Origin: a virus
Length of the DNA stretch: 40,910 bases
Virus record (IMG/VR): IMGVR_UViG_3300045988_035032
Location: 1-40,910 of that record
Reading direction: 5' to 3' (one strand)
Both the position numbers and the translations under genes were made by a program. A model generated the notes under the pieces. That model was not told the DNA's origin and did no database searches. It saw only the letters and a list, made by a program, of their open reading frames with translations. Below, piece by piece: positions 1 through 40,910 of the stretch (position 1 is the stretch's first letter; each line of letters starts with the position of its first letter).

Positions 1-55
1 GTAGGCATGGCTATGCTCCGGGAGAAGCACCCTGAGATTACCCACGAGGAGGCCA
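1..55 (+). repeat. Terminal direct repeat copy 1 (identical to 40856-40910)
   Basis: gtaggcatggctatgctccgggagaagcaccctgagattacccacgaggaggcca is present at both contig ends. An ORF reads through the junction in frame. Confidence 0.95.
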
Positions 56-198
56 GGGAGATGCGTGAGTTTACTGGCCGTCACGGTCAGGAGCTGGCCG
101 CCGCCTACCCTGACAAGGAGGCATTTGAGGCCGCCGTTGAGGCTGGCATCCAGGCTGACAAAGAGGCCGCCGAGCAGGCGGAGCAGGAGCATGAGTAA
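1..198 (+). CDS. C-terminal part of a small acidic protein whose start is at 40787 (gene wraps the contig end)
   Basis: The frame is continuous from ATG 40787 through the 55-nt repeat to TAA 196-198. Its stop overlaps the endolysin start by 8 nt. The product is E/A-rich with no recognised family. Confidence 0.6.
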   Translation, partial: VGMAMLREKHPEITHEEAREMREFTGRHGQELAAAYPDKEAFEAAVEAGIQADKEAAEQAEQEHE

Positions 199-985
199 CC
201 CACTCTTTGCTATTGATGCGGGCCACTACATAGATACCCCGGGGAAACGGTGCTTGAAAAGCATCGACCCCGGGGAGACCCGGGAGTGGGTCCTGAACAG
301 CCGAATTGCTGACAAGGTGCAGGAGCGTCTGGGGGACTACAACTGTCAGACCATGCGGGTGGACGACCCGACCGGAGAAACCGATGTTTCCCTTGGAACG
401 CGGGTCACTCAGGCCAATCAGGCAGGCGCGGATGTGTATGTGTCCATCCACCACAATGCAGGCATCAACGGCGGTTCCGGCGGCGGCATTGTGATCTATA
501 CCTGCCACAATCCGCAGCAGCAGTCCGTGATTCTTCAAGAGGCCGTATACAGGCACATTGTAGATACAACCGGGCTAAAGGGGAATAGGGCCAACCCAAT
601 GTCGGAGGCAAACCTTTATGTGTTGAACAACACAAAGATGCCCGCTATTTTGGGTGAGTTTGGCTTTATGGACAGCACCACGGACACACCGATTATTTTG
701 ACCGAGGACTTTGCAAATCAGGTGGCAGACGGGATCGTCGCTGCACTGGCGGAGGTCTACGGACTGGAGGAAAAAGAAATGTCTTACGAAACCTGGAAGG
801 AGTACATGGACCGCTATCTGTCCGAACGGGCTGCACTTCCTGCAAGTGATTGGGCCGTGCCTTACATTTCTGAGGCAATCGACAAAGGGTACATGGCTGA
901 TGTAGGCGGTACAATCGAGCGGCCCCAGGGGTTTGTTACGCGAGAAGAACTAGCTACGGTAGCCGCCGCACTCAGCAAAAAGTAA
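191..985 (+). CDS. Endolysin: N-acetylmuramoyl-L-alanine amidase (Amidase_3 type) with C-terminal SLH-like wall-binding repeat
   Basis: Motifs AIDAGHY..DTPGKR, YVSIHHNA and ILGEFGFMDS are present. ATG 191 is used rather than the track start at 65. The gene lies downstream of the holin. Confidence 0.9.
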   Translation: MSNPLFAIDAGHYIDTPGKRCLKSIDPGETREWVLNSRIADKVQERLGDYNCQTMRVDDPTGETDVSLGTRVTQANQAGADVYVSIHHNAGINGGSGGGIVIYTCHNPQQQSVILQEAVYRHIVDTTGLKGNRANPMSEANLYVLNNTKMPAILGEFGFMDSTTDTPIILTEDFANQVADGIVAALAEVYGLEEKEMSYETWKEYMDRYLSERAALPASDWAVPYISEAIDKGYMADVGGTIERPQGFVTREELATVAAALSKK

Positions 986-1036
986 TTGCACACGCGGGCA
1001 CAAAATGATAAAATAAGCCCGAAAGGACGTGGTATT

Positions 1037-1345
1037 ATGGACGACAAAAATACTCCGCTGGCCTCTGAAATGTATGAGGACCTGAAAAAGGCAACAAAAT
1101 TCCGCGAGAAGCTGATTTATATTCTGCTGGCGGTGATTGCCGCTCTGGTGATCGCTTTGGCTGGGACGAATATCTATCACATATACCAGTGGAGCCAGTT
1201 TGACACCGTTGTTGTGGACAGCGGCGAGGGGTCCGGTAACGCCAACTACGTCCAGGGCGACAACACTGGAGGCATCTACAATGGCGAGAGTGGCAGTACG
1301 TCGCCGGAAAACGGGGACATCCAGGGGAACCCGAATCAAGGTTAA
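1037..1345 (+). CDS. Small single-pass membrane protein, unknown function
   Basis: ATG 1037 follows GAAAGGA. One hydrophobic helix (LIYILLAVIAALVIALAG) is followed by a G/N/S-rich tail. Confidence 0.6.
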   Translation: MDDKNTPLASEMYEDLKKATKFREKLIYILLAVIAALVIALAGTNIYHIYQWSQFDTVVVDSGEGSGNANYVQGDNTGGIYNGESGSTSPENGDIQGNPNQG

Positions 1346-1366
1346 AAAGAAAAAGAAGAAGCGCCC

Positions 1367-1570
1367 ATGAACATCCGGACCGAATTTACGGAGCCGGAAT
1401 GTGAGTGGTTCCGATCTATCTGCAACTTTACCCCGGACGAGCTGGCCGTATTCAATCTCCGCGTAAAAGATCACTCTAGAATTGAAATCGCTATGGCGCT
1501 CAAAATGTCTGAGTCAACTGTAGACCGCCGTATCCGGGGCATCAAAAAGAAAATTCATAAGGTTCTGTGA
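1367..1570 (+). CDS. Sigma-70 region-4 / LuxR-like HTH protein (67 aa)
   Basis: LTPDELAVFNLR...SRIEIAMALKMSESTVDRRIRGIKKKI is a typical region-4 HTH. A strong terminator follows. Confidence 0.7.
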   Translation: MNIRTEFTEPECEWFRSICNFTPDELAVFNLRVKDHSRIEIAMALKMSESTVDRRIRGIKKKIHKVL

Positions 1571-1589
1571 CAGCTTTGTGACAGTTTTT

Positions 1590-1623
1590 AGAGGGTTAAC
1601 TGACAGGTTAGCCCTCTTTTTTT
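1590..1623 (+). terminator. Rho-independent terminator
   Basis: 11-bp stem AGAGGGTTAAC/GTTAGCCCTCT (one G-U pair), 6-nt loop, then T7. Confidence 0.8.
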
Positions 1624-1725
1624 ATGCGAAAATTTAAGCATGGAGGACGTGGGGATACAGGGTTGGTACACGTCGCCGCCCTCCTCACGGACTCCATATT
1701 TTTTATGAAAAGGACGTGTTTTGAT

Positions 1726-1929
1726 ATGACTCCTGTAGAAAGATTAGTTGCCGCCGGGATTCGTCCAGATTGCGCCAGTGAGACAGTTATGTGGTTTCGG
1801 GCACAGGGGGATGATTATGGTTTGGAAAAGTATCTGAATGAGGTGGAAAGCCGCCATGCGAACAACGGAGAGGTATTCCTGGCACAACGAAAACCCTTAC
1901 AACAGGAATGTGGGAGACTGCACGGTTAG
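1726..1929 (+). CDS. Hypothetical protein (start ATG 1726 preferred over 1624)
   Basis: AAAGGACG RBS lies upstream. The 3' end overlaps the next ORF by 74-92 nt in another frame, so its extent is uncertain. Confidence 0.4.
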   Translation: MTPVERLVAAGIRPDCASETVMWFRAQGDDYGLEKYLNEVESRHANNGEVFLAQRKPLQQECGRLHG

Positions 1930-2230
1930 AGCTATTTCCACCGCTTTGGACCAGGCCTGGGACACCACCTACATAGGCCTGTGCCTGGAAGGGTATCTCC
2001 TGAAGGATATGCCAAGCTCCAACGAGGTGTGGAGGAGCTATCTGAGCAAGTATGGTCTGGAGCGAAGACCGGCTCCGCCTCACACAACGGTGAATGAATT
2101 TGCCAGGACACATAGAAACGGTGTGTACCTTCTCGGCCTGAATTCCCATGTGGTCTGTATTATCGACGGGACGATTCTGGATACATGGGATTCTGGGGAA
2201 AAGGAAGTTTTGTACTACTGGAAAGGATGA
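1856..2230 (+). CDS. Hypothetical protein with putative Cys-His-Asp (papain-like) triad
   Basis: GAGGTGGA RBS lies 7 nt before ATG 1856. Candidate triad motifs are NVGDCTVRAIS, NSHVVCIIDG and DTWDS. Confidence 0.6.
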   Translation: MRTTERYSWHNENPYNRNVGDCTVRAISTALDQAWDTTYIGLCLEGYLLKDMPSSNEVWRSYLSKYGLERRPAPPHTTVNEFARTHRNGVYLLGLNSHVVCIIDGTILDTWDSGEKEVLYYWKG

Positions 2231-2236
2231 CGTGAT

Positions 2237-2710
2237 ATGGCCTATACACCTACACCTTACTATCCGGGCTATCAGCCCATGTACTACCAGCCGCCCATGC
2301 CGGACCAACTGGCCCAGCTCCGTGGGCAGCAGTTCCAACCTCCCATGCAAGGACCGCAAATGCCGCCCGTACAGTCCCAGCAAAATGGGCAGTCCATGGT
2401 TTGGGTGAATGGAGAGCAGGAGGCCATGGGATATCTTGTGGCTCCCAACAGTGCCGTTGCTTTATGGGACAGCAACAGCCCCACTATTTATCTCAAACAG
2501 GCGGATGCCTCTGGAAAGCCCAGCATCAAAATTTATGATCTGGTAGAACGTAGCAATGCCACAAGGACGGCCCCAGCAGCCACGCAGGAGCCTTCTATCC
2601 GCTATGCCACCCAGGATGACCTGGACGCTCTTGCGGCCCGTGTGGACGCTCTGAGCGCCAAAGAGACGGCCCCGGTAAAAAAGAAATCTGTGAAGGAGGA
2701 TGCTGAATGA
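2237..2710 (+). CDS. P/Q/Y-rich N-terminal low-complexity protein with small C-terminal globular domain
   Basis: The first ~50 residues are almost only P, Q, Y and M, followed by WVNGEQEAMGYLVAPNSAVALWDS. The stop overlaps the next start (ATGA). Confidence 0.7.
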   Translation: MAYTPTPYYPGYQPMYYQPPMPDQLAQLRGQQFQPPMQGPQMPPVQSQQNGQSMVWVNGEQEAMGYLVAPNSAVALWDSNSPTIYLKQADASGKPSIKIYDLVERSNATRTAPAATQEPSIRYATQDDLDALAARVDALSAKETAPVKKKSVKEDAE

Positions 2711-2925
2711 ATCCGTTTTTTGGTGTGATGGGCGGAGGCCGCCCCAACATGATGCAGCAGTTCCAGCAGTTTATGAACCAGATGAAGGGGACGGACCCCA
2801 ACGCCATGATACAAGAGATGGTATCATCTGGCCGCATTTCCCAAGATCAGCTTAACCAGGTCCAGAAACAAGCCCAGCAGATGTCAGGCATGTTTGAGGG
2901 GATGAGGGGAATGTTTGGTAAATAA
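2707..2925 (+). CDS. Small Q/M-rich protein
   Basis: ATGA-coupled to the upstream gene. The sequence MMQQFQQFMNQMKG...QAQQMSGMFEGMRGMFGK is low complexity. Confidence 0.6.
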   Translation: MNPFFGVMGGGRPNMMQQFQQFMNQMKGTDPNAMIQEMVSSGRISQDQLNQVQKQAQQMSGMFEGMRGMFGK

Positions 2926-2982
2926 CTTCAATCAAAATCCGTGGCCACGGTTTTGAAAATAAATCAAAAAGGAGATAACACA

Positions 2983-3732
2983 ATGAGTCTTTCTTCTGAC
3001 AATGTGGCTCTGACCATGCCTGTCCAGCCTGCCAATTCTAACGGTAACGGCAGCATGTGGGGCGGCGATTGGTCCAGCTGGATCATTTTGTTCCTTATCT
3101 GGGGCATCTTTGGATGGGGCAACGGCGGCTATGGCGGCTTCGGCGGAGGCGGCGGGGTTAATAATCCCGGCCTACAAGGACTTGCTACCAGGTCCGACAT
3201 CAACGAGGGCTTTGCGCTGAACGGTCTCCAGACCGGCCAGAGCGGTATCCTCTCCGCCGTAACCAATGGCTTCCATGGTGTGGATAATGCTATCTGCAAT
3301 CTCGGCTATCAGCTCCAGGACTGCTGCTGCCAGACCCAGCGGGCAGTGGACGGCGTGAATTATAACCTGTCCACCCAGGGTGCGGCTACCCAGGCGGCAA
3401 TTCAGGGCGTTCGCTACGACATGGCTACCCAGGCTTGCGATACCCGGAATACCATCCAGAACAGCACCAGGGACATCATCGACAACCAGAACGCCAACAG
3501 CCGTGCGATCCTTGACTTTTTGACTCAGGACAAGATTGCTACTCTGACGGCTGAAAACCAGAGCCTGAAGTTCCAGGCTTCCCAGGCGGCACAGAACGCT
3601 TTCTTCACCGCCAATCAGGAGGCCCAGACCGCTGAACTGATCCGCCGCATCAGCCCCATGCCTGTTCCGGCCTATCAGGTGCCCAACCCTTATGCCGGTT
3701 GTGGGTGTAATCCCTGCGGCGGCTGCTGCTAA
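2983..3732 (+). CDS. Membrane-anchored Gly-rich / Q,N-rich protein with Cys-rich C-terminus
   Basis: AAGGAG lies 8 nt before ATG 2983. It has a W/F-rich TM helix, a GGYGGFGGGGG run, a CCC motif and the terminal CGCNPCGGCC. Confidence 0.75.
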   Translation: MSLSSDNVALTMPVQPANSNGNGSMWGGDWSSWIILFLIWGIFGWGNGGYGGFGGGGGVNNPGLQGLATRSDINEGFALNGLQTGQSGILSAVTNGFHGVDNAICNLGYQLQDCCCQTQRAVDGVNYNLSTQGAATQAAIQGVRYDMATQACDTRNTIQNSTRDIIDNQNANSRAILDFLTQDKIATLTAENQSLKFQASQAAQNAFFTANQEAQTAELIRRISPMPVPAYQVPNPYAGCGCNPCGGCC

Positions 3733-3771
3733 AACCCAATACATCAACTTTCCGGCATGACCGGAATGTTC

Positions 3772-3829
3772 GGCCCCGTGCCGATTTTGAACTATGCGGC
3801 GGGGCAATAGCCTCGCCGCTAATCTTTTT
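3772..3829 (+). promoter_or_regulatory. Attenuator-like pair of mutually exclusive hairpins upstream of the C1q-like gene
   Basis: Hairpin A (3773-3805) and hairpin B (3796-3819, 9 bp, followed by a T5 run) share GCGGCGGGGC. Confidence 0.35.
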
Positions 3830-4268
3830 GAAAGGAATGATTTTTTTGGCCGAGTACACAAATAGCGCAATCGTAACCGTTGCCGCTGGTCAGAACGTGC
3901 CCTTTACCGAGGAGGCCAACACGAGCAAGCCCTGCATCGTACACCGGGAGGGTGCTGGACTGGTGACTCTTCGTGGGCTTACGAACCAGTGTCGGGCGAA
4001 ATTCAAAGTCTCCTTTGGCGCCAATATCGCCATCCCTGACGGCGGGACCGTGGAGGCCATCACTGCGGCAATCTCCATCAATGGTGAGGCGCTGACCGCA
4101 TCCACCGCCACTGTTACCCCTGCCGCTGTGGAGAATTTCTTTAATATCTATGTCTCCGCTGTGGTAGATGTCCCCCGTGGCTGCTGTGTCACTGTTGCCG
4201 CAAAAAACACCAGTACACAGCCTATTTTAGTAGCCAACAGTAACTTCATTGTTGAGCGTGTAGCCTGA
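3828..4268 (+). CDS. Small beta-rich protein resembling BclA C-terminal / C1q-TNF-like jelly-roll domains
   Basis: Pattern QNVPF...GLVTLRG...FKVSFGANIA...ISINGE...NSNFIVERV. The start is uncertain (TTG 3828, ATG 3837 or TTG 3846). Confidence 0.65.
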   Translation: MKGMIFLAEYTNSAIVTVAAGQNVPFTEEANTSKPCIVHREGAGLVTLRGLTNQCRAKFKVSFGANIAIPDGGTVEAITAAISINGEALTASTATVTPAAVENFFNIYVSAVVDVPRGCCVTVAAKNTSTQPILVANSNFIVERVA

Positions 4269-4282
4269 AAGGAGAGGATACT

Positions 4283-4705
4283 ATGAAAGCACTATACGAG
4301 CTGAAGGATAAGCTCCAAGACGAACTGGACGAGATTGCCCGCAAGCCTGAAATGTCTGCTGGTGATCTGGAGACCGTCCACAAGCTGACTGATACCATCA
4401 AGAACATCGATAAAATCTGCGCTCTGGAGGAGGCCGGTGACTACTCTGAGGCGGGCGACTGGGAGGGACGCGGCTCCTATAACCGTGGCTCCAGCTATGC
4501 TAACCGTGGTAAGCACTATGTCCGAGGACACTATAGCCGGGACAGTTATAGCAACCGTGGTGACTATAGCAGAGATGGAGGATATAGCCGTCATGATGCC
4601 AAGGAGGCTATGATAGAGCAGGCCCGTGAGATGATGGAAAATGCCACTACTGACCGAGAGCGTGAAGCGATCCGCCGTTTTATGAGCGAGCTGGGCCGGG
4701 ACTGA
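4283..4705 (+). CDS. Coiled-coil protein with central R/G/S/Y low-complexity repeat
   Basis: GGAGAGGA RBS. The core RGSYNRGSSYANRGKHYVRGHYSRDSYSNRGDYSRDGGYSRHD is flanked by helical acidic segments. Confidence 0.7.
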   Translation: MKALYELKDKLQDELDEIARKPEMSAGDLETVHKLTDTIKNIDKICALEEAGDYSEAGDWEGRGSYNRGSSYANRGKHYVRGHYSRDSYSNRGDYSRDGGYSRHDAKEAMIEQAREMMENATTDREREAIRRFMSELGRD

Positions 4706-4720
4706 TAGGGGGTGTCCCCC

Positions 4721-5059
4721 ATGCTTGACCGCAAGGAGATAGATATTGAAATTGCTCGTCTGGAATACGGAGAATCCAGCTACCCAGCATACCAAAAGTT
4801 AGCAAATCTATACACGATCAGGGACCGTATGGACCGGCAAGAACGTCCGGCGACATATGAGACATCTTACTCCACTGCACCGGCAGTTTCCGAGGAATAC
4901 ACGGTAGTTGATGACTACGGGGACAGCGATTTTTTGCGTAGCGTGTATGGCAGGGATCAGAGGGCGGCATGGGCCGTTATGGATGATCTGATGGACACGC
5001 TCCACACAGTCAACCCACGGGTGTATGAGGGTGTCATGAGGAAAATTCAGGCCCTCTAA
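4721..5059 (+). CDS. Hypothetical protein
   Basis: AGGGGGTG RBS precedes ATG 4721. This is the last gene of the moron operon and a strong terminator follows. Confidence 0.65.
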   Translation: MLDRKEIDIEIARLEYGESSYPAYQKLANLYTIRDRMDRQERPATYETSYSTAPAVSEEYTVVDDYGDSDFLRSVYGRDQRAAWAVMDDLMDTLHTVNPRVYEGVMRKIQAL

Positions 5060-5064
5060 ACTAG

Positions 5065-5097
5065 TCCGCCCCCCTTTATGGGGGGGCGGATTTTCTT
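5065..5097 (+). terminator. Rho-independent terminator
   Basis: TCCGCCCCCC-TTTAT-GGGGGGGCGGA followed by TTTTCTT. Confidence 0.85.
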
Positions 5098-5118
5098 ATG
5101 AAATTCTTATCCATTGGA

Positions 5119-5133
5119 CATTATTTGGGCATT
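5119..5133 (+). repeat. Arm-type repeat (left arm) CATTATTTGGGCATT
   Basis: The same 15-mer recurs at 5341-5355. Confidence 0.7.
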
Positions 5134-5243
5134 GTTTTTATAAAAGATATGAAGGATATTATATTTTATGATAGAAAAGTGTAAAAATATAGAGTATATA
5201 CATATTATTCAACAACAAAAAAGATATAAAAAGGATATAGCTT

Positions 5244-5269
5244 GGTTCGACTCCCGTCAGCCGCACCAA
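5244..5269 (+). other. tRNA 3'-end fragment (T-loop, 3' acceptor strand, CCA) = attachment core; not a full tRNA
   Basis: GGTTCGACTCCCGTCAGCCGCACCA is present. The upstream sequence is AT-rich and cannot form D or anticodon arms. Confidence 0.75.
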
Positions 5270-5274
5270 CAAAA

Positions 5275-5320
5275 AACCCTGGAAGTCCTGTATTTGCAAG
5301 GCTTCCGGGGTTTTACTTTT
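5275..5320. terminator. Bidirectional terminator hairpin after the tRNA core / after int
   Basis: AACCCTGGAAG...CTTCCGGGGTT stem, with TTTTACTTTTT on plus and TTTTTTGTTGG on minus. Confidence 0.7.
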
Positions 5321-5334
5321 TCTCGAAAATTCGG

Positions 5335-5356
5335 TTTGGGCATTATTTGGGCATTA
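5335..5356 (+). repeat. Arm-type repeats (right arm), tandem TTTGGGCATTA x2
   Basis: Two exact tandem 11-mers overlap the int stop codon. Confidence 0.7.
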
Positions 5357-6538
5357 TTGAGCTTTTTTCTTTAGTCGGGAAACCAGAGTATCTGCCACGG
5401 CCTGACTGGCTGCAGCTTTAGATTCCGCAAACTCATAGGCATAGATATTTAGGGTGGTAGATACCTGAGAGTGACCTAAATTTGCGGCTACGGTCTGTGC
5501 ATCGGCCCCAGAGTTAATCAATAAGGCGGCATTTAGATGTCGAAACGCATGTATGCCAAGAAAACGAAATCCATGTGCGGCACAATGTTTTTTCAGCCAC
5601 GCATAAGGTGTGTTAGGGTGCATGGGGGCTCCATCCGCAGTAGTAAATACACGATTACTCCCTTTCCATTGATCACCAATCATAAGCATTGTTTCCGCTT
5701 GACTGGCATGGAGTTTACGCAGTACATCAAAGACCACCTTTGGCTGTTTCAGAATACGCTTGCTCCCTTCAGTTTTTGGGATGTCAGTGTAAATACCACG
5801 TTCCTTGGTGTATAAGCTGGCACGGTTGACGGCTATCAGGCAATTCCGGAAGTCGATATCATCCCATTCAAACCCCAATAGTTCCTCACGCCGATACCCG
5901 CAGAAAATCGCAAGAGTGAAAAAAGCGCGATATTTTAATGGGGCATCCTCCAAACTTTCTAAAATCTGTACCGCTTCTTCAACCGTGTACCACTTCTTTT
6001 GCGATCTATCGGCCTTTGGAGGTTTTACATTGGAGCATGGGTTATCATGAATCAGCTCCATATCAACCGCATAAGAGAAGATAGATGACAGCAGGGAAAG
6101 ATAATTCCTTTGAGTTTTGGGAGATAGAGGCTTTTTTGTTATCATATTTGCTCCAGGTTGTCCCAGCTTTGCAACGAACGCTTTTATCTGTCTAGGAGTG
6201 ATTTTGTCCAGGTAATAGTGTCCCAATTCATCTATGATACGTTGCTTTAAACTCTCATATCCTACAGCGGTCCTATGGCGGAGGTCAACCGATGCGTATT
6301 CTTCCATGTATCGCTCTACAAAAACAGAAAACTTTATATGGCCTGACTGGACAGAAAGACTTTTACAGGTTTCATCAAATAAAACGGCTTGTCTGGTAAG
6401 CTCCCTCTCAATTTGTTTTTGCGTCATTCCGGGATCAGGGGTCCAGGTCATGGATGGCTGGACCTGTCGCCCGTCTACTCGGTATCCGACGGATGCCCGA
6501 ATACGGTAAGATTTCCCTCTTTTTTCTATATGGGCCAT
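5354..6538 (-). CDS. int: Tyrosine integrase (phage integrase family)
   Basis: N-terminal MAHIEKRGKSYRIRASVGY arm-binding domain, SAM-like core, and C-terminal HAFRH...LGHSQVSTTLNIYAY catalytic motifs. AAGGAGG RBS. Confidence 0.95.
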   Translation of the reverse strand: MAHIEKRGKSYRIRASVGYRVDGRQVQPSMTWTPDPGMTQKQIERELTRQAVLFDETCKSLSVQSGHIKFSVFVERYMEEYASVDLRHRTAVGYESLKQRIIDELGHYYLDKITPRQIKAFVAKLGQPGANMITKKPLSPKTQRNYLSLLSSIFSYAVDMELIHDNPCSNVKPPKADRSQKKWYTVEEAVQILESLEDAPLKYRAFFTLAIFCGYRREELLGFEWDDIDFRNCLIAVNRASLYTKERGIYTDIPKTEGSKRILKQPKVVFDVLRKLHASQAETMLMIGDQWKGSNRVFTTADGAPMHPNTPYAWLKKHCAAHGFRFLGIHAFRHLNAALLINSGADAQTVAANLGHSQVSTTLNIYAYEFAESKAAASQAVADTLVSRLKKKAQ

Positions 6539-6633
6539 AAAAGTTCCTCCTTGTTATTGCACCTTTTGACCCGGTATGATACAATAAAAGGGCGCAAAGG
6601 TGCCTTGATTTAGCTGTCTGGGTGCTTTGCTTA

Positions 6634-6747
6634 CCGTTGATGTTGGTAGCATCTACGGCCTGCCCTCAGTGTTGGTAGCACTGGGGGCGTTTTTATTTTG
6701 TTCCCCTGTCTCGGTGTTGGTAGCGCCGGGGTGGGGAGTTTTTATTT
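6634..6747 (+). repeat. Three tandem plus-strand stem-loops sharing the loop G-TTGGTAG-C; the second and third are terminators
   Basis: Stems 6634-6642/6650-6658, 6661-6671/6679-6689 (+TTTTTATTTT) and 6704-6716/6724-6736 (+TTTTTATTT). Stems differ but stay paired, several via G-U pairs valid only on plus-strand RNA. Confidence 0.6.
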
Positions 6748-7194
6748 GTTCAAATTTTCGTGGTTTTCGTATGCAATCTCCTGCAGCTGCTTATACAGCA
6801 CCTGGATATTGTATTTTTTGGGGAACTCAAACTTTTTTTCACTGACAGACACGCCAGTATTTGCCTTGTAGTAGGGGGAGGTGATGTACGAAATATTGAT
6901 CTCGCTGTCATCCAGCCCAAAGCCGGAAGTCTCTGCAGAAACGTGGATAACGCTGGACAGGTTGATGGAATCCACCCGCATCTTTTGGCCAGTAGCCCCC
7001 TGCTTGTCAAAATCGATGATGCGCTTGTCTGTGAACAGTACCACGTCACGCACAAGACGGAAGCCAGTTTGAATCGTTTCACCTTCCATCAAGTATGCGC
7101 CGTATTCTTTTGTCAAATCCTCTACAGACACCTCACTCATATTACCGAGCATACCGGAAGCCAAAGAGCCGCCCAACTTACCAATTAGTCCCAT
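6742..7194 (-). CDS. Bacterial PH-domain protein (YokE-like / bPH)
   Basis: GAGAGGAGAA RBS. Pattern YLMEGETIQTGFRLVRDVVLFTDKRIIDFDKQG...MRVDSINLSSV. Confidence 0.75.
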   Translation of the reverse strand: MGLIGKLGGSLASGMLGNMSEVSVEDLTKEYGAYLMEGETIQTGFRLVRDVVLFTDKRIIDFDKQGATGQKMRVDSINLSSVIHVSAETSGFGLDDSEINISYITSPYYKANTGVSVSEKKFEFPKKYNIQVLYKQLQEIAYENHENLNK

Positions 7195-7236
7195 AGTAAT
7201 TCTCCTCTCTATCTTTTCCGCCCTCCGGCGGTTGGA

Positions 7237-8073
7237 TCACATTATTTTTGCATTGTGCCCGTCCAATATTTCTTTAGCCATTTCATCATGGCCAAAGGCA
7301 TACGCAGTGAAAATACATGCTATTTCATCAATAGTGAAATTTTTATACGGAGCAACTATCCCGAAATACTCGCTTTGCAATTTTGCAATAATATGTTCAT
7401 CTGTTTCATCAAGTATTCTGCTTATCTCTCTGATATTTTCTATGATATTATTGGGAAGAAATGGAGAACCATTTCCGTTCAGGTCATAAAATAAAACTTG
7501 GGCAAGATGGGGAAAAGCATCTCCATAACGCTTTTCCTCCATTAAAAATTGATACATGGAATACTGTGTATTGCGATACGATCCAAATTGCCGATTTTTC
7601 ATATATTCAAGAGACTTTCTGTTAAATTCTCCCCAAATTAAATCTCTATAAGGTATTTCTGGATACTTATTAACCAGAATACTTAACGAGGAAAGAGATA
7701 TATCATAGGATTTGTGGTGTCGAATATAGGAAATGTATTCCCCATTTACAACTTCACGCTCGCCGAGCTGTGTCAATTTCCCCCCGGAAGCAAATCCACG
7801 CTGTTCCAAATCTCGCATTAGTGCGGGCACATCGTCCACACCAAATTCATATTGCCAGAACCGGGCAACAGGTTTTCCAGCGGAATATTTTTCATAATAA
7901 GAGAGCAAAAGAATTTCGTGCGGATAAAGCCCGGATTCATCTTTTTGAAAATTTCTTGTTTCTTGCTTCGCGAGGCTCTTTCTGCTTTCCGAAATTTCTT
8001 CTGCACTTGGCGTATATACCTTGAAATTGACAGCAGAAGCAGATTTCTTTTTCAAAAAATCGAACAATCCCAT
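7237..8073 (-). CDS. Hypothetical 278-aa protein, AT-rich cargo gene in the lysogeny operon
   Basis: GAGGTG RBS precedes ATG 8073, which is preferred over 8160. The start lies 10 nt after the ImmA stop. No family recognised. Confidence 0.7.
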   Translation of the reverse strand: MGLFDFLKKKSASAVNFKVYTPSAEEISESRKSLAKQETRNFQKDESGLYPHEILLLSYYEKYSAGKPVARFWQYEFGVDDVPALMRDLEQRGFASGGKLTQLGEREVVNGEYISYIRHHKSYDISLSSLSILVNKYPEIPYRDLIWGEFNRKSLEYMKNRQFGSYRNTQYSMYQFLMEEKRYGDAFPHLAQVLFYDLNGNGSPFLPNNIIENIREISRILDETDEHIIAKLQSEYFGIVAPYKNFTIDEIACIFTAYAFGHDEMAKEILDGHNAKIM

Positions 8074-8083
8074 ATCAGCACCT

Positions 8084-8509
8084 CTAAAAATACAATTCCG
8101 TCGCCAAATTCCCGTAGGTATACCAACAGACGGCCTTTCGCATAAAATCCTCGGTAACATGGAAATAGTCTGCTAAGTCCCACATTTCTATATGACCATC
8201 AGCGATAGCTTCATCCAAGGCACACACAGGTATCATTTCTTCAATTGCCCACTTGTCCGCCCTGTGCTCGTGCTTTTGCCGAACATCACGGGCCGCCCAT
8301 CGGTTATAAAACGCCCCGGTTTTACAGTGCCCAAGCTCATGGGCCAAATGGACACGTTTGCTGGCCTCGTCCTCTAAAACACCGTAGTCCATCCCAATAT
8401 AGCACCGTCTGTCCGTCTGGACACACATGGAACCATTCTCCGGGATACTTAGATACATAATCGGAATATCGGAATCCTGCGCTTCCTGAAACAGCTTGGC
8501 AGTCTCCAT
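8084..8509 (-). CDS. immA: ImmA/IrrE-family zinc metallopeptidase (anti-repressor protease)
   Basis: HELGH motif. The start overlaps the repressor stop (TAATG). Confidence 0.85.
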   Translation of the reverse strand: METAKLFQEAQDSDIPIMYLSIPENGSMCVQTDRRCYIGMDYGVLEDEASKRVHLAHELGHCKTGAFYNRWAARDVRQKHEHRADKWAIEEMIPVCALDEAIADGHIEMWDLADYFHVTEDFMRKAVCWYTYGNLATELYF

Positions 8510-8868
8510 TATTTCTTCTCCTTTTCCGCCTCCTCCCGGAGTTTGACCATCTGGGCGAAGCGTTTTACCTCATCGTACATGGCATCGGTGATCTCACCGT
8601 CGCCCCCAAACAGGGCAAATTTAATATCGTCGTCGCTGACTTTGCGTTCACTCTCCAGGGTGGGCGCTTTTTTTGTTTCTTCTCCGGTTAAGAGGTAGTC
8701 GGAAGAAACTTCAAGGTAGCTCGCAATTTTAGCAAGCCTGTCGGCAGGAAAAACACCCTTTCTAAGTTGCCCAATATAACCGTTAGAAAACTTCAAATCG
8801 CTTTCTAACTTAGAAATTGGTATTTTACGCTCTTTGCAAATTGCTTTTACCCTCTCAACACAGTTCAT
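8509..8868 (-). CDS. XRE-family HTH phage repressor (CI/ImmR-like)
   Basis: GGAGGG RBS precedes ATG 8868. HTH IPISKLESDLKFSNGYIGQLRKG. The gene is divergent from the cro-like gene. Confidence 0.85.
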   Translation of the reverse strand: MNCVERVKAICKERKIPISKLESDLKFSNGYIGQLRKGVFPADRLAKIASYLEVSSDYLLTGEETKKAPTLESERKVSDDDIKFALFGGDGEITDAMYDEVKRFAQMVKLREEAEKEKK

Positions 8869-8909
8869 AGAGTACCCTCCAAAAATTCGAGAAAAGCCTA
8901 AAAATAGAC

Positions 8910-8938
8910 TTGACAAATTAGAGAATACTCGATATAAT
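8910..8938 (+). promoter_or_regulatory. Rightward early promoter (TTGACA-17-TATAAT)
   Basis: Perfect -35 (8910-8915) and -10 (8933-8938) with a 17-nt spacer containing an operator. Confidence 0.7.
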
Positions 8939-9047
8939 GGACTTGTGATTTAGAGAATCACCTAATTCATTTGAGTAATCTCATATGTTTGTAGCAATTC
9001 ATATTTTAGATTATTCTCTAATGAATGTCAAGAGTATTCTCTAATTT
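8915..9047. promoter_or_regulatory. Four operator sites with core TTAGAGAAT
   Basis: Cores at 8918-8926 (+), 8950-8958 (+), 9013-9021 (-) and 9036-9044 (-). 8915-8930 is the exact reverse complement of 9032-9047 (16 nt). Confidence 0.75.
9003..9031 (-). promoter_or_regulatory. Leftward promoter for the repressor operon (TTGACA-17-TAAAAT)
   Basis: On the minus strand, -35 is at 9031-9026 and -10 at 9008-9003. The spacer contains an operator. Confidence 0.65.
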
Positions 9048-9076
9048 TGCAATAGAAAAGGAAGGAGGGCTTTTAT

Positions 9077-9286
9077 TTGATTTATACAAATATCTCCAAT
9101 CTTTGCAGAGATAAAGGTATTAGCATTGCAAAACTGGAGCGGGAATTGGGGTTTGGAAATTCGACAGTCAGAGGTTGGGCAAACTCATCTCCTACTGTAG
9201 AGAAGCTAAAAGCGGTCGCTGACTATTTCAGCGTCACCGTAGACGACCTTCTCGCAGAAAATGGTAGCACCGAACCTGTCCAATAA
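9077..9286 (+). CDS. Cro-like XRE HTH protein (TTG start)
   Basis: GGAAGGAGGG RBS lies 8 nt upstream. HTH ISIAKLERELGFGNSTVRGWAN. Confidence 0.8.
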   Translation: MIYTNISNLCRDKGISIAKLERELGFGNSTVRGWANSSPTVEKLKAVADYFSVTVDDLLAENGSTEPVQ

Positions 9287-9338
9287 AACGGGACGAAAAT
9301 CCACCTGTTACGAAGTAGGAAGAAAGGAGGAGCTAATA

Positions 9339-9548
9339 GTGTGTTTGCCGCGGATGAGGACAGCCAGCGGAGCGATGAAAGAGATCAGGCAAATGGACCC
9401 AAACACAAATATTACAGAAAGCGCAATTAGAAGAGCAATCAAGCGTGGTGAAGTAAAGTCCGTGACTAATGGGGTGAAACACTTGGTGAACTTGGATGAT
9501 CTCCTAGCTTACTTTGCAGGGGAATCGGAGATAGAACCGGCAAAATAA
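9339..9548 (+). CDS. Excisionase-like / MerR-type HTH DNA-binding protein
   Basis: AAAGGAGGA RBS precedes GTG 9339. Pattern ITESAIRRAIKRGEVKSV..GVKHLVNLDDLLAYF. Confidence 0.6.
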   Translation: MCLPRMRTASGAMKEIRQMDPNTNITESAIRRAIKRGEVKSVTNGVKHLVNLDDLLAYFAGESEIEPAK

Positions 9549-9645
9549 TTGCCCCCACCCGTGGTAGCGCACGGATGAGGGCGAAGTAAAGAAGTTCTGT
9601 ACCTTGTATTTTAGCATGGTGCGGGACGGAATACAAGGAGGAAAT

Positions 9646-9795
9646 ATGTTTAGTTTTGAGGATTATATGGATGCGCTAAAAGGTGCGGGCCCGAAGTTAA
9701 AAGAAATGGTCCTTGAACGTGCAGAGCGAGAGGGCAACCTGGATCTCCGGGAGTTTAAGAGGCTAGTTGATTTTGCGTATCCAGACCCTGTTTAA
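9646..9795 (+). CDS. Small hypothetical protein (49 aa)
   Basis: AAGGAGG RBS precedes ATG 9646. The RBS is partly inside a 9-bp hairpin. Confidence 0.5.
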   Translation: MFSFEDYMDALKGAGPKLKEMVLERAEREGNLDLREFKRLVDFAYPDPV

Positions 9796-9888
9796 ATAAA
9801 AACGCCCCGCCAGGTGCTGGACACACCTGACGAGGGCTGGCAAACCTAACTGACCACACCAATTAGGCTTGATGGATATATCATACTA

Positions 9889-9900
9889 GAACATCTGTTC
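9889..9900. promoter_or_regulatory. Candidate LexA (Cheo) box GAACATCTGTTC
   Basis: Matches the GAAC-N4-GTTC palindrome, about 27 nt upstream of the ORF at 9927. Confidence 0.4.
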
Positions 9901-9926
9901 TCTGTCAAGCCGGAAAGGAAAATTTT

Positions 9927-10124
9927 ATGAAAAAAACGCTTGAAGAGAACGACAGCATTAAGGACCTTGGGACGCAGAGCCGGAATTCCAGGATGCATAT
10001 GAACAATCTGGAACGGGATCATTACGGAGTTGATGTGCCGGAGCTGCTTAAAACGGTTCGGAATTTAGCCGAAGTCATGGCGAGAATCCTAGACCGGGAG
10101 GACAGAAATGAAAACTCCAAATGA
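9927..10124 (+). CDS. Hypothetical protein
   Basis: GGAAAGGAAA RBS. The gene is coupled to the next ORF. Confidence 0.55.
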   Translation: MKKTLEENDSIKDLGTQSRNSRMHMNNLERDHYGVDVPELLKTVRNLAEVMARILDREDRNENSK

Positions 10125-10305
10125 GATAGTCCGCCGTATCACCCAGCGGGCTATGGAGCGGCACCGGCTGTCGCAAAGGGGCCTTGCCCATGAGATCGGA
10201 TGCGGCGATGGCTCTATTGCAAAGCTACTGGACGAGCAAGAGGTACGCCTTACTCAGGAGCAGTGGTTCTATTTGATGACACTGGGAGGAATCAGAATTG
10301 TTTGA
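10108..10305 (+). CDS. Small HTH protein
   Basis: LSQRGLAHEIGCGDGSIAKLL is HTH-like. GGAGGACAGAA RBS. Confidence 0.6.
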   Translation: MKTPNEIVRRITQRAMERHRLSQRGLAHEIGCGDGSIAKLLDEQEVRLTQEQWFYLMTLGGIRIV

Positions 10306-10393
10306 GTTTTTATCCGTGGTGTGCATGGTGTGCATCGTGATCTGTACCGCCCTCGCTGTGGCGGAATTTATGGAAAAGAGGCGGAAAAAGTGA
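10298..10393 (+). CDS. Possible 31-aa hydrophobic peptide (TTG start; not in ORF track)
   Basis: GGGAGGA RBS lies 7 nt before TTG. Product FEFLSVVCMVCIVICTALAVAEFMEKRRKK. The stop overlaps the next GTG. Confidence 0.3.
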   Translation: MFEFLSVVCMVCIVICTALAVAEFMEKRRKK

Positions 10394-10563
10394 AGTACAT
10401 TGAGGACGGACGCTCTCTGGTGGAGCGAAACCACGACGCTAGAGAATATTGCTATCAGTGCCGCCGGGAGCGTGAGGCACGCATGAACCGCATTGTGAGG
10501 CGGTGCCTGGTGGTGTCTAGCATGATCTTTATGTGCTCCCTGCTGGTGGGGTGGGCACTGTGA
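10390..10563 (+). CDS. Small Cys-containing protein with C-terminal hydrophobic tail
   Basis: GTGA overlap with the upstream peptide. Contains YIEDGRS...CYQC. Confidence 0.4.
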   Translation: MKYIEDGRSLVERNHDAREYCYQCRREREARMNRIVRRCLVVSSMIFMCSLLVGWAL

Positions 10564-10760
10564 GAGATCCGCAGGATGCATTTCCTGCATGGTACTGCTC
10601 CAAGTGCGGAGCGGAACAGTATGAGAGCGACCCGGAGTATGTAGAGGACGGGCGGTCCTACTGCGAAGAATGTTTCCGGGAGAAGATCGAGGAGCTATTG
10701 ACGATCAGTCCTGAGATCGTTGCCAATTATCTGGGAATAAAGGTTGAAAGGAGGATATAG
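10560..10760 (+). CDS. Small zinc-ribbon protein
   Basis: GTGA overlap with the upstream gene. CSKCG...YVEDGRSYCEEC. Confidence 0.5.
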   Translation: MRDPQDAFPAWYCSKCGAEQYESDPEYVEDGRSYCEECFREKIEELLTISPEIVANYLGIKVERRI

Positions 10761-10761
10761 C

Positions 10762-11406
10762 ATGAGTCGTTTAATCTGCATTATGGGAGAATCCGGCAGC
10801 GGTAAGACAACAGCCATGCGGACGCTGGACCCATCCACAACCTATTATATCGACTGCGACGGAAAAGGACTGGCCTGGAAAGACTGGCGGAGCCAATACA
10901 ATGAAGCCAATAGGAATTTTGCATATACCAGAGACATTCAGAAAATCGCTGGCCTAGTTGTCAATATCAGCCAGAAAAAACCAGAGACGAAAACCATTGT
11001 CATCGACACGTTGAACACCTGTATGGTGGACAAAGAAGTAAAAAGTATGAAAGAAACGGGTTTTGGCAAATGGATAGACTTGACACAGTTTGTGTGGGAC
11101 TTGATTGAGACAGCCGGCCGGCAGCGGGACGATCTGACCATCATTTTTGTCATGCATAGTGAGACGATCCGGGATGATTTTGGATACAGCTTTACAAGAA
11201 TTAAAACGAATGGCAGAAAACTGGAAAAGCTGGTCCCGGAAAGTCTGTTTGGGACTGTTCTACTGGCCAAGAAGACCGATGATGACCGCTATATATTCGA
11301 GACGCAGGCAAAAAACAGCACAGCAAAAAGCCCCATGGGAGCCTTTAAATCCTTTGAGATCGATAATGACATGGGATTTGTTCTAAAGGCATTGGAGGAC
11401 TTCTGA
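10762..11406 (+). CDS. Sak4-like RecA-fold AAA ATPase (recombination)
   Basis: Walker A GESGSGKT and Walker B VIDTL. GGAGGA RBS. The gene sits upstream of an SSB-like gene. Confidence 0.85.
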   Translation: MSRLICIMGESGSGKTTAMRTLDPSTTYYIDCDGKGLAWKDWRSQYNEANRNFAYTRDIQKIAGLVVNISQKKPETKTIVIDTLNTCMVDKEVKSMKETGFGKWIDLTQFVWDLIETAGRQRDDLTIIFVMHSETIRDDFGYSFTRIKTNGRKLEKLVPESLFGTVLLAKKTDDDRYIFETQAKNSTAKSPMGAFKSFEIDNDMGFVLKALEDF

Positions 11407-11615
11407 TGGGTAAGGCAAAGGACGAAGGGGTAACCAGCTATACCAAAGTAACCGTAGACCTGTTTTTCCCCGATGACCGTGTATGCTGTGAATTTTGCCC
11501 ATTATTAGAAACATACGCAAGAAAACAGTGCCGAAGGACGGCTGAATACATCGTAGACACTCGTTATAGAGGGTATTGGTGCCCTTTAAATATTATCGAA
11601 AATACGGAGGAATAG
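11406..11615 (+). CDS. Small Cys-rich protein
   Basis: TGATG coupling. CCEFCP...QCRR...WCP. Confidence 0.6.
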   Translation: MGKAKDEGVTSYTKVTVDLFFPDDRVCCEFCPLLETYARKQCRRTAEYIVDTRYRGYWCPLNIIENTEE

Positions 11616-11619
11616 AGTA

Positions 11620-12186
11620 ATGAAACAGTTTAGCGGATTTGAAGCCAAGAAGTCTGCTGGGGCCAGAGAGCTCCTTCCTGCTGGTGGCTATGTCGCCAAA
11701 ATTCTAAATGCCGAGGAGGTTTCCTACGACTGGGGGAATGTACTTCTGATCTCCTTTGATATTCTGGAGGGCCAGTACAAAGACTTTTTTGCAAAGGATT
11801 ATAAAGAGCAGGATCGAGAGGACAAGAAATGGAGAGGAACTTACCGCCTTTCTGAGCCAAAAGATGACGGGAGCGAAAAGGACGGATGGACTAAGCGCGC
11901 TTTTGGAAATGCTGTCTGGTCCATCGAGGCCAGCAACCCTGGCTACCACTGGGACTGGGATGAAACGAAGCTGAAAGGAAAACTTGTTGGCGTTTTGTTC
12001 CGCAATCGGGAGTGGGAAATGAACGGAAATACTGGTTGGACCACGGAGTGTTGCGCTCTGACTGATGTAGACGATATTCGGCAGGGAAAGTATCGACAGC
12101 CAAAGGACAAGCCGTTAAAAGTCACCAGTGCCGCAGAAAACAGCTTTGCCCAAATCAATGAAGACAGTGGGGAGCTGCCCTTCTGA
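11620..12186 (+). CDS. DUF669-like phage ssDNA-binding protein
   Basis: LPAGGYVAKILNAEE...ISFDILEGQYKDFF pattern. The acidic C-terminal tip EDSGELPF resembles the SSB tail. Confidence 0.7.
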   Translation: MKQFSGFEAKKSAGARELLPAGGYVAKILNAEEVSYDWGNVLLISFDILEGQYKDFFAKDYKEQDREDKKWRGTYRLSEPKDDGSEKDGWTKRAFGNAVWSIEASNPGYHWDWDETKLKGKLVGVLFRNREWEMNGNTGWTTECCALTDVDDIRQGKYRQPKDKPLKVTSAAENSFAQINEDSGELPF

Positions 12187-12701
12187 TGGATCATTTTTCG
12201 GTCAAGCGCGCCCTATCTACAATGTCCGTTTTATGGGACACTAGAGAACAGGACACACCACGGGCCAGAAAACGTATGGAGCAGATCGGAGCCCCGATTG
12301 AGAGAGTAGCCCTCTCTTTCGGGGATTACTCCGTTAAGTGTGACACATTGGACTTAAGGGACCAGGTAGCTATTGAGCGTAAGATGGATTTGACCGAACT
12401 GGCTCACTGCTATTGTCAAGACCGGAAACGCTTTGTCAGGGAGTTTAAGCGGGCTAAAGAGGCAGGGGCAAAGTTATACCTCTTGGTGGAGAATGGGAGT
12501 CTTGACGAGGCTTACAGCGGCCATTATAGGGCAAGAGTTCACCCGGCATCACTAACGGCCTCTATGCTGGCTTGGCTGGCCCGCTATAACTGCCAAATCC
12601 TGTTTTGCAAAGAGGAGAACAGCGGACGGGTCATCCATGATGTACTGTACAGGGAGCTAAAGGAGCGATTGGAGGAAATGCCGGATGAAGAAGAAATTTA
12701 G
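12186..12701 (+). CDS. ERCC4-type nuclease
   Basis: DTREQ, GDY and ERK motifs occur in ERCC4 order. TGATG coupling. Confidence 0.7.
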   Translation: MDHFSVKRALSTMSVLWDTREQDTPRARKRMEQIGAPIERVALSFGDYSVKCDTLDLRDQVAIERKMDLTELAHCYCQDRKRFVREFKRAKEAGAKLYLLVENGSLDEAYSGHYRARVHPASLTASMLAWLARYNCQILFCKEENSGRVIHDVLYRELKERLEEMPDEEEI

Positions 12702-12861
12702 AATCACCTGCACCCATAATCCCCAGGACTTTTTCAATGGACAGGAACCGGCGGAACTTTCCAAAACTTACATAACCGACAACTTAGAATTGGACACCAG
12801 CAGAGAAATCCATGATGGTTACCAGGTGATTGTATCGGAGGCTGAAAAGGATGAAGAATGA
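12685..12861 (+). CDS. Hypothetical 58-aa protein (not in ORF track)
   Basis: ATG 12685 overlaps the upstream 3' end, and the stop overlaps the next start. Confidence 0.4.
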   Translation: MKKKFRITCTHNPQDFFNGQEPAELSKTYITDNLELDTSREIHDGYQVIVSEAEKDEE

Positions 12862-13039
12862 AAAGCGGAGAATTAAGACCGACCACCTTCCGTGCCGCTA
12901 TGACTTTAAGGTTATGACCAATGGAAGGCCTATGACCCTGTACGACTTGACGATGGATGAGCTGACCTGTCTCATGGATGTTTATTTCAGAAACGGATAT
13001 GAGCAGATATATGCCAGAATCGCCTCAACATGGGAGTAA
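12851..13039 (+). CDS. Hypothetical protein
   Basis: GGAGGCTGAAAAGG precedes ATG 12851. Confidence 0.5.
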   Translation: MKNEKRRIKTDHLPCRYDFKVMTNGRPMTLYDLTMDELTCLMDVYFRNGYEQIYARIASTWE

Positions 13040-13042
13040 GCT

Positions 13043-13654
13043 ATGGACGAAAAAGCAGGGTGGATCAAACTCTGGAGAAAATTTGCGGATGACCCCTTAT
13101 GGGTTTCGGAACCATTTACCAAAGGACAAGCTTGGGTTGACCTGCTTCTTATGGCCCAAGGGACGGAGAATACAATTTTCAAAAATGGGAAATTTATGGA
13201 GTTCCAGCCTGGAACTGTCTATAAGAGCATCTTAGAATTGTCCAAGCGATGGAAATGGAGCCGGAACAAGGTTAGTAGATTTTTAAAATCCCTCGAAAAT
13301 GAAACAATGGTTGAAACAAAGAGTGATACAACGAATGGAACAACGATAACCATTGAAAATTGGGAGGTTTACCAGGGCAGAGGGCAACAAACGAAACAAC
13401 GCCGTGAACGAAAATCGGACAACTCACGGACAACGGACGGACATAATAAAGAAGGAATAAGAAGGAATAGAAGAAAAGAAGATAGCTGCGGCGTCGCCGC
13501 GCCGTCTGAGGACGGCGGGCTCCCCGCCGAGGGGACGGGTGATGACTCCATTGTGATTGATGGGAGGTTGTACAGATTCCCATCCAGGTGGAGACGAGAC
13601 GCAGAAGCTATGGGGAAGGACCTTGGCCTGTTCGTAAAGGGGATGTACCAATGA
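13043..13654 (+). CDS. Replisome organiser / DnaD-like replication initiation protein
   Basis: N-terminal WIKLWRKF...WVDLLLMA winged-helix pattern and basic middle region. The gene lies immediately upstream of the primase-helicase. Confidence 0.7.
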   Translation: MDEKAGWIKLWRKFADDPLWVSEPFTKGQAWVDLLLMAQGTENTIFKNGKFMEFQPGTVYKSILELSKRWKWSRNKVSRFLKSLENETMVETKSDTTNGTTITIENWEVYQGRGQQTKQRRERKSDNSRTTDGHNKEGIRRNRRKEDSCGVAAPSEDGGLPAEGTGDDSIVIDGRLYRFPSRWRRDAEAMGKDLGLFVKGMYQ

Positions 13655-15426
13655 GCTATGAGTTCAAGACTGAAGATGCTTATGGATTGGCCAGGGCCAT
13701 TGGGGCCGATATCCATGAAAAAGGGGACGAGCTATTTTTCAAGTATTGCCCCCAGTGTCGGGGAGGCGGAAATCGGGACAAGAATACATTTTCCGTGAAT
13801 CTTAAAAGCGGTCTGTTCAAGTGCTTCCGAGCGAGCTGCGATTACCATGGACATTTTGTAGAGCTGGCAAGAGATTTTGATTATGACTTGGGTTTCGGTG
13901 AAAAGCGAGTTTACCGGAAACTGCCACAGAAGCCGGTAGTAGTTCGGAATGGAGCAATCGAGTACATGGCAAAACGGGGAATTAGCTCCGAAATTTGCCG
14001 AAAGTATGAACTGACCACTCGGACAGATAACAAGGACATTTTGGTTTTCCCCTTTTACGATGAGACTGGTACACTCCAATTTGTCAAATACCGCAACATG
14101 AAGTTCCGCAAAGGCATTGACAAAAACAAAGAATGGTCTGAGGCGGAAACTATGCCAATCTTATTTGGAATAAAGCAGTGCAAGGACTTTGACCGCCTGA
14201 TTATTACGGAAGGGCAGATAGACAGCCTATCAGTAGCGGAATGCGGCTTTAACAATGCGGTTTCTGTTCCAACGGGGGCAACAGGCTTTACATGGCTTGC
14301 AAATTGCTGGGACTGGATTACAAAGTTTCATGATGTTGTGGTATTTGGCGATAACGAGCATGGGAAGATCACGCTGGCTGACACTTTACGGGCCCGCCTC
14401 CCACAGACGGTAAAGGTGGTTCGGAAAAAGGACTACCTGGGGGAAAAGGACGCGAATGATATTCTCCTGAAATATGGGAAACAGGCAATCAGGGCGGCAA
14501 TCGAAAACGCGGAGATACCCCAGCTGGAAAATGTTAAAGACCTGGCTTTGGTACAGTCGGTGGACATCAACGCCCTGCCGAAAATCAAAACCAATATCCC
14601 GGATATAGACCGTCTGATTGGCGGATTGGTTATGGGACAAGTGATTTTGCTAACCGGAAAGCGGGGACATGGAAAGTCCACATTTATGAGCCAACTGGTC
14701 TGTGAGGCACTGGATCAACGAGAGAATGTATTTATTTACTCTGGTGAATTGGCTGATTATCACTTTAAACGATGGATCGATTTTCAGCTAGCCGGAACGG
14801 ATTACATAAAGGCCATTCAAAATATCTATGGGGACTATGAATATACCATCGGGGACGGCGTAATTCGACAAATCAGTGATTGGTATAAGGGCCGCGCTTA
14901 TATATACGACAATAACTGGCTTCCGGAAGATGGCGCGGAATTTGAAAGCCTTCCAGAGACCATTGAAAAAGTCATTAAGCAATACGGAGTTCGGCTAGTC
15001 TGCATCGACAATTTGATGACAGCTATGGAAACAGTTCAGGAAAACGATCAGCTTTATTTGGCACAGAGCAATTTTGTGGGTCAGCTTAAAAAGATCGCTG
15101 TCAAATATGATGTAGTTGTTATTCTGGTCGCTCATCCCAGAAAAAGCAAATTGGAGTTTGACAACGATGATGTGGCCGGTTCCGCAGACATCACTAACAA
15201 GGCCGACGTAGTCATGTCATATGAGCGAATAGAAAATGACGATACATGTGATAGCAAGCTGTCAATTACAAAAAACCGTCTGTTTGGAAAATATGCCACG
15301 AAGGACAAAGCCATAAAACTGTGTTACAGCGAGAGGACAAAAAGAATTTTTCCTTATGGACTTTATCCAAGGCATTACGGGTGGGAGGATTATTTTCAGC
15401 CAGTGGAGGAGGAATTGCCACTATGA
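13651..15426 (+). CDS. Bifunctional primase-helicase (Zn finger + Toprim + DnaB-like ATPase)
   Basis: CPQCRGGG..C..SC zinc finger, TEGQIDSLS Toprim, Walker A GKRGHGKST. ATGA coupling. Confidence 0.9.
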   Translation: MSYEFKTEDAYGLARAIGADIHEKGDELFFKYCPQCRGGGNRDKNTFSVNLKSGLFKCFRASCDYHGHFVELARDFDYDLGFGEKRVYRKLPQKPVVVRNGAIEYMAKRGISSEICRKYELTTRTDNKDILVFPFYDETGTLQFVKYRNMKFRKGIDKNKEWSEAETMPILFGIKQCKDFDRLIITEGQIDSLSVAECGFNNAVSVPTGATGFTWLANCWDWITKFHDVVVFGDNEHGKITLADTLRARLPQTVKVVRKKDYLGEKDANDILLKYGKQAIRAAIENAEIPQLENVKDLALVQSVDINALPKIKTNIPDIDRLIGGLVMGQVILLTGKRGHGKSTFMSQLVCEALDQRENVFIYSGELADYHFKRWIDFQLAGTDYIKAIQNIYGDYEYTIGDGVIRQISDWYKGRAYIYDNNWLPEDGAEFESLPETIEKVIKQYGVRLVCIDNLMTAMETVQENDQLYLAQSNFVGQLKKIAVKYDVVVILVAHPRKSKLEFDNDDVAGSADITNKADVVMSYERIENDDTCDSKLSITKNRLFGKYATKDKAIKLCYSERTKRIFPYGLYPRHYGWEDYFQPVEEELPL

Positions 15427-15755
15427 CAGAACTTCCTTTTGAAAGAGCGGCCATGCGTGGAGAGCCGATGTCGGATAGTTTGGATTTTATTGATGCAGTA
15501 ATGTATCAGGGTTTGGCAGCATTATATTTTAGATTTTTTCAAAAGGCGATTACGCAGGAACAAGGACAAATTGAAAAAAAGCACCTGATGAGAAAGTACA
15601 CGGTAGAACGGAATTTGAAATCGTATGAAGATATTATGTACCGTTGGAACAGCGATTTAAGAAAAGCAGTTGAAGCCGCCCAAAACGCCTATCTGAAAAA
15701 CCGCACGTTGGAAAACGCCGACAGGTTGAGCGCGGCGCTGGATGGGAGGCTGTGA
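15423..15755 (+). CDS. Hypothetical protein
   Basis: ATGA coupling to the helicase stop. Helical. Confidence 0.6.
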   Translation: MTELPFERAAMRGEPMSDSLDFIDAVMYQGLAALYFRFFQKAITQEQGQIEKKHLMRKYTVERNLKSYEDIMYRWNSDLRKAVEAAQNAYLKNRTLENADRLSAALDGRL

Positions 15756-15758
15756 TGA

Positions 15759-15836
15759 ATGAATACATACATTACGAACCATATGGACGATATTAAGCGT
15801 GCCCTGCTGGGCGACAAAGAGGCGGCGAAGCTATGA
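15759..15836 (+). pseudogene. 25-codon relic of a lar-like 5' end
   Basis: Encodes MNTYITNHMDDIKRALLGDKEAAKL. Residues 9-25 align with the Lar N-terminus MDDIKLALLGNHEAARRL at 16425 (11 of 17 identical). The stop overlaps the next ATG. Confidence 0.4.
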
Positions 15837-16432
15837 GGGTGTTGGTAGCCTGTGAAGAGTCTCAGGAGGTATGCAAAGCGTTCCGGGCGCTGGGGCACGA
15901 GGCGTACAGCTGCGATATTGAGCCGTGCTCTGGGGGAAAACCTGAATGGCACATCCAATGTGACGCGCTGGAACTGCTGAAAATGCGGTGGGATATGATT
16001 CTTGCATTCCCTCCTTGTACATACCTGTCAAACGCCGGAGCAAAGCACCTGTTTCGGGGCGGTGTGCTGAATCAAGAACGTTATCAAAAGGGACTGGAAG
16101 CAAAGAAGTTTTTTCTAAAATTCCTGAACGCTGACTGCCCTCACATCTGCGTAGAGAACCCGGTATCCAGCAGAATTTATGAGATGCTGCCGCATACTCA
16201 GGAGGTTCAGCCCTGGATGTTCGGGCATCCAGTACAGAAAAAGACCCGTCTGTGGCTGAAGGGCCTGCCGCCATTGGAACCGACTGACATCGTAGACCCG
16301 GAGTGCGGATGCCATGAAGCTGGTACATGGTTTATGAAAGGCGGCAAGGACCGGCAGAAAAACAGGGCCAAGACCTTTCCGGGCTTGGCAAAGGCTATGG
16401 CCCAACAGTGGGGAGGTATCTGTGATGGATGA
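15833..16432 (+). CDS. C5-cytosine-methyltransferase-like protein lacking the canonical motif I
   Basis: PPCTYLS (motif IV-like) and ENP (motif VI-like) are present. The N-terminus VLVACEESQ replaces FxGxG. Only 199 aa. Confidence 0.7.
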   Translation: MRVLVACEESQEVCKAFRALGHEAYSCDIEPCSGGKPEWHIQCDALELLKMRWDMILAFPPCTYLSNAGAKHLFRGGVLNQERYQKGLEAKKFFLKFLNADCPHICVENPVSSRIYEMLPHTQEVQPWMFGHPVQKKTRLWLKGLPPLEPTDIVDPECGCHEAGTWFMKGGKDRQKNRAKTFPGLAKAMAQQWGGICDG

Positions 16433-16682
16433 TATCAAACTAGCGCTGCTCGGCAACCACGAGGCGGCCAGACGGCTGACGGAGGCGGGGGTGCTGCTGC
16501 CGTGCCCAGGGTGCAGAGGTGAGGACGCGAAGCACAGGGCCGTGATGGCATGTGTAATGATTGAATGCCCATGTGGGTTTATGGCGGCGGGGTACGACTT
16601 GGAAGAAGCACGGCAGATATGGAACACCCGCACGCCGATTCTGAGCGAAAGTGAATTGAAAAAATTGGAGGAGAACACATGA
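16425..16682 (+). CDS. lar: Lar-family restriction-alleviation protein
   Basis: CPGC...CPCG zinc ribbon and EEARQIWNTR tail typical of Lar. Confidence 0.7.
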   Translation: MDDIKLALLGNHEAARRLTEAGVLLPCPGCRGEDAKHRAVMACVMIECPCGFMAAGYDLEEARQIWNTRTPILSESELKKLEENT

Positions 16683-17242
16683 AATCTGCAAGAATTTACA
16701 CCAATGACCTGAACCGGCTAATTGCGGCTACCAAGTCTTTTGTGAGTGATAGTAATCATCGACCCTGCAGCCAGTACATCAAATTGGAGTTTCATGCGGC
16801 AGACAATCAGGTTGTGGCAATGGCCGTTGACGGATATCGGATGTCTGTAGAACATTCCGTTATCAGTGATTGCGACGAGGACTTTGTGGCATTCATCAAG
16901 AGTAATACCAAACTCCCCAATAAGCAGTATGCAACCATCTCTCTGACCGAGGACGGGAAAGAAGCTGTAATCCGGTGCGGTGGGTTCTCGTTCGGATATA
17001 TCCAGCCGCAGGACAGCGGATTTGAATGGGAAAAGGCAATCCCAACCAGCGAGGTAAAGTATCGAATTGGCTTCAATGGGAATTACCTTCTGTCTGCATT
17101 GCAAGCGGCGAAAGTCTCTGCTGACGGCAGCTTTAGGCAGCCGGTCATTTTAGAATTTCGCAGCAATATTGAGCCGATTCTTCTCCGTACCAACAAGGAG
17201 GACATTAAGATGGTTCTCCCTGTTCGTATCAAGGAAGATTGA
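16679..17242 (+). CDS. Truncated DNA polymerase III beta (sliding clamp)-like protein, 187 aa
   Basis: AVDGYRM, FNGNYLLSALQA and MVLPVRI resemble DnaN domain motifs. The length is about half of DnaN. Confidence 0.6.
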   Translation: MKSARIYTNDLNRLIAATKSFVSDSNHRPCSQYIKLEFHAADNQVVAMAVDGYRMSVEHSVISDCDEDFVAFIKSNTKLPNKQYATISLTEDGKEAVIRCGGFSFGYIQPQDSGFEWEKAIPTSEVKYRIGFNGNYLLSALQAAKVSADGSFRQPVILEFRSNIEPILLRTNKEDIKMVLPVRIKED

Positions 17243-17274
17243 GCGGCGGAGATGGAGATGCTGGAGGGGATGGA

Positions 17275-17613
17275 ATGAAAGTAAGAGCAAAAGGTTGGAA
17301 AGAAGTCGATTATCTTTTCCCGAAAGAAACAACATGGAGGGTGGAGGTAGCCGGAATACCAGGATATTTTTGGTATTACAAGGAGGATTGTACACAAGAA
17401 TCTGATTATTACATCGATCATTCGCTCACCAAAAGAGAAGTAGAAGGGAAAAGAATGGAACGAGAGGTAAGAGTTTTGGCGAAAATTTCATCAAAAGAAA
17501 ATACTTTATCTTTCAAGGTTTATGGGCCCAAACGATTAGTAACTGAACGCCAAAACGAAATTGACACCGCAAAAAGCGTTATATCTGCGATAGTATTGGA
17601 GGCCCAGCCATGA
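17275..17613 (+). CDS. Hypothetical protein
   Basis: GGAGGGG RBS precedes ATG 17275. Confidence 0.55.
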   Translation: MKVRAKGWKEVDYLFPKETTWRVEVAGIPGYFWYYKEDCTQESDYYIDHSLTKREVEGKRMEREVRVLAKISSKENTLSFKVYGPKRLVTERQNEIDTAKSVISAIVLEAQP

Positions 17614-17951
17614 CTCGGGAAGAAGCGGCCATCAAAAGCTGTGAGGATAGAATCAAGCACCTGGAAAGCGCGCCGCCACACCACTATGGGAAACGGCAGC
17701 GGGAAAGAGCTATTGAGCTGGAAAAGGTAAAAATAAAGGCTCTCCGCCCCATCGGCCGGGAGCAGGTGGAGAAAGCCGAGTGGATATGGAGCACGGGAGA
17801 CGTATATACCTGTTCATCCTGTGGTGAGAAAACTCATGTAGACGAGTGTATGGGGAACCCCATATATAACTTTTGCCCGTTTTGCATGGCTCCCATGACG
17901 GACGAGGCCGTGGAGATGGTGATGGAAAAGTTGAAGAAGGTGATTGAATAA
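17610..17951 (+). CDS. Zinc-ribbon hypothetical protein
   Basis: ATGA coupling. CSSCG...CPFC. Confidence 0.6.
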   Translation: MTREEAAIKSCEDRIKHLESAPPHHYGKRQRERAIELEKVKIKALRPIGREQVEKAEWIWSTGDVYTCSSCGEKTHVDECMGNPIYNFCPFCMAPMTDEAVEMVMEKLKKVIE

Positions 17952-18475
17952 TGAAGTTGGACAAAGTTGCAAACTCTAAAAATGACGAGTTCTATACTCC
18001 AGCTTACGCAATATCCCCCATTCTGAAATATATTCCAAGCAGGAGTGTGGTGTGGTGTCCGTTCGACCAAGAAAAATCCCTTTTTGTGTCAGAACTACGA
18101 AAACACGGTTGTGAGGTAATTCATACGCACATAGCAGACGGACAAGATTTCTTTGATACAGACATTCCAAAGTGCGATTACATCATAAGCAACCCGCCTT
18201 ACTCTGTAAAGGGGAAAGTGTTCCAGAGGCTGTTCCAGATCGGCAAGTCATTTGCCATGCTGGTTGGCGTGGTGGGTCTCTTTGAGAGCCAAGAGCGTTT
18301 TGAAATGTTTCGCGACAACTCTTTTGAAATTATGTACTTAAATCGCCGTGTGGCATATTTCAAGGACCATACTGAACAAAATCCATCACTTCACCCGCCG
18401 TTTAGTAGTGTGTATGTGTGCCACGGTATATTACCCGAAAAGATTATATTCGAAGAAATTCAAAAATGTGGATAA
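17951..18475 (+). CDS. N6-adenine DNA methyltransferase (small, NPPY type)
   Basis: EFYTP and ISNPPYS motifs. The gene is visibly AT-richer than its neighbours. Confidence 0.8.
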   Translation: MKLDKVANSKNDEFYTPAYAISPILKYIPSRSVVWCPFDQEKSLFVSELRKHGCEVIHTHIADGQDFFDTDIPKCDYIISNPPYSVKGKVFQRLFQIGKSFAMLVGVVGLFESQERFEMFRDNSFEIMYLNRRVAYFKDHTEQNPSLHPPFSSVYVCHGILPEKIIFEEIQKCG

Positions 18476-18489
18476 AGGGGCAATAGATA

Positions 18490-18651
18490 ATGGCTGATAT
18501 TTGTGATGCTTGCGCTTTTGAAGATGCCTGTCCGAGTGCGCATTTTAACAAAACGGAATCAAGTATCTGCGCATTTTATAAAAGTCTGCGAAAGGACAAG
18601 CTAGATGGGGCTTATTGGAGGGAGGCGCTGAAAGATGGCAAGGGCGATTGA
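18490..18651 (+). CDS. Hypothetical 53-aa Cys-rich protein (not in ORF track)
   Basis: ATG 18490. CDACAFEDACP. Confidence 0.4.
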   Translation: MADICDACAFEDACPSAHFNKTESSICAFYKSLRKDKLDGAYWREALKDGKGD

Positions 18652-19030
18652 TGCGGACGCACTGCAAGAGCTGTGCGACAGGAGAATTCAGGACACATGG
18701 AATAGCAGGACTGCTCCTGTATCTTGGGCACACGCATACGCAGATTTTAAAGATGATATTGATAGTATGCCAACGCTCACCCCGCCGAACGAGCCGCTGA
18801 CGCTGGATAGCAGACTAACTCCCAAAATGGTGACCTGTCCGAAAGGGTGGCGAGGAATACGGGACACACGCTTTTATTGCCCCAGCTGTAAGAAAGCTGT
18901 GAAAAAGGGCGAGGAGTATTGCCATAAATGCGGTCAGGCTCTTGTATTCCCTGTCCAGCGATATGACAAGGAGAACAACAGAATTTGGCTGGATTTTTCT
19001 GACCGCCGCCCGCCGGAGGGAGAAGCATGA
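18635..19030 (+). CDS. Zinc-ribbon hypothetical protein
   Basis: CPSC...CHKCG. Ends with the RRPPEGEA junction motif. Confidence 0.55.
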   Translation: MARAIDADALQELCDRRIQDTWNSRTAPVSWAHAYADFKDDIDSMPTLTPPNEPLTLDSRLTPKMVTCPKGWRGIRDTRFYCPSCKKAVKKGEEYCHKCGQALVFPVQRYDKENNRIWLDFSDRRPPEGEA

Positions 19031-19215
19031 ATAGATTTCCAAAAGACTGCTGGGGGAAGAATTGCCCGCACTTTCACACCGTTGATATGAGCATAGATGA
19101 TTTACTTTGTGCCTGCGACATTTTACAGGCAGAGTGTGACGCTTGCGATGAGGACTTTTGTTTCCTGATTTGCCCATTGAGTGAGCGCCCACCAGAGGGA
19201 GAGGAGAACGTATGA
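19027..19215 (+). CDS. Cys-rich hypothetical protein
   Basis: ATGA coupling. Ends with ERPPEGEENV. Confidence 0.5.
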   Translation: MNRFPKDCWGKNCPHFHTVDMSIDDLLCACDILQAECDACDEDFCFLICPLSERPPEGEENV

Positions 19216-19388
19216 CAAACGCAGATAAAATTCGGGCCATGAGTGATGAGGAGCTGGCGGTATTCCTGGAATCGAGTCATGGGTGTCCCTCAAATGAGGA
19301 TTGTGAATATGGGGTACACGCAACTCCTGAAAACTGCATAAAGCATTGGGCCACTTGGCTCCAGCAACCAGCGAAGGAGGATGCCTGA
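19212..19388 (+). CDS. Hypothetical 58-aa protein (not in ORF track)
   Basis: ATGA coupling. MTNADKIRAMSDEELAVFLES. Confidence 0.5.
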   Translation: MTNADKIRAMSDEELAVFLESSHGCPSNEDCEYGVHATPENCIKHWATWLQQPAKEDA

Positions 19389-19825
19389 TGGACATTGAGA
19401 AGCTGATTGAGCGGCTACGCAACAACAATATAGAGAACAACTGTCATGATTGCGCTCTTGGATATTACGCATTTGAAGCCGCCGCCGCCCTCTCCACGCT
19501 CCAGGACGAAAACGAAAAGTTGCGGGAGACAGTGGACAAATATGCAACAGCCGCCAGAGTGATAGCTTTACATCTCAAACCATTTTGCGATGAAAGTCTT
19601 CCGTATGATGAAATGATCGCAGATGCAGCGAGAAAAGCGTCTGACGAGCTGGAACAGGTGAAGCAGGAGCGCGATGAGGCTATTAAAACGATTTTTCAAT
19701 GGACAGGCTGCCCGGAATGCAAGTGGTGGGACAGCGCAGACGAATGGTGCGAAAAGCACGATAGATCCGCTGATTCTTGCGGTGGATGTTGTTCGCCCGA
19801 GTGGCGCGGCCAGAAGGAGGGCTGA
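19388..19825 (+). CDS. Hypothetical protein
   Basis: GAAGGAGGA RBS. Coiled-coil plus Cys-rich C-terminus. Confidence 0.55.
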   Translation: MDIEKLIERLRNNNIENNCHDCALGYYAFEAAAALSTLQDENEKLRETVDKYATAARVIALHLKPFCDESLPYDEMIADAARKASDELEQVKQERDEAIKTIFQWTGCPECKWWDSADEWCEKHDRSADSCGGCCSPEWRGQKEG

Positions 19826-19827
19826 CA

Positions 19828-20211
19828 ATGAAGCGGCTGACCGAAAAAAGAGAAAGTGGAGCTTGGCCGAAAAAAGACTGGGCCTATGAGCCTATTGCAG
19901 AATGTCTTGACCGCCTCGCCGCCATCGAGGACATCCTGGGCGACGAGTACGACCTTGACCGCCTCCGCGAACTGGCCGAGGCTGACCGGGAGGGGAAAAT
20001 ACCGAAGTACACCATAGGCGACACGATCTATGACAGATTTGGTGATGCTTGGGAAGTTACTGCGGTGGAGCGCCGCCTACTTGCAGGAGAACCGAAATGG
20101 ATTTACAGATGCGGGCATATAGGTACAAATGATTATTGCGCCTTGTGGGAATTTGAGGTGTTGACCCGCGCCGAGGCCGAGGCCGCACTAAGGAGGGAGC
20201 AGGATGGCTGA
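19828..20211 (+). CDS. Hypothetical protein
   Basis: GAAGGAGGG RBS. Confidence 0.6.
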   Translation: MKRLTEKRESGAWPKKDWAYEPIAECLDRLAAIEDILGDEYDLDRLRELAEADREGKIPKYTIGDTIYDRFGDAWEVTAVERRLLAGEPKWIYRCGHIGTNDYCALWEFEVLTRAEAEAALRREQDG

Positions 20212-20344
20212 TATTATGATGCTCATAGCCGCTGTTGAGTGGATAGTCTTGGGTATTCTTACCTTTTGGAAGCTTAGGGGATGGAACAAAAAAATAGATG
20301 AACTGTACGAGGATATGAAGAAACAGTGGGAGGCGGAGGAATGA
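20204..20344 (+). CDS. Possible 46-aa membrane peptide (not in ORF track)
   Basis: AGGAGGGAG RBS. One hydrophobic helix. ATGA-coupled to the next ORF. Confidence 0.4.
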   Translation: MADIMMLIAAVEWIVLGILTFWKLRGWNKKIDELYEDMKKQWEAEE

Positions 20345-20628
20345 AAGAGTACATCGAGAGGGCGGTCGCGCTGGATGTGGTCAAGCGAACCAGCGGGGAT
20401 TATGTTGCTGCGTGGTCAGAGATTGTACACCTCCCCGCCGCCGACGTTGCGGAGGTCATGCACGGGAGATGGGTTTTTGATCATATGACGGGAGAATGGT
20501 CTTATTACTCTCATTGTTCTGAGTGCAATTATCAGGAATTTTTTGCAAATGAGGATGTGGAGAAACGGCACAAATATTGTCTTAACTGCGGCGCTCGCAT
20601 GGGCAAGGAGGCCAACCATGGAAACTGA
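20341..20628 (+). CDS. Zinc-ribbon hypothetical protein
   Basis: GGAGGCGGAGGA RBS. CSEC...CLNCG. Confidence 0.55.
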   Translation: MKEYIERAVALDVVKRTSGDYVAAWSEIVHLPAADVAEVMHGRWVFDHMTGEWSYYSHCSECNYQEFFANEDVEKRHKYCLNCGARMGKEANHGN

Positions 20629-20863
20629 CAAAGGAAAAACTATTATTAACATATACGACAAGGACGGGAACCCAATGGGTACTATCCCAGTCGTTCAAGT
20701 AAATCTGGATTACAGGGATGAAGTGGACGAGGAAAGCGGTGATTTGAAAACACTGCCGATCCGGGAAATGCACTTCAATATGAAATTAACACTCTGGAAT
20801 AGAATCAAAGTCTGGTGGTGGTTCCGAAAGGTGAAGAAAGGATGGCTAAATGAGAAAAAGTAA
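20618..20863 (+). CDS. Hypothetical protein
   Basis: AAGGAGG RBS precedes ATG 20618. Confidence 0.5.
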   Translation: METDKGKTIINIYDKDGNPMGTIPVVQVNLDYRDEVDEESGDLKTLPIREMHFNMKLTLWNRIKVWWWFRKVKKGWLNEKK

Positions 20864-20921
20864 CACCTACAGGAAAGAGGACGGCACTTGCTGGGTGCCA
20901 TATACGAAGGAGGAGGCCAAC

Positions 20922-21314
20922 ATGGACAAGCCGAGAATTTGCGAGGTGCTGGGGGTTGAAGTTGGAGAGCATTTCCAAGTATACGGGAACGCAATGACTT
21001 GGCATATAACTTCTGGCGGTTATATTGTGCGTGACGATGGAAAACGATGTGTTGATGATGTGATTTATTTGGCTATCAACCACCCCGACCGCATCATCCG
21101 CAAGCCCTGCTGGACGGAGCAGGATGTTAAGGGCGCTAAGGCCATCAGGCATGTGTTTGGGCGGGATGGGACTATTAAGCGCCATAGCAAGGCGGTGACA
21201 GCGCCATACAGCACCCTTACTTTTGACCACTTGTATATCAACGAGAACTTGTTCCCATCCCTCCGCCCCGGCGAATCCGTCAAGCTGGACGAGATCATCG
21301 GAGGTGCCCAATGA
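20922..21314 (+). CDS. Hypothetical protein (alternative start 20850)
   Basis: GAAGGAGGAGG RBS precedes ATG 20922. Confidence 0.55.
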   Translation: MDKPRICEVLGVEVGEHFQVYGNAMTWHITSGGYIVRDDGKRCVDDVIYLAINHPDRIIRKPCWTEQDVKGAKAIRHVFGRDGTIKRHSKAVTAPYSTLTFDHLYINENLFPSLRPGESVKLDEIIGGAQ

Positions 21315-21619
21315 CGAGAGAAGAATACGAAAAGAAAATTGCGGCATTGGAACCGCTCGATGACGAGAAGCGGAAAAGCGTGACCTGCGCCCTCCTTGGA
21401 CATAGCCATATTACCACAGGTTGCTTCGGGTATGTCTACTGTGCACGGTGCGGAGAACAAATTGGGGATGTTCTGGGCGGCTGTTTCTATGACCCACTGG
21501 AAGTCCGTGTAGGTCATAATTGCCCAACTTGCAGAGCTAACTATGAGAAGCTTGGATGGGAAGATAAGATTCTGACTCCTGACCCGTTTTCGGACGAGAA
21601 CAGAGGAGGGGCCCAATGA
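21311..21619 (+). CDS. Zinc-ribbon hypothetical protein
   Basis: ATGA coupling. CARCG...CPTC. Confidence 0.55.
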   Translation: MTREEYEKKIAALEPLDDEKRKSVTCALLGHSHITTGCFGYVYCARCGEQIGDVLGGCFYDPLEVRVGHNCPTCRANYEKLGWEDKILTPDPFSDENRGGAQ

Positions 21620-22044
21620 GAGAAATCCTTTTCAAAGCCAAGCGGCTGAGTGATGGTGCATGGGTGGAAGGATTCCCGTACTGGGGAGAATACAGTGGGG
21701 CATTTATCCTTCAAAATAAGACTTACAGCCGCAGGAACGCACGAACAGGTGAAATTTCAATGGGCGATAATGTTGTACCGATTGAGGTTGACCCCTCCAC
21801 GGTCTGCCAGTACACCGGACTGACCGACAAGAACGGGAAGAAGATTTTTGAGGGGGATATTATTTCCTGGCCGGACTGGAGAAACGATCAAAGAAAGGCA
21901 CCTGTCCGTTATGACGATGAGTGGAAAAGGTTTTGTGTGTGGCTTAACGGTGCAGAAAGCATGGGTGTAAACAAGCATCTGTCAACTGGCGGTATCGAGG
22001 TCATCGGCAACGTCCACGACGGGGAGGGCGACGACGATGATTAA
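21616..22044 (+). CDS. YopX-family protein
   Basis: MREILFKAKR...QYTGLTDKNGKKIFEGDII...VIGNVHD is the classic YopX pattern. Confidence 0.85.
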   Translation: MREILFKAKRLSDGAWVEGFPYWGEYSGAFILQNKTYSRRNARTGEISMGDNVVPIEVDPSTVCQYTGLTDKNGKKIFEGDIISWPDWRNDQRKAPVRYDDEWKRFCVWLNGAESMGVNKHLSTGGIEVIGNVHDGEGDDDD

Positions 22045-22246
22045 ACTGCTCCTTTTCCTGGGCATAATCCTGTCCATCGTCAAAGCAAACGGATGGTTTA
22101 TAGTCCCGATGCCTGTTTTGGTTTTCTGCTGGGTGATGAGTTTTATTTGTTGGCTGATTTATTCGTACGCTCTTGGTGTGGGCGAAGGAGCTGCAAAAGA
22201 GATGAAAAAGAAAATTCGTGACGGGGAGGGCGGACAGCATGAGTGA
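22037..22246 (+). CDS. Small membrane protein (two hydrophobic helices)
   Basis: Overlaps the YopX stop. LLLFLGIILSIV and VLVFCWVMSFICWLIY. Confidence 0.55.
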   Translation: MIKLLLFLGIILSIVKANGWFIVPMPVLVFCWVMSFICWLIYSYALGVGEGAAKEMKKKIRDGEGGQHE

Positions 22247-22460
22247 GATTGAGCAATGCCTTAACTGCACACTCCTGGACTGTGTTAACTGCCTTGAGGG
22301 AGCCAGGACGAACCATCGAAAGTACAGCAAGAAATACAAGCGGGAGATCGTAGAGCGGAGCAGGAACGGAGAGAGCGTCTATTCCATCGCAAACGATACG
22401 GGGATAGACTCCTCCACTATCCGGTATTGGATCAAGCAGGAGGGGAAATGGAAAAACTAA
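22239..22460 (+). CDS. HTH DNA-binding protein (transposase/terS-type HTH), putative late regulator
   Basis: GGGGAGGG RBS. N-terminal CxxC..CxxC, then SVYSIANDTGIDSSTIRYWIKQ. Confidence 0.6.
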   Translation: MSEIEQCLNCTLLDCVNCLEGARTNHRKYSKKYKREIVERSRNGESVYSIANDTGIDSSTIRYWIKQEGKWKN

Positions 22461-22654
22461 GTGTAGAATTTGCGGCCAGAATGTGCCCCAAATGTGGGGC
22501 TGATAGCTTGGTCTATGACAGCAGAGAATTTCGAGATGGGAGCATTATCCGCAGAAGGAAATGTCAAGTATGTGGAACCAAATTTGAAACAATAGAGCAT
22601 TTTTCAAAATATATCAAAAAACGTGAGGAAAAATTTTTCAAACACAAGATGTAG
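22448..22654 (+). CDS. NrdR-like zinc-ribbon protein without ATP-cone
   Basis: MCPKCGADSLVYDSRE...IRRRKCQVCGTKFETIEH parallels the NrdR N-terminal zinc ribbon. GGAGGGG RBS. Confidence 0.65.
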   Translation: MEKLSVEFAARMCPKCGADSLVYDSREFRDGSIIRRRKCQVCGTKFETIEHFSKYIKKREEKFFKHKM

Positions 22655-22690
22655 AGTACAAAAGTCAAAAAAATATGATTTAATAATTGT

Positions 22691-22735
22691 GGGAGCGTAT
22701 GCCCCTGCGCTCCCGCTTCGCTTATTCTATTTTCT
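22691..22735 (+). terminator. Possible terminator of the early/middle operon
   Basis: GGGAGCG-N10-CGCTCCC followed by a T-rich tract (cttattctattttct). Confidence 0.45.
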
Positions 22736-23240
22736 CCTCAACCCCGGCGCTTGCCGGGGTACATACGCCGCACGAGCGCGTCAGCCCACACATCCGGGCC
22801 GGAGGGTCGCGCCCTCCATGCGGCAACATCGCCCTTTACGGGCATTAGACAATGTGCTCCAAAGGCCAAGGAGCTGACTGTGAAAAGACACTATACTGGC
22901 GAATCGGGGTCGCGTATCTTGCCAGTGAAATCACCAGCGGCCTGCCAGTAAGCCATAGCTGGCCGACTCCGGGTAGAATGGCAGCCTTTGAGAGTCAAAA
23001 CCGCGCTATCCCGCTGAAAACTGCCGTGTTTGCCTGTGCACGGGCCTCCCAATACGGCGTGACAATCTAAGCGGGAAAGCGCACATATGTCGCTCCTCGC
23101 CTCGTGAGGCGGGCGGTGGCACCAGGACGCAAGTCCTTACAGAGCAGGCCTCCGGAAAGCCTGACCAAACCCGGAGCATACCCCGGAAGGGGTATATATG
23201 CCGTGCCTCGTTGCGAGAGACGGGGGCGGGACAGAAAGGT
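22736..23240 (+). ncRNA. Candidate large structured RNA or structured late-operon leader
   Basis: No plausible CDS or RBS. GC is visibly higher than the flanks. At least 11 local or nested helices are present, including GNRA-capped hairpins (AGGAC-GCAA-GTCCT and ATACCCC-GGAA-GGGGTAT). Confidence 0.5.
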
Positions 23241-23252
23241 GGTGAGCCCATT

Positions 23253-23624
23253 GTGGCGAAAGGCAAATATCAACGGTGGCTGGAGCCGGATGGGCTTTTG
23301 CTGCTTGAAGGATGGGCACGAGACGGGCTGACAGATGAACAGATCGCCCACAATATGGGGATTACTGCAAAAACATTATATGAGTGGAAAAATGCTCATA
23401 GTGAGATTTGTGAGGCCCTAAAAAAAGGAAAAGAAGTCGTAGACTACCAGGTTGAAAACGCTCTGCTGGCATCTGCATTGGATGGTAACACCACAGCACA
23501 GATTTTTTGGCTGAAGAACCGAAGACCGGACAGGTGGAGGGACAAGCCCGAAATGCCGGGTGACTCTGATGGGCTGAAACGGGCGAAGGAACTGCTGGAG
23601 GGAATACCGAGTGCCATTGACTGA
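23253..23624 (+). CDS. terS: Terminase small subunit
   Basis: AAAGGTGGTGA RBS precedes GTG 23253. KGKYQRWLEPDGLLLLEGWARDGLTDEQIAHNMGI HTH pattern. The gene overlaps the terL start. Confidence 0.8.
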   Translation: MAKGKYQRWLEPDGLLLLEGWARDGLTDEQIAHNMGITAKTLYEWKNAHSEICEALKKGKEVVDYQVENALLASALDGNTTAQIFWLKNRRPDRWRDKPEMPGDSDGLKRAKELLEGIPSAID

Positions 23625-24807
23625 AAAGCAGGTGGAATACCTCCAGAACTGTAGTCACAGGTGGAACGTAAAGACTGGAGCCACGGGCAGTGGAAAATCG
23701 TTTCTGGATTTCACAGTTACCATTCCAAAACGAATTGTAGCAGCAAGAGGCGAGGGACTTTTGGTTCTGCTTGGAAATACCAGAGGGACACTCGAAAGGA
23801 ACATTCTGGAACCCATGCGGCAGTGGTGGCCTGGGCAGATTGGGATTATCCGCAGCGACAACACCGTGGAACTGTTCGGGAAAAAGGTTTATGCCCTTGG
23901 AGCAGACAACAAGAAGCACGTCTCCCGCATTCAGGGTGCGACCTTCGAGTATGTGTACGGTGACGAGGTGACAACTTGGAGCGAGGACGTGTTCCAGATG
24001 CTCAAAAGCCGTCTGCGCTGCGAGCACTCCCATTTTGACGGGACGTGCAACCCGGACAACCCGGAACACTGGTTCAAGAAATTTTTGGACAGTGATGCGG
24101 ACATCTACCAACAGTCCTATGTAATTGACGACGGTGTGCTTCCTTCCCGTGTGGTGGAGGAACTGAAAAAGGAATACACCGGGACGGTTTATTATGACCG
24201 TTATATCTTGGGGCTTTGGTGTCAGGCAGATGGTCTGATCTACAAGTTCGGAAAGGAAAACATTGTTGATGATGTGCCGGAGAGCGGTGAGTATTATATC
24301 TCCTGCGACTACGGTACACTAAACCCATTTTCGGCGGGACTGTGGTGCTGGGATGGCAAAAACGCCACCAGAATCCGGGAGTATTACTATTCCGGGCGGA
24401 CGGAGCAGATCAGCAAGACAGATGAGGAATACTACACGGAATTGGAGAAGCTGGCTGGGGATTTGCCGGTGCGATCCGTAGTAGTTGACCCATCGGCAGC
24501 TTCGTTTATCGAGGTCATCAGACGGCATCGGCGGTTCCGGGTACAAAAAGCGGTCAATGATGTGGTTCCCGGCATCGTCACCACCAGCCGCTACATTCAG
24601 GACGGGACGATCAAAGTTCACCGCTCCTGCAAGGACAGTATCCGTGAGTTTGGGCTATACCGCTGGGACGATAAATCCACGGAGGACAAGCCAATCAAGG
24701 AGAACGACCACGCCATGGACGATATTCGCTATTTTGTAATGACGATTCTGCGGCACAAGGTACGTAAGGCAAGCCAGCCGCAGTATATCCCGCTGTGGGG
24801 GAGGTGA
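23611..24807 (+). CDS. terL: Terminase large subunit (PBSX/Terminase_3-like)
   Basis: Walker A KTGATGSGKS and nuclease-domain acidic motifs. GTG start after GGAGGGA. Confidence 0.95.
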   Translation: MPLTEKQVEYLQNCSHRWNVKTGATGSGKSFLDFTVTIPKRIVAARGEGLLVLLGNTRGTLERNILEPMRQWWPGQIGIIRSDNTVELFGKKVYALGADNKKHVSRIQGATFEYVYGDEVTTWSEDVFQMLKSRLRCEHSHFDGTCNPDNPEHWFKKFLDSDADIYQQSYVIDDGVLPSRVVEELKKEYTGTVYYDRYILGLWCQADGLIYKFGKENIVDDVPESGEYYISCDYGTLNPFSAGLWCWDGKNATRIREYYYSGRTEQISKTDEEYYTELEKLAGDLPVRSVVVDPSAASFIEVIRRHRRFRVQKAVNDVVPGIVTTSRYIQDGTIKVHRSCKDSIREFGLYRWDDKSTEDKPIKENDHAMDDIRYFVMTILRHKVRKASQPQYIPLWGR

Positions 24808-24811
24808 TTTT

Positions 24812-26233
24812 TTGCTTACATATCAGGATTTGCTTGCCTTGGGCGAAGACGAAAAGTCTCGCATGGAATTTATTTGGAGGGCGATCAACGAACACAAAGG
24901 CAGCAGGGCCTATCAGATGGCGGTGGATGCCGAACTGTACTTCAATGGCGAAAACCCGACCATTAACCGCTATGAAAAAATCATATACGACATGCAGGGC
25001 CGGGCGCACCGGGATATGTACACGGCCAACCACAAGATCGCAAGCAGCTTTTTTGGCTTTGACGTGCAGCAGGAGGTTTCATATCTGCTGGGAAACGGCG
25101 TAACATTTCACGGGACTGCCACAAAAGACAGGCTGGGAAAAAAGTTTGATCTGGAAATGGTGCGGGCCGGGAAGTATGCGCTTATCGCTGGTGTGTCCTT
25201 TGGCTTTTGGAACTTCGATCATCTGGAAGTGTTTAAGCTGCGGGAGTTTGTGCCGCTCTACGACGAGGAAAACGGCGCTTTGATGGCTGGCATCCGGTTC
25301 TGGCAGGTGGCGGATGATAAGCCCCTACGGGCTACGCTGTACGAGGTGGACGGTTACACGGACTACATCCAGCGCAGCGGCGAAGATATGACGGTTTTGA
25401 AGGATAAGCGCACTTATATTCTGCGCATGCGCACCTCTGCGGCAGACGGCACGGAAATTTACGATGGGCAGAATTATCCGACGTTCCCCATTGTGCCGTT
25501 GAAAAATGGCGAGGATGCGCTTTCGGAACTGACGGGAAAGCGGAACACCATAGACGCGCTGGACTTGTGCACCTCCAACATGGTCAACAATGTGGATGAA
25601 GGCAACCTGATCTATTGGGTGCTCACCAACTGCGGCGGCATGGATGATATGGATGACGCAAAATTTCTGGATGCCGTGCGGACTACGCATGTTGTCCACG
25701 CCGGCGGAGAGGGCGACGAGGGTGCGAGCGCCGAGCCGCACACCATAGAGGCTCCGTTCAACGGCACTAGCGCCACGATCGACATGCTGAAGCGTAAGCT
25801 GTATGAGGATTTCCAGGCGTTTGACAGCTCGGCGGTGTCGGCGGGCAATCAGACGGCCACGGCCATTGCAGCCAGCTACACGCCGCTGGATTTGAAAGTG
25901 GATGACTTTGAAGCCAGCGTGACGGAGTTTATCCTTGGGATTTTGGAACTTGCTGGAATTGACGACGAGCCGAGCTACACCCGTAGTAAGATCATCAACA
26001 GATTGGAAGAAACGCAGACCATCCTAATGGGTGCGGATTACTACGATGACGAGTATATCACAAAGAAGCTGTTGACCATCAATGGCGACGCCGACCAGTT
26101 CGATGCCCTGATGGAGCGCAAAGCCGCGGAGGAGACAGAGCGGGTTGAGGAAGAACCAGAGTTCCCACCACAAGATGAAACCGAGGTGACGGAGAATGCC
26201 GAAACCGGATCAGGCGCACCAGTGGACGGATAA
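24812..26233 (+). CDS. Portal protein (SPP1 gp6-like)
   Basis: 473 aa, positioned after terL, with an acidic C-terminus. TTG start after GGAGGTGA. Confidence 0.9.
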   Translation: MLTYQDLLALGEDEKSRMEFIWRAINEHKGSRAYQMAVDAELYFNGENPTINRYEKIIYDMQGRAHRDMYTANHKIASSFFGFDVQQEVSYLLGNGVTFHGTATKDRLGKKFDLEMVRAGKYALIAGVSFGFWNFDHLEVFKLREFVPLYDEENGALMAGIRFWQVADDKPLRATLYEVDGYTDYIQRSGEDMTVLKDKRTYILRMRTSAADGTEIYDGQNYPTFPIVPLKNGEDALSELTGKRNTIDALDLCTSNMVNNVDEGNLIYWVLTNCGGMDDMDDAKFLDAVRTTHVVHAGGEGDEGASAEPHTIEAPFNGTSATIDMLKRKLYEDFQAFDSSAVSAGNQTATAIAASYTPLDLKVDDFEASVTEFILGILELAGIDDEPSYTRSKIINRLEETQTILMGADYYDDEYITKKLLTINGDADQFDALMERKAAEETERVEEEPEFPPQDETEVTENAETGSGAPVDG

Positions 26234-27212
26234 GGAGCTTGTTGCCCTGGAGCGCCGCATTGCCCGGATTTACCGGGAAGCGCGGGACGAGCTGGACGAA
26301 ACCGTCAAAGCCTATTTTGAGATCTTCCGCAAGCGGGATGAGGAAATGAAAGCCTTAATCGGCACCGAAGTCAACGGCAAGGTTTGGACGAAGGACGATT
26401 ACAAACGATGGCGGTTTAACCAGATCGGGCGCGGGGAACGGTATCAAGACCTGCTGGAAAAGATTGCCGAGCGCATGACAAAGGCTAATGAGGTTGCCAT
26501 TTCCTATGTCAACGACGTCACGCTGGGAATTTACACACTCAACCGCAACTATGCCGCTTACACCATCGAGCGGGTGGCCGGGAACGTGGGGTTTACCCTA
26601 TGGGACGAAGCCACTGTGAAGCGGCTTATCGTGGAAGAGCCTGACCTGATGCCCTACTACCCGAAGAAAAGGGCTCTCAAGCGAGGCATTGACCTCAAGT
26701 GGGGCAAGAAGCAGATTACAAAGAGCGTCACCAGCGGGCTTTTACAGGGCAAGAGCGTGGGCAAGATCGCCACCGACCTGCAAGCCAGGGTGAGCGAGAT
26801 GAACCGCGCCAGCGCTGTGAGAGCGGCTAGAACAGCTGTCACAGGGGCGCAGAACGCCGGACGTATGGATAGCTATAAAACTGCTTCTGATATGGGAATC
26901 AAGGTTAGAAAACGCTGGGTTGCCACAAAGGACGGACGTACACGGCATAGCCACCAGAAGCTGGACGGGCAGACGGTGGAATGGGACGAGCCGTTTACTT
27001 CCGAACTGGGGAAGATACGATATCCGGGAGACCCACGGGCCAAGCCTGCAAATGTCTATAACTGCCGTTGCACCCTGCGGACGGTAGAAGCACCTGGTAT
27101 TGAAGCGGAGCCGCGCAAGATGCGCGTCCGTGACCCCAAAACAGGCCGAAATGTGGTCGTGGAGGAAATGACCTATGAACAGTGGGAAAGGTGGGTGAAA
27201 AGCCGTGTCTGA
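26196..27212 (+). CDS. Head morphogenesis protein (SPP1 gp7 / Mu F family)
   Basis: RWVATKDGRTRHSHQKLDGQ...NCRCTL motif. Confidence 0.9.
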   Translation: MPKPDQAHQWTDKELVALERRIARIYREARDELDETVKAYFEIFRKRDEEMKALIGTEVNGKVWTKDDYKRWRFNQIGRGERYQDLLEKIAERMTKANEVAISYVNDVTLGIYTLNRNYAAYTIERVAGNVGFTLWDEATVKRLIVEEPDLMPYYPKKRALKRGIDLKWGKKQITKSVTSGLLQGKSVGKIATDLQARVSEMNRASAVRAARTAVTGAQNAGRMDSYKTASDMGIKVRKRWVATKDGRTRHSHQKLDGQTVEWDEPFTSELGKIRYPGDPRAKPANVYNCRCTLRTVEAPGIEAEPRKMRVRDPKTGRNVVVEEMTYEQWERWVKSRV

Positions 27213-27615
27213 TTTGGGCGGTGTGGTGTTCAATGATTACAGCGCCGAAGTGCTGGAGGCCATGCATGACGCCGTTGTACGGGCACTAGAGCGGTGCGGT
27301 GAACAGGCGGAAGGGTATGCCAAAGACCTGACTCCTGTTGACACTGGCAACCTCCGTAACAGCATCACCCATCAAGTGGACGATGGTGAAAGCACTGTTT
27401 ACATTGGAAGTAACGTAGAGTATGCCACTTATGTGGAACTGGGCACCGGCAAATACGCCGAGGGCGGACGGCCCACTCCGTGGGTTTACCGGGACGATAA
27501 CGGCAATTACCACTGGACGGCGGGCAACCCGGCACAGCCGTTTTTGGCACCGGCGGTCAAGGACCATCAAACCACATATCGTAACATCATAGAGGACGAA
27601 TTGAAAAATGGATAA
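27205..27615 (+). CDS. HK97 gp10-family protein
   Basis: TPVDTGNLRNSI...VEYATYVELGTG pattern. GTG start. Confidence 0.8.
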   Translation: MSDLGGVVFNDYSAEVLEAMHDAVVRALERCGEQAEGYAKDLTPVDTGNLRNSITHQVDDGESTVYIGSNVEYATYVELGTGKYAEGGRPTPWVYRDDNGNYHWTAGNPAQPFLAPAVKDHQTTYRNIIEDELKNG

Positions 27616-27904
27616 AGCGCCACTGCTTTGCAGAATTAAAAGCAATATCATTCGCAAAAGTCCATCTGCTATTATGGCTGGTTGCAACTTTGGAATATTT
27701 CCGTCAGGAAAGTGTATAGATTGTCCAGAATATAATGCGTGGTGGAAAGAGTTTGAATGGAGCATACTTAAAATGGTTGAATTGAAACCAGAGCAAATCA
27801 AAGCCGCAGAAGCCGTTCTTGCAAAAGGCGACAGAATAGAGTTGATTCCTGTGAAAGACGGTATTAAAATCATACATATCAAGCGAGAGGAAGTGAGAAT
27901 GTGA
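27608..27904 (+). CDS. AT-rich moron ORF, unknown function
   Basis: Sharp drop in GC. Cys-rich N-terminal half. A possible 41-aa ORF (27901-28026) and a strong terminator follow. Confidence 0.5.
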   Translation: MDKAPLLCRIKSNIIRKSPSAIMAGCNFGIFPSGKCIDCPEYNAWWKEFEWSILKMVELKPEQIKAAEAVLAKGDRIELIPVKDGIKIIHIKREEVRM

Positions 27905-28066
27905 CCCTTATTATTCACTCTCTGTATGAATTTTGGACTTGGTTTAAAGAGATGTTTGGTTTCGGGAACTTAGGAACGATTCATGTTATTGATATTGTTC
28001 CACCGGGACATGAAGAGGGGCAATAAATACTGTTCCTGCCTCTAAGCGTTGAGGCGGAAGACCCGA

Positions 28067-28118
28067 GCGTGGGTAACTGACTACAATTTGTAGTTGGTTG
28101 CCCACGCTTTTTCTTTTT
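28067..28118 (+). terminator. Rho-independent terminator inside the head module
   Basis: 11-bp outer stem GCGTGGGTAAC/GTTGCCCACGC plus inner ACTAC/GTAGT, then TTTTTCTTTTT. Confidence 0.8.
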
Positions 28119-28194
28119 GGTAAAACCTGCTTTTGCGGTTTTATGCAACACATTCTTAGGGTAGCACCCGTAACAGCGAGAAAGGAATGTTACT

Positions 28195-28815
28195 ATGGCA
28201 GATTTTGAAAGCATTGTCAGAAATCATGTGGGTGAGGACGGAAATATCCCATCCGAGGCTATCGCAAAGCTGGTAAAGGCTATCTCTACCACCGTAGGAA
28301 ATGAGTTTGTCGAGAAATCCCGCTATAAGGCCAAGCTGGAAGAAATCGACGCTTTGACGGAGGAAAAGCAGACCGCCCAGGACAGCGCAACGACCGCCGA
28401 AAAGTGGAAGACGAAGTACCAGGCCCTAAAAGATGATTTTGACACTTACAAGACCGAGCAGACCCAAAAGGAGAGCCATGCGGCCAAAGAAAAGGCTTAC
28501 CGGGCGCTCCTGCAAGAGGCCGGGGTAAGCGAGAAGCGGCTGGAATCCGTGCTGCGGGTCTCCGACGTGGACAGCGTGGAGCTGGACGAAAAGGGGACCA
28601 TCAAGGGAGCTGACAAGCTCACAGAGAGCATCAAGAGCGAGTGGGCGGACTTTATCACCACCACGGAGACCAGGGGCGCACAGACCTCCAATCCCCCGGC
28701 GAACAATGGCGGCGCAATGACGAAAGCGGACATTTACAAGAAGGACGATCACGGCCGGTATGTGATGTCTGCTGCGGAGCGTCAGAAGGCGCTCATGGAA
28801 AATCAAATTACTTGA
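28195..28815 (+). CDS. Scaffolding protein
   Basis: Coiled-coil and K/E-rich, immediately upstream of the capsid gene. Confidence 0.8.
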   Translation: MADFESIVRNHVGEDGNIPSEAIAKLVKAISTTVGNEFVEKSRYKAKLEEIDALTEEKQTAQDSATTAEKWKTKYQALKDDFDTYKTEQTQKESHAAKEKAYRALLQEAGVSEKRLESVLRVSDVDSVELDEKGTIKGADKLTESIKSEWADFITTTETRGAQTSNPPANNGGAMTKADIYKKDDHGRYVMSAAERQKALMENQIT

Positions 28816-28829
28816 AAGGATAAAGAAAT

Positions 28830-29804
28830 ATGCAGAAAGCTAAAAGCAAGTTGAAAGACATTGGCTTGCAATTTTTTGCGGCTACCAATGTTGAGAGCTT
28901 TACCAACCCCAGAGACTCTCTGCCGAATGTTTATACAAGCGTAACCGCCCGTGAGGTGGACTTTGTCACCCGATTCAACGATAACTGGGAGGCCCTGCGG
29001 AACATCATGGGCATTATGCGGCCCATCCGAAAGACCCCCGGCACGCAGCTGATCTCTTACACCGCAAGCGTGGCGCTTGAATCCGGCGACGTCGGCGCCG
29101 GTGAGGTGATCCCCTACAGCAAAACCACCATCACCGCCACAAAGAAAGACGATCTGACCATCAAGAAATACGCCAAGGCTGTGCCCATTGAGGACGTGGA
29201 CAAGTACGGCGCTGCTATCGCTGTGGAAAAGAGCGACGACGCCTTCCTGACCAGCCTGCAGAATGTGGTGCTTGGCGACTTTTACACCTTTCTGAACACT
29301 GGTACGCTGACCGGCACCACCACCACCTGGCAGGCCGCTTTGGCCCAGGCACAGGGCAAGGTGCTGGACAAGTTTGCAGGCATGGCTAAGGACGTGACCC
29401 AGGTTGTGGGCTTTGCCAATATCCTGGATGCCTATGATTACCTGGGCGCTGCGGACATCACCGTGCAGACCCAGTTTGGCATTAACTACATTCAGAATTT
29501 CATGGGTTACTCCACGCTGTTCCTGCTGCCTGCTACCGTGTCCGGCAAGACCGCCATTGCGCGCAACACCGTGATTGCTACGCCCGCAGAGAACATCGAT
29601 TTGTACTATGCTGACCCCGGCGACAGCGAGTTTGCGCGGCTGGGCCTGAATTACACCACCCAGGGCGAAACCAACCTGATTGGCTTCCACGCGCAGGGCA
29701 ACTACACCACCGCCGTCGGCGAGACGTTCGCCCTTATGGGCATGAAGCTGTGGGCGGAGTACCTGGACGGCATTGCCAAGATTACCGTATCGGCGGGGGG
29801 TTAA
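28830..29804 (+). CDS. Major capsid protein
   Basis: 324 aa after the scaffold gene, with strong codon bias. GC hairpins follow (29794-29850). Confidence 0.85.
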   Translation: MQKAKSKLKDIGLQFFAATNVESFTNPRDSLPNVYTSVTAREVDFVTRFNDNWEALRNIMGIMRPIRKTPGTQLISYTASVALESGDVGAGEVIPYSKTTITATKKDDLTIKKYAKAVPIEDVDKYGAAIAVEKSDDAFLTSLQNVVLGDFYTFLNTGTLTGTTTTWQAALAQAQGKVLDKFAGMAKDVTQVVGFANILDAYDYLGAADITVQTQFGINYIQNFMGYSTLFLLPATVSGKTAIARNTVIATPAENIDLYYADPGDSEFARLGLNYTTQGETNLIGFHAQGNYTTAVGETFALMGMKLWAEYLDGIAKITVSAGG

Positions 29805-29880
29805 TCCCCCCGAGCGAAACCGGCCTCATCGGCTCGGGGGTAGTAGGTAAAGCCAAAGTTGGCAGAAAGCGAGGCAAGTA

Positions 29881-30198
29881 ATGGCGTACACACCGACTAC
29901 ATGGACAGATGGTGATCTGATTACCGCAGAAAAGCTGAACAAGCTGGAGGCGGGGGTGCAAAACGAACAAGTAGGTCCTCGGGGACCCGCTGGGCCCAAA
30001 GGTGATACCGGAGACGCCGGTCCGCAGGGGCCGAAGGGCGATACCGGCGCAAAGGGCGCGGCGGGCGCTCAGGGGCCAGCGGGCAAGGGCGTGAAATCTA
30101 TCGCCCTGACCACCACTGGCGGTGTCGTGACCGGCGGGACGGTGACATTTACTGATGATAGCACTGCGCCGATTACTGTAACGGCAGCAGAAGCATAA
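29881..30198 (+). CDS. Collagen-like repeat protein (105 aa)
   Basis: 13 uninterrupted G-X-Y triplets (nt 29974-30090). N-terminal WTDGDLITAEKLNKLE fibre-type motif. Confidence 0.8.
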   Translation: MAYTPTTWTDGDLITAEKLNKLEAGVQNEQVGPRGPAGPKGDTGDAGPQGPKGDTGAKGAAGAQGPAGKGVKSIALTTTGGVVTGGTVTFTDDSTAPITVTAAEA

Positions 30199-30214
30199 AA
30201 GGAGGGGCGGCGTG

Positions 30215-30724
30215 ATGCTTGAAACCGTTTTGATGTATCTGAATAACTGGTTCGTTGTATCCAGGAATGACGATACATACACCATTGAGGACGGCGGCAT
30301 TGCGCTGCCCTTCCTCGTAAATGGCCAGTATTTCCGAATTGTTGGGAGCCTGTTTAATGATGGTGTATACAAATACGCAGACGGGTCGGCTCTTGACGAG
30401 ACCGGAACAGAGACAACGCTGACAGACGAGACTTTTGACGGCTCTGTATGGGCGATGGCGATCCCGAAAGCGCTGCTGTCCACTGTGGAGGAGATCACTG
30501 CATGGACGGCCAAGAACGGAGACAGCGGGCCGTACACATCGGAGAGCTTTGGCGGGTACAGCTATTCCAAGGCTACCAACTCCAAAGGGCTTGCGGTGGG
30601 CTGGCGGGACGTGTTTGCCGCACAGCTTGCCCCTTGGAAGAAACCGGCGGGAAGTTGGCAATATGCGAACCCGAACCCGCACATGACGCCGCCTGAGCCC
30701 CGCAAAGACAACCCGTGGAGGTGA
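30215..30724 (+). CDS. Putative head-tail connector protein
   Basis: Called from position and size. AGGAGGGG RBS. Confidence 0.6.
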   Translation: MLETVLMYLNNWFVVSRNDDTYTIEDGGIALPFLVNGQYFRIVGSLFNDGVYKYADGSALDETGTETTLTDETFDGSVWAMAIPKALLSTVEEITAWTAKNGDSGPYTSESFGGYSYSKATNSKGLAVGWRDVFAAQLAPWKKPAGSWQYANPNPHMTPPEPRKDNPWR

Positions 30725-30728
30725 GAAC

Positions 30729-31079
30729 GTGAGTTTGCTGGACGATTTTGCACGCACCTGCGTTCTGATGGAAAAAAAGCGTGTGCCGGATGGCGCAGGC
30801 GGGTACATGGTGCAGTGGGAAGAAGGGGCGGAGTTTACCAACTATCAAGCTCTGGACACCTCTATGGAGGCCAGGATTGCCGAAAAGCAGGGTGTCACAA
30901 GCCTTTATTCCGCGCTGGTAGACAAGGATTTCCCCATCGAGTACAACGATGTTTTCAGGGATACAGCCACCGGACAGACCTATCGGGTGACCAGCAATCC
31001 AGAAGAAAAGATCGCGCCCAAGTCTTCCACATTGCCGCTGAAATACTTTACAGCGGAAAGGTGGGCGCTGACTACATGA
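30729..31079 (+). CDS. Head-closure / head-tail adaptor protein
   Basis: Size and pattern fit SPP1 gp16-like proteins. GTG start. Confidence 0.65.
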   Translation: MSLLDDFARTCVLMEKKRVPDGAGGYMVQWEEGAEFTNYQALDTSMEARIAEKQGVTSLYSALVDKDFPIEYNDVFRDTATGQTYRVTSNPEEKIAPKSSTLPLKYFTAERWALTT

Positions 31080-31432
31080 CAATCAACATTTTGGGAACCG
31101 AATACACCGTAACAGTCAAAAAGTATGACGAAGATGAAGCGTTTGAACGATTGAGCATTGACGGGTACTGTGACGGGCACATCAAAAGTATCGTTGTTTG
31201 CGACATGTCCACATACAAGGGCTGGGAGCATGAACCACCTGAAACAATCGAAATTTCGCAAAAGCAAACACTTCGGCATGAGATAGTCCATGCATTTTTT
31301 TACGAAAGCGGACTTGCGTCCAGCGCACTAGGCATTGATGGATCATGGGCAAGAAATGAGGAAATGGTGGACTGGATTGCCTTGCAAGGGCCAAAAATCT
31401 ACAAGGCGTGGCAGGAGGCTGGGGCGCTATGA
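31076..31432 (+). CDS. Small HExxH-motif protein in the head-tail joining block
   Basis: ATGA coupling. LRHEIVHAFFYESG metallopeptidase-like motif. Confidence 0.65.
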   Translation: MTINILGTEYTVTVKKYDEDEAFERLSIDGYCDGHIKSIVVCDMSTYKGWEHEPPETIEISQKQTLRHEIVHAFFYESGLASSALGIDGSWARNEEMVDWIALQGPKIYKAWQEAGAL

Positions 31433-31800
31433 CCAAAAACAAAGCCCTTTATGCCTGGTTCAACGAAGGAGAAATCCCGTTTTACCGTGCATCCTCTGTC
31501 CCTGACGATGTGGTAATGCCCTATGGAACCTATGAGTATATCGACAGCGCCTTTGACGCCGGAGAAGTCGGCCTGACGGTCAACCTATTCTTTCGGACGG
31601 AGAGCGAGGCTGTACCGGACGAAGCGGCGCAAGAACTGTCTAAGCGCATTGGATACGGCGGTGTGACAATCCCTTGCGATGAGGGTTATATCTGGCTGAA
31701 ACGCGGTTCTCCGTTCTGTCAAAGCCTGACCTATGAAAACGATCCGGCCATTAAGCGCCGGTACATCAACATTACCGCTGAATATCTGACATTCAGCTGA
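31429..31800 (+). CDS. Putative tail terminator / tail completion protein
   Basis: Located immediately upstream of the tail tube gene. ATGA coupling. Confidence 0.55.
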   Translation: MTKNKALYAWFNEGEIPFYRASSVPDDVVMPYGTYEYIDSAFDAGEVGLTVNLFFRTESEAVPDEAAQELSKRIGYGGVTIPCDEGYIWLKRGSPFCQSLTYENDPAIKRRYINITAEYLTFS

Positions 31801-31811
31801 AAGGAGACAAG

Positions 31812-32387
31812 ATGGGTAAATTTACGAAAATCCCTCAGAACACATTTGAGGAACTTCAAATGGACGCGGGTGTTGTTCTTACGAGCTTTGATCCATCCGA
31901 CCCTGTGGTCCCGGAGGACGCAGACATTGTGTGCGCCACCACTGGCGGCATCCAGGTTTCCTGCGTTCCCACCTACTCCGACCTGGGCGAGGACGTGGAC
32001 AACTGCCCCAACAACACGAAGGAACTGAAACATTTGGACGGGTGGGACTGCAAGATGTCTTTCACATCCCTTGGGATCTCCCCGGCCTCTATTAAGCTGG
32101 CGCTTGGCGCGGCGGACATTGGTTCCCCCGATACCACAAAAGTTACTCCACGCCGGGATCTGCTGCAGACCGATTTCAAGGATATCTGGTGGGTAGGAGA
32201 CCGGGCGGACGGCGGTATGGTGGCTGTGTGCCTGAAAAATGCCCTGTCTACCGGCGGATTTTCGCTCCAGACCACGAAAAATGGCAAGGGGCAGGTTTCC
32301 GTGGAGCTGACCGGCCATGTGTCCATGGGCGCACAGGACACCATGCCAATGGAATTTTACTCCGCTGCACCGGAGGAAAGCACCTGA
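31812..32387 (+). CDS. Major tail (tube) protein
   Basis: GGAGACAAG RBS, 191 aa, upstream of the chaperone/TMP genes. Confidence 0.8.
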   Translation: MGKFTKIPQNTFEELQMDAGVVLTSFDPSDPVVPEDADIVCATTGGIQVSCVPTYSDLGEDVDNCPNNTKELKHLDGWDCKMSFTSLGISPASIKLALGAADIGSPDTTKVTPRRDLLQTDFKDIWWVGDRADGGMVAVCLKNALSTGGFSLQTTKNGKGQVSVELTGHVSMGAQDTMPMEFYSAAPEEST

Positions 32388-32782
32388 TGAGACTGTCTGA
32401 CATTAAAGGCGAACGGACGCTGGACGTGATCGCCGACATTATCGATCCGATTGCAAACATTGCGGAGGATGAGGTGGCGTCGGAGCTGTTCAAGCGAGAA
32501 AAGCTGCCGGAAGGTATGACGGCCAAGAAATTCCTGTTGCAGCGGGCAAGAAAGGCCGCTCCTGCCCTCCTGAAGGGGCACAAGGCAGACATTATCGCCA
32601 TCTTGTCCACCATCGAAGGGACCACTCCAGAGGCATACACAGGCACGCTGAACCTCGTCAAGCTCATCAAGGACACCATTGATCTGCTGACCGACGAAAC
32701 GTTCACAACGCTTTTTATATCAGCGCAGAGCGGGGATTCCTCTGGCTCTGCGCAGGAGAGTACCGAGGCCCCCGGAGCGTAA
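32387..32782 (+). CDS. Tail assembly chaperone (gpG-like)
   Basis: Acidic, between the tube and tape measure genes. TGATG coupling. Confidence 0.75.
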   Translation: MRLSDIKGERTLDVIADIIDPIANIAEDEVASELFKREKLPEGMTAKKFLLQRARKAAPALLKGHKADIIAILSTIEGTTPEAYTGTLNLVKLIKDTIDLLTDETFTTLFISAQSGDSSGSAQESTEAPGA

Positions 32783-33036
32783 AGGCTTTTTCCCGGTACG
32801 TCTTTGCACGGTTTGAACAAGACGCAAAAGACAAGGCGTACCGGGTTTATATGACTGACGTGTTAAAAATCCTTGCGGAAAACTCTGCGAGATATGCCGG
32901 CGGCAGTTACATGAAGTCAAGATACTATGACCTGATTCATCCAAAGCCGGAAGAGACTAGAACTCCGGAAGAAATCATCGGGAACATGAAAGAGAAAATT
33001 GCACGGATAGGGGGTGAAGACGCTGAATCTGTTTGA
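32387..33036 (+). CDS. Predicted -1 frameshift fusion chaperone (gpGT-like)
   Basis: The -1 frame is open from 32683 to 33036. ATG 32851 has no RBS. Confidence 0.5.
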
Positions 33037-34966
33037 TTTATTTGCCCGCATCATTTTGGATACGAGTGATTATGACGATAACCTGGACGAAGCCAGCAGA
33101 AATACAGAGTCGTTTGCGGAGAAGATGAAAAATGGACTGTCCACAGCTGCAAAAGTAGGCGCTGCCGCTCTGACGGCTGCTGCGGCTGGCGTGGCTGCTC
33201 TTACCAAGTCTTCTATAGATCAGTACGCAGAGTATGAGCAGCTTGTGGGTGGCGTTGAGACGCTGTTTAAGCAGTCGGCTGATATTGTTCAGCAGTACGC
33301 CGATAACGCCTACAAAACGGCAGGCATGTCGGCAAATGAGTACATGGACACCGTGACTAGCTTTTCCGCCTCACTCCTGCAAGGTTTAGGTGGTGATACC
33401 GCAAAGGCGGCGGAGGTGGCGAACCAGGCCATCACTGACATGTCCGACAACGCTAACAAGATGGGCACAAGCATGCAGATGATCCAGAACGCCTATCAAG
33501 GGTTTGCCAAGCAGAACTATACCATGTTGGATAACCTAAAGTTAGGCTATGGTGGTACTCAGGAAGAGATGGCCCGGCTTATTAACGATTCTGGGGTTTT
33601 GGGCGATGCGTTTGTCGCCACGGCCAACAATATCAATGAAGTGTCATTTGACAAAATCATTGAGGCCATCCATGTTGTGCAGACCAACATGGGGGTTACG
33701 GGCACCACAGCGGCGGAGGCGGCCAGCACCATTGAGGGCAGTGTTGCCTCGGCAAAATCGGCGTGGACAAACCTTATAACAGGCATTGCGGACGAAAACG
33801 CCGATCTTGATACACTGATCGGGAATTTTGTGACAAGCGCTGAGACAGTGGCGGGGAATGTTGTCCCTCGTATCACACAGATTTTGTCTGGTATGGGGAC
33901 AGCTATTGAGCAATTGGCTCCCATTCTTGCGGCAGAGGTACCAACGCTCATTGCTTCCGTCCTCCCGTCCATCGTGAACGGCGGGGCGCAACTACTTGTT
34001 GGACTTGTGACAGGGCTCGTCAGTGCTCTTCCGCAACTGGTGGCAGCAGTTCCGGGGATTATTGATACGATGATCACAAGCATATCAGAGGCGCTTCCAC
34101 AAATCCTAAATGTGGGAGTGCAGCTTCTTGATCAGTTGACCACCGGTATTGAGACGGGGCTGCCCGATATGGTGTCCCGCATTCCAGAAATCATCACACA
34201 ATTTCTGAATTACATCACAGAGCAACTCCCGACAATTCTTGACAAGGGAGTGGATCTGCTGAACAATCTCGTGAATGGCATTATAGGAGCTATTCCAGAA
34301 ATGGTTGCAGCACTCCCGCAGGTTATTACATCCTTCACAAAATATCTATCTGATAGTTGGCCGAAAATCACAAGAGCAGGAATTGACATTTTAAAGAACT
34401 TGATTACCGGCATTATAGGTGCAATTCCAGATCTGGTGGCATCCCTTCCGCTGATTATCAACGCCATTATTACCGGAATTGAAAACCTCATGGACGGTGT
34501 TGTGGATGTCGGTAAGGCTATCGTGGAAGGAATCTGGGAGGGTATCGCTGGTGCGGCTGACTGGCTAGTCGGCAAAGTAACAGGATTTTTTGGAGATATT
34601 GTAGGCGGAGTAAAAGATTTTTTAGGTATTCATTCTCCGTCTACAGTATTTGCCGACATGGGTAAAAACATGGCCCTCGGTCTTGGACAGGGCTGGGACA
34701 ATGAGTATGACCGTATCCGCCGGGATATTGAGGGCGGCATGGATTTCGGCACGGCCCAAGTGGACTTTGCTTCTTCCGGGCTCGGCCTAGCATCGGCAGG
34801 TATGGTGAACGGTATTTCAGCCGCAGTACAGAGCAACGGAGTATCGGGTGGGAACTTTGTTTTTAACCTAATGATGCCTGACGGAACGAAATTCGCCTCT
34901 TATCTGTTCGGCCCGTTGGCAGACTATGCAAAGGCCAACGGTACGCCTATTTTAAGTCCGTCGTGA
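33014..34966 (+). CDS. Tape measure protein
   Basis: 650 aa, helical, with internal ~40-aa repeats (GIIGAIPEMVAALPQ / GIIGAIPDLVASLPL). Confidence 0.9.
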   Translation: MKTLNLFDLFARIILDTSDYDDNLDEASRNTESFAEKMKNGLSTAAKVGAAALTAAAAGVAALTKSSIDQYAEYEQLVGGVETLFKQSADIVQQYADNAYKTAGMSANEYMDTVTSFSASLLQGLGGDTAKAAEVANQAITDMSDNANKMGTSMQMIQNAYQGFAKQNYTMLDNLKLGYGGTQEEMARLINDSGVLGDAFVATANNINEVSFDKIIEAIHVVQTNMGVTGTTAAEAASTIEGSVASAKSAWTNLITGIADENADLDTLIGNFVTSAETVAGNVVPRITQILSGMGTAIEQLAPILAAEVPTLIASVLPSIVNGGAQLLVGLVTGLVSALPQLVAAVPGIIDTMITSISEALPQILNVGVQLLDQLTTGIETGLPDMVSRIPEIITQFLNYITEQLPTILDKGVDLLNNLVNGIIGAIPEMVAALPQVITSFTKYLSDSWPKITRAGIDILKNLITGIIGAIPDLVASLPLIINAIITGIENLMDGVVDVGKAIVEGIWEGIAGAADWLVGKVTGFFGDIVGGVKDFLGIHSPSTVFADMGKNMALGLGQGWDNEYDRIRRDIEGGMDFGTAQVDFASSGLGLASAGMVNGISAAVQSNGVSGGNFVFNLMMPDGTKFASYLFGPLADYAKANGTPILSPS

Positions 34967-34974
34967 GGTGAACC

Positions 34975-35382
34975 ATGACACAACTGATTATTGATGGAAT
35001 TGAACTTCCAGAGACACTGAAAGGCGGATATAGAGCGTGGAAAGACCCACTATCCATCGACGTCAAGATGGTCACAGGGAGAATTGTTCGTGAACTGCAA
35101 GGAAGCGTTTGGGAAGTTACATATCAGTATGGCTATTTCAGTGACGAGCTGAAGAATAAGGTAATTGCAGCGTGTGAAAAGGGTAGAAAACAGGTCATCA
35201 CATGCGGCTTTCTTCCACCAAGTTCCAGCGGCGCACTGACTTATTCTCAATTCTTTGTCATCGACTTTCAATATCCAAAATTCATGTGGAGCCGACTGGT
35301 TGATGGAGAAGATGGGGCTACACCTATGCCGATGTGGGCCGACTTTTCTGTGGAGCTGCGAGAGGTGAAACCCAGTGATTGA
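34975..35382 (+). CDS. Putative distal tail protein (short)
   Basis: Located directly after the TMP gene. Confidence 0.55.
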   Translation: MTQLIIDGIELPETLKGGYRAWKDPLSIDVKMVTGRIVRELQGSVWEVTYQYGYFSDELKNKVIAACEKGRKQVITCGFLPPSSSGALTYSQFFVIDFQYPKFMWSRLVDGEDGATPMPMWADFSVELREVKPSD

Positions 35383-37486
35383 GAGCACGGAGGGCTACAA
35401 AAAGGCGATTGTGGCGGACGCACGCCAGATTTTCATTAAAGCAATCATTGACATTATCGACCCGGACATTATATATGGCACAATCAGTAGCAGTGGGGAG
35501 ATGCAATTTTCAAAGAGAGAACAGGCTTACAACAAGATATTTGTCCTTGAACCATACGCAACACTGGAACAAAATCGCTGGGTACTGGATGGTCAATTTA
35601 AACTGATTCCTGAACAGGGCGTAAATGGAGAGATTGGACTTGTATTAGATCCACTATCGGCAGAAGATGGTACATTCACCCCGGCTGTTTGGGCGGAAGA
35701 GACCTTTTCCAATGTGTCCATTCTTCAGGCATGCTCCATCTATTTCCCGTCAGATGATTGGGATGGTGTAGCGGAAGATTTTACAGTGGAGATCAAGCAG
35801 GGTGGCACAACCTATCACTCAAAGAGCTTCAAAGGCAATATGGAGAGGAGCGTATCCCTAACAGGATTTACAGTGTACAATCCCGATGCTATTAGGGTTA
35901 CAGTAAGTAAGTGGAGCAAGCCAGGAAGAAGGGCGAGATTTGCGGAAATACTTCCTGGAGTTTATGAGGAATGGGACGGAAATATTATTGCGTCGTTTTC
36001 TCTTAAACATCAGGGAGATGTGTCCTGTATGGCGCTGCCTTATGGGACTTGTACGATACGCATGGATAACCTGGATCGAAGGTTTGAGCCCAGAAGCAAA
36101 GAGGGCGTATTTCAATCTATTGAAGAACGGCAGGGTATTGATGTTTCCATGGCCGTCAGGCTGGAGGATGGGACAGATGAATATAAGCGGTTAGGAATAT
36201 TCTATCAGTATTCCGGCGGATGGAAAACAGGGGATAATGGACTTACTATGCAATGGGACTTGGTGGACATTATTGGACTGCTACAATCCAGAGAATTTAT
36301 ACCACCGGAAGCCCTCCCAACCACGTTGAAAGGGTGGATAGCAGCTCTTGTGGCCCAGCTAGGGACAAATTTTGAAACTCTTTATACTGTAGATCCGAAC
36401 TATGCGGACAAGCCGGTCGTGGTTCGGTCTTCATCTGATGTTGTTGGAATGAAGTGCGGTGACCTTCTGCGGTACGTCTGTATGGCGACGGGAACATGGC
36501 CACGAGCGGACGCGGAGACTGGCTATCTGGCAGCAGAGCCGCTTTGGAGCCAAGGGAACAAGTTGACGTTGGACAACTTACAGAGTTATCCGGTAATGAA
36601 GGCCAACAACGACATAGCGGCAATCATTTTTACATTGAACGATGGAAACAACACACAATATATTGTGTCCGGTAACTCTACAGCATCTAGCGAAACAAAG
36701 TCTGTCCAAAATCCGTTCATTAAAACAAAAGGTGATGCGCTGACAGCCGCTAAGTTGATTTTATCATGCTATGGTGGGAATAGGCTTGAAATCGTCGGTC
36801 GTGGCGATATGACTTCTGAAATTGGAGATGTAGACACTGTATGGCTGAATGAGAGCAGCGCCACTACGGCCCGCCGCATACAGCAAGATCTATCTCTCAA
36901 AGATGGAGTATTGAAGGATTGCACAAGTATTCTGCTCCAGGCTGATGGTTCTTTCCTGTTCCAGAACCGGGCGGTGATCACACAAAGTGGATCTTGGACT
37001 GTACCAGAAGGAGCTACGAAACTCCGATTGATTCTGGTAGGAAAGGGCGGAAATGGAACTGCCGGAACAGATGGTAATTGGGATGAAGCGGGCCAGGATG
37101 GACAGGACGGCCTTGGCGCCCTTGTTTGGGCGGGGACTGTGTCTATTAACCCTCAACAGCAATTCAACATTCAAATTGATGAAGATACCATTTTTGGGCA
37201 GTATAGCAGTGCTGATGGGTCAAGATTTGAGTATGGCTATACTGATATTGCAAGTGGTGACAGCTTTGCGAGAACTGGAGTGCAAAATCCTGTAACTGGT
37301 TCGGGCGATGGGGGAGCCGGAGGCGCTGGAGGTATTAAAGGGAATAAACACCGAAAAACCACCACCAATTCTGATGGTTCTACGTCGTCAAAAATGGTGA
37401 TTGACAATTATCCAGGAGAAGGTATGCCGGGAAAGGCTGGAGCGACAGGCTGTGTAGTGATCTATTGGGACAAGGAGGAAACATGA
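35375..37486 (+). CDS. Tail-associated / baseplate hub protein (Tal-like) with C-terminal glycine-rich domain
   Basis: 703 aa after the Dit gene. C-terminal GKGGNGTAGTDG...GSGDGGAGGAGG...GATGCVVIYW. Confidence 0.7.
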   Translation: MIESTEGYKKAIVADARQIFIKAIIDIIDPDIIYGTISSSGEMQFSKREQAYNKIFVLEPYATLEQNRWVLDGQFKLIPEQGVNGEIGLVLDPLSAEDGTFTPAVWAEETFSNVSILQACSIYFPSDDWDGVAEDFTVEIKQGGTTYHSKSFKGNMERSVSLTGFTVYNPDAIRVTVSKWSKPGRRARFAEILPGVYEEWDGNIIASFSLKHQGDVSCMALPYGTCTIRMDNLDRRFEPRSKEGVFQSIEERQGIDVSMAVRLEDGTDEYKRLGIFYQYSGGWKTGDNGLTMQWDLVDIIGLLQSREFIPPEALPTTLKGWIAALVAQLGTNFETLYTVDPNYADKPVVVRSSSDVVGMKCGDLLRYVCMATGTWPRADAETGYLAAEPLWSQGNKLTLDNLQSYPVMKANNDIAAIIFTLNDGNNTQYIVSGNSTASSETKSVQNPFIKTKGDALTAAKLILSCYGGNRLEIVGRGDMTSEIGDVDTVWLNESSATTARRIQQDLSLKDGVLKDCTSILLQADGSFLFQNRAVITQSGSWTVPEGATKLRLILVGKGGNGTAGTDGNWDEAGQDGQDGLGALVWAGTVSINPQQQFNIQIDEDTIFGQYSSADGSRFEYGYTDIASGDSFARTGVQNPVTGSGDGGAGGAGGIKGNKHRKTTTNSDGSTSSKMVIDNYPGEGMPGKAGATGCVVIYWDKEET

Positions 37487-38526
37487 GTTTTGATTTTTTG
37501 ACCCTTGTAACGAATAGAAATCAAAATGATGTGGACGCCAGAAACAGCAAGGGCACCTACAACGCCACAGACCTGAATCGAGTAACGGCGGCGATGGAGG
37601 AATTGGACCAGCAGTTCCGTCAGTACGGTTACAGCACGGGCTATCAGAGGATAGAGATACCCCATGGTGGGAATCAGGGTGTCACCTACTTAGAGTACAT
37701 TGAAAGCAGCGGGACACAGTATATCGATACAGGGCATAAACCAACGAATAACAGCCGGGTCGTTATGGAGGTTGAGGCATTAAAAGGCGGCGTTTACCCT
37801 TTCTTTGGCGCTCGTACAGCAAATGGAGTAGGTAGCTTTGTGTTGTGGGAGATGTCTGCTAGTTCGATTCGGTCTGATTTTAATACGACTGGAACAGAAA
37901 CTACGGTATCAAAAGTTTTGTCCCACGTTGTTATAGACAAAAACAAAAACGTCTGCAAATTTGGAGATACGACTATTACCAGTGGAGCGGCATCATTTAA
38001 CTGTTCGTATAACCTCTGCCTTTTGGCGCTCAATTCAGGGGGAGAGATAGATGAGAGAAAACTGTCCGCCAAGCTTTATCGTTGCCAGATATATGATGAT
38101 GGAGTGCTCCGTTATGATTTCAGGCCGGTATTAGATAGTAGTGGCAGGGCTTGCCTGTGGGACCGCATAGGCAGAAAACTTTACTATAATGCCGGGACAG
38201 GCTCATTTGTTGCAGGTCCACAACTAGAACCCGAACCCGGCGAGGAAAAAGATCCGTACACCTGGTATGAAGATGATATTCCAACCGCTGATCTGATGGA
38301 GAGATATCTTGCGAATGTTTCCGCTCTACGTTCTACCATTGACTTGCTGTCCACTACGCCAGAGGCACCGGAGAGCATGGAACTGTTGACGTATATCGAG
38401 GCCAACAACATTGAGCAGATACTGCTTGATATAGAATCCCTGATTACCGCCATGTCAAAGGTGTTTCCCCAATCTGGGATGGTCTGGGCGGTATCAAATG
38501 GACCGGGCTTTTACTTTGCGAATTGA
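37483..38526 (+). CDS. Tail fibre / receptor-binding protein
   Basis: ATGA coupling. NATDLNRVTAAMEEL fibre motif and LEYIESSGTQYIDTG domain. Confidence 0.7.
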   Translation: MSFDFLTLVTNRNQNDVDARNSKGTYNATDLNRVTAAMEELDQQFRQYGYSTGYQRIEIPHGGNQGVTYLEYIESSGTQYIDTGHKPTNNSRVVMEVEALKGGVYPFFGARTANGVGSFVLWEMSASSIRSDFNTTGTETTVSKVLSHVVIDKNKNVCKFGDTTITSGAASFNCSYNLCLLALNSGGEIDERKLSAKLYRCQIYDDGVLRYDFRPVLDSSGRACLWDRIGRKLYYNAGTGSFVAGPQLEPEPGEEKDPYTWYEDDIPTADLMERYLANVSALRSTIDLLSTTPEAPESMELLTYIEANNIEQILLDIESLITAMSKVFPQSGMVWAVSNGPGFYFAN

Positions 38527-38535
38527 GGTGATTTC

Positions 38536-39582
38536 ATGGAAGACAGAATACCGACTGTAGGCCAGGAGGGCCGAGTTCTAATTACGCCTGAGAGCGGAGA
38601 AGCGTACTTTGCGAAAATTGAGATGGCAGATAATCCAACACAGGCAGGGACGCCGCTGAATAAGGGAACTTTGCTGAAAGACACCACAGCGGCTTTGTTT
38701 GGGCTGGATGTATCCAATGTCCCAGATGATGTGCTGGCCTTTTTAGGAAAATATAATCAGTATTGGTGGAAGCGAAGTGTAGCATCCGCGAAATATGTTT
38801 CGAAGATATCTGGTGCAAATATTCAAGTTACTGCTACAGGCCAAATCGATGAAAAAGGACACGAATGTATATATATATCTTACAACAGCTCGATTGTAAT
38901 TTCCGAAAGCGGAAAGGTTTCATTAGCATCTGGTTCTAGTTCAAAAAAGCTTTCTGGATATCAGTACGATAGTGACTACTACGAAAAATCATTTAGCGCA
39001 TTGAAGGGTAAATACACGTCAATCAACGGAAATATATACTATTTTGCTGATGATGCGACGTGCAGTGTTTCTGGCGGCATAAACGAATGGCACTTTGGAG
39101 TGCGTGCTGTAACAGCCCAGAAAGTAGAATCAGAATATTCTGATTATATTTTCTCATCTGACCGCGAAGCCTACCCCGACAGCGGCATCCAAGATGGGTA
39201 TGAGTATCAGTTTTTGGGGATACCGTTTGAAAACTCGGTATTACCACTGAGAGTAGAGACTGGCAGTTATGTGGGGACCGGCACCTACGGGGTCAATAAC
39301 CCATGCAGTTTGACACTCCCTTTTGAGCCTAAACTATTTATAGTCGGCGATACAGATGGGCGTAAAGGGACAAGGGGAAACAATTTATATTTTGCATTGC
39401 CTATATTTTTAGGCGATACATACGAAAAAATCCAATGGAAATATGGAGGAACAACTGCAACTCAATATACCCTGATGAAGAGAGAGGGGTCCACTATTTC
39501 CTGGTATATAAATTTTACCGGAAGTGGAAGTGACCAGTTAAACGGTACAGGAACTACCTATTACTATTATGCCATCGGCTAA
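38536..39582 (+). CDS. Tail fibre protein with AT-rich C-terminal cassette
   Basis: N-terminal DRIPTVGQEGRVLITPE...ADNPTQAGTPLNKGTLL fibre pattern. GC drops after about 38760. Confidence 0.75.
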   Translation: MEDRIPTVGQEGRVLITPESGEAYFAKIEMADNPTQAGTPLNKGTLLKDTTAALFGLDVSNVPDDVLAFLGKYNQYWWKRSVASAKYVSKISGANIQVTATGQIDEKGHECIYISYNSSIVISESGKVSLASGSSSKKLSGYQYDSDYYEKSFSALKGKYTSINGNIYYFADDATCSVSGGINEWHFGVRAVTAQKVESEYSDYIFSSDREAYPDSGIQDGYEYQFLGIPFENSVLPLRVETGSYVGTGTYGVNNPCSLTLPFEPKLFIVGDTDGRKGTRGNNLYFALPIFLGDTYEKIQWKYGGTTATQYTLMKREGSTISWYINFTGSGSDQLNGTGTTYYYYAIG

Positions 39583-39594
39583 AAGGAGGTCCCC

Positions 39595-39885
39595 ATGCTA
39601 ATCATCGAAATCCAGCCCTTGGAGAACGGGGCGCACCGCAACCAAACTTGTAATTTGAATACCATCCCGGAGGGGTGGGCGGAGGTCCCTCCTGAGATCT
39701 CCGTGCCTGATACCTTCCCCTTTGTGGATATCGAGGTGAACGGCCAGATTGTTATAGACATGACCGCCGGGACCGTGCCAGAGCCGGAACCTGAACCGGA
39801 GCCGGAACCCACCCAGCTTGACCGGGTAGAGGCGCAGGCTACCTACACTGCCATGATGACAGATACCCTGCTAACGGAGGTGTAA
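39595..39885 (+). CDS. Hypothetical fibre-associated protein with (PE)5 linker
   Basis: AAGGAGG RBS. PEPEPEPEPEP at nt ~39781-39810. Confidence 0.55.
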   Translation: MLIIEIQPLENGAHRNQTCNLNTIPEGWAEVPPEISVPDTFPFVDIEVNGQIVIDMTAGTVPEPEPEPEPEPTQLDRVEAQATYTAMMTDTLLTEV

Positions 39886-39887
39886 GC

Positions 39888-40007
39888 ATGAAAGAAAAAA
39901 TTGCATTGTGGTACAGGCAGGGCCTTTGGAACGCTGAAATGGTCCAGCAGGCCGTGGACAAGGGACTGCTAACCCCGGAGGATTACAGCGAGATCACCGG
40001 CACATAG
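39888..40007 (+). CDS. xkdX: XkdX-family protein (39 aa; not in ORF track)
   Basis: MKEKIALWYRQGLWNAEMVQQAVDKGLLTPEDYSEITG matches the XkdX pattern. Confidence 0.75.
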   Translation: MKEKIALWYRQGLWNAEMVQQAVDKGLLTPEDYSEITGT

Positions 40008-40033
40008 ACTACAAAATGGAAAGGCGGTGTCGT

Positions 40034-40345
40034 ATGCCACCGGATTGCAATGACTGCCCAATGGAATCCCGTATTGCCAGCGTGGAGCGGCGGGTGGAAA
40101 AGAACGAGCAAAAAGCGTCCGAAACACACAAAGAGTTTTATGACCGCATTCGTGCGCTGGAAATTGCACGGGCAGAACAGGGCCAGCAGTACACAACGAT
40201 TTTGGAAAAGCTGGACAGCCTGACAACGACTGTTGCAAGTATCCAGGCAAAGCCCGGCAAGAGATGGGAGGCCATTGTGGAAAAATCCATCTGGGCCGTT
40301 GTAGCGGCTGGGATTGCCTTCCTGCTTGCGAGAATCGGGCTATAA
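40034..40345 (+). CDS. xhlA: XhlA-like protein (coiled coil + C-terminal TM)
   Basis: CNDCP...RIASVERRVEKNE...KRWEAIVEKSIWAVVAAGIAFLL. Start uncertain (40016, 40034 or 40061). Confidence 0.7.
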   Translation: MPPDCNDCPMESRIASVERRVEKNEQKASETHKEFYDRIRALEIARAEQGQQYTTILEKLDSLTTTVASIQAKPGKRWEAIVEKSIWAVVAAGIAFLLARIGL

Positions 40346-40492
40346 AAAATCCTCCCGATTTGGGAGGATGGAGGGGTTAAAACCGTTGCCCTAGAAAAAA
40401 GAGGAGAGTATGGAACCAGGGCAACGGGTCCCAAAGGACATATCCACTATATCATTTTTCCGACAAAAGTCAACAGGATGGGAGGTGATTTT

Positions 40493-40753
40493 ATGGACTT
40501 TGGAATTGCGTCCGTGGCGGCCATTACCGTCATCTGTTATCTGGTGGGACTGATTGTCAAATCGTCCGGTCTGGATAACAAGTACATCCCGGCTATCGTG
40601 GGCCTGTGTGGGGGCGTTCTGGGCGTGGCGGCGCTGTATACCGGCCTCCAGGATTTCCCGGCCACGGACCCGCTGACCGCCGTTGCTGTGGGCATTGTGT
40701 CCGGTCTGGCGGCAACTGGTGTCAACCAGGCTATCAAGCAGATGAAGGAATAA
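40493..40753 (+). CDS. Holin
   Basis: GGAGGTGA RBS. Three hydrophobic segments and a charged C-terminus (NQAIKQMKE). The gene lies upstream of the endolysin. Confidence 0.85.
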   Translation: MDFGIASVAAITVICYLVGLIVKSSGLDNKYIPAIVGLCGGVLGVAALYTGLQDFPATDPLTAVAVGIVSGLAATGVNQAIKQMKE

Positions 40754-40786
40754 CAACATATTTTTGACTACAAAGGAGATTGAAAC

Positions 40787-40910
40787 ATGAACACCGAAAT
40801 GCTCTATGAACTGTACGAAATTACTGAGAAGAACGACGCCCCCGATCTGGCTACTGTAGGCATGGCTATGCTCCGGGAGAAGCACCCTGAGATTACCCAC
40901 GAGGAGGCCA
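40787..40910 (+). CDS. N-terminal part of the small acidic protein continuing at 1-198 across the contig junction
   Basis: AAAGGAGA RBS precedes ATG 40787. In frame with ORF 7-198 through the 55-nt repeat. Confidence 0.6.
   Translation, partial: MNTEMLYELYEITEKNDAPDLATVGMAMLREKHPEITHEEA
40856..40910 (+). repeat. Terminal direct repeat copy 2 (identical to 1-55)
   Basis: Exact 55-nt match to the window start. This is consistent with k-mer overlap of a circular assembly. Confidence 0.95.

What the first reader, a model, noticed from the sequence alone, without database searches (positions are those of the whole stretch)
986..5100. Post-lysis moron operon: sigma-r4-like HTH plus consecutive low-complexity, Cys-rich and C1q-like proteins reminiscent of spore-coat/exosporium components
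About 4 kb of plus-strand genes sit between the endolysin and attP, the classic lysogenic-conversion position. None has a virion or lysis role that I can see.

Gene content:
- A membrane protein (1037).
- A 67-aa sigma-70 region-4-like HTH (1367). It ends in a terminator preceded by three TGACAG copies (1567-1572, 1579-1584, 1601-1606).
- A putative Cys-His-Asp enzyme (1856).
- A P/Q/Y-rich protein (2237).
- A Q/M-rich 72-aa protein (2707).
- A TM-anchored protein ending in CGCNPCGGCC (2983), with a GGYGGFGGGGG run and Q/N-rich regions.
- A BclA-CTD/C1q-like beta protein (3828).
- An R/G/S/Y-repeat protein (4283) and one more ORF (4721).

A strong terminator closes the block. Tyr/Gly/Gln/Cys-rich cross-linkable proteins plus a C1q-like domain are the compositional signature of Firmicute spore coat and exosporium layers. 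A phage-borne cassette remodelling the spore or cell surface, or forming a proteinaceous matrix or condensate, would be unusual. This is inference from composition only.
Basis: inference. Interest (0 to 1): 0.7.

Follow-up and report, generated by a model that had tools for sequence, protein, structure and literature searches.

The report
Widespread phage accessory cassette, function unknown
The 4-kb block is a real, self-contained accessory gene cassette, carried by phages of many gut bacterial phyla, that probably builds a membrane-anchored, cysteine-rich fibre-like protein assembly; it is not tied to spore formation and its function is still untested.

Summary
All listed ORFs, their compositions, the TGACAG copies and the terminators exist. 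G is a true BclA-CTD/C1q-type domain, B a sigma-70 region-4 HTH, and C a papain-fold Cys-His-Asp protein.

The spore-coat reading does not hold. The same gene set (B, C, D, E, F, G or an alternative 'G2', H) is syntenic in more than 80 species-level genomes. These include Oscillospiraceae, Lachnospiraceae, Collinsella, Prevotella/Alloprevotella, Melainabacteria and a crAss-like phage. It sits at different places in phage genomes: after lysis genes, after tail fibres, or inside a head module. A relative with a 96%-identical holin lacks it, so it is an accessory, exchangeable cassette.

- a conserved 'B gene, direct repeats, terminator, extended -10 promoter' junction;
- a RAGATH-31 RNA (window 1642-1695) as attenuator-like leader of the cassette transcript;
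- a small ORF X.

No soluble component has a signal peptide. My best guess (inference) is a late-made, membrane-anchored, Cys-cross-linkable stalk (F) plus beta-sandwich cap (G) with low-complexity partners, acting at or after lysis. Exclusion/defence and lysis-effector roles remain open. The function is unknown and no characterised relative exists.

The parts
987..1014 (+). Promoter-like site (TTGCAC.. / TGATAAAAT extended -10) directly after the endolysin stop, ahead of A-B
   Evidence: Consensus scan, (9/12 match with TG). Sequence read. Not tested for function.
1037..1345 (+). A: 102-aa single-pass membrane protein with a G/N/S-rich tail; optional partner of B
   Evidence: ORF. An A-like ORF directly precedes B in 14 loci. 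No family match.
1367..1570 (+). B: 67-aa stand-alone sigma-70 region-4 / LuxR-GerE-type HTH; putative regulator of the cassette
   Evidence: GerE 23.0 bits (cutoff 23.5) and Sigma70_r4_2 at 3e-4. 19/42 family members hit Sigma70_r4, best 3.9e-9. Present upstream of D in 54/87 loci.
1566..1588 (+). Tandem 11-bp direct repeat TGTGACAGYTT x2 overlapping the B stop codon; candidate operator
   Evidence: the only zero-mismatch copies in the window. Analogous short direct repeats sit at the same place in other loci.
1590..1624 (+). Intrinsic terminator T1 (12-bp stem, loop with the third TGACAG, T7 run) ending the A-B unit
   Evidence: A hairpin plus T-run follows B in most of 52 loci.
1625..1633 (+). 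Extended -10 promoter element TGcGAAAAT abutting the terminator T-run (P2)
   Evidence: The pattern T-run+TGnnAnAAT occurs in 11/52 loci, against 0.18 expected and a maximum of 2 in 300 shuffles.
1642..1695 (+). RAGATH-31 RNA (RF03101): 5' leader hairpin of the cassette transcript, followed by U6 at 1699-1704 (attenuator-like)
   Evidence: 80.4 bits against gathering score 71.8, E=2e-17. Same position in L014. Fold -33.7 kcal/mol, z -3.1.
1726..1929 (+). X: small conserved ORF (67 aa; alternative start at 1705), overlaps the start of C
   Evidence: ORF. tblastn matches in L003, L009, L014, L099, L102 (86%) and L103. Gene called at the same place in L087-L091.
1856..2230 (+). C: 124-aa papain-fold protein with invariant Cys22/His98/Asp109 (phrog_3754)
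   Evidence: AF2 pLDDT 87.6. The best PDB matches are all papain-like (Josephin, C39 double-glycine peptidases, staphopain, CHAP) but E>=0.075. 23 BFVD matches at E<=1e-3.
2237..2710 (+). D: P/Q/Y-rich disordered N-terminus (1-54), small alpha/beta domain (55-101) and C-terminal helix (126-144); phrog_21718
   Evidence: Found next to F in 79/87 loci.
2707..2925 (+). E: 72-aa Q/M-rich helical protein (phrog_22984)
   Evidence: No significant family or structure match.
2983..3732 (+). F: signature protein. Acidic N-tail, short hydrophobic W/G-flanked anchor, Gly-rich hinge, Q/N-rich helical stalk with invariant CCC, RAIDGVNYN, PxPxPAY and a Cys-rich C-terminus (phrog_16490)
   Evidence: 1302 clusters at 50% identity. 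Sub-significant profile match to influenza HA2, E=0.014.
3796..3819 (+). Terminator-like hairpin between F and G (weak T-run)
3828..4268 (+). G: stand-alone BclA-CTD / C1q-TNF-like beta-sandwich with a conserved CC (phrog_20016)
   Evidence: Profile against PDB: BclA E=3e-4. 20/44 members hit PF18573, best 4.8e-8. An unrelated Cys-rich 'G2' replaces it in 37 loci.
4283..4705 (+). H: helical ends flanking an R/G/S/Y/D low-complexity core
   Evidence: In relatives H-like proteins are often fused to, or followed by, DUF7841 (PF25223).
4721..5059 (+). I: 112-aa ORF, conserved in 12 loci only
   Evidence: No family match.
5063..5092 (+). Strong intrinsic terminator T3 closing the cassette
   Evidence: 13-bp stem, 9 GC pairs.

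Best explanation
**What is shown**
- Window 986-5100 is one copy of a conserved accessory cassette of tailed phages. It moves between phage backbones and between positions in the genome.
- It has two parts. The first is a small regulatory unit: membrane protein A plus the sigma-70-region-4 HTH protein B, ending in direct repeats and a strong terminator.
- The second starts 8 nt after that terminator's stem, abutting its T-run. An extended -10 promoter-like element is followed by a RAGATH-31 leader (hairpin plus U6) and the genes X-C-D-E-F-G-H-I, closed by a strong terminator.
- The core kept from Oscillospiraceae to Prevotella prophages is B, D, E, F, a ~135-aa beta-rich Cys-containing protein (G = BclA-CTD/C1q type here, or the unrelated G2), and an Arg/Asp/Gly/Tyr-rich protein (H, often with DUF7841). 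The papain-fold protein C is frequent.

**What is inferred**
- B controls the promoter through the repeats, and the leader acts as a regulated attenuator.
- F anchors in the cytoplasmic membrane through its short hydrophobic segment. It extends a Q/N-rich oligomeric helical stalk whose invariant Cys clusters and Cys-rich tip bind the capping beta-sandwich subunit.
- D, E and H supply low-complexity, Tyr/Gln/Arg-rich self-associating partners. C trims one of them.
- None of the soluble parts has a signal peptide. The cassette is co-oriented with late genes and usually sits beside them, and in a crAss-like phage homologues of part of it lie inside the lysis cassette.
- I therefore infer that the assembly is made late in the cytoplasm and acts at or after lysis. 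It would be a dispensable, cross-linkable fibre- or coat-like structure (adhesion, aggregation or protection of the progeny, or modulation of the lysing membrane). It would not act in spores.
For: **Synteny across hosts.** Across 87 loci F occurs with D in 79, B in 54, G in 44, G2 in 37, C in 43 and H in 36. The same order and the same composition biases are seen in a Prevotella prophage.

**Variable position.** The cassette lies:
- after holin and endolysin;
- after a receptor-binding protein;
- after an integrase;
- between MuF-like and scaffold genes.

In a crAss-like phage, an F homologue (E 8e-52), a DUF7841 protein, a 145-aa beta-rich ORF and a weak D-like ORF lie between holin and endolysin.

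**Accessory and exchangeable.** L101 lacks it, and L102 carries it with a different lysin.

**Regulatory junction.**
- A terminator follows B in most loci.
- T-run+TGnnAnAAT occurs in 11/52 loci against 0.18 expected.
- RAGATH-31 scores above its gathering score at the predicted transcript start, in the window and in L014.
- RAGATH-21 follows H in L001, L012 and L013.

**Domain assignments.** G = BclA_C. B = Sigma70_r4. C = papain-like. F has a hydrophobic anchor and invariant Cys motifs.

**Strand context.** The upstream 4.5 kb is co-directional in 33/49 loci and opposite in 4.

**Family size.** F has 1302 clusters at 50% identity, all stand-alone proteins of about 200-340 aa.
Against: - There is no expression, proteomic or genetic evidence of any kind.
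- An insulated unit with host-type promoter-like elements and its own regulator is the classic design of genes expressed from a repressed prophage, not of late genes.
- The topology of F is unresolved. The N-flank is acidic and the positive-inside rule gives no clear answer.
- No F-G interaction was modelled. The partner type (G or G2) does not co-vary with the F tail.
- All fold matches of C and D to solved structures are non-significant.
- The HA2 similarity (E=0.014) may be compositional.
- C is absent from about half the loci and occurs alone in many other phages, so it may not belong functionally.
- A strong terminator after B inside a head operon (Dulem virus 35) is odd for a purely late unit.
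Confidence: 0.35

Rival explanations
1. Lysogenic-conversion cassette acting at the membrane. It would be expressed from the repressed prophage under control of A/B. F (with G or G2 as a specificity subunit) would block DNA entry of, or sense, superinfecting phages, giving superinfection exclusion or abortive defence.
For: - Own promoter-like elements, regulator and flanking terminators.
- Accessory presence/absence and the usual position at the prophage end next to the integrase or att site.
- Two alternative proteins in the slot after F (G or G2, swapped in 15/75 nearest-neighbour comparisons) would suit a specificity determinant.
- The site carries other cargo in L101.
Against: - No match to 5027 PADLOC defence models apart from noise.
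- Every context inspected (annotated phage records and contigs with called genes) was phage or prophage; non-phage contexts such as defence islands were not screened systematically.
- Homologues of part of it lie between holin and endolysin in a crAss-like phage, and it lies within head genes in Dulem virus 35.
- Material-like low-complexity proteins conserved across phyla are atypical for defence systems.
- G, D, E and H lack signal peptides, so they cannot meet an incoming phage outside the membrane.
Confidence: 0.2
2. Accessory lysis device. F would be a membrane-active, fusion-protein- or spanin/holin-T-like protein, with a hydrophobic Gly-rich segment and a coiled coil. It would disrupt or remodel the envelope at lysis, and the other proteins would regulate it.
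For: - Direct neighbour of holin and endolysin in many loci.
- Lies between holin/Rz-like and endolysin genes in crAss-like cr1_1.
- F has one N-terminal hydrophobic segment and a long helical Cys-containing domain, like i-spanins and T4 holin T (my knowledge of those families).
- Weak profile similarity to HA2 from the fusion peptide into the coiled coil, E=0.014.
Against: - Most carriers are monoderm Clostridia, which need no spanin.
- No lipoprotein partner was seen.
- The cassette is dispensable in a close relative.
- It sits away from the lysis genes in Dulem viruses 35 and 39.
- A C1q-like cap and prion-like or RGG-like proteins have no place in known lysis pathways.
- The HA2 hit is not significant.
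Confidence: 0.15
3. One reading: a phage-borne cassette that remodels the spore coat or exosporium of the host.
For: - G is homologous to the BclA C-terminal domain.
- B resembles the 74-aa coat regulator GerE in size and fold class.
- There are no signal peptides, as for mother-cell-made coat proteins.
- Cys-rich connectors and C1q-type tips are used by endospore appendages (PMC12357932).
- L101 carries a Spo0A_C-like gene at the same site.
Against: - The module is syntenic in prophages of Prevotella, Alloprevotella, Collinsella, Melainabacteria and Treponema, and homologues of part of it are in a crAss-like phage.
- The closest relatives are in Oscillospiraceae/Subdoligranulum/Faecalibacterium MAGs. 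The latter two genera are described as non-sporulating (my knowledge).
- There is no collagen stalk, exosporium leader, or DUF3992/DUF4183/CotY-type match in any component.
Confidence: 0.03
4. Integral virion components, such as ejection/pilot or head-fibre proteins needed for infectivity.
For: - Located inside the head module in Dulem virus 35.
- No signal peptides.
- Trimer-type folds: a C1q-like domain, and a weak match of the D domain to the P22 tailspike C-terminus.
- Weak tape-measure-family hits for E.
- Homing-endonuclease-type insertions within the module suggest conserved, co-infecting targets.
Against: - Absent from L101, which shares a 96%-identical holin.
- Exchanged independently of the structural genes.
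- It has its own regulator and an insulated promoter.
- A conserved membrane-anchor-like segment has no place in a membrane-less tailed virion.
Confidence: 0.08

Closest known systems
BclA and the BclA-type tip fibrils of endospore appendages (L-BclA, F-BclA) of Bacillus/Clostridia
   Same: - G shares the BclA_C (C1q/TNF-like) domain.
- These are Cys-rich partners made without signal peptides.
- The general logic is a stalk carrying a small trimeric beta-sandwich head (PMC12357932).
   Different: - No collagen GXY stalk and no exosporium leader.
- No ExsF/BxpB, DUF3992 or DUF4183 partner.
- The stalk candidate F is a separate, membrane-anchored helical protein.
- Carriers include non-sporulating phyla.
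- The unit is phage-borne.
Phage morons (autonomous promoter-gene-terminator units such as lambda bor/lom and the HK97 morons)
   Same: - Present or absent between genes that are adjacent in relatives.
- Flanked by promoter-like and terminator elements.
- Usual site is at the end of the late operon, near att.
   Different: - Much larger (8-10 genes), with its own regulator and a structured RNA leader.
- Conserved as a block across bacterial phyla.
- Also found in a non-integrating crAss-like phage.
- Expression from the prophage is untested.
Spanins (Rz/Rz1), T4 holin T, and class I viral fusion proteins
   Same: F has a single N-terminal hydrophobic segment followed by a long helical Cys-containing domain, and often neighbours holin and endolysin. 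It has a weak HA2 profile match.
   Different: - No significant homology.
- No lipoprotein partner.
- Mostly monoderm hosts.
- Dispensable.
Papain-like peptidases of the C39 double-glycine and Josephin/UfSP type
   Same: The predicted fold and the order of the invariant Cys, His and Asp in C.
   Different: - Only 124 aa.
- No significant match to any solved structure or Pfam model.
- Not fused to a transporter.
- Substrate unknown.
- The family (phrog_3754) also occurs alone in many unrelated phages.
GerE / LuxR-type and sigma-70 region-4 stand-alone HTH regulators
   Same: B is a ~67-aa protein consisting of just this HTH.
   Different: - The window protein scores just below the Pfam cut-offs.
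- No sigma regions 2 or 3, so it is not a sigma factor.
- Target and mode of action are untested.
[quoted passage not shown] 2017, PMC5737381)
   Same: Window 1642-1695 is a full-length RAGATH-31 match above the gathering score. RAGATH-21 and hammerhead II occur in related loci.
   Different: No function is known for RAGATH-31. Here it can be placed as the 5' leader, with a U-run, of a defined cassette.

Membership tests
Phage moron (autonomous accessory transcription unit) | Inserted between genes that are adjacent in related phages | tested here: met
   L101 shares a 96%-identical holin and a 66%-identical lysin. It has only 1.5 kb of unrelated cargo before the integrase. L102 has C, D, E and F at 87-99% identity next to a 66% lysin.
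Phage moron (autonomous accessory transcription unit) | Own promoter and terminator | tested here: inconclusive
   Consensus-level only. There are extended -10 elements at 987-1014 and 1625-1633. The terminator+TGnnAnAAT junction is enriched (11/52 loci against 0.18 expected). Terminators lie at 1590-1617 and 5063-5092. No transcript data.
Phage moron (autonomous accessory transcription unit) | Expressed from the repressed prophage | not testable with these tools
   Needs RNA-seq of a lysogen.
BclA_C / C1q-TNF superfamily (protein G) | Sequence match to PF18573 or to BclA structures | tested here: met
   The family profile hits five BclA chains at E 3e-4 to 3e-3. 20/44 members hit PF18573, best 4.8e-8. 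The window protein alone gives no Pfam hit.
BclA-type exosporium glycoprotein | Collagen-like GXY stalk and N-terminal exosporium leader | tested here: not met
   G is 146 aa, with the domain only. No NCBIfam or Pfam hit for a leader or collagen.
Spore coat / exosporium system | Restricted to spore-forming hosts | tested here: not met
   Loci are assigned to Prevotella (557-kb scaffold), Alloprevotella (145-kb contig), Collinsella, Melainabacteria and Treponema, and to a crAss-like phage. Caveat: several are MAG bins.
Spore coat / exosporium system | Homology of the Cys/Tyr/Gln-rich proteins to known coat or appendage families (CotY/ExsY, CotG, DUF3992, DUF4183) | tested here: not met
   No such hit for C, D, E, F, H, I or G2 in Pfam, NCBIfam or PDB.
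Sigma-70 region 4 / LuxR-GerE HTH (protein B) | Pfam match to the HTH | tested here: met
   The window protein scores 23.0 bits against the 23.5 cut-off, just below. 19/42 members hit Sigma70_r4 (3.9e-9), 16 hit r4_2 and 8 hit GerE.
Sigma factor | Regions 2 (and 3) for core binding and -10 recognition | tested here: not met
   The protein is only 67 aa, and the matches cover region 4 alone.
Papain-like cysteine peptidase (protein C) | Cys, His and Asp in this order on a papain-like fold | tested here: inconclusive
   Cys22, His98 and Asp109 are invariant in 74 sequences. The AF2 model has pLDDT 87.6. The top PDB hits are all papain-like, but E>=0.075 and TM about 0.5.
Spanin (i-/o-/u-spanin) for F | Diderm host and an outer-membrane lipoprotein partner or lipobox | tested here: not met
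   Most carriers are Clostridia. No lipobox ORF was seen among the neighbours read, though this was not searched exhaustively.
Class I viral fusion protein (HA2-like) for F | Significant sequence or structure homology | tested here: inconclusive
   Profile against PDB gives a best E of 0.014, to many HA2 chains over the fusion peptide plus helix A. No structure model was made.
Known anti-phage defence systems (PADLOC-DB 2.0) | Match of any component to a defence model | tested here: not met
   Only weak HTH or chance hits.
RAGATH-31 RNA (RF03101) | Covariance-model score at or above the Rfam gathering score | tested here: met
   80.4 bits against 71.8, full length 1-54.

The most novel reading that the evidence does not exclude
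This would be a cross-phylum, phage-only 'materials' module. Prion-like (Q/Y/P), Q/M-rich and RGG/RD-Tyr-rich proteins would condense on a membrane-anchored, Cys-clustered stalk capped by a C1q-type or alternative beta-sandwich. The product would be a cross-linkable matrix, coat or fibre that is released with, or wraps, the progeny at lysis, a phage analogue of exosporium or ENA assemblies. It would be switched on by a region-4-only HTH protein and a RAGATH-31 attenuator leader. [quoted passage not shown]
Probability: 0.15. Interest if true: 0.85.

Novelty: new variant of a known kind. Interest (0 to 1): 0.58.

Why it matters
- **Scale.** The signature protein F has about 1300 clusters at 50% identity and thousands of near-identical copies in gut metagenomes. 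Neither it nor its partners have a name, a Pfam family (apart from BclA_C and DUF7841) or a characterised relative.
- **Unusual conservation.** A 6-8-gene block has kept its order and its odd amino-acid compositions from Clostridia to Bacteroidota phages. That points to a common, unrecognised step in the life of gut phages.
- **RNA context.** The cassette places an orphan RNA motif, RAGATH-31, as the leader of a defined operon. It also links the long-noted but unexplained 'ribozyme-associated genes' to a concrete module.
- **Testability.** Two cultured strains carry the module: Enterocloster hominis CLA-SR-H021 and Muriventricola aceti H5_61. The question is therefore experimentally tractable.
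- **Caveat.** If the cassette turns out to be just another exclusion moron, the result is modest.

Tried and rejected
- **Family libraries.** Pfam, PHROGs, NCBIfam and PADLOC scans of every ORF gave only unknown-function PHROGs and HTH hits.
- **Profile searches against PDB.** C gave no hits. D and E gave only coiled-coil or designed-helix noise. G2 gave nothing.
- **E as an STI1/Sgt2-like Met-rich chaperone.** Only a RAD23 XPC-binding-domain hit at E=0.8 and weak tape-measure hits, so this was dropped.
- **G2 as a distant relative of G or of ENA subunits.** hhalign probability was 1.4%, with no PDB or Pfam hit, so this was dropped.
- **Co-variation of the F tail with partner type (G or G2).** There was no signal beyond phylogeny.
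- **D fold.** The only match was a 50-residue non-significant match to the P22 tailspike C-terminus.
- **TGACAG as a conserved operator word across loci.** The word itself is not conserved (2-4 of 52 loci). Only the architecture of short repeats, terminator and -10 element is conserved.
- **Literature.** The searches tried (BclA+prophage+C1q, RAGATH terms, and the Pfam/PHROG accessions) found no paper on these families. The 2014/2015 ribozyme-neighbourhood papers are not held.
- **First genome-contig scan.** The scan with the diverse F alignment failed for lack of a conserved block. It worked with a narrower alignment.

Full report
**1. The observation**

The window is a circularly permuted temperate phage genome. 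An Amidase_3 endolysin ends at 985 (9.4e-31). A tyrosine integrase lies on the minus strand at 5354-6538 (Tn1549 Int, 1.8e-13). Structural genes run to the window's end.

Their compositions are as described.
- D residues 1-54 are Q/P/Y/M-rich.
- E is Q 18%, M 17%.
- F has a W/G-flanked hydrophobic segment, a GGYGGFGGGGG run, 10 Cys and the tail GCGCNPCGGCC.
- H residues 52-107 are G/S/Y/R/D-rich.

Terminator-like sites lie at 1590-1617, 3796-3819 and 5063-5092. The three TGACAG copies are real: 1568, 1579 and 1601. The first two form a perfect 11-bp tandem repeat that is unique in the window. The third sits in the terminator loop.

**2. What the individual proteins are**

None has a Pfam or NCBIfam assignment in the window copy, except for sub-threshold HTH hits for B. 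C, D, E, F and G each match a PHROG of unknown function strongly: 3754, 21718, 22984, 16490 and 20016.

Alignments built from related loci gave firmer answers.
- **G:** the profile hits five BclA C-terminal-domain structures (E=3e-4). 20 of 44 members hit Pfam BclA_C (best 4.8e-8). The C1q/BclA call is right.
- **B:** the family hits Sigma70_r4 in 19/42 members (3.9e-9), plus r4_2 and GerE. It is a region-4-only HTH, not a sigma factor.
- **C:** Cys22, His98 and Asp109 are invariant. The AlphaFold2 model is confident (pLDDT 87.6). Its best matches among solved structures are all papain-like: Josephin, C39 double-glycine peptidases, staphopain, UfSP and CHAP. None is significant (E>=0.075). In BFVD it matches uncharacterised proteins of many cultured phages at E down to 1e-10.
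- **D:** a disordered N-terminus, a small well-predicted alpha/beta domain (55-101) and a C-terminal helix. There is no significant structural neighbour.
- **E, F, H and I:** no significant relatives in Pfam or PDB.
- **F:** its profile gives a borderline match (E=0.014) to influenza HA2, running from the fusion peptide into the coiled coil. This probably explains the 'spike glycoprotein' label on a crAss-like homologue. I treat it as a resemblance, not homology.
- None of D, E, G and H shows an N-terminal signal-peptide-like hydrophobic segment on reading the sequences; no predictor was run.

**3. The genes form one conserved module**

F has more than 8000 close database hits, all 'hypothetical'. 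It has 1302 clusters at 50% identity with E<=1e-3.

A scan of one genome per species returned 80 loci. Iterative searches on their six-frame ORFs showed how often each partner sits beside F:

| Partner | Loci (of 87) |
|---|---|
| D | 79 |
| B | 54 |
| G | 44 |
| C | 43 |
| H | 36 |
| E | 32 |

- The count for E is low because short Q-rich sequences escape the model.
- The gene order is B-(C)-D-E-F-G-H-(I), or with C after H.
- Where G is missing, an unrelated 134-aa Cys-rich beta-rich protein ('G2') fills the slot in 37 loci. G and G2 are not detectably homologous.
- H-like proteins are often an Arg/Asp/Gly/Tyr-rich region fused to, or followed by, DUF7841.
- A Prevotella prophage on a 557-kb scaffold has the same order. 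It even has the same composition biases: a Y/Q/N-rich D N-terminus, a Q/M-rich E and an R/D/G/Y-rich H.

Hosts named in the records include Oscillospiraceae, Subdoligranulum and Faecalibacterium (the closest, 60-68% F identity), Lachnospiraceae, Collinsella, Bacilli, Prevotella, Alloprevotella, Paludibacteraceae, Melainabacteria, Mucispirillaceae and Treponema. Some are MAG bins and could be mis-binned. The Prevotella and Alloprevotella loci lie on long contigs.

**4. Position and dispensability**

The module occupies different places in different phages.
- It follows holin and endolysin and precedes the integrase or the host junction in Oscillospiraceae-type phages.
- It follows a receptor-binding protein in Dulem virus 36.
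- It follows an integrase in Dulem virus 39.
- It lies between the MuF-like minor capsid gene and the scaffold gene in the temperate Dulem virus 35, 17 kb from that phage's lysin and integrase.
- In the crAss-like phage cr1_1, an F homologue, a DUF7841 protein, a 145-aa beta-rich ORF and a weak D-like ORF lie between the holin/Rz-like genes and the endolysin.

Upstream genes are co-directional with the module in 33 of 49 loci and opposite in 4.

The module is dispensable and exchangeable.
- L101 has a 96%-identical holin and a 66%-identical lysin. It has only 1.5 kb of other cargo (an XRE HTH, a Zn-ribbon membrane protein and a Spo0A_C-like protein) before its integrase.
- L102 carries C, D, E and F at 87-99% identity next to a lysin that is only 66% identical.
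- Endonuclease-type genes and int-alpA RNAs interrupt the module at three different junctions in relatives.

**5. Regulation**

In most of 52 loci the B gene is followed at once by a strong hairpin plus T-run. Short direct repeats often precede it.

In 11 loci from different families the T-run is directly followed by TGnnAnAAT, an extended -10 element. The expected number is 0.18, with a maximum of 2 in 300 shuffles.

In the window this element is TGcGAAAAT at 1625-1633, which predicts a transcript start near 1640. Exactly there, at 1642-1695, Rfam finds a full-length RAGATH-31 RNA (80.4 bits against gathering score 71.8).
- It is a stable hairpin followed by U6 at 1699-1704, so it looks like an attenuator.
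- The same RNA sits after B in L014.

RAGATH-21 follows H in three loci, and two hammerhead-II ribozymes lie a few kb from the module in L004. [quoted passage not shown] The module therefore lies in the kind of phage-gene neighbourhood those authors noted without explaining.

A second promoter-like site (TGATAAAAT, 987-1014) precedes A-B. An A-like membrane protein precedes B in 14 loci.

That B acts on the repeats and that the leader is regulated are both inferences.

**6. Interpretation**

*Shown:* this is a conserved, mobile, dispensable multi-gene cassette of tailed phages, with its own HTH gene, an insulated promoter-like junction and terminators.

*Not supported:* any link to spores. The reasons are the host range, the absence of collagen or leader elements, and the lack of any coat-family match.

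*Inferred:* the material-like character of the proteins argues for a structural assembly rather than an enzyme or sensor system. That character consists of a membrane anchor with a Cys-clustered helical stalk, a C1q-type or alternative beta-sandwich, and prion-like, Q/M-rich and RG/RD-Tyr-rich partners.

The lack of signal peptides places assembly in the cytoplasm. The co-orientation with late genes, and the position inside a crAss-like lysis cassette, favour late expression and action at or after lysis.

I give this 0.35. The rivals are:
- membrane-level exclusion or defence expressed from the prophage: 0.2. It is favoured by the moron architecture and disfavoured by the absence of any defence-model match and by the protein types;
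- a lysis effector role for F: 0.15;
- essential virion parts: 0.08, contradicted by the module's dispensability;
- the spore-coat idea: 0.03.

**7. Comparison with known systems and novelty**

The nearest known things are partial:
- BclA and ENA tip fibrils, which share G's domain and the Cys-rich-connector logic (PMC12357932);
- phage morons, which share the architecture;
- spanins, holin T and viral fusion proteins, which share F's layout only;
- C39 and Josephin-type peptidases, which share C's fold class;
- GerE-like regulators, for B.

No characterised system combines these. I file it as a new variant of a known kind: an unusually large, regulated, cross-phylum phage accessory cassette whose encoded assembly has no characterised relative.

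Interest is moderate to high (0.58). The module is very widespread, unnamed and oddly composed, it gives context to an orphan RNA motif, and it is testable in cultured strains. There is as yet no functional evidence.

Noticed in passing
window 1642-1695 (+), with U-run 1699-1704 and complement 1713-1719: A full-length RAGATH-31 RNA sits exactly at the predicted 5' end of the cassette transcript. It is a hairpin followed by U6. Its loop, ACACGUC, is complementary to GACGUGU next to the ribosome-binding site of ORF X, so a pseudoknot or attenuator is possible.
   Followed up: partly
It is conserved in L003, L009, L014, L099, L102 and L103, and a gene is called at the same place in L087-L091. It overlaps the start of C.
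   Followed up: partly
L003 8280-8918; L023 8985-9050; L094-L098 9453-10241 (-): Endonuclease-type genes and int-alpA RNA motifs are inserted at three different junctions inside the module (D/E, E/F and F/G) in different relatives. This looks like homing-element traffic through a conserved target.
   Followed up: no
L101 8780-10300: A relative with a 96%-identical holin carries different cargo between lysin and integrase: an XRE-type HTH, a Zn-ribbon membrane protein and a 124-aa protein that reads like a Spo0A C-terminal domain.
   Followed up: no
L001 10502-10578; L012 11309-11395; L013 10281-10367 (+ GP20-b at L012 11889-11953 and L013 10373-10437); L015 6071-6148: RAGATH-21 RNAs lie just downstream of H in three loci. 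In L013 a GP20-b motif follows directly; in L012 it lies about 500 bp further on. A skipping-rope RNA lies near the module in L015. L004 has two type-II hammerhead ribozymes (12911 on the minus strand, 15120 on the plus strand).
   Followed up: no
L017, L018, L026, L029, L037, L038, L041, L009, L014 and others (e.g. L018 6823-7227): In 37 loci the gene after F is not the BclA-like G. It is an unrelated 134-aa protein with an N-terminal CxxxCxxC and further Cys pairs ('G2'). G2 has no Pfam or PDB match. Its layout recalls Cys-linked appendage subunits, but no homology was found.
   Followed up: partly
L006 10251-10616 (-): A tmRNA gene directly abuts the end of the module in an Oscillospiraceae MAG. 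It is probably the integration site of that prophage.
   Followed up: no
L086 3124-3723 and 3772-4515 (crAss-like phage cr1_1): A TM plus coiled-coil protein that looks like an i-spanin lies between the holin and the F homologue, followed by a DUF7841 protein with an Arg/Asp/Tyr-rich tail. The deposited annotation calls the F homologue 'spike protein/glycoprotein'.
   Followed up: partly
window 987-1014 (+): A strong extended -10-like element (TGATAAAAT, with TTGCAC upstream) starts one base after the endolysin stop codon. A-B may therefore be transcribed independently of the late operon.
   Followed up: no
L013 (NZ_JBBMFM010000014.1) and L014 (NZ_JAOQKF010000004.1): Two cultured isolates carry the module: Enterocloster hominis CLA-SR-H021 and Muriventricola aceti H5_61. 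They could be used for experiments.
   Followed up: no

What the first reader, a model, noticed from the sequence alone, without database searches (positions are those of the whole stretch)
22655..23252. 0.6-kb ORF-free, GC-rich, hairpin-dense segment between putative late regulators and terS: candidate large structured RNA
This is the longest noncoding gap in an otherwise tightly packed genome.

- The ORFs listed here overlap on both strands, are Arg/Pro/Ala/Gly-rich, and have no RBS and no HNH or other motif. They look like high-GC artefacts.
- GC is visibly above the flanks; 22741-22800 is 44/60 G+C.
- Many helices are readable by eye:
  - 22741-22760 (ACCCCGGC-GCTT-GCCGGGGT)
  - 22767-22824 (GCCGCA...TGCGGC), enclosing 22801-22817 (GGAGGG-TCGCG-CCCTCC)
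  - 22856-22874
  - 22895-22926 (ACTGGC...GCCAGT)
  - 22978-23027 (ATGGCAG...CTGCCGT)
  - 23096-23113
  - 23124-23137 (GCAA tetraloop)
  - 23150-23176 (CTCCGG...CCGGAG)
  - 23178-23195 (GGAA tetraloop)
  - 23201-23223
- GCCAG/CTGGC elements recur six times, which allows alternative or pseudoknot pairings.
- The palindrome ACATATGT (23083-23090) sits in a loop.
- No sigma-A-like promoter is visible.

Size and prophage context are compatible with the ROOL/GOLLD class of large ornate phage-associated RNAs. Alternatively it could be a processive-antitermination or packaging-related leader of the late operon. I cannot assign it to a known family from memory.
Basis: partly seen in the sequence, partly recalled or inferred. 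Interest (0 to 1): 0.8.

Follow-up and report, generated by a model that had tools for sequence, protein, structure and literature searches.

The report
Phage tRNA-island RNA array without tRNAs
The 0.55-kb gap in front of this phage's DNA-packaging genes encodes a chain of about a dozen small folded RNA modules rather than one giant RNA; in related gut-bacterial phages the same modules are interleaved with transfer-RNA genes, and none of them matches a described RNA family.

Summary
Positions 22655-23252 have no supported ORF, are GC-rich (58-61% against 50%), and fold better than shuffled controls (z = -4.05).

The conserved unit is 22688-23229, on the + strand. It lies between a small regulator gene and terS. 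It recurs in about 190 viral contigs and in Oscillospiraceae genomes, next to at least five unrelated terminase types.

It matches no Rfam family, ROOL and GOLLD included. It is not one obligate fold. It is an ordered chain of independently recurring modules: M1, W2-W5, M3, Mid, M4, B1-B5.

Covariation supports M4 (85% paired against 32-51% when slid; 11 of 17 pairs compensatory), W3 and W5-M3.

In relatives the same slots hold real tRNA genes, always on the same strand (112 of 112). A tRNA-Met follows B3-B4 in 31 loci, exactly where the window has B5.

B1 is an invariant 40-nt unit, AUAY|G-13-bp helix-ACCA. This is the format of a minimal RNase P substrate.

Best reading: this is a tRNA-island-type RNA array that forms the leader of the late operon and is probably cut up by tRNA-processing enzymes. 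The processing, and what each module does, are inferred.

Interest is moderate. These are new motif families within a known kind.

The parts
22674..22687 (+). Promoter-like -10 region (TATGAT 22674-22679, or AATAAT 22682-22687) just upstream of the point where homology begins.
   Evidence: In all 19 distinct upstream contexts of relatives, a -10-like hexamer lies exactly 6 nt before GTGGGAGCG: TGCGACAAT (extended -10), TAGAAT or TAAAAT. Type-specific inverted repeats lie at about -30 to -50. The generic scan found no sigma-70 site on the + strand. Promoter function is inferred.
22689..22714 (+). M1: 5'-terminal hairpin GGGAGCG-UAUGCCCCUG-CGCUCCC.
   Evidence: The exact 26-mer occurs in 38 viral contigs. 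Homology to the window starts sharply at 22688 in about 40 loci. It is nearly invariant, with 10 distinct versions. Castelnaud's version keeps pairing through G-U. It always lies upstream of the other modules on the same strand.
22715..22740 (+). Pyrimidine-rich linker (GCUUCGCUUAUUCUAUUUUCUCCUCA).
   Evidence: It is conserved as a C/U-rich tract in both major types. Together with M1 it gives a weak RsaE/RoxS-like hit in L028 (32 bits against a 79-bit cutoff, E = 0.11). Function unknown.
22741..22760 (+). W2 hairpin ACCCCGGC-GCUU-GCCGGGGU.
   Evidence: 30 hits and 10 distinct versions, with little variation. Chenonceau-type relatives have a different, longer hairpin here.
22767..22824 (+). W3: three-helix module preceded by the leader ACAUAC. 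Closing stem 22767-22772/22819-22824, inner hairpin 22784-22787/22796-22799, hairpin GGAGGG-UCGCG-CCCUCC 22801-22817.
   Evidence: 30 distinct sequences. 96% of cells are paired, against 37-55% in slid registers. 4 pairs have changes on both sides. Covariation score 0.078 against 0.042 +/- 0.006, with 0 of 500 shuffles reaching it. Example: GCCGCA/UGCGGC <-> GCCGCC/GGCGGC.
22831..22843 (+). W4 small hairpin GCCC-UUUAC-GGGC.
   Evidence: Conserved in colinear relatives, with the variant GCCCC-UUG-CGGGC?. Support is weak.
22856..22892 (+). W5 hairpin (22856-22874), the invariant UGAC (22875-22878), and the M3 hairpin with an (A/G)AAAGA loop (22879-22892).
   Evidence: 19 distinct sequences. 90.1% paired, against 25-57% when slid. 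5 of 9 pairs are changed on both sides. Score 0.309 against 0.171 +/- 0.023, 0 of 500. M3 stems are UGUG/CAC, CCCCG/CGGGG, UGCG/CGC or GCUG/CAGC. In relatives M3 follows tRNA-Arg or tRNA-Ile genes. Junction 22878 is the insertion point of a tRNA-Arg-like gene in L015, L031, L035 and L038.
22893..23002 (+). Mid module, including hairpin 22895-22926 (ACUGGC...GCCAGU).
   Evidence: Only 5 near-identical versions, so there is no covariation test. L009, L017, L020 and L044 have an unrelated alternative module here, and other loci have a tRNA.
23003..23082 (+). M4: two helices around an invariant asymmetric internal loop. P1 outer 23003-23007/23078-23082. P1 inner 23009-23015/23070-23076. Loop 5' GAAAACU 23016-23022. 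P2 23023-23029/23052-23058 with a variable-length tip. Loop 3' GUGACAAUCUA 23059-23069.
   Evidence: The loop pattern is found in 101 viral stretches, giving 57 distinct versions in 103 loci. In the formal count on 42 sequences, 85.0% of cells are paired against 32-51% when slid. 11 of 17 pairs and 73 cells have changes on both sides. Score 0.275 against 0.128 +/- 0.011, 0 of 500. Pair 23023-23058 is G-U in 38 of 42 sequences, so the RNA is from the + strand. M4 is embedded in tRNA arrays in L065, L084, L085, L089 and L103, and lies next to tRNA-Thr, -Asp or -Ala.
23085..23124 (+). B1: leader AUAU (23085-23088), a 13-bp helix 23089-23101/23108-23120 with loop UCGUGA, then ACCA (23121-23124). 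It is a tRNA-acceptor-like minihelix.
   Evidence: 102 occurrences in 52 distinct contexts. The leader is AUAU or AUAC in 48 of 52, +1 is G in 51 of 52, and the discriminator is A in 50 of 52. There are 27 different 8-mers after CCA and 21 different 6-mers at -10 to -5. The helix has several G-U pairs and an invariant C.C mismatch. Nested tRNA genes of relatives end the same way...GGUUCC-ACCA. There is no covariation because the sequence is invariant.
23125..23136 (+). B2 hairpin GGAC-GCAA-GUCC.
   Evidence: Conserved in one subgroup. Other hairpins, or larger modules, replace it in L044, L027/L045, L032/L039 and others.
23145..23195 (+). B3, a pseudoknot-type element (CAGGC 23145-23149/GCCUG 23159-23163; CUCCGG 23150-23155/CCGGAG 23171-23176), plus the B4 hairpin AUACCCC-GGAA-GGGGUAU (23178-23195).
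   Evidence: The B3 loop pattern occurs in 96 viral stretches. Stem 2 shows C-G <-> G-C (CUCCGG/CCGGAG against CCGCGG/CCGCAG). B4 is swapped for AUACCGUC-UUUGA-GGGCGGUAU in L007 and AUACCCGG-UCUAU-CCCGGGUAU in L166. A tRNA-Met gene starts 44 or 46 nt after B3 in 31 of 99 occurrences. Stem 1 is invariant and so untested.
23196..23229 (+). B5: leader AUAU (23196-23199) and hairpin GCCGUGCCUCG-UUG-CGAGAGACGGGGGCGG (23200-23229). It is the last module before the terS ribosome-binding site.
   Evidence: 57 hits and 31 distinct versions. Homology to most relatives ends at 23229. It occupies the slot that holds tRNA-Met(ACCA) directly upstream of terS in L130, L133, L143, L160 and others. The pairing scheme is only partly consistent, so this is the least certain fold.
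23236..23624 (+). terS ribosome-binding site (AAAGGUGGUGA, 23236-23246) and the terS gene (GTG 23252 to 23624), followed by terL from 23611.
   Evidence: phrog_309 terminase small subunit, E = 1.2e-52. terL matches Terminase_6N. The portal is SPP1-type.
22427..22654 (+). Upstream Zn-ribbon protein gene, a candidate late regulator.
   Evidence: Pfam Zn_ribbon_NrdR, E = 6e-12. Ogr_Delta scores 25.0 bits against a 26.3-bit cutoff, E = 1.8e-5. Most relatives instead have a 70-85-aa XRE-type HTH gene in this position.

Best explanation
Positions 22688-23229 are the phage's 'tRNA island', in a version that has no canonical tRNA gene. It is an ordered array of about a dozen independently folding RNA modules, M1, W2-W5, M3, Mid, M4 and B1-B5. 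They are read on the + strand from a promoter immediately upstream of M1, as the first part of the late (packaging and structural) transcript.

In related Oscillospiraceae phages the same modules are interleaved with real tRNA genes at the same junctions.

Proposed mechanism (inferred):
- The primary transcript is cut by the host's tRNA-processing machinery. RNase P would cut at the conserved AUAY|G sites in front of W3 (22766|22767), B1 (23088|23089) and B5 (23199|23200).
- B1 is a minimal acceptor-type hairpin with an encoded ACCA end.
- Cutting would release discrete small RNAs. It would also leave the terS mRNA with a hairpin-protected 5' end (B5), in the slot where relatives carry tRNA-Met.

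Shown here: strand, conservation, modularity, covariation, tRNA co-location and the RNase-P-substrate format.

Inferred: transcription start, cleavage, and the function of each released module.
For: (1) Sharp unit edges. Homology starts at 22688 and ends at 23229-23244 in about 40 loci. The upstream flank is never conserved, and terS is shared by only about 11.

(2) Constant context with changing neighbours. Upstream is a small regulator (XRE-HTH or Zn-ribbon). Downstream are at least five unrelated terS/terL types, sometimes with an anti-repressor gene in between.

(3) RNA of the + strand.
- Covariation supports M4, W3 and W5-M3.
- Hairpin swaps occur in B4, B2 and M4-P2.
- G-U pairs are frequent. 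M4 pair 22/75 is G-U in 38 of 42 sequences.
- The + strand folds better (z = -4.05 against -2.86).

(4) tRNA-island identity.
- tRNA genes are nested at module junctions.
- All 112 tRNAs within 1 kb of modules are on the same strand.
- B3-B4 lies 44 or 46 nt upstream of tRNA-Met in 31 loci, and that tRNA is directly followed by the RBS and terS.
- M4 sits inside the arrays Thr-Tyr-Leu-Asn-Glu-M4-Met-Gly.
- The module order is fixed across 180 loci.

(5) Independent modules. Co-occurrence classes include M4 only (39 loci), B3 only (31), B1+B3 (30) and all four markers M1, M4, B1 and B3 (23). ORFs are inserted between modules.

(6) RNase P format.
- B1 is AUAY|G, a 13-bp helix, then ACCA, with its boundaries exactly at -4 and after CCA.
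- AT[AG][TC]G[CT]CG occurs 8 times on the + strand of the 40.9-kb window, and 3 of these are in this 542-nt element.
- Bacterial RNase P cleaves hairpin model substrates (acceptor stem, T stem-loop, 3' RCCA) 5' of a G, and reads the RCCA and leader positions -8 to -1 (PMC11143913).

(7) A promoter-like -10 hexamer lies 6 nt upstream of M1 in all relatives.
Against: - There are no transcript data, so the start site and every cleavage are unproven.
- The generic promoter scan found nothing on the + strand.
- The window's own -10 candidate is spaced differently from the relatives'.
- B1's loop (NNNUGA, 6 nt) is not a T-loop. B1, M1 and B3 stem 1 are invariant, so they have no covariation support. 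Such strict sequence conservation could equally reflect a protein-binding or DNA-level role.
- W3 and B5 lack a 3' CCA.
- The AUAY leader precedes only one of the genuine tRNAs examined, tRNA-Ile in L033.
- Rfam's tRNA model gives no sub-threshold hit to any tRNA-like module.
- A mere processing or spacer role does not explain the strictly conserved internal loop of M4 or the B3 pseudoknot.
- Many loci are short fetched stretches, so module absence is partly a sampling effect.
Confidence: 0.6

Rival explanations
1. The element is one large ornate RNA of the GOLLD/ROOL kind. On this view 22688-23229 is a single functional RNA of about 540 nt, with a conserved 5' hairpin, a variable middle that can host tRNAs, and a conserved 3' domain, possibly forming a higher-order assembly.
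For: - Size of about 540 nt, prophage location, tRNAs nested in the variable middle of relatives, and a well conserved 3' part (B1-B5).
- GOLLD is described with a conserved 3' region, a less conserved 5' region and tRNAs in its linker. Both GOLLD and ROOL lie near tRNA islands (PMC12286853; PMC5737381).
- The module order is fixed.
- The fold energy z-score is -4.05.
Against: - No ROOL or GOLLD hit at E <= 10 in the window, and none in 31 related loci.
- Modules occur alone or in subsets. M4 occurs alone between tRNAs in unrelated large contigs.
- ORFs of 70-100 aa are inserted between modules.
- The only long-range helix RNAalifold proposes competes with hairpin B4, which has compensatory support.
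- No terminator follows the 3' end. The RNA runs straight into the terS RBS.
Confidence: 0.12
2. The element is a cis-regulatory leader of the late operon. The structures would control terS and late-gene expression by processive antitermination, attenuation, a ligand- or protein-sensing switch (M4, B3), or masking of the terS RBS, rather than being processed RNAs.
For: - It lies directly between the regulator genes and terS, with a promoter-like element in front and the RBS 7 nt after B5.
- The upstream Zn-ribbon is near threshold for Ogr/Delta late activators.
- M1 is an invariant hairpin at the likely 5' end, followed by a C/U-rich tract with anti-SD-like CCUCC.
- M4 has a riboswitch-like architecture, two stems around an invariant internal loop.
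Against: - No intrinsic terminator was found in the region.
- The element is not always adjacent to terS. An anti-repressor gene and other ORFs can intervene.
- M4 and B3-B4 occur inside tRNA arrays far from any coding start.
- No alternative, mutually exclusive pairings were found.
- This reading is partly compatible with the best explanation.
Confidence: 0.17
3. The element is a DNA-level site. The conserved blocks, especially the invariant B1 and M1, would be packaging (cos/pac), terminase-binding or recombination sites, or boundary sequences that promote module exchange, and not RNA elements.
For: - It lies immediately upstream of terS, where cos/pac sites often lie (established phage biology).
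- B1 and M1 are conserved as sequence on both arms without covariation.
- Recombination breakpoints coincide with module edges.
Against: - The element accompanies at least five unrelated terS/terL types, whereas packaging sites are terminase-specific.
- The helices depend on G-U pairs, which are mismatches in DNA.
- Covariation is present in M4, W3 and W5-M3.
- The element is strictly co-oriented with 112 of 112 tRNA genes.
- The same modules occur in tRNA arrays away from terminase genes.
Confidence: 0.05
4. The region is a decayed or unrecognised protein-coding gene, for example an HNH endonuclease remnant.
For: - Several 53-94-aa ORFs overlap the gap.
- Castelnaud has an HNH gene between its array and terS.
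- PHANOTATE annotated 'hypothetical proteins' over the homologous DNA in both GenBank phages.
Against: - None of the six ORFs has a Pfam hit.
- The ORFs overlap on both strands.
- Relatives differ by indels that are not multiples of three and by whole-module swaps.
- Substitutions are compensatory in helices rather than synonymous.
Confidence: 0.01

Closest known systems
GOLLD RNA (Rfam; phage and prophage, about 800 nt)
   Same: It is encoded in phages and prophages next to or around tRNA genes, with tRNAs sometimes inside a variable linker. It has a conserved 3' part and a more variable 5' part, and its function is unknown (PMC12286853).
   Different: No covariance-model match. The element here is smaller. 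Its modules recur independently and can be separated by ORFs. It has no 3' terminator, because it runs into terS.
ROOL RNA (Rfam; about 580 nt)
   Same: Similar length, a prophage and tRNA-island context, and occurrence in gut or rumen Firmicutes (PMC5737381).
   Different: No covariance-model match. [quoted passage not shown] Here the helices are almost all local and the modules are separable.
Phage tRNA gene clusters with co-encoded small stable RNAs (for example the T4 tRNA region with species 1 and 2 RNAs; my own knowledge)
   Same: Non-tRNA structured RNAs are co-transcribed with phage tRNAs and released by RNase P and related enzymes, and their function is unknown.
   Different: The window's version has no canonical tRNA at all. 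The array sits at the head of the late operon. The sequences are unrelated.
Minimal hairpin (acceptor/T-stem-loop) substrates of bacterial RNase P
   Same: B1 has a 12-13-bp helix, G at +1, U or C at -1, an A/U leader, and a single-stranded 3' ACCA (RCCA). Model substrates of this format are cleaved correctly by bacterial RNase P (PMC11143913).
   Different: B1's 6-nt loop is not a T-loop. The helix carries a conserved C.C mismatch. Cleavage was not tested.
Theta (minimal HDV-like) ribozymes of gut phages
   Same: They are small structured RNAs placed directly next to tRNA genes, often tRNA-Met, in gut-phage tRNA arrays, with a role in tRNA end processing (PMC10879173).
   Different: B3 is a simple H-type pseudoknot without P3/L3, P1.1 or P4. 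M4 is a two-helix internal-loop motif. No HDV-like Rfam hit. B3-B4 lies upstream of the tRNA, not downstream.
int-alpA, RAGATH-21 and RAGATH-31 small phage RNA motifs (Rfam)
   Same: They are small conserved phage RNA motifs of unknown function. int-alpA directly follows B5 or B1 in relatives, RAGATH-21 precedes M4 in L073, and RAGATH-31 occurs elsewhere in this window.
   Different: None of them overlaps the window's element. They are neighbours, not homologues.
tRNA punctuation of polycistronic transcripts (mitochondria; my own knowledge)
   Same: tRNA or tRNA-like structures act as cleavage signals that separate functional RNAs and define mRNA ends.
   Different: It has not been shown in phages of this group. 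It is used here only as a mechanistic analogy.

Membership tests
ROOL RNA (RF03087) | Match to the family covariance model | tested here: not met
   cmscan of 22400-23500 with permissive filters at E <= 10 gave no ROOL hit. The whole window at gathering thresholds gave none. 31 related loci gave none.
ROOL RNA (RF03087) | A single complex fold with multistem junctions and pseudoknots | tested here: not met
   The consensus fold is a chain of local helices. The modules recur separately.
GOLLD RNA | Match to the family covariance model | tested here: not met
   No hit.
GOLLD RNA | Phage or prophage location next to tRNA genes, with tRNAs in a variable linker | tested here: met
   tRNAs are nested at module junctions in relatives, and 112 of 112 are co-oriented. 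This is a contextual feature and is not sufficient for membership.
GOLLD RNA | A universally conserved 3' domain that always occurs as one unit | tested here: not met
   B1 has 27 different downstream neighbours. B3-B4 occurs without B1 or B5. ORFs are inserted between B1 and B3.
Canonical tRNA | Cloverleaf detected by ARAGORN or the Rfam tRNA model | tested here: not met
   No tRNA in the window. No tRNA hit at E <= 10 in the region.
tRNA-like acceptor minihelix / minimal RNase P substrate (B1) | A continuous helix of about 12 bp with G at +1 and a single-stranded 3' RCCA | tested here: met
   A 13-bp helix 23089-23101/23108-23120 followed by ACCA 23121-23124. +1 is G in 51 of 52 contexts, and the discriminator is A in 50 of 52.
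tRNA-like acceptor minihelix / minimal RNase P substrate (B1) | A 7-nt T-loop (UUCRANY) | tested here: not met
   The loop is 6 nt: UCGUGA, GCAUGA or GCACGA.
tRNA-like acceptor minihelix / minimal RNase P substrate (B1) | Cleavage by RNase P between -1 and +1 | not testable with these tools
   This needs an enzyme assay or 5'-end mapping. The only indirect support is the conserved AUAY leader, found in 48 of 52 contexts.
Theta / HDV-like ribozyme | A nested double pseudoknot (P1, P1.1, P2, P3, P4) with a catalytic C, within +/-5 nt of a tRNA end | tested here: not met
   B3 has only two interleaved stems, with AAA and ACCAAAC as linkers. No HDV-like Rfam hit. The definition is from PMC10879173.
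Intrinsic terminator (M1 or B1) | A GC-rich hairpin followed by a U-tract | tested here: not met
   No terminator-like site in 22200-23600 on either strand.
cos/pac packaging site | Specific to one terminase family, acting as DNA | tested here: not met
   The element occurs with at least five unrelated terS/terL types. Its helices rely on G-U pairs and show covariation. Virion DNA ends were not testable.
Protein-coding gene (e.g. HNH) | A conserved reading frame or a profile match | tested here: not met
   No Pfam hit for six ORFs. Frame-breaking indels and module swaps occur in relatives.

The most novel reading that the evidence does not exclude
One or more of the modules may be a new class of functional RNA dedicated to phage tRNA islands.

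The best candidate is M4. It has two covarying helices around a strictly invariant asymmetric internal loop (GAAAACU / GUGACAAU(C)UA), occurs in about 100 gut-phage contigs, and is wedged directly between tRNA genes. It could be a new self-cleaving ribozyme or a specific protein- or ligand-binding element that processes or regulates tRNA arrays, as theta ribozymes do.

Alternatively, the invariant CCA-ended minihelix B1 could be released as a small RNA that mimics a tRNA acceptor end. It might then act as a decoy for enzymes or defence toxins that act on tRNA 3' ends.
Probability: 0.2. Interest if true: 0.85.

Novelty: new variant of a known kind. Interest (0 to 1): 0.58.

Why it matters
Phage tRNA islands are usually described as lists of tRNA genes, with occasional giant RNAs (GOLLD, ROOL) or theta ribozymes nearby. 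This locus suggests that in temperate Oscillospiraceae phages the island is also built from a reusable set of small structured RNA modules. These modules persist, in order and at the head of the late operon, even when every canonical tRNA is absent. That implies they have functions of their own.

The analysis provides several concrete, testable motif families:
- M4, with strong covariation and an invariant internal loop.
- B1, a natural minihelix-type candidate RNase P substrate with an encoded CCA.
- The B3-B4 element that precedes tRNA-Met.

It also gives a specific processing model for how the late mRNA 5' end is made.

On the practical side, it flags a block that gene callers annotate as 'hypothetical proteins' in published phage genomes.

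Tried and rejected
- **Rfam membership.** ROOL, GOLLD, OLE, raiA, group I/II introns, HDV-like, hammerhead, twister and tmRNA were all covered by the scans. There were no hits at E <= 10 in the region, and only chance-level hits to Hatchet, snoZ242 and Hairpin-meta2 in the flanking coding DNA.
- **Generic closing-stem + NCCA scan over whole loci.** It was uninformative, because the reverse-strand control gave more hits than the forward strand (747 against 516). I replaced it with module-specific counts.
- **Long-range helix between the pyrimidine linker and GGAAGGGGUAU.** RNAalifold proposed it. I rejected it because it competes with B4, which has compensatory swaps, and because the two partners do not co-vary.
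- **B3 as an HDV-like or theta ribozyme.** Rejected on architecture.
- **M1 as an intrinsic terminator.** Not supported by the scan.
- **W3 as a D-arm-less decoding tRNA.** Its inner loop never has the U33/purine-37 pattern (read from the variants).
- **Sub-threshold tRNA similarity of the tRNA-like modules T1, T2 and Y of relatives.** None at E <= 0.5.
- **Protein explanations.** Pfam and PHROGs found nothing for the gap ORFs or for the small ORFs inserted in relatives.
- **Resemblance of the M4 loop to hairpin-ribozyme loop B.** Noted from memory only and not pursued.
- **Not used.** The metagenome scan, the structure-prediction tools and the covariance-model builder. The viral collection already gave about 190 loci.
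Full report
**1. The observation**

The window is essentially a complete temperate-phage genome. It has an endolysin at 65-985, terS at 23252-23624, terL from 23611 and an SPP1-type portal at 24812-26233.

Between the stop of a 75-aa Zn-ribbon ORF (22654) and the terS start (GTG 23252) there is no supported gene. The six ORFs of 53-94 aa that overlap the gap lie on both strands and have no Pfam match.

GC is 57.9% in the gap and 60.7% in 22688-23229, against 49.7% for the window.

The + strand folds to -249.9 kcal/mol, z = -4.05, with 0 of 100 shuffles as good. The - strand gives z = -2.86.

- GCCAG/CTGGC occur four times, not six.
- The palindrome ACATATGT is not conserved.
- One proposed helix (22978-22984/23021-23027) is contradicted by comparative data.

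**2. Not a known family**

Rfam 15 at gathering thresholds finds only a RAGATH-31 RNA elsewhere in the window, at 1642-1695. A permissive scan of 22400-23500 at E <= 10 finds nothing in the gap: no ROOL, GOLLD, OLE, raiA, introns, ribozymes or tmRNA. ARAGORN finds no tRNA in the window.

**3. Relatives and edges**

BLASTN against GenBank phages found partial matches in Flavonifractor phages Chenonceau and Castelnaud. The matches are in the same orientation, between a small regulator gene and the terminase genes. PHANOTATE had annotated hypothetical proteins there. The upstream regulators are unrelated: Zn-ribbon in the window, XRE-HTH in the two phages.

Exact-pattern scans of IMG/VR with four conserved blocks brought in about 190 loci.

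A genome scan placed the element in five genome records, four of them Oscillospiraceae: Flavonifractor plautii ATCC 29863, Intestinimonas, Muriventricola aceti and an uncultured MAG. The fifth is a Gastranaerophilales bin, probably a mis-binned contig.

Homology to the window begins sharply at 22688 and ends at 23229-23244. The upstream flank is never conserved, and terS is shared by only about 11 loci. Breakpoints recur at fixed junctions.

Downstream there are at least five unrelated terS/terL types, sometimes preceded by an anti-repressor gene. A packaging site would be terminase-specific, so a cos/pac explanation is unlikely.

**4. Anatomy**

The element is a chain of modules in a fixed order:

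| Module | Position | Description |
|---|---|---|
| M1 | 22689-22714 | Hairpin |
| Linker | 22715-22740 | C/U-rich tract |
| W2 | 22741-22760 | Hairpin |
| W3 | 22767-22824 | Three-helix module |
| W4 | 22831-22843 | Small hairpin |
| W5-UGAC-M3 | 22856-22892 | Two hairpins joined by an invariant UGAC |
| Mid | 22893-23002 | Variable module |
| M4 | 23003-23082 | Two helices around an invariant internal loop |
| B1 | 23085-23124 | Minihelix with leader and ACCA |
| B2 | 23125-23136 | GCAA hairpin |
| B3-B4 | 23145-23195 | Pseudoknot-type element plus hairpin |
| B5 | 23196-23229 | Last hairpin; the terS RBS follows at 23236-23246 |

Formal pair counts support the helices:

| Alignment | Sequences | Cells paired | Paired when slid | Pairs changed on both sides | Covariation score (shuffles) |
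|---|---|---|---|---|---|
| M4 | 42 | 85.0% | 32-51% | 11 of 17 (73 cells) | 0.275 (0.128 +/- 0.011; 0/500) |
| W3 | 30 | 96% | 37-55% | 4 | 0.078 (0.042; 0/500) |
| W5-M3 | 19 | 90.1% | 25-57% | 5 of 9 | 0.309 (0.171; 0/500) |

An independent script on 57 distinct M4 versions from 103 loci gave the same picture.

Other helices show hairpin swaps of the kind expected for RNA:
- B4 is swapped in L007 and L166.
- B2 is replaced by other hairpins.
- The tip of M4's P2 ranges from 8 to 51 nt.
- B3 stem 2 switches C-G to G-C.

Many pairs are G-U. One M4 pair is G-U in 38 of 42 sequences. The RNA is therefore read from the + strand, the same sense as the late genes.

M1, B1 and B3 stem 1 are essentially invariant. 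Their folds rest on complementarity alone.

**5. The decisive context: these are tRNA-island parts**

In relatives, real tRNA genes are nested in the array, at the same junctions and on the same strand.
- A tRNA-Arg-like gene sits at junction 22878, tRNA-Ile after M1, and tRNA-Met after B4.
- Across 180 module-bearing loci, 71 have a tRNA within 600 nt.
- All 112 tRNAs within 1 kb of a module are co-oriented.
- B3 is followed 44 or 46 nt later by tRNA-Met in 31 of 99 occurrences.
- In those phages the order is M4-like, B3, B4, tRNA-Met(ACCA), about 35 nt, RBS, terS. The tRNA therefore occupies exactly the slot where the window has B5.
- M4 lies inside long arrays, Thr-Tyr-Leu-Asn-Glu-M4-Met-Gly. 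In L065 it begins at the last base of tRNA-Glu. It also directly precedes tRNA-Thr, -Asp or -Ala in other loci.
- 26 of 101 M4 copies have a tRNA within 300 nt.

Relatives also carry obvious tRNA derivatives:
- A tRNA without an anticodon arm but with a canonical D-loop, a GGUUCGAUUCC T-arm and UCCA (Chenonceau).
- A T-arm minihelix, GCCGUUGCAGCAGUUCGAGUCUGCUGAUGGC.
- An 80-nt module, GCCGAG...CUCGGC-UCCA.

Rfam's tRNA model does not score these, so 'tRNA-like' rests on features read directly from the sequence.

**6. One RNA or many?**

The modules recur in different subsets. Classes seen are M4 only (39 loci), B3 only (31), B1+B3 (30) and all four markers M1, M4, B1 and B3 (23). Part of this reflects truncated loci. 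However, M4 alone inside foreign tRNA arrays and B3-B4 alone before tRNA-Met are unambiguous.

ORFs of 70-100 aa are inserted between M4 and B1, or between B1 and B3, in several phages. L010 has the 3' block twice.

The consensus fold is local. The single long-range helix proposed competes with a hairpin that has compensatory support. No terminator follows B5.

This argues against one obligate large fold. The layout does still resemble the published description of GOLLD, which is phage-borne, lies near tRNA islands, has a conserved 3' region and a variable 5' region, and can carry tRNAs in its linker (PMC12286853; PMC5737381).

**7. How it probably works**

*Transcription (inferred).* In all 19 distinct upstream contexts of relatives, a -10-like hexamer lies exactly 6 nt before the first conserved base. 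It is TGCGACAAT (an extended -10), TAGAAT or TAAAAT. There is no good -35, and a type-specific inverted repeat lies at about -30 to -50. The window has TATGAT or AATAAT. This looks like an activator-dependent promoter whose transcript starts with M1. The upstream Zn-ribbon protein is near threshold for the Ogr/Delta late activators, at 25.0 bits against a 26.3-bit cutoff.

*Processing (inferred).* B1 is an exceptionally well delimited unit.
- It has 102 occurrences in 52 contexts.
- The leader is AUAU or AUAC in 48 of 52, +1 is G in 51 of 52, and the discriminator is A in 50 of 52, followed by CCA.
- There are 27 different sequences after the CCA and 21 different 6-mers upstream of position -4.
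- A 13-bp helix with G+1, U/C-1 and a single-stranded RCCA is the format of the hairpin model substrates that bacterial RNase P cleaves correctly. The enzyme reads the RCCA and leader positions -8 to -1 (PMC11143913).
- From memory, and untested here, bacterial RNase P prefers U at -1 and, in Bacillus, A at -4. AUAU|G would satisfy both.

The same AUAY|G leader precedes W3 and B5. The motif AT[AG][TC]G[CT]CG occurs 8 times on the + strand of the window, and 3 of these are in this 542-nt element.

Cleavage at these sites would give fragments of about 79, 322 and 111 nt. It would also leave a terS mRNA that begins with hairpin B5. This is a tRNA-punctuation-like scheme.

*What remains unexplained.* The model does not explain why M4's internal loop, M1's loop and the B3 pseudoknot are so strictly conserved. 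These modules very likely have specific partners or activities of their own.

**8. Verdict**

The specific attribution to the ROOL/GOLLD class fails the membership tests. The single-large-RNA picture is replaced by a modular tRNA-island array without tRNAs that forms the leader of the late operon.

The modules are not in Rfam 15. Pieces may be among the 10,006 unnamed candidate structured RNAs catalogued from IMG/VR (PMC10690425), which I could not check.

I rate this a new variant of a known kind, with moderate interest (0.58). There is a minority chance, about 0.2, that M4 or B1 represents a new functional RNA class.

Noticed in passing
window 1642-1695 (+): A full-length RAGATH-31 RNA (80.4 bits against a 71.8-bit gathering score, E = 2e-15). 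It lies in a 312-nt gap (1475-1786) between two minus-strand ORFs of unknown function, just downstream of the endolysin gene (65-985, Amidase_3).
   Followed up: partly
window 15427-15832, 20212-20542, 12702-12977: Three other intergenic gaps of 406, 331 and 276 nt, found by a crude ORF map. No Rfam family matches them at gathering thresholds. They were not examined for repeats, an origin or structure. Short tandem repeats lie nearby at 13416-13481.
   Followed up: no
window 22427-22654 (+): The gene just upstream of the array encodes a 75-aa Zn-ribbon protein (NrdR-type ribbon, E = 6e-12). It scores just below threshold for Ogr/Delta, the P2/P4 late-gene activators. Most relatives have an unrelated 70-85-aa XRE-HTH gene in this slot.
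   Followed up: partly
relatives, about 25-50 nt upstream of M1 (e.g. L003, L004, L030, L038, L115, L122): Each phage type has its own perfect inverted repeat (e.g. ATTCCTCC-TTTT-GGAGGAAT, TTGTCC-TTTTTT-GGACA, CTCCCAC-AAAA-GTGGGAG), preceded by an A/T-rich AAAATTTTT motif. These could be operators for the type-specific regulator, or hairpins at the end of the early operon.
   Followed up: no
L001 3444-3513, L047 4938-5007, L048 4518-4585, L156 2399-2466(-): An int-alpA RNA motif (Rfam RF02996) lies directly downstream of the array (after B5 or B1) in several relatives, in front of an anti-repressor (Ant/BRO) gene. The window lacks it.
   Followed up: partly
L073 4681-4753: A RAGATH-21 RNA sits 48 nt upstream of an M4 copy that is itself followed by a tRNA-Thr. 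This is another link between the RAGATH motifs and these tRNA-island modules.
   Followed up: no
L028 5787-5888(-), which corresponds to M1 plus the linker (window 22689-22740): A weak RsaE/RoxS-like match (32 bits against a 79-bit cutoff, E = 0.11), driven by C-rich motifs (the CCCC loop and UCCCAUCCCCUUU). It suggests M1 and the linker could act as an anti-Shine-Dalgarno element. It may be chance.
   Followed up: no
L008, L011, L012, L016, L048 (between M4 and the Y/B1 modules); L034, L048, L050 (between B1 and B3): Small ORFs are inserted inside the array in some phages: a 70-aa Cys-rich protein (MGKAKRKPRPSMPDWYWWGQDGCWFCKNKNNCNQCKANRSASKQF...) and an 86-100-aa protein (MGDPFELLR...). Neither has a PHROG or Pfam match.
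   Followed up: partly
L031 2176-2254, L038, L015 1445-1520, L035: The nested 'tRNA-Arg(CCG)' is atypical. It is 76-79 nt with an unusually long D-region, and two copies encode ACCA. It is always preceded by a paralogue of the M3 hairpin (CCCCG-GAAAGA-CGGGG).
   Followed up: no
L010 (oriented) 178-400 and 1446-1668: The 3' block (Y-B1-B3-B4-B5) is duplicated, with an anti-repressor gene and a terS fragment between the copies. This indicates recombination between arrays.
   Followed up: no
L098, L121, L153, L156, L028, L032, L039 (downstream of M4 or B1): A further large module, closed by UUGAGC...GCUCAA and rich in AGUAG(A/C), GGAAUAG and GAAGAAC motifs, sits between B1 and B3 in some phages. 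Rfam does not match it.
   Followed up: no
ON453904.1 (Chenonceau) 18215-18698; ON453903.1 (Castelnaud) 22244-22744: In the published genomes the homologous DNA is annotated as three overlapping or adjacent 'hypothetical protein' CDSs from PHANOTATE. These are probably false gene calls over structured RNA.
   Followed up: partly
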